DNA of 11,587 nt. It comes from Polyangiaceae bacterium. Its GTDB lineage: Bacteria; Myxococcota_A; Polyangia; Polyangiales; Polyangiaceae. The DNA lies in the NCBI GenBank assembly GCA_016715885.1, contig JADJXL010000022.1, forward strand, positions 1 to 11,587, in the 5' to 3' direction. Positions 1 to 11,587 of the stretch are shown piece after piece. The translations under genes and the position numbers were made by a program. The notes below the pieces were generated by a model. It was given only the letters and a program-made list of their open reading frames with translations. It searched no databases and had not been told where the DNA came from. Every line of letters begins with the position of its first letter. The first letter of the stretch is position 1.

Positions 1-1506
1 ACTTCACGACGCGGTCGCCCGTGACGAGCGATGCCGTCGCCAAAATCGACGCCCGTCAGGCTGTCCGGAGACCGATGCAATGAGCACATATCCGTCGCCC
101 GCCGTGAAGGCCGGCCATTTCCGTGTCGTCGTAGGTACGCACCAACGAAGGCGCGTCCATTTGCGTAAGTGTGGATGGAATCGGAGCGCCGTGATACCAA
201 TGCACCGTGGCGACGATATCCGAATATCGTGCACGTGCACGCAAGTACGTGATCTGCGTTGTCCGCGTCGTTCAGGGGCCGCATCCTCGACGACGCTCGC
301 AGCGCCGATGCATCGAAGGTGAACCACCAGGGTTGCGCCCTGCGAAGGACCCGAACCGGCATCCAACCATTGAGGTCGATGGGTATCTTGGTCCGCTGCC
401 GGACGACGCCATCGTTTGCGAGCGGCGTGATCAGTTCGATGTCGTGATGCTGTCGACGGTGGGCGAAAGAATGGTGGCCCATTCGAAAGGAGCGTTCGGT
501 GTGGCGACGGCAGCGCACACTTCGTCGTCGCAAACGTGGCTCGAGCATTCCTGTCTTCCGGATGTGCACGGCGCGCCGGCATTGGATTGGCAGTTGCCTT
601 GTCCATCCCCTCGGCGGCACGCCGACGGGTGACGAATTCGAATCGCCTTGCCCATTGACCACGTTCGAGCAGGTTTCCGAGCCGGTCCGTTGCACGCCAT
701 GCACGTTCCGGTGCATGCCGTATCGCAACCAGACGCGTCGACGCAGAAACCGGACGAGCATTCGCGCTGGTCGCAAGTACGATCCATTGTCGACCATCGT
801 GCAAGCGGCTGCGCCGCTGCACGTACCGCTGCCGCCGCATTCATCGTCGGGATCGGTTCCCGCCATGATCACGCCGCATTGACCATTGATGCCGCCACCC
901 TTCTTGGCAGCCGAACATGCTCTGCATGTCTCCGTACACGCGCCGCCGCAGCAATATCCATCCACGCAATACCCGGACAAACATTGCGCTCGCGTCACAT
1001 ACGACGCCGTTGTAGCTTTGGCACGTGCCCGTTCCGCTGCACGCACCGGCCGCGCATTCATTGTCGGGATCCTTGCTCGCTGCAATGGGACCACACGTCC
1101 CGTCGGAACCTTGGCTCTTCTTTGTCGCCGTGCAAGCCTCGCACGTTCCCGAGCACGCCGTATGCGCACAGACGTTGTCGACTCAATTCCCCGACGCGCA
1201 TTGCGGATCCCGCGCTGCGCAGCTTATTTTTCGAGGCCCACGGGCGCCGTGCCACCCTGCCCGCTCCGGCGCCTGCTCGCCGGTGCATTCGTCGTCGGGA
1301 TCGGTTCCCGCCGAAATCGGTCCACATTACCCGTTGACGCCGCCTCCCTTTTTGGCAGCCGAACACGCCTACAGCTTCCCGTGCAAGCGTTGCCGCAACA
1401 ATATCCGTCGGCGCAATACCCCGACAAACAGTCGCCCGCCGAACTGCAAACCGCGCCGTTGTACCCTTGGCGTCCCCGATCCATGGACACCCACGCAAAA
1501 GATTCG

Positions 1507-2190
1507 TTATCGGGGTCCTTGTTCGCCAACGATCGGACCGCACGTCCCATCGGCCCCTTGGGACTTCTTCGCCGCCGTGCACGCCTCGCATGTTCCCGTG
1601 CAAGCAGCGTCGCAACAGACGCCGTCGGCGCAATTCCCGGACGAACATTGCGCGCCCATCGAGCACGCGGCGCCATTGCCGAGCCCCGCCATCACGCATG
1701 CGCCCGCGCCGTTGCATTCGCCGCCCGTGCATTCGTCATCCGGATCGGTCCCCGATGCAATTGCCCCGCATTGCCCGTTGAATCCACCTCCCCGTTTCGC
1801 AGCCGAACATGCCCGACACGTCTCCGAGCACGGAGCGCCGCAGCAATACCCATCCGCGCAATTGCCCGACAAGCAATCCGTCGTCTCGCCGCACGTCGCG
1901 CCGTTGTACTTTTTGCAGCTCCCGGTACCATCGCACGAGCCGGATGCGCATTCGTTGTCAGGATCCCCGTAGAGCGCAATCGGGCCGCACGTTCCGTCGT
2001 CGCCTTGACCTTTTTTCGCCGCCGTACACGCCTCGCACGTCCCGCTGCACGCACTGTCACAGCACACGCCATCGACGCAAAACCCGCTCGCGCATTCCGC
2101 GCCCGTGCTGCACGTTTGCGCATTGCTCGGTGGAGGAAGCACCGACTCTGCAGATGCTTTTTCCGCGCACCCCCGGCCCGGCAACTTCAT
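1507..2190 (-). CDS. Cysteine-rich repeat segment (about 3.5 copies of a CxSGxCxDGxCCxxxCxGTCxACxxAKKGxGxDGxCGPI...DPDxEC module). It is the body of the lipoprotein gene and continues from the 2057..2383 segment through a frameshift.
   Basis: The 227-aa ORF contains 40+ cysteines in a regularly spaced repeat. The module resembles the Dickkopf N-terminal cysteine-rich fold (DCxSGxCxDGyCC). The listed Met start is probably not the real one, because the upstream frame carries the signal peptide. Confidence 0.5.
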   Translation of the reverse strand: MKLPGRGCAEKASAESVLPPPSNAQTCSTGAECASGFCVDGVCCDSACSGTCEACTAAKKGQGDDGTCGPIALYGDPDNECASGSCDGTGSCKKYNGATCGETTDCLSGNCADGYCCGAPCSETCRACSAAKRGGGFNGQCGAIASGTDPDDECTGGECNGAGACVMAGLGNGAACSMGAQCSSGNCADGVCCDAACTGTCEACTAAKKSQGADGTCGPIVGEQGPR

Positions 2191-2383
2191 CGGGTCCCCA
2201 AGGCACCGCCTCTTCGCTCACGGTATCCGTACTGCGAACACTGCCGCTCGTTCCGCCAGCACCTTCCGTGCTGCCCTGGTCTTCGGCGCCGCATCCGGTC
2301 GCGGCGGTCATGAGTGCCAAACAAAGGACGCCAAGTGATCCTCGGGTGGGCCCAAAAGGCACCCGGTGCCAAGTCGAATTCAT
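2057..2383 (-). CDS. N-terminal segment (signal peptide with probable lipobox, LGVLCLALMTAATGC) of the cysteine-rich repeat lipoprotein. It switches into the frame of ORF 1507..2190 at about 2150.
   Basis: ATG at 2381-2383 on the minus strand. A hydrophobic h-region is followed by Cys. Deleting one A from the A5 run at about 2150-2154 joins the reading ...DEVAGPGVRGK to ASAESVLPPPSNAQTCSTGAECASGFCVDG... in the next frame. Confidence 0.45.
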   Translation of the reverse strand: MNSTWHRVPFGPTRGSLGVLCLALMTAATGCGAEDQGSTEGAGGTSGSVRSTDTVSEEAVPWGPDEVAGPGVRGKSICRVGASSTEQCANVQHGRGMRERVLRRWRVL

Positions 2384-2572
2384 TGTCGTGTGCCCTTTCT
2401 TCGTGGCGCAACCGTGCTAGCGCCCCAGTTTTCGAAATGCGCGCATCCGCGGCTTCTGCGTAGGATGTTATCAAACCACTGCTTGGTCTTCAATTGATTG
2501 ATGTTCCCCCGCGCGCACTTCTCGCTATCTTGCTCGCGCCGAGCGCACGCGCGGCAAGAGGAGTGCGACGAG
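2384..2572. promoter_or_regulatory. Divergent intergenic promoter region between the minus-strand lipoprotein gene (start 2383) and the plus-strand Rieske/cytochrome b operon (start 2573). It includes the Rieske RBS AAGAGGAG at 2556-2563.
   Basis: 189 bp non-coding gap between divergent gene starts. AAGAGGAG lies 9 nt upstream of ATG 2573. AT-richer stretches are present (ttgattgatg, ttatcaaacc). Exact -35/-10 boxes are not resolved. Confidence 0.4.
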
Positions 2573-3151
2573 ATGGCGGAAGAGATGCAGAACGAGCTGG
2601 TCGAAGAGCCTCCCAGGGTGGAACCTCCAGCAGACCTAGGCCGGACGACGAACCGTCGAGGTGCCCTCAAGGCGCTCGCTGCCGCGTCGGGAGCGATTTA
2701 TGCCGGCGCGCTCATCGTGCCCGTCACCCGCATGCTCGCCCCCTCCTCCAACGGCGAAGCGGGAAAGGCTCGATGGATCCGTGTCGGACGCCTCGCAGAC
2801 GTCAAGCCCGACGAACCCAAACGCGTCGTCGTGATCGCTGACGAACGCGATGCGTACACCATCACGCGCGATCAACTCCTCGGCTCGCTCTGGCTCGTTC
2901 GCAAGGGCGATCAAGTCACCGCGCTCAGCGCGGTTTGCCCTCACCTCGGTTGCTCCATCGACCTCAACGCAGACAAGCAAAGCTACGCATGTCCGTGTCA
3001 CGTCTCCAAGTTCTCGCTCGCCGGTGAAGCCCTCTCGGGCCCGTCACCTCGCGCGATGGATCCGCTCCAAGTACGCGTCGTGGACGGGTTTGTCGAAGTT
3101 GATTTCCGACGCTTTCGGCAAGGCATCCCCACGAAGGAGGAAGTCGGGTGA
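2573..3151 (+). CDS. Rieske [2Fe-2S] iron-sulfur subunit of a cytochrome bc-type complex, Tat-exported.
   Basis: Box I CPHLGC is at 2936-2953 and box II CPCH at 2990-3001. A twin-arginine motif (TNRRGALKALAAASGA) precedes a hydrophobic anchor. A strong RBS precedes ATG 2573. An in-frame upstream ATG at 2498 exists but has no RBS. The stop overlaps the next start in GTGA at 3148-3151. Confidence 0.9.
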   Translation: MAEEMQNELVEEPPRVEPPADLGRTTNRRGALKALAAASGAIYAGALIVPVTRMLAPSSNGEAGKARWIRVGRLADVKPDEPKRVVVIADERDAYTITRDQLLGSLWLVRKGDQVTALSAVCPHLGCSIDLNADKQSYACPCHVSKFSLAGEALSGPSPRAMDPLQVRVVDGFVEVDFRRFRQGIPTKEEVG

Positions 3152-4905
3152 AACTCGGCGATTGGATTGACGAACGCACGGGCTACCGACAGCTCGTGAA
3201 AAGCTTCGTGGAAGCGACCGTGCCTGGAGGCGCTCGTTTCGCTTACGCGTGGGGCACGGCCCTCGGCCTGATGCTCGTGGTCGTCGCCGTCACCGGCGTG
3301 CTTCTCTCCACGGTGTATGCGCCGAGTGCCACGACGGCGTGGGCCAGCGTTGCATACATCCAGCAAAAGGTGCCCGCCGGCTGGATCGTCCGCGGCCTGC
3401 ATCAGTTCGGTGCGCAAGCGCTCATCGTCCTCGGCGCCGTGCATCTCGTGCACGCCATCGTCCGAGGCGCGTACCGAAGGCCGCGCGAATTCACCTATTG
3501 GCTCGGCCTTTTGCTCTTCGGCCTCATCGTCGCCTTCGCGCTCACGGGCAACCCCTTGCGCTGGGATCAACGCGGATTCTGGGCGCTGCGCGTCGAAACC
3601 GGCATCATGGGCACCGTGCCCGTCGTCGGCACCATCATGCAAGAAGCGCTTCTCGGCGGCAGTTTGCCCGGGAACCTCACCCTCACGCGCCTCTACGCCG
3701 CGCACGCCATCGTCTTGCCGCTCGTGACGGGCCTGCTCTTCGCCATGCACGTCATGATCTCGCGAAAGCACGGCCCGGCGCTCGAAACGCCCGCGGATGC
3801 GGTCAAAGTCGAACGATATTTTCCATCGCAAGCTGCACGTGATCTCGTCGTCGCGCTGCTCGTCCTTGCCGTCGTCTTCGTTCTCACGTGGAAGCATCAC
3901 GGCGCGCCGCTCGACGCTCCGGCCGACCCGACGAGCGATTATCCGGCGCGTCCCGAATGGTACTTCCTCGCGCTCTACGAAATGCGCAAGCCGTTTCCGG
4001 GACGCCTCGAGCTCATCGCGACGGTCGTGCTTCCATTTCTCGTCGTCGGGTATCTCCTTTTGCTTCCGCTCTTCGACAAGAAGGCCGATCGAGGTGTCAT
4101 GAAGCGCCTCCCGGTGCTCGTTCCGGTGGCGCTTTTTGGCATTGGCGCGGGCGTTCTCACGGGCGCGTCGATTAGACACGACGCGGCGGATCCCGAATTC
4201 GTCAAGGCCGTTGCAAAAGCCGAGACACACGCCAAGAAATCGCTTGCGATTGCATTCGAGGGGGTACCTCCCGAGGGTGCATTGGCGATGATGCGCAATC
4301 ATCCTGAAACGCGGCGCGTGTGGCTATACGAGCAGCATTGTGCGAGCTGTCATCGCATGGGCGAAATGGGACCTCCGGCCGGCGAGGACACGGCGCCGGA
4401 CCTCACCGGGTTTGGCTCGGCGTCATGGGCTACGCGAGTGCTCATGGAGCCGGATCACGATTCGATGTTCGGCAAGACGGCATTCAAAGGCATGATGCCG
4501 AGCATGACGACGCCGCCTGACGACCCTGAAATGGCCAAGGAATTCTCGCCCATGAAGCAGGAGGACTTGAATGCCATCGTGGAATTCTTGGCGGCGCAAG
4601 CCGAGGGTGAGGGCGCGGGAATGCCGGGTGAAAAACTCGTGCGACAGCGGTGCACGGGTTGTCATCGATTCGATGGGAAAACCGACGACGAAGAATCGCT
4701 TGCACCGGAGCTTCGAGGTTGGGGATCTGTGGCGTGGATATTGGCGCAGATTGACAATCCTGGCAGTGGCAAGACGTATCCCAAGGGCGCGATGGATCCG
4801 AAGCTCGAGGGCCACATGCCGGCATTTGCGGAAAAACTGAGCGACGCCGATCGCAAGCTATTGGCGTCGTTCGTGCAAATGCAGGCGAAGAATAAAGTGA
4901 AGTAA
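3148..4905 (+). CDS. Cytochrome b (full-length, b6-plus-subunit-IV equivalent with PEWY motif) fused at its C-terminus to a di-haem c-type cytochrome domain.
   Basis: N-terminus MKLGDWIDERTGYRQLVKSF resembles cytochrome b/b6. Haem ligands are LHQFGAQALIVLGAVH (His i, i+14) and AAHAIVLPLVTGLLFAMH (His i, i+15, the b6-like spacing). The Qo-site motif PEWY is in ARPEWYFLALYE. There are two CxxCH motifs: CASCH (4339-4353) and CTGCH (4651-4665). GTG start at 3148 has RBS AAGGAGG at 3134-3140. The gene is translationally coupled to the Rieske gene. Confidence 0.9.
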   Translation: MKLGDWIDERTGYRQLVKSFVEATVPGGARFAYAWGTALGLMLVVVAVTGVLLSTVYAPSATTAWASVAYIQQKVPAGWIVRGLHQFGAQALIVLGAVHLVHAIVRGAYRRPREFTYWLGLLLFGLIVAFALTGNPLRWDQRGFWALRVETGIMGTVPVVGTIMQEALLGGSLPGNLTLTRLYAAHAIVLPLVTGLLFAMHVMISRKHGPALETPADAVKVERYFPSQAARDLVVALLVLAVVFVLTWKHHGAPLDAPADPTSDYPARPEWYFLALYEMRKPFPGRLELIATVVLPFLVVGYLLLLPLFDKKADRGVMKRLPVLVPVALFGIGAGVLTGASIRHDAADPEFVKAVAKAETHAKKSLAIAFEGVPPEGALAMMRNHPETRRVWLYEQHCASCHRMGEMGPPAGEDTAPDLTGFGSASWATRVLMEPDHDSMFGKTAFKGMMPSMTTPPDDPEMAKEFSPMKQEDLNAIVEFLAAQAEGEGAGMPGEKLVRQRCTGCHRFDGKTDDEESLAPELRGWGSVAWILAQIDNPGSGKTYPKGAMDPKLEGHMPAFAEKLSDADRKLLASFVQMQAKNKVK

Positions 4906-4946
4906 CTCTGCTCCGCAGATTTCCCCGCCCGCCGTATTGCTTCGAA

Positions 4947-5354
4947 TCAATCCATGTGCTCGATGCTTTCGGGCACGTTCACCCAGCCATGTTTTCGAGC
5001 CTCATATACGGAGAACGTGGGCGCTGGGAAGTCCGGATCCGCAAAGGCACCCACCGGCACCGCAATGACATCGGGCATATCGGCGATATCGTAAAACACG
5101 GTCGATCCGCATGTAGGGCAGAACCGAAACGTGACCGTCCCGCCGGAATCACCGATACGGACGAAGCTCGTAGCGACGCCTTCGATTTTCACTTTGTCGG
5201 CTGGCCAGCGCGCTTGTTGCCCGAAGGGGCTTCCCGTTCGTCGCTGGCACGCGAGACAGTGGCACATCGATACGCGGATCGGGTCGCCGTCGCATGTGAC
5301 CCGTAGCTGCCCGCAACTGCATTGGGCGTGTCGTGAACGTATGGTTGGTTTCAT
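4947..5354 (-). CDS. GFA family protein (glutathione-dependent formaldehyde-activating enzyme / CENP-V-like zinc-binding domain).
   Basis: The 135-aa product has the cysteine pattern CSCGQLRVTC...CHCLACQRRTG...FCPTCGST, which is diagnostic of the GFA fold. ATG is at 5352-5354 on the minus strand. The gene is convergent with the cytochrome b gene, separated by a 41-bp gap. Confidence 0.75.
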   Translation of the reverse strand: MKPTIRSRHAQCSCGQLRVTCDGDPIRVSMCHCLACQRRTGSPFGQQARWPADKVKIEGVATSFVRIGDSGGTVTFRFCPTCGSTVFYDIADMPDVIAVPVGAFADPDFPAPTFSVYEARKHGWVNVPESIEHMD

Positions 5355-5691
5355 CTGCGGCTTGTGAGTACCTCGAGGATGTGAGCGAGCTTGGTGCGTA
5401 CTGTAGGCACGTTGTTCGCGTTGTGAAAAGCACGAAGTTGCGCGTGCTCGACGATTTTCCGGGCCTCGCGCAGGTCGGATCAGCGCATTCGAGGGGTCAC
5501 GGGGACGTGGGATCGACGTTGCGTCTTCGGTTTGCGCCTCACGACGGCGTGGTCGCGCGAGGATGACTGGCGCGACGGGGTCGCAGAGGCGTGGCCTGCG
5601 AGTGCGCTTGGAGGTGGCTCGCTACGGGACGTCGTGAGGTGCCTCGGCTGGCTGGGCGGGGCGGTTCATGGCGTCGTGAGGTGGTCGATGG

Positions 5692-5815
5692 ATGCGGCGC
5701 GGGCGGCTCACGAAGGTGCGGCTGGTGCGGCGCATGCTGGGAAAACCGCGCCACGAGCAAGGGAATGCGTGCGCGAGCGGAGGGAGGCGATTGCACGAGG
5801 GTGTGGGGTGGGTGA
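5692..5815. repeat. Direct repeat copy 1 (about 124 bp), lying immediately 3' of the two-gene cassette on the minus strand.
   Basis: Read directly from the sequence: ATGCGGCGCGGGCGGCTC...GCGCCACGAGCAAGGGAATGCG...GGGAGGCGATTGCACGAGGGTGTGGGGTGGGTGA. About 80% identity to 6651-6775 with one 3-nt indel. Confidence 0.7.
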
Positions 5816-5826
5816 CATAGCGGCAA

Positions 5827-6201
5827 TCATGCCGCTTCGGGCAAGATGTACTTGATCGGCCGTACGGGCGGCACGGTCGAGGCCGCTTTAGCGAGCTCGG
5901 TGTCTGCCTCGGCGCGCAAGGCATCGAGCTTGGCCGCCGCTTCTGGAGAGACCCCCTCCGCCAGATAGAGATCCACGAGCCAGAGGGCGCGGAGGGGATC
6001 GGCCGCGCTCAGTGCGGCAGTGACCGCTCCCAGGCGCGCGATTTCGCCTTCTAGGTCATGCGCCGACGTCAAGTCGGCGATCGACTCTTCGATGCGCCCG
6101 ACCTCTCGGAAGGCTTCCCGCGCCTCGTCCGAGCCCGCTGCAAGACGCTCCGCACGGAGGATCGCCTCGGTCACACGAACGTTCAGCTCATTCAGTTCCA
6201 T
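5827..6201 (-). CDS. Hypothetical acidic, Ala/Glu-rich alpha-helical protein of 124 aa. It is the second gene of the repeat-flanked cassette.
   Basis: ATG at 6199-6201 on the minus strand is preceded by GGAG 5 nt upstream. It overlaps the stop of the upstream gene by 14 nt (ATGGAACTGAATGA). The ORF track extends the ORF to 6369, but that extension overlaps the upstream gene out of frame. GC-rich third codon positions are consistent with coding. No recognisable family. Confidence 0.55.
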   Translation of the reverse strand: MELNELNVRVTEAILRAERLAAGSDEAREAFREVGRIEESIADLTSAHDLEGEIARLGAVTAALSAADPLRALWLVDLYLAEGVSPEAAAKLDALRAEADTELAKAASTVPPVRPIKYILPEAA

Positions 6202-6622
6202 CGCTGCTCCAAAAGAGTGCCTTCGGTTCGACGAAGCGTACCACGCACGCCGCCCGCGCGGTTCCCTTCGGCCAAGAGGCCCCTTGCGCTTGGGTGACCT
6301 TCCGTTTGTACAGCATTTCGAGGTCGCCTTCGTCCGTACCGCCGACCTCGACGATGACGTTTTGGCCACCGCTCCCTATCAACCAATCGGCCCCTTCCGA
6401 AAGCCGAGATTGGAGCCGCCGCTTCACCTTCCACCCACCGCGCCTCCCGGTCAATGCGAGCGCGAGAGCTTCCGCGCCCTCCTCCGTGACCCTATTGAAG
6501 TCTTCCATTTGGGCGAGCTGCAGCGGAATTTCTTTCCACTTCAGGGCCTCACGAAGATCTTTGCCGCGCATGGTCCCCGAGAGATTTATGCCCGATTGAT
6601 GACGGCGCTCCAATGCAATCAC
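6188..6622 (-). CDS. Hypothetical basic protein of 127-144 aa. It is the first gene of the repeat-flanked cassette. The start is uncertain: GTG 6622, TTG 6613 or ATG 6571.
   Basis: The ORF is intact in the window. Its stop overlaps the start of the downstream gene. The product (…GRRGGWKVKRRLQSRLSEGADWLIGSGGQNVIVEVGGTDEGDLEMLYKRK…) has no family I can assign. Third codon positions end in A/T noticeably more often than in neighbouring genes. Confidence 0.5.
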   Translation of the reverse strand: MIALERRHQSGINLSGTMRGKDLREALKWKEIPLQLAQMEDFNRVTEEGAEALALALTGRRGGWKVKRRLQSRLSEGADWLIGSGGQNVIVEVGGTDEGDLEMLYKRKVTQAQGASWPKGTARAACVVRFVEPKALFWSSDGTE

Positions 6623-6650
6623 CGCACGAAACTGGACCGCAGGTCGGTGT

Positions 6651-6775
6651 ATGCGGCGCGGGCGGCTCGCGGTGCTGCGGATGGTGCTGTGCGGGCCGGG
6701 AGTGCCGCGCCACGAGCAAGGGAGTGCGCGAGCAAAAGAAGGGAGGCGATTTCACGAGGGTGGGGGGTGGGGAGG
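6651..6775. repeat. Direct repeat copy 2 (about 125 bp), lying immediately 5' of the cassette (28 bp from the 6622 start).
   Basis: ATGCGGCGCGGGCGGCTCGCGGTGCTGCGG...GCGCCACGAGCAAGGGAGTGCG...GGGAGGCGATTTCACGAGGGTGGGGGGTGGGGAGGG. It aligns with 5692-5815 in the same orientation. It contains the G-run series GGG T GGGGGG T GGGG A GGG. Confidence 0.7.
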
Positions 6776-6992
6776 GCGCTGATCGGAGGTGGCTCAGTGA
6801 GGGTAGCGCGCCCGTAGGGCAGCGAAGGGAAAGCGACGGGAACCTTGTGCACTGTCCCATACGTGTGGGCTTCCTTGGTTCGTTCTGCTGGTGTATTGCT
6901 CACGCGGCTTGGCAAATGTGGACGGTTTGTCTGGAGCAGTAGACAGCCAAAGCCCTAACGGTTTCGACGAGTCACGTCACGCGCACGCTGTC

Positions 6993-6998
6993 AAGAGG
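6993..6998 (+). promoter_or_regulatory. Ribosome-binding site (AAGAGG) of the giant repeat-protein gene.
   Basis: AAGAGG lies 5 nt upstream of ATG 7004. Confidence 0.5.
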
Positions 6999-7003
6999 CG
7001 AAT

Positions 7004-10000
7004 ATGTCGTCGCAGAAAAATTTGATGCTGCCGATCATGGTGTTTGCGGTTCTCGCCGGTGCTGGCGGTTGCGAGCTGATCACTCGTGTGGATCGGTCCC
7101 AGATCGACGAGTTGTACCAAGGAGCCGGTGCGAGTGCTGGCGCGGGTGGTGCCGACGGCGGCAGTGGCGGCATGGGTGGCGGCGGCACTGGCGGCATGGG
7201 TGGCGGCGGCACTGGCGGCACTGGCGGCAGTGGCGGCATGGGTGGCGGCGGCACCGGCGGCGGTGGCGGCATGGGTGGCGGTGGTGGCGGCGGTGGTGGT
7301 GGCGGCAATGGTTGCGTGCCCACGGACGACATGAACGATTGCACGGACGACGTGTGCAACATGGATGGCACGACGGCGCATCTGCCCAAGTCGGTCGGCG
7401 AGCCGTGCTCGAGCGATGGAACCGTTTGCAATGGCGTTGGTCAATGCGTTCAGTGCCTCGTATCTGCTGATTGTCCCGGCACGGATGATGCGTGTGGACA
7501 GCGCACCTGTATCGACGGTGCTTGCGGGATGGATTTCACGGCATCCGATACGCCGCTTTCGACGCAAAACGCCGGCGATTGCAAGGTTGTCGTTTGTGAT
7601 GGCAATGGCGGCACCGCGAGCAAAGACGACAACGCCGACGTCCCCGACGACAGCAACGCCTGCACAACCGACGCGTGCGTCATGGGCACGCCATCCAATA
7701 CGAATCTCCCGCAAGGCAGCGACTGCACTCCATCGGGGGGCGCCGATCCTCTCGTATGCAATGGCATGGGTCAATGCGTGGGATGCAATGTTCCCGCCAA
7801 TTGTCCCGGAGTGGACGACGAATGCGGGACGCGAACATGCCTCGCCGGCGTGTGCGGCATGGACTTCACGGCGGCCGATACGCCGGTTTCGATGCAGAGC
7901 GCGGGCGATTGCAAGGTCATCGTGTGCGACGGTAGCGGCGGCACGACGAGCAAAGACGACAATACCGACGTTTCAGACGACAACAATGCCTGCACGGCCG
8001 ACGTATGCATTGCGGGTATCCCGTCGCATTCGAACCTTCCGCAAGGCACCCAATGCGCAGCGCCTGGCGGAGGCGATCCATTCGTGTGCAACGGGATGGG
8101 TCAATGCGTGGAATGCAATGCTCCCGCGGATTGTCCGGGAACGGACGACGAGTGCAAGACGCGGACATGTCTCGCCAGCACGTGCGGCGTCGATTTCACG
8201 GGTGCCAATACGCCGGTTTCCATCCAGATGCCAAACGATTGCCTCGTGCGCGTATGCGACGGCGCGGGCAATGATGTCGATATCCCCGACGATACGGACG
8301 TGCCGGTCGATGACGGAGAGACGTGCACGTACGAGGCGTGCGCGGGAGGCATGCCAATACATCCGAACGTCGCCGATGGAACATCGTGCAGTGACGGCGA
8401 AGAGTGCACGATGGCCGATACGTGCATGATGGGCGCGTGCCAGCCCGGCACGCTCATCGTGTGTCAACCTCCGGATCAATGCCACGAGCCTGGGATTTGC
8501 AATGCGATGTTGGGAGCGTGCACGTACGCGGCCAAGATCGATGGTTTTGCATGCGACGACGGCAATGGCTGTACCTTGATCGATCAATGCACGGCTGGCG
8601 TTTGTACCGGCACACCGGCTCCGGATGGCACAACGTGCATGTTGGGCGGCGTGATGGGGGCGTGTCAATCGGGCATGTGCAGCACGTGCGGCAATGGCGT
8701 CGTCGATCCACCGGAGGAATGTGATGACCTCAATGCCGTGAGTGGTGATGGTTGCAATGCATGCATCATCGAATTGACGTGCTCAGCCGGAGAATCGCGC
8801 GTCGTCGTCCTGAACAACAATCCATTGCCGATCCCCGACGTCGGTCCTTTCATGTACAGTCCGGCCGTCATCAATGCTACGGGCGGCGTGACCAAAGCAA
8901 TCGTCGTCGTACATTCGTTGACACACGAATATGCGGCCGACATCGACATGTTCTTGAGGTCCCCGCACGGATTGTATCGCGAGCTTTCGACGGACAATGG
9001 GTTCGTTGGCAACAACTACACGCGTACGACGATCGACGATGCCGCGGCCATATCCATTACGGACATCACGGCGCCGTTTACGGGCAAGTATCGGCCCGAG
9101 CAATCCATGGCGACGCTTGGAGCGGGTCTTGATTTCCTGCATCTGAATGCGTCTGGTTTTTGGTATCTGCAATTGCAAGACGACGCATCGGGCTTCGAAG
9201 GCATGCTGAATGCGTGGAGCCTCGCGCTGTGCGTGAACCCTGCGTCGTATTGCGGCGACGGCGTCGTCGATGCCGACGAAGAATGCGACGACGGCAATAC
9301 GAACGGTGGCGATTTGTGCAGCAACCTATGCCGCCTCAACGACGGCTGCGGCGACGGCAATTTCGACCTCGGCGAAGAGTGCGACGATGACAACTTGGTA
9401 TCGGGAGACGGTTGTTCCTCGGCATGCCAAGTGGAGGTTACCTGCGCGGCGGGTGAGACTCCGGTCATCGTGACGAACGACATGACCGCCGCCGTTCCGG
9501 ATGACAATGCATACCATGCCTTCCCGGTCAATGTGTCGACGCCCGGCGCCGTCGCGAAAGTCGTGGCGGTCATTGGCAGCATCGCGCACACGAACGTTCA
9601 GGAGCTCGACATTCAGCTTCAATCACCCACTGGCTTCATTCGCACATTGTCGAGCAACAATGGCGACACGGGCGACGATTACGCATCGACGTTTTTCGAT
9701 GACGACGCCGCGACATACGTCACTGCGGGAAGCGCGCCATTTCGTGGGTACTTCAAGCCCGAACAAACGTTGTCGACGACCGGTGACGCCAACTTCCGTG
9801 GGAAAAATGCCAAGGGCACGTGGAATCTCCGGATACGCGACGTGCAAACGACCAATTTCGCCGTCTTCAATTCTTGGACCATGGCGCTTTGTTTGAGCCA
9901 TGGCGAATATTGCGGTAATGGGGTGATCGAAGCGGGCGAGGAGTGCGATGATGCCAATACGAACGACGGCGACGCGTGCAGCAACCTGTGCTCGATGAAC

Positions 10001-11587
10001 GACGGTTGCGGCGACAATAACTTCGATGCGGGCGAAGAATGTGACGACGACAATATCGTGTCGGGTGACGGTTGCTCGGCAACGTGTCAGGTCGAAATCA
10101 CCTGCGATGCAGGGCAGATGCCGGTCAAGGTCACGAATGGAACGGCAGCGACCATCAATGGCTCGTCCACGTTGAACCAGTTTCCCGTGAACGTGGCCGC
10201 CGCGGGCGCCGTGAAAAAGGCCATCGCGGTCATTGGCAACGTGCCCGACGTGCGCAACGACCGCATCACGATCGACCTGCTGTCGCCCATTGGAACGAAG
10301 AGGCATTTGTCGAGCGCCAATGGTGGAACCTCCATCGGTGGTTATACATCGACGTTTTTCGACGATTCGGCCGCAGTGCCCATTACGAGCAGCACACATC
10401 CCATGAAGGGACGCTACCAGCCGGAGGAGTCGATATCGACGACGGTGGGCACGGATTTCAGCAACGAAAACCCGCTGGGCACGTGGAACCTGCAAATCAA
10501 GCTCACGGGGTCCGCGGCCGGAACGCTCCAAAGCTGGACGCTGGGCATGTGCCTGGATACCGTCACCTATTGCGGCAACGGAACGCTCGATCCGGGCGAG
10601 CAATGCGACGACGGCAATTACAACAACAACGATCTGTGCAGCAATGCCTGCAAGAATCTGGGATGCGGCGATGGCCTATACGACGTCGGCGAGCAGTGCG
10701 ACGATGGAAATACGGTGTCGGGTGACGGGTGTTCGTCTACCTGTACGCTGGAAATGGATTGCGCCCCTGGTCAGACGGAAGTCACGGCATTGTTCGAAAC
10801 GCCGACACCGATTCCCGTGGGTGGCAGCGTTTATCACGATTATCCCGTGAACGTGGCGCCGACGGGTGGAGTCAAGAAGGTCAAGGTCGCGCTTGGCTTC
10901 ATCGACAAATCCGCGACGAAGGACCTCGATCTCCGATTGCAATCTCCTTTCGGGACGATCCGCAACCTCTCCATGCGCAATTCCGGCACGAACAGCACGG
11001 TAGGGTACGATTACTTGTCGACGATCTTCGATGAAGCGGCGACGTTTTCCATTGCCTCGGCCCCATATCCGTTCAGCGGCACGTTCCGGCCCGAGCATTC
11101 ACTGTCCACGATTCAAGGGAAAGACTTTCTCGAAGAAGCAGCCAGTGGCACGTGGAATCTCCAGGCGCGGATCCAACTCGTGAGCTCCTCTTCGGGAACG
11201 GTGTATAGCTGGACCCTGGGGCTTTGCGTCGATACCGTCACGTATTGCGGCAATGGCACCGTGGATTCGGGCGAGGAATGCGACGACGGAAACATCACGA
11301 ACAACGATGGATGTTCGGACATCTGCGGCTTGGAAACCGGTTGCGGCAACGGAACCATCGACGCGGGAGAAGAGTGCGACGATGATGGCTTTCTATCGGG
11401 CGACGGTTGTTCACCGACGTGTCAGGTTGAAATCGACTGTGCGCCAGGACAAACCCGGGTGGTCGTTGCGGATTTGTCGCCGTCGCCGATCATCGACAAC
11501 ACCACCACGTATACGTCGGTCAACATGCCGACGGACGGCGCCGTCAAGAAGGTCGTCGTCACCCTGGGCAAGATCAGCCATGCGAGC
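7004..11587 (+). CDS. Very large secreted/cell-surface repeat protein, 3'-partial (at least 1528 aa in the window). Order of regions: signal peptide (possible lipobox AGGC); Gly-rich linker; three 110-aa cysteine-rich modules; a further Cys-rich region; then repeating units of [proprotein-convertase P-domain-like + two Myxococcus cysteine-rich (TIGR02232-type) repeats].
   Basis: Manual translation from ATG 7004 (frame 2) runs to the window end with no stop. The N-terminus is MSSQKNLMLPIMVFAVLAGAGGC. The CGDG/CGNG-x4-5-EECDDGN-x3-4-GDxCSxxC repeats sit at 8687-8773, 9248-9430, 9908-10090, 10568-10750 and 11243-11425. P-domain-like modules (motifs AHTNVQELDIQLQSPTGF, GTWNLRIRD, FNSWTMALCL) sit at about 8774-9240, 9431-9900, 10091-10560, 10751-11236 and 11417 onward. 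No subtilisin catalytic domain was seen in the first 1528 aa. Confidence 0.85.
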   Translation, partial: MSSQKNLMLPIMVFAVLAGAGGCELITRVDRSQIDELYQGAGASAGAGGADGGSGGMGGGGTGGMGGGGTGGTGGSGGMGGGGTGGGGGMGGGGGGGGGGGNGCVPTDDMNDCTDDVCNMDGTTAHLPKSVGEPCSSDGTVCNGVGQCVQCLVSADCPGTDDACGQRTCIDGACGMDFTASDTPLSTQNAGDCKVVVCDGNGGTASKDDNADVPDDSNACTTDACVMGTPSNTNLPQGSDCTPSGGADPLVCNGMGQCVGCNVPANCPGVDDECGTRTCLAGVCGMDFTAADTPVSMQSAGDCKVIVCDGSGGTTSKDDNTDVSDDNNACTADVCIAGIPSHSNLPQGTQCAAPGGGDPFVCNGMGQCVECNAPADCPGTDDECKTRTCLASTCGVDFTGANTPVSIQMPNDCLVRVCDGAGNDVDIPDDTDVPVDDGETCTYEACAGGMPIHPNVADGTSCSDGEECTMADTCMMGACQPGTLIVCQPPDQCHEPGICNAMLGACTYAAKIDGFACDDGNGCTLIDQCTAGVCTGTPAPDGTTCMLGGVMGACQSGMCSTCGNGVVDPPEECDDLNAVSGDGCNACIIELTCSAGESRVVVLNNNPLPIPDVGPFMYSPAVINATGGVTKAIVVVHSLTHEYAADIDMFLRSPHGLYRELSTDNGFVGNNYTRTTIDDAAAISITDITAPFTGKYRPEQSMATLGAGLDFLHLNASGFWYLQLQDDASGFEGMLNAWSLALCVNPASYCGDGVVDADEECDDGNTNGGDLCSNLCRLNDGCGDGNFDLGEECDDDNLVSGDGCSSACQVEVTCAAGETPVIVTNDMTAAVPDDNAYHAFPVNVSTPGAVAKVVAVIGSIAHTNVQELDIQLQSPTGFIRTLSSNNGDTGDDYASTFFDDDAATYVTAGSAPFRGYFKPEQTLSTTGDANFRGKNAKGTWNLRIRDVQTTNFAVFNSWTMALCLSHGEYCGNGVIEAGEECDDANTNDGDACSNLCSMNDGCGDNNFDAGEECDDDNIVSGDGCSATCQVEITCDAGQMPVKVTNGTAATINGSSTLNQFPVNVAAAGAVKKAIAVIGNVPDVRNDRITIDLLSPIGTKRHLSSANGGTSIGGYTSTFFDDSAAVPITSSTHPMKGRYQPEESISTTVGTDFSNENPLGTWNLQIKLTGSAAGTLQSWTLGMCLDTVTYCGNGTLDPGEQCDDGNYNNNDLCSNACKNLGCGDGLYDVGEQCDDGNTVSGDGCSSTCTLEMDCAPGQTEVTALFETPTPIPVGGSVYHDYPVNVAPTGGVKKVKVALGFIDKSATKDLDLRLQSPFGTIRNLSMRNSGTNSTVGYDYLSTIFDEAATFSIASAPYPFSGTFRPEHSLSTIQGKDFLEEAASGTWNLQARIQLVSSSSGTVYSWTLGLCVDTVTYCGNGTVDSGEECDDGNITNNDGCSDICGLETGCGNGTIDAGEECDDDGFLSGDGCSPTCQVEIDCAPGQTRVVVADLSPSPIIDNTTTYTSVNMPTDGAVKKVVVTLGKISHAS
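7150..7306 (+). repeat. Imperfect ~24-nt tandem repeat (ATGGGTGGCGGCGGCACTGGCGGC-like units) encoding a (GGMGGGGT)n glycine-rich linker.
   Basis: The ATG-GGT-GGC-GGC-GGC-AC(T/C)-GGC unit recurs at 7172, 7196, 7238 and 7271. The reverse strand reads as a poly-Pro ORF (6991..7431), which is an artefact. Confidence 0.7.
7427..8416 (+). repeat. Three tandem 330-bp repeats encoding 110-aa cysteine-rich modules (CNGMGQCVxC...DCPGTDDECxTRTC...CGxDFT...GDCKVxVCDGxGGTxSKDDN...DDxNACTxDxC...NLPQG).
   Basis: TGCAATGGC(G/A)T(T/G)GGTCAATGCGT recurs at 7427, 7757 and 8087 with an exact 330-nt period. The third copy is more diverged. Confidence 0.75.
9248..11587 (+). repeat. At least 3.5 tandem super-repeats of 660-675 bp, each encoding two myxo-type cysteine-rich repeats followed by a P-domain-like module.
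   Basis: TATTGCGG(C/T)(G/A)A recurs at 9248, 9908, 10568 and 11243, giving periods of 660, 660 and 675. The units share only about 50% identity at the protein level, so they are old duplications rather than an assembly artefact. Confidence 0.75.

What the first reader, a model, noticed from the sequence alone, without database searches (positions are those of the whole stretch)
5692..6775. Two-gene cassette of unknown function tightly bracketed by ~125-bp imperfect direct repeats
Two overlapping minus-strand genes encode a basic 127-144 aa protein followed by an acidic, Ala-rich helical 124 aa protein. Their stop and start share the 14-nt overlap ATGGAACTGAATGA. Neither product matches a family I recognise. 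The pair sits precisely between two direct repeats of about 125 bp, 80% identical and in the same orientation (5692-5815 and 6651-6775). The repeats start 12 bp after the last stop and end 28 bp before the first start. The left-hand gene also ends its codons in A/T much more often than the neighbouring bc-complex and repeat-protein genes, which suggests foreign origin. The pattern of a small basic protein co-translated with a small acidic helical protein is typical of toxin/antitoxin, toxin/immunity or small defence modules. The flanking direct repeats resemble att-site remnants of an integrated mini-element or a duplicated insertion target. No integrase or transposase is present, so if the cassette was ever mobile it moved by some other route. 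This is the best candidate in the window for an undescribed system.
Basis: partly seen in the sequence, partly recalled or inferred. Interest (0 to 1): 0.75.

Follow-up and report, generated by a model that had tools for sequence, protein, structure and literature searches.

The report
Decayed remnant of three-gene nuclease operon
The "two-gene cassette between repeats" is what a 661-bp deletion left of an uncharacterised three-gene operon of polyangial myxobacteria (AbiTii-like protein, restriction-endonuclease-fold protein, small acidic TPR-like protein), and the flanking repeats are a feature of this one lineage, not attachment sites of a mobile element.

Summary
The sequence features are real. 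There are two overlapping minus-strand ORFs with a 14-nt overlap, and a ~130-nt direct repeat (about 80% identical) on each side. The interpretation as a mobile two-gene cassette does not hold.

A 94-98% identical relative (L001) carries three genes between the same two repeats: g0 (172 aa), A (170 aa) and B (124 aa). The window lacks 661 bp of that arrangement: a conserved promoter-like motif, all of g0 and codons 1-23 of A. An independent sequencing run (L044) has the same junction plus a nonsense codon in A.

The g0-A-B operon is complete in at least seven other Polyangia lineages. Each sits in a different genomic context and none has flanking repeats. It is partly deleted in three further lineages.

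A models confidently as a PD-(D/E)xK nuclease fold with conserved acidic residues. B is an acidic TPR-like helical protein. Some g0 family members hit AbiTii models below threshold. No Pfam, NCBIfam or PADLOC family covers A or B.

The best reading is an inactivated copy of an undescribed Abi/toxin-like nuclease module. That function is inferred, not shown. The nature of the repeat remains unresolved.

The parts
5683..5815 (.). Left (operon-downstream) copy of the ~130-nt direct repeat
   Evidence: It is 80% identical to the right copy. The positionally orthologous copy in L001 is also only 80% identical, although its flanks are 94-100% identical. It is absent from L045, where similarity to the window stops at 5811/5812. 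Substitutions show no codon periodicity (14/10/15). There is no Rfam hit and no fold signal.
5827..6201 (-). Gene B: intact 124-aa acidic TPR-like helical protein, third gene of the g0-A-B operon
6188..6631 (-). Gene A remnant: codons 24-170 plus the stop of a 170-aa PD-(D/E)xK-fold protein. The native start and the first 23 codons are missing.
6188..6201 (-). 14-nt overlap between the stop of A and the start of B (ATGGAACTGAATGA)
   Evidence: The overlap is kept in relatives: 14 nt in L001, L039, L040, L008 and L009, 17 nt in L006 and 26 nt in L003.
6631..6632 (-). Deletion junction with 2-bp GT microhomology. Relative to L001, 661 bp are missing (L001 565-1225).
   Evidence: L001 1-564 aligns to window 7194-6631 and L001 1224-2490 aligns to window 6632-5366. 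The junction was read base by base. The same junction is present in an independent run, L044 (SRR11674018, 99.8% identical).
6642..6775 (.). Right (operon-upstream) copy of the direct repeat. It lies in the 381-nt divergent intergenic region between the A remnant and the lipoprotein gene that starts at 7004.
   Evidence: It is 100% identical to L001 420-553. It ends 11 nt before the deletion junction.

Best explanation
Window 5683-6775 holds the decayed remnant of a conserved three-gene operon of Polyangia (Myxococcota). It is not a two-gene cassette.

The intact operon is g0-A-B:
- g0 is about 170 aa and is a remote, sub-threshold relative of the AbiTii abortive-infection domain.
- A is about 170 aa. 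It has an N-terminal subdomain and a PD-(D/E)xK restriction-endonuclease-like core. E73, D105, E118, G121, K134 and Q137 are conserved across the family.
- B is about 124 aa, acidic, and forms a five-helix TPR-like fold.
- The three genes overlap (4 nt, then 14 nt). They are preceded by a conserved TTGACG-N17-TAG motif about 7 nt before the g0 ATG.

In the window's lineage a 661-bp deletion with GT microhomology removed that motif, all of g0 and codons 1-23 of A. This placed the upstream ~130-nt repeat almost against the A remnant and created the appearance of tight bracketing.

Shown: the deletion, its presence in a second sample, the three-gene synteny, the fold of A and the fold of B.

Inferred: the module is an Abi/toxin-antitoxin-like conflict system. 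A would be a metal-dependent nuclease effector. g0 would be a sensing or regulatory partner. B would be a protein-binding partner, either an inhibitor or an adaptor. The window copy would be non-functional for A, while B is still intact.

The two repeats are non-coding, specific to this lineage and not part of the operon family. Their function is unknown.
For: Deletion:
- L001 (94-98% identical) has g0 at 641-1159, A at 1156-1668 and B at 1655-2029 between the same two repeats. The window lacks L001 565-1225.
- The same junction occurs in an independent run, L044. That contig also carries TGG>TGA at the invariant Trp55 of A.

Three-gene unit:
- It is complete in L001, L003-5, L006, L008, L009, L039 and L040/41, each in a different context.
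- Adjacent locus tags and shared contig lengths agree.

Recurrent decay:
- L007 against L008 (99% identical) has lost g0 residues 30 to the end and A residues 1-115.
- L042/L043 keep only A residues 124-168 plus B.
- Sorangium L002 keeps g0 and A residues 1-147 but only B residues 100-124.

Fold of A:
- pLDDT is 94.7.
- E73, D105, E118, G121 and Q137 are at least 90% conserved, and K134 is 89% conserved, in 80 relatives of 27-50% identity.

Relaxed constraint on A:
- A shows 1 synonymous and 8 nonsynonymous codon differences, against 9/4 in B (Fisher p = 0.011) and 51/18 in cytochrome b (p = 0.0005).

g0:
- 9 of 48 members hit PADLOC AbiTii (best E = 1.2e-5) and 3 of 48 hit Pfam PF18864 (best E = 2.2e-4).
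- The family has an invariant Glu in LELxGY. AbiTii is described as an ~180-aa alpha+beta domain with a highly conserved Glu placed N-terminal to HEPN effectors (PMC3710099).

Defence-type neighbours: HEC-01A, NsnA-like and PDC-M28B/C.

Promoter-like motif: conserved in five loci and located inside the deleted segment.
Against: - No function has been tested.
- The canonical Lys of (D/E)xK is replaced by Ser or Gly (E118-V-S/G), so catalytic competence is uncertain.
- The AbiTii hits are below Pfam's gathering score (21.9 against 27.6 bits), cover only about 40 residues and were found in a minority of members.
- The window's own neighbourhood (bc-type complex, GFA, Cys-rich repeat proteins) is not a defence island. 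Only about a third of the contexts have defence-type neighbours.
- The family was not found on plasmids, phages or viral contigs.
- In Sorangium L002 it is B that is lost while g0 and most of A stay. That argues against B being an indispensable antitoxin.
- Of the 8 nonsynonymous differences in A, comparison with P0002 and P0005 assigns only 4 to the window lineage (my reading).
- The promoter assignment is by conservation only. The consensus scan did not flag it.
Confidence: 0.6

Rival explanations
1. First reader's model. A and B form a self-contained toxin/antitoxin-type cassette that integrated as a mini-element, and the two ~130-nt direct repeats are att-site remnants or a duplicated target.
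For: The repeats are real and in direct orientation around the genes. They are also present around the intact operon in L001. In L045, similarity breaks exactly at the edge of the left repeat, so that edge is some kind of recombination boundary.
Against: - The unit between the repeats is three genes in the intact relative, so the two-gene picture results from a deletion.
- Seven other lineages carry the complete operon without any flanking direct repeat.
- L045 keeps A and B but lacks the downstream repeat, so the repeat and the operon are separable.
- There is no room for an integrase or transposase in the window.
- The family is absent from the plasmid, phage and viral collections.
- Composition is not foreign.
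- No empty site with a single repeat was found.
Confidence: 0.05
2. The repeats are members of a dispersed, lineage-specific intergenic repeat family (REP- or MITE-like) that happens to have copies on both sides of the operon and has nothing to do with it.
For: - The three distinct copies are star-like: 78-80% identical pairwise, with 11-13 private differences each. The positionally orthologous copies of the window and L001 are no closer to each other than to the paralogue, although their flanks are 94-100% identical. That is the pattern expected if unseen copies act as conversion donors or if insertions were independent.
- The copies are discrete ~130-nt units with sharp edges.
- They are non-coding.
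Against: - No further copy occurs in the window or in the 348 kb of fetched loci.
- Pattern scans of 185,579 species genomes and of JGI metagenome contigs returned only chance matches. The window's own genome is in neither collection, so its copy number is untested.
- No terminal inverted repeats were seen (my reading of the termini).
- No stable hairpin: fold z-scores range from -1.2 to +0.5.
Confidence: 0.3
3. The repeats are a local duplication of a regulatory segment (operator or promoter-proximal region). On the minus strand one copy lies upstream of g0-A-B and the other upstream of the GFA-family gene, which could put both under one regulator.
For: - On the minus strand both copies lie 5' of genes. 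The right copy is 87 nt before g0 in L001. The left copy is about 330 nt before the GFA gene at 5354.
- Conserved blocks (TCGTGnAATCGCCTCCCT, TCCCTTGCnCGTGGC, GAGCCGCCCGCGCCG) are separated by variable stretches, as binding sites would be.
Against: - No sigma-70-like site was found in either copy.
- The conserved promoter-like motif of the operon lies outside the repeat.
- No regulator gene is present in the window.
- High divergence between the orthologous downstream copies is odd for a constrained operator.
Confidence: 0.2
4. g0-A-B is not a conflict system. It is a chromosomal DNA-processing complex specific to Polyangia, for example a resolvase-like nuclease with two accessory subunits.
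For: - The family was seen only on chromosomal or metagenomic contigs, never in the phage or plasmid collections.
- Usually there is one copy per locus.
- Overlapping genes suggest a stoichiometric complex.
Against: - The operon is partly deleted or pseudogenised in four of about eleven lineages, including pairs of strains 99% identical to each other.
- It sits in a different neighbourhood in every lineage.
- Neighbours include defence genes.
- g0 hits AbiTii models.
- All of this is typical of accessory conflict genes, not of core repair functions.
Confidence: 0.15
5. The missing 661 bp is an assembly artefact of the MAG.
For: The window comes from a metagenome-assembled genome (named by NCBI for P0001 and P0120). 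Mosaic blocks of 100% and 91-95% identity to L001 show that strain mixtures exist.
Against: An independent Logan assembly of another run (SRR11674018, L044) has exactly the same junction and 99.8% identity over 1142 bp.
Confidence: 0.03

Closest known systems
PD-(D/E)xK (restriction endonuclease-like) superfamily: archaeal Hjc resolvases, UPF0102/YraN, HamA of Hachiman, the nuclease subunit of SPARDA
   Different: - There is no sequence-level match to any Pfam, NCBIfam, PADLOC or PDB entry.
- A has an extra ~65-residue N-terminal subdomain.
- The Lys of (D/E)xK is Ser or Gly. A conserved Lys134/Gln137 sits on the next helix instead.
- A is a stand-alone 170-aa protein in a three-gene operon, with no helicase, Argonaute or ATPase partner.
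AbiT / AbiTii-domain proteins (lactococcal abortive infection; AbiTii domain fused to HEPN RNases, Anantharaman et al. 2013, PMC3710099)
   Same: Members of the g0 family hit the AbiTii models (PADLOC 9 of 48, best E = 1.2e-5; Pfam 3 of 48). g0 has about the size given for the domain (~180 aa) and an invariant Glu. As in AbiTii-HEPN fusions, the domain sits directly upstream of a predicted nuclease.
   Different: - The hits are below Pfam's curated cut-off and cover about 40 residues.
- The partner is a PD-(D/E)xK-fold protein encoded by a separate gene, not a fused HEPN domain and not AbiTi.
- A third, TPR-like gene is present.
- The window itself has lost g0.
Type II toxin-antitoxin and toxin-immunity pairs, including 'orphan' 5'-truncated toxin plus immunity modules of CDI/Rhs loci
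   Different: - There are three genes, not two.
- No known TA or immunity family matches.
- A has no delivery domain and no secretion context.
- The truncations are simple deletions of a stand-alone operon, not displaced toxin tips.
- One lineage lost B and kept g0 and most of A.
- Toxicity is untested.
REP/MITE-type intergenic repeats
   Same: The repeats are short (~130 nt), non-coding and GC-rich, with sharp edges, and they lie in intergenic DNA. Orthologous copies diverge more than their flanks.
   Different: Only two copies per locus are known. No terminal inverted repeats or stable hairpin were found. No copies were found in any other genome or metagenome contig searched.

Membership tests
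PD-(D/E)xK nuclease superfamily (protein A) | alpha-beta-beta-beta-alpha core fold | tested here: met
PD-(D/E)xK nuclease superfamily (protein A) | Catalytic motif: Glu on helix 1, Asp at the start of strand 2, and (D/E)-x-K on strand 3 | tested here: inconclusive
   E73, D105 (100%) and E118 (96%) are conserved in 80 distant members. The x-K position is Ser or Gly. Conserved K134 and Q137 lie on the following helix. No superposition of side chains was possible.
PD-(D/E)xK nuclease superfamily (protein A) | Metal-dependent nuclease activity | not testable with these tools
   This needs biochemistry on a full-length orthologue.
AbiTii domain (protein g0, absent from the window) | Match to the family profile above the curated threshold | tested here: inconclusive
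   Pfam PF18864: 3 of 48 members, best 21.9 bits against a cut-off of 27.6, E = 2.2e-4, residues 29-67. PADLOC AbiTii: 9 of 48 members, best E = 1.2e-5. The L001 protein itself gives no hit.
AbiTii domain (protein g0) | ~180-aa alpha+beta domain with a highly conserved Glu (PMC3710099) | tested here: inconclusive
   Length is 167-175 aa and E53 is invariant in the LELxGY motif.
Type II toxin-antitoxin module | Membership of a known toxin or antitoxin family | tested here: not met
   A and B have no Pfam, NCBIfam or PADLOC family.
Type II toxin-antitoxin module | Toxicity of one product neutralised by the adjacent product | not testable with these tools
   The only indirect evidence is that B is retained with A truncated in three lineages, while the opposite pattern occurs in Sorangium L002.
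Integrative mobile element with att-type direct repeats | Integrase, recombinase or transposase within or beside the element | tested here: not met
   The window is fully accounted for by Cys-rich genes, Rieske and cytochrome b, GFA, the operon remnant and the lipoprotein gene. There is none in L001.
Integrative mobile element with att-type direct repeats | The repeats travel with the cargo, so other occurrences are also flanked, and empty sites carry one copy | tested here: not met
   Self-BLAST and profile searches of the other operon loci found no flanking repeats. L045 has the cargo without the downstream repeat. No empty site was found.
Dispersed intergenic repeat (REP/MITE) | Many copies per genome in unrelated intergenic sites | tested here: inconclusive
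   Only chance matches turned up in the genome and metagenome scans. The window's own genome is not in those collections, and its contig could not be fetched.
Dispersed intergenic repeat (REP/MITE) | Terminal inverted repeats or a stable palindromic hairpin | tested here: not met
   Fold z-scores range from -1.2 to +0.5 on both strands. The covariation terms are +0.67 and -0.99 kcal/mol. My reading of the termini shows no terminal inverted repeats.
Catalogued anti-phage defence systems (PADLOC-DB v2) | Profile match of the component proteins | tested here: not met
   A, B and the L001 g0 give no hit at E up to 1. Only some members of the g0 family hit AbiTii.

The most novel reading that the evidence does not exclude
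g0-A-B is a previously undescribed three-component abortive-infection or toxin-type system confined to Polyangia. An AbiTii-like protein would sense or control, a variant PD-(D/E)xK protein (E...D...E-x-S/G...K) would be the nuclease effector, and the acidic TPR-like B would hold it inactive. Repeated deletion of g0 and the 5' end of A with B kept intact, seen in the window, in L007 and in L042/43, would then reflect selection to disarm the effector while keeping its inhibitor.
Probability: 0.3. Interest if true: 0.55.

Novelty: new variant of a known kind. Interest (0 to 1): 0.35.

Why it matters
For the scan, this candidate "undescribed mobile cassette" turns out to be a broken copy of something larger. 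Anyone cloning the window's A and B for toxicity tests would be working with a gene that lacks its first 23 codons, its promoter-like motif and its first partner. The intact relatives (L001, L039, L041) are the right material.

For biology, the intact operon is an uncharacterised family of appreciable size. The A profile finds 607 representatives of 50%-identity clusters, and every source-named member seen is from Polyangia. It joins an AbiTii-like protein to a stand-alone nuclease-fold protein and a TPR-like partner. No current catalogue lists this combination. If it is a defence or toxin system, it would add a compact module from a phylum whose immune repertoire is poorly explored. The strain-level deletions offer natural loss-of-function alleles.

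Tried and rejected
- Rfam search of the whole window at E up to 1: nothing.
- RNA structure of the repeat on both strands: no signal beyond shuffles and no meaningful covariation.
- Coding potential of the repeat: substitutions are spread 14/10/15 over the codon positions.
- A sigma-54 or sigma-70 promoter in the repeat: not found (and my reading).
- Pattern scan AATCGCCTCCCTN{12,20}TCCCTTGC: 10 matches in species genomes and 19 in JGI metagenome contigs. All are chance matches with no extended similarity.
- Profile searches of A, B and g0 against PDB sequences: only noise (de novo TIM barrels, RecA, TraO).
- PHROGs: nothing.
- Longer relatives of A (P0260, P0266, P0280 and others) scanned with Pfam for informative fusions: nothing.
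- The 95-aa plus 124-aa gene pair upstream of the operon in L040 looked like a second truncated A-B module. hhalign shows it is unrelated.
- A against plasmids, phages and viral contigs: no match.
- Fold search against afdb50: the library was unavailable.
- Extending the window's own contig through P0001: not on record.
- The 'pyruvate-formate lyase-activating enzyme' label that JGI gives some B homologues has no support from Pfam or from the fold, and I treat it as a mis-annotation.
Full report
1. THE OBSERVATION

The two minus-strand ORFs exist. B is at 5827-6201 (124 aa). A is at 6188-6622 (144 aa from a GTG, or 127 aa from the ATG at 6571). They share the 14-nt overlap ATGGAACTGAATGA.

A direct repeat of 130 nt lies at 5683-5812 and 6642-6771. 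It is 82% identical without gaps. BLASTN gives E = 2.7e-32 for a search space the size of the window.

B is acidic (pI 4.5) and 22% Ala.

The claim of an A/T-rich third codon position does not hold. GC3 is 0.68 for A and 0.74 for B, inside the range of the neighbours (0.65-0.74).

NCBI names for the identical proteins (P0001, P0120) place the window in a MAG labelled Polyangiaceae bacterium, on a 325,804-bp contig.

2. WHAT IS REALLY THERE

Homologues of A are almost all about 170 aa. They start with a conserved MIDLDD...PLA segment that the window lacks. tblastn shows homology beginning at residue 24, FRAVIAL, about ten bases from the edge of the right repeat.

A contig from another sample (L001, Logan SRR12451724, 4810 bp) is 94-98% identical to the window across cytochrome b, the GFA gene, B, A and the start of the large lipoprotein gene. 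It carries three genes between the same two repeats: g0 (172 aa, 641-1159), A (170 aa, 1156-1668) and B (124 aa, 1655-2029).

L001 1-564 aligns to window 7194-6631, and L001 1224-2490 aligns to window 6632-5366. Read base by base, the window lacks L001 565-1225, which is 661 bp, with a 2-bp GT microhomology at the junction. The lost DNA holds the 76-nt leader region, all of g0 and codons 1-23 of A.

A third assembly from a different run (L044, SRR11674018) is 99.8% identical to the window and has the same junction, so the deletion is not an assembly artefact. L044 also carries TGG>TGA at Trp55 of A, a residue invariant across the family.

The 'tight bracketing' on the right side is therefore produced by the deletion. 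In L001 the upstream repeat ends 87 nt before g0.

3. THE OPERON ELSEWHERE

g0-A-B is complete, with overlapping genes, in L003/4/5, L006, L008, L009, L039 and L040/41. Every lineage has a different neighbourhood: FHA/PEGA, an Xre-type HTH, DUF3570, ferredoxin/kinase, AraC/peptidase, and a DUF262 protein. Adjacent locus tags in Kofleriaceae and Polyangiaceae MAGs, and shared contig lengths in the three hit lists, agree.

None of these loci has direct repeats around the operon.

Decay recurs:
- L007 differs from the 99%-identical L008 by two deletions that remove g0 residues 30 to the end and A residues 1-115, leaving B intact.
- L042/L043 keep only A residues 124-168 plus B.
- A complete Sorangium genome (L002) keeps g0 and A residues 1-147 but only the last 25 residues of B.

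A motif is conserved directly before the g0 ATG in five loci: TTGACG, 17 nt, TAG(G/A), then about 7 nt. Sequence further upstream is not conserved. I read this as a promoter for a leaderless mRNA. That is an inference, and the consensus scan did not flag it. The motif lies inside the segment deleted from the window.

4. THE PROTEINS

Protein A. With 88 homologues, the model of a full-length relative (P0002, 83% identical) reaches pLDDT 94.7.
- Foldseek agrees but is weak (best E 0.015; probability 0.97 for the SPARDA nuclease subunit).
- A profile search of 1.84 billion cluster representatives finds 607 relatives, nearly all 160-175 aa.
- In 80 relatives of 27-50% identity the following are conserved: H34, W55, D67, T72, E73, A76, W90, R94, R95, D105 (100%), W106, E118, G121 (100%), K134, Q137 and P159.
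- By secondary-structure order, E73 lies on the first core helix, D105 at the start of the second strand and E118 on the third strand, as in PD-(D/E)xK enzymes. The usual Lys two residues after the Glu is Ser or Gly.
- Whichever start the window's remnant uses, it lacks at least helix 4-10 and most of helix 16-31. The 127-aa version also lacks H34 and the first strand.

Protein g0.
- 9 of 48 family members hit the PADLOC AbiTii model (best E = 1.2e-5).
- 3 of 48 hit Pfam AbiTii (best E = 2.2e-4, 21.9 bits against a cut-off of 27.6, residues 29-67).
- Anantharaman et al. describe AbiTii as an ~180-aa alpha+beta domain with a highly conserved Glu, found N-terminal to HEPN RNase domains. They propose that such N-terminal domains interact with phage components (PMC3710099).
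- g0 has an invariant Glu in LELxGY.

5. SELECTION

Between the window and L001, A (codons 24-170) has 1 synonymous and 8 nonsynonymous codon differences. B has 9 and 4, and cytochrome b has 51 and 18. Fisher p is 0.011 and 0.0005 respectively.

Polarising by eye against P0002 and P0005, four changes fall on the window lineage (C88G, M108I, V109G, V160A) and four on L001. The signal of relaxed constraint is suggestive, not clean.

B is identical in the window and L044 and looks constrained.

6. THE REPEAT

The three distinct copies are window left, window right (identical to L001 upstream) and L001 downstream. They are 78-80% identical pairwise, with 11-13 private differences each.

The two copies that sit at the same position downstream of B, in the window and in L001, are no closer to each other than to the paralogue. 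Their flanks are 94-100% identical.

In L045, a 95% relative from a root metagenome, similarity to the window ends exactly at the operon-side edge of the left repeat (5811/5812). The contig continues into a different GFA-family gene.

The repeat shows none of the following:
- codon periodicity;
- an Rfam match;
- a fold signal;
- a sigma-70-like site;
- a copy in any other fetched locus.

A 20-base gapped pattern shared by all copies found only chance matches in 185,579 species genomes and in JGI metagenome contigs. The window's own genome is in neither collection and its contig could not be fetched, so the copy number in that genome is unknown.

The repeat is therefore specific to this lineage and separable from the operon. 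Whether it is a dispersed element, a duplicated regulatory segment or a recombination scar remains open.

7. MECHANISM

Shown:
- the three-gene synteny with overlapping genes;
- the nuclease-like fold and conserved acidic residues of A;
- the TPR-like fold of B;
- accessory behaviour (a different context in every lineage, repeated partial deletion);
- defence-type neighbours in three contexts: HEC-01A at E = 8.7e-46, NsnA-like at 4.6e-36, and PDC-M28B/C at 1.1e-54 and 2.7e-38.

Inferred: this is an Abi/toxin-like module. A would cut nucleic acid, g0 would sense or regulate, and B would bind A or g0.

Against: the Sorangium copy lost B but kept g0 and most of A. Only a third of the contexts look defence-like. 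The family is absent from the phage, plasmid and viral collections.

In the window the module is disarmed. It has no promoter-like motif, no g0, and an A without its N-terminus.

8. VERDICT

The interpretation as a mobile, repeat-bounded two-gene cassette is not supported. The general guess of a toxin or defence flavour is plausible for the intact ancestor.

The family is uncharacterised and modestly interesting. The window's copy is a remnant. Interest is 0.35.

Noticed in passing
window 7004-11587 (+), runs off the end: A very large gene with a lipoprotein-type signal (…LAGAGGC). It has a Gly-rich low-complexity stretch encoded by 9-nt-periodic repeats (7134-7334), then six DUF4215 Cys-rich repeats and two proprotein-convertase P domains, arranged in ~660-nt DNA repeats.
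   Followed up: partly
window ~430-2383 (-): Cys-rich repeat protein gene(s) with ~220- and ~447-nt periodic DNA repeats (families D3, D5, D6, D8). The 227-aa ORF has no Pfam match.
   Followed up: no
window 2498-4905 (+): A Rieske protein and a 585-aa cytochrome b carrying C-terminal cytochrome c domains overlap by 4 nt. This is a fused bc-type complex.
   Followed up: no
window ~5366 / L001 2490-2590: A ~100-bp indel lies between the window and the 95%-identical L001, just upstream of the GFA-family gene. It gives the gene a different N-terminus (135 aa against 141 aa).
   Followed up: no
L045 777-1056: In a 95% relative the gene downstream of B is a different GFA-family gene (MITGGCFCGRVRYQV…) that is unrelated in sequence to the window's GFA gene. 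The breakpoint is exactly at the edge of the left repeat.
   Followed up: partly
L001 600-640; L039, L040, L041, L008 at equivalent positions: A conserved TTGACG-N17-TAG(G/A) motif lies about 7 nt before the g0 ATG. It is a candidate promoter for a leaderless transcript.
   Followed up: partly
L002 8818-9906; L040 3753-4985; L042 6343-9074: Neighbours of the operon in other genomes match defence models: an HEC-01A ATPase, an NsnA-like DUF262 protein, and PDC-M28B plus PDC-M28C.
   Followed up: partly
window vs L001, whole alignment: The identity is a mosaic. Blocks of 100% (for example window 6795-6633 and 6615-6456) alternate with blocks of 86-95%, which suggests recent recombination between strains.
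   Followed up: no
hit list of B: JGI labels several 123-aa B homologues 'pyruvate-formate lyase-activating enzyme'. Nothing in Pfam or in the fold supports this, so it is probably a propagated mis-annotation.
   Followed up: partly

Follow-up and report, generated by a model that had tools for sequence, protein, structure and literature searches.

A P-domain array without a protease domain in a cysteine-rich predicted lipoprotein of a Polyangiaceae bacterium

The window, i.e. the whole stretch of 11,587 nucleotides of Polyangiaceae bacterium DNA that was analysed (contig JADJXL010000022.1), ends within a gene for a non-catalytic, exported, cysteine-rich predicted lipoprotein in which a stalk of repeats is followed by several true P-domains in an array. 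With moderate confidence we regard the product as most likely a cell-envelope-anchored, fibrillar-adhesin-like binding protein, in which the P-domains would act as multivalent binding modules and not as protease helpers. The role of adhesin or matrix scaffold, suggested earlier in a sequence-only reading of this DNA, is a reasonable and plausible one because of the lipoprotein signal, the 100 Cys residues, the design of a stalk combined with beta-sandwiches, and the occurrence of DUF4215 repeats in a protein of diatom adhesive trails. Lipidation, surface exposure, the stalk role, the disulfides and ligand binding are all predicted properties.

Reading frame, features and repeats

Frame 1 is open over 1528 codons from 7004 to 11587 and its translation meets no stop up to the window end, in agreement with the earlier claim of at least 1528 codons; the gene runs off the window end and has its own C-terminus beyond it. 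The start codon ATG at 7004 is unambiguous, since no other ATG, GTG or TTG is found between the in-frame TAA at 6956-6958 and this position. A scan for promoters and terminators gave no site near the gene start, and an Rfam scan of the whole window gave no match. Cys makes up 6.5% of the 1528 residues, and Gly, Asp and Thr are abundant. No transmembrane segment is found in the window protein, which together with the 100 Cys residues and the lipobox points to an extracytoplasmic location.

Table 1 Features of the gene and its product, with residues counted from the ATG at 7004 and positions counted from the first nucleotide of the window.
Feature	Residues	Positions	Strand	Basis
Shine-Dalgarno-like AAGAGG		6993..6998	+	5 nt 5' of the start codon; read directly
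Signal peptide and lipobox, ...VLAGAGG-C23	1-23	7004..7072	+	Predicted lipoprotein; PROSITE PS51257-type pattern
Conserved post-lipobox motif C-E-L-I-T-R-V-D-R-S-Q-I (CELITRVDRSQI)	23-34	7070..7105	+	Regular expression over related proteins
Gly-rich low-complexity linker	35-103	7106..7312	+	46 of 69 residues Gly; short GGN-based tandem repeats
Partial 110-aa Cys repeat (C-terminal part)	104-147	7313..7444	+	Sequence comparison
Three tandem repeats of ~110 aa, 10 invariant Cys each	148-477	7445..8434	+	330-bp DNA repeat; HMM
Cys-rich connector, C..G.C / DG..C-type motifs	478-561	8435..8686	+	Translation, Cys map; no family match
TIGR02232/DUF4215 Cys-rich acidic repeat 1	562-593	8687..8782	+	HMM, regular expression
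P-domain 1	594-749	8783..9250	+	PF01483, 30.7 bits scanned alone
TIGR02232 repeats 2 and 3	750-813	9251..9442	+	HMM; matches PAPP-A/PAPP-A2
P-domain 2	814-969	9443..9910	+	PF01483, 47.8 bits scanned alone
TIGR02232 repeats 4 and 5	970-1033	9911..10102	+	HMM, regular expression
P-domain 3	1034-1189	10103..10570	+	PF01483, 29.0 bits
TIGR02232 repeats 6 and 7	1190-1252	10571..10759	+	HMM, regular expression
P-domain 4	1253-1414	10760..11245	+	PF01483, 25.7 bits
TIGR02232 repeats 8 and 9	1415-1478	11246..11437	+	HMM, regular expression
Truncated P-domain 5 (first ~50 residues before the window end)		11438..11587	+	Own P-domain HMM, 23.5 bits, positions 1-50

At the DNA level the gene had been described as three nested repeat systems of about 24 nt, 330 bp and 660-675 bp. 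All three are present, but they lie one after the other along the gene, and the sole nesting is that of a 96-bp (32-aa) Cys repeat which sits twice inside each 660-bp unit (family D4). The array of GGN-based Gly codons at 7156-7316 shows periods from 9 to 42 nt, 24 and 33 among them (TRF). The 330-bp repeat is detected in the DNA at 7523-8228 (2.1 copies, 77%) and appears in the protein as three full copies and a partial one, and the repeat families at 8687-11575 are spaced 660-675 bp apart.

The P-domain array and the absence of a protease

The assignment of the distal modules to P-domains and TIGR02232 repeats is borne out both by HMM scores above the curated cut-offs and by the fold. Scanned as a whole, the protein reaches 97.3 bits with PF01483 (P_proprotein; Pfam gathering cut-off 21), and each of the four complete P-domains exceeds the 21 bits when scanned alone. 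DUF4215 (PF13948) matches in six stretches with 91.2 bits (Pfam; cut-off 27), and TIGR02232 (myxo_disulf_rpt) in nine stretches with 224.7 bits (NCBIfam; cut-off 20.8), the same number of repeats as located by a regular expression. The proposed unit of two TIGR02232 repeats and one P-domain, repeated at least four times, holds with respect to the alternation with P-domains and is found complete three times, but the first unit has one TIGR02232 repeat and the last P-domain is truncated, so that the order reads 1+P1, 2+P2, 2+P3, 2+P4 and 2+truncated P5 (TIGR02232 repeats + P-domain). An invariant Cys is present before and at the end of each P-domain (C65 and C214 of the P-domain unit alignment), suggesting that the pair around each domain may form a closing disulfide.

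As one example of the super-repeat, unit 2 was modelled with AlphaFold from 23 aligned units. The model is confident over the P-domain, with pLDDT values mostly above 90 (10-residue block means of 82-96), and shows a jelly-roll beta-sandwich of the kexin/furin type with furin as the top match in a fold search. The two TIGR02232 repeats of the unit were modelled with low confidence (pLDDT about 40). The unit profile matches one repeat in human pappalysin-1 (PAPP-A, residues ~866-899, E 1e-5) and one in pappalysin-2 (PAPP-A2, residues 881-913, E 5e-6), both of the TIGR02232/DUF4215 type CGDG...GE.CDD.N...GDGCS..C, so that a counterpart of known structure exists for the TIGR02232 repeat. The diatom protein Ca5255, known from adhesive trails, also has twelve DUF4215 repeats. 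What the pappalysins and Ca5255 have in common with the window protein is limited to the small Cys repeat, the remainder being unrelated.

In proprotein convertases the catalytic domain precedes the P-domain, and the known role of the kexin/furin P-domain is intramolecular stabilisation of this catalytic domain, not ligand binding. P-domains as such belong to the galactose-binding-domain-like class of jelly-rolls. In the Pfam search the 1528 residues of the window protein have no match to Peptidase_S8, and the window as a whole contains no subtilase or kexin domain. The claim that no catalytic domain lies upstream of the P-domains was correct, as the Cys-rich N-terminal 458 residues have no match in Pfam or NCBIfam even at E<=1, and the arrangement of a kexin/furin-type proprotein convertase (peptidase S8B), with an S8 domain N-terminal to the P-domain, is absent. 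Compared with these convertases and with the bacterial kexin-like proteases (furin 4omc; Aeromonas sobria ASP 3wqb/3hjr), the window protein not only lacks the S8 catalytic domain but has a repeated P-domain (five seen, about seven expected) in place of a single one C-terminal to the protease, and each of its P-domains is bracketed by an invariant Cys pair, unlike those of the kexin/furin type.

The best matches to the window protein come from Polyangium sp. 6x1 (P0002, 1871 aa, 59% identity) and Polyangium sorediatum (P0001, 1816 aa, 56% identity), each over 86% of the query, and both carry the NCBI name “proprotein convertase P-domain-containing protein”. They resemble the window protein in the succession of lipobox region, Gly-rich linker, 110-aa Cys repeats and TIGR02232/P-domain alternation, and their units 1 and 2 are positionally orthologous to those of the window protein. 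The differences are a stalk of three full repeats in the window protein versus two in the Polyangium proteins, a longer Gly-rich linker, and a stronger divergence of units 3 and 4. The two Polyangium orthologs have seven P-domains and twelve TIGR02232 repeats each, with the last P-domain lying only a few residues from the C-terminus. A 50-nt stretch at the window end has no exact match in collections of genome and metagenome contigs, and the orthologs therefore stand in for the full-length gene. By analogy with these seven P-domains, about 500 residues are expected beyond the window, comprising the rest of P5 and two more units and bringing the P-domains to about seven.

The sequence-only reading had itself named, among the findings that would speak against it, a subtilisin domain further downstream with each P-domain belonging to a separate protease gene. 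The full-length orthologs and their flanks show nothing of the kind: Peptidase_S8 has no match in P0001 or P0002 (Pfam), and no protease gene is present in the flanks of these two orthologs. Since the window end cuts the gene inside P-domain 5, a true protease with its catalytic domain beyond the window could be imagined, but we find this hardly credible in view of the domain order in convertases and of the way in which the relatives terminate. This applies to the Polyangium orthologs and also to the more distant relative P0004 (2033 aa; nine stalk repeats, four P-domains), all of which end at the last P-domain without an S8 domain. The flanks of P0001 and P0002 have no genes in common, and neither set corresponds to the window; upstream of the window gene lie Rieske and cytochrome b genes that are not linked to the orthologs, and an operon-based inference of function was dropped.

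Comparison of the individual units bears on how old the array is. In the window protein the P-domains are 36-46% identical to one another, whereas unit 1 shares 69% identity with its counterpart in P0002 and 62% with that in P0001, the corresponding values for unit 2 being 63% and 57%. Units 3 and 4 are without a clear positional partner in the orthologs, with best matches of about 50% identity. The higher identity to positional counterparts than to paralogous units shows that the array is old, with each unit individually maintained. The same figures (36-46% mutual identity against 57-69% to the Polyangium positional counterparts) led us to reject both an artefact of assembly and a recent expansion of the repeats. 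In the stalk, copies 1 and 2 are 74-77% identical at the DNA level, which fits with the extra stalk repeat of the window protein relative to the orthologs.

P-domains without a protease had been presented as an unusual architecture, which is an overstatement in view of the names already given to the orthologs and of the number of such proteins in the databases. An exhaustive search of 1.84 billion cluster representatives with the P-domain profile gave 27,915 matches at E<=1e-3, of which 13,069 remain at E<=1e-10. Each of the best 150 among the 27,915 contains 2-19 matched stretches, the longest protein having 7,799 aa, and in all ten proteins sampled from these 150 a peptidase domain is absent (Pfam). 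The partners in the ten sampled proteins are DUF4215 repeats, HYDIN/ASH-type Ig-like domains, TSP3 repeats, an EACC1 match and a T9SS sorting tail. Short proteins with PF01483 alone also exist, and a word-indexed search with the alignment of P-domains gave nine short proteins. Arrays of P-domains without a protease are thus common, and the window protein belongs to a kind that is already annotated in Polyangium genomes and in many metagenomes. The Pfam name P_proprotein misleads annotators here, as P-domains are very often repeated modules of giant surface proteins away from proteases.

The same sample weighs on the idea that the window protein is a non-catalytic partner of secreted proteases, with free P-domains that would bind subtilases in trans, stabilise them or hold them at the surface. 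The sole experimentally known role of a P-domain, that of supporting an S8 catalytic domain, comes from kexin and furin, the latter being also the best fold match of our model, but no protease gene adjoins the window gene or its orthologs, and the ten sampled multi-P-domain proteins without exception pair the P-domain with Ig-like, TSP3 or T9SS modules. We therefore consider a protease partner highly improbable and retain the P-domains as binding modules in their own right.

The N-terminal region and its relatives

The sequence MSSQKNLMLPIMVFAVLAGAGG-C23 conforms to the bacterial-lipoprotein pattern (PROSITE PS51257-type, Cys at +1), and the lipobox pattern is also found in 69 of the 113 homologs that start with M. 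Overlapping the lipobox Cys is the motif [AGS]-C-[ED]-[LIVA]-[LIV]-x(2-4)-D-R-[STGD]-x-[LIV], which a regular expression finds in 32 of 121 related proteins, the window protein counted. All 32 carriers have the motif at the lipobox Cys, and in all of them a low-complexity linker (7-107 residues, 70-98% G/T/S/A/P) follows and then stalk repeats.

The stalk repeat amounts to 3.4 copies in the window protein. An HMM of the three full repeats in the window protein gives 174-190 bits per copy, and relatives carry a match equivalent to the partial copy at HMM positions 52-101. The repeats were modelled with AlphaFold at a mean pLDDT of 95.2 and are predicted to form a disulfide-rich beta-hairpin stalk, for which a fold search of the PDB gave no match. 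Neither the post-lipobox motif nor the 110-aa repeat is covered by a Pfam or NCBIfam model.

Among the 120 best homologs, 104 contain the stalk repeat, in 2-17 copies (median 7) and almost always at the N-terminus. Most homologs with the stalk repeat bear other C-terminal domains, among them LTD + Big_5, PPC, VCBS/FG-GAP, Kelch, Dicty_CTDC and C-type lectin. The joining of the N-terminal lipobox, motif, linker and stalk to other C-terminal domains in the 32 relatives fits a design of a display stalk plus an exchangeable head. As a tentative proposal, which we put forward as possible and no stronger, the N-terminal 480 residues could define a hitherto undescribed lipoprotein surface-display cassette of Polyangiia with swapped heads, the P-domain array being a multivalent lectin-like head with unit-specific ligands. 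The parts of the cassette could be the lipobox Cys, a C-E-[LI]-[IV]-x3-D-R-[ST]-x-I sorting motif, a G/T/S-rich tether and a stalk repeat of ~108 aa with five disulfides, and domain shuffling could have swapped the heads, with P-domain arrays here and LTD/Big_5, PPC, VCBS, Kelch and C-type lectin elsewhere. This N-terminal cassette is the sole part of the protein with some novelty, having no curated model or solved structure, and its interest lies in Polyangiaceae joining one arrangement of lipobox, motif, tether and Cys-stalk to many different heads.

A proposed surface role and its alternatives

In the reading that we prefer, Sec export and lipidation at Cys23 would tether the N-terminus to a membrane, with a possible sorting signal in the conserved motif of 12 residues that follows the Cys. 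Next would come the flexible linker rich in Gly, and then the disulfide-locked 110-aa repeats as a stiff stalk. Beyond the stalk there would be about seven P-domain beta-sandwiches, judging from the orthologs, separated by pairs of small acidic four-Cys TIGR02232 repeats and each bracketed by the invariant Cys pair. The targets of the P-domains would most likely be matrix polysaccharide, the substrate or another cell surface.

This design resembles that of the fibrillar adhesins, which are long surface proteins with a repeated stalk and beta-sandwich domains (PMC8286594, PMC9210967), and the 3.4 stalk copies plus the lipobox provide the tandem stalk repeats and the anchor by which such proteins are recognised. 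A P_proprotein-like cluster has already been met among predicted fibrillar adhesin-like proteins, where it was filed as ambiguous in function (Monzon and Bateman; PMC9210967). The window protein differs in that its stalk consists of disulfide-rich repeats, whereas fibrillar adhesins have Ig-like stalks, and in that it has a predicted N-terminal lipid anchor and no proven adhesive domain.

Where such a lipoprotein is sorted to has been analysed in M. xanthus, in which Lys at +2 marks inner-membrane lipoproteins and export of FibA to the matrix needs Ala at +7 (PMC3222651). The window protein has Glu at +2 and Val at +7 after the lipobox, and the M. xanthus rules therefore do not place it. These rules are also relevant for a rather unlikely alternative, namely that the protein is released as an extracellular-matrix or structural scaffold beyond the outer membrane, in the matrix, fruiting body or slime layer, with the repeats giving length and cross-linking and not specific binding. 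It would be in line with the export of some M. xanthus lipoproteins into the matrix (PMC3222651), with the disulfide-rich and repetitive nature of the window protein and with the secreted diatom adhesive trails in which DUF4215 repeats occur. The Ala at +7 required by FibA is however missing (polyangial sorting rules may differ), and the position-by-position conservation of the P-domains suggests distinct roles and not plain spacers.

A second myxobacterial surface protein with a beta-sandwich domain on Cys-rich repeats is TraA of Myxococcus xanthus (PMC3325183), and the general design is alike to the extent that a TraA-type receptor for cell-cell recognition can be envisaged, with variable beta-sandwiches on a Cys-rich stalk mediating homotypic or kin-specific contact. 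The divergence of units 3 and 4, which with about 50% identity differ most from the orthologs, speaks for such a receptor. TraA, however, is marked by a PA14 domain, by TIGR04201 repeats and by a MYXO-CTERM tag, and none of the three has a match in the window protein (Pfam/NCBIfam) or in the full-length orthologs P0001 and P0002. Furthermore, the predicted anchor is an N-terminal lipid instead of a C-terminal tag, and no traB-like partner gene was seen beside the window gene (the window ORFs being partly scanned). A recognition receptor of this type thus appears improbable, and the envelope-anchored binding protein remains our preferred reading.

Literature searches found no study of the window protein or its orthologs, and nothing on P-domains in myxobacteria or on the PAPP-A repeat. 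Proteins of this kind are candidates for the attachment of non-model myxobacteria to prey, to polysaccharide or to each other, and the function of one unit would extend to thousands of database entries. By GTDB classification the relatives of the window protein are almost all Myxococcota, from Polyangiales, Kofleriaceae, Sandaracinaceae and Nannocystaceae.

A possible sorting motif and a cysteine-rich repeat in the predicted giant lipoprotein

Immediately C-terminal to the lipobox cysteine (C23) of the predicted lipoprotein encoded by the giant gene we found a short motif, C-E-[LI]-[IV]-x3-D-R-[ST]-x-I, which is present in 32 of 121 related proteins and is matched by no curated model. It is also found at the N-termini of the related proteins P0006, P0009, P0013, P0018, P0022, P0028, P0039 and others. 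The proteins carrying it differ in their C-terminal domains, and in every case the motif is followed on its C-terminal side by a tether rich in G, T and S. We suggest that the motif may be a lipoprotein sorting signal.

The predicted stalk consists of a repeat of approximately 108 to 110 residues with 10 invariant cysteines, for which no family exists in Pfam or NCBIfam. Among the 120 best homologs, 104 carry this repeat, with copy numbers from 2 to 17. It was modeled by AlphaFold with very high confidence (pLDDT 95), and comparison of this model with PDB folds gave no match.

Table. Features located in the window (aa, residues of the giant-gene protein).
Feature	Window position	Strand	Residues or size
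Post-lipobox motif	7070-7105		aa 23-34
10-Cys repeat	7445-8434		aa 148-477
Second TIGR02232 repeat of each unit	9347-9442 and equivalents
Intact ORF of the second Cys-rich gene	1507-2190	minus	227 aa
Rieske 2Fe-2S protein gene	2498-3151	plus
Cytochrome b (N- and C-terminal parts) with a dihaem cytochrome c module fused at the C-terminus	3148-4905	plus
ORF with plausible core from MELNELNV	5827-6369	minus	180 aa

Relatives of the repeat units

The second TIGR02232 repeat of the units resembles one segment in each of human pappalysin-1 (approximately 866-899) and pappalysin-2 (881-913), sharing with these segments four of four cysteines and the motifs GE.CDD and GDGCS.

Multiple P-domains in the absence of a protease are also seen in four metagenome proteins recovered by the P-domain profile search. 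P0133 (4243 aa) and P0135 (3651 aa) each contain 10 P-domains alternating with HYDIN/ASH Ig-like domains, while five P-domains are combined with a T9SS sorting tail in P0144 (801 aa) and with thrombospondin type-3 repeats in P0152 (968 aa).

Other genes in the window

Another cysteine-rich repeat gene, unrelated to the giant gene, lies on the minus strand at approximately 420-2400, with a period of about 70 residues (G.C.DG.CC..C.G.C.AC...G.DG.CGPI..DPD.EC). The product of its only intact ORF has no Pfam match. Downstream of this ORF the repeat continues in different frames, implying at least four frameshifts or stops. Either the gene has become a pseudogene or these interruptions stem from indel errors in the assembly.

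The product of the 180-aa ORF, which looks helical and rich in Ala and Glu, matched no family at the thresholds applied. The Rieske gene and the cytochrome b/c fusion gene showed no linkage to the Polyangium orthologs of the giant gene (P0001 and P0002); they overlap by 4 nt, and the pair looks like a variant of a bc-type complex III.
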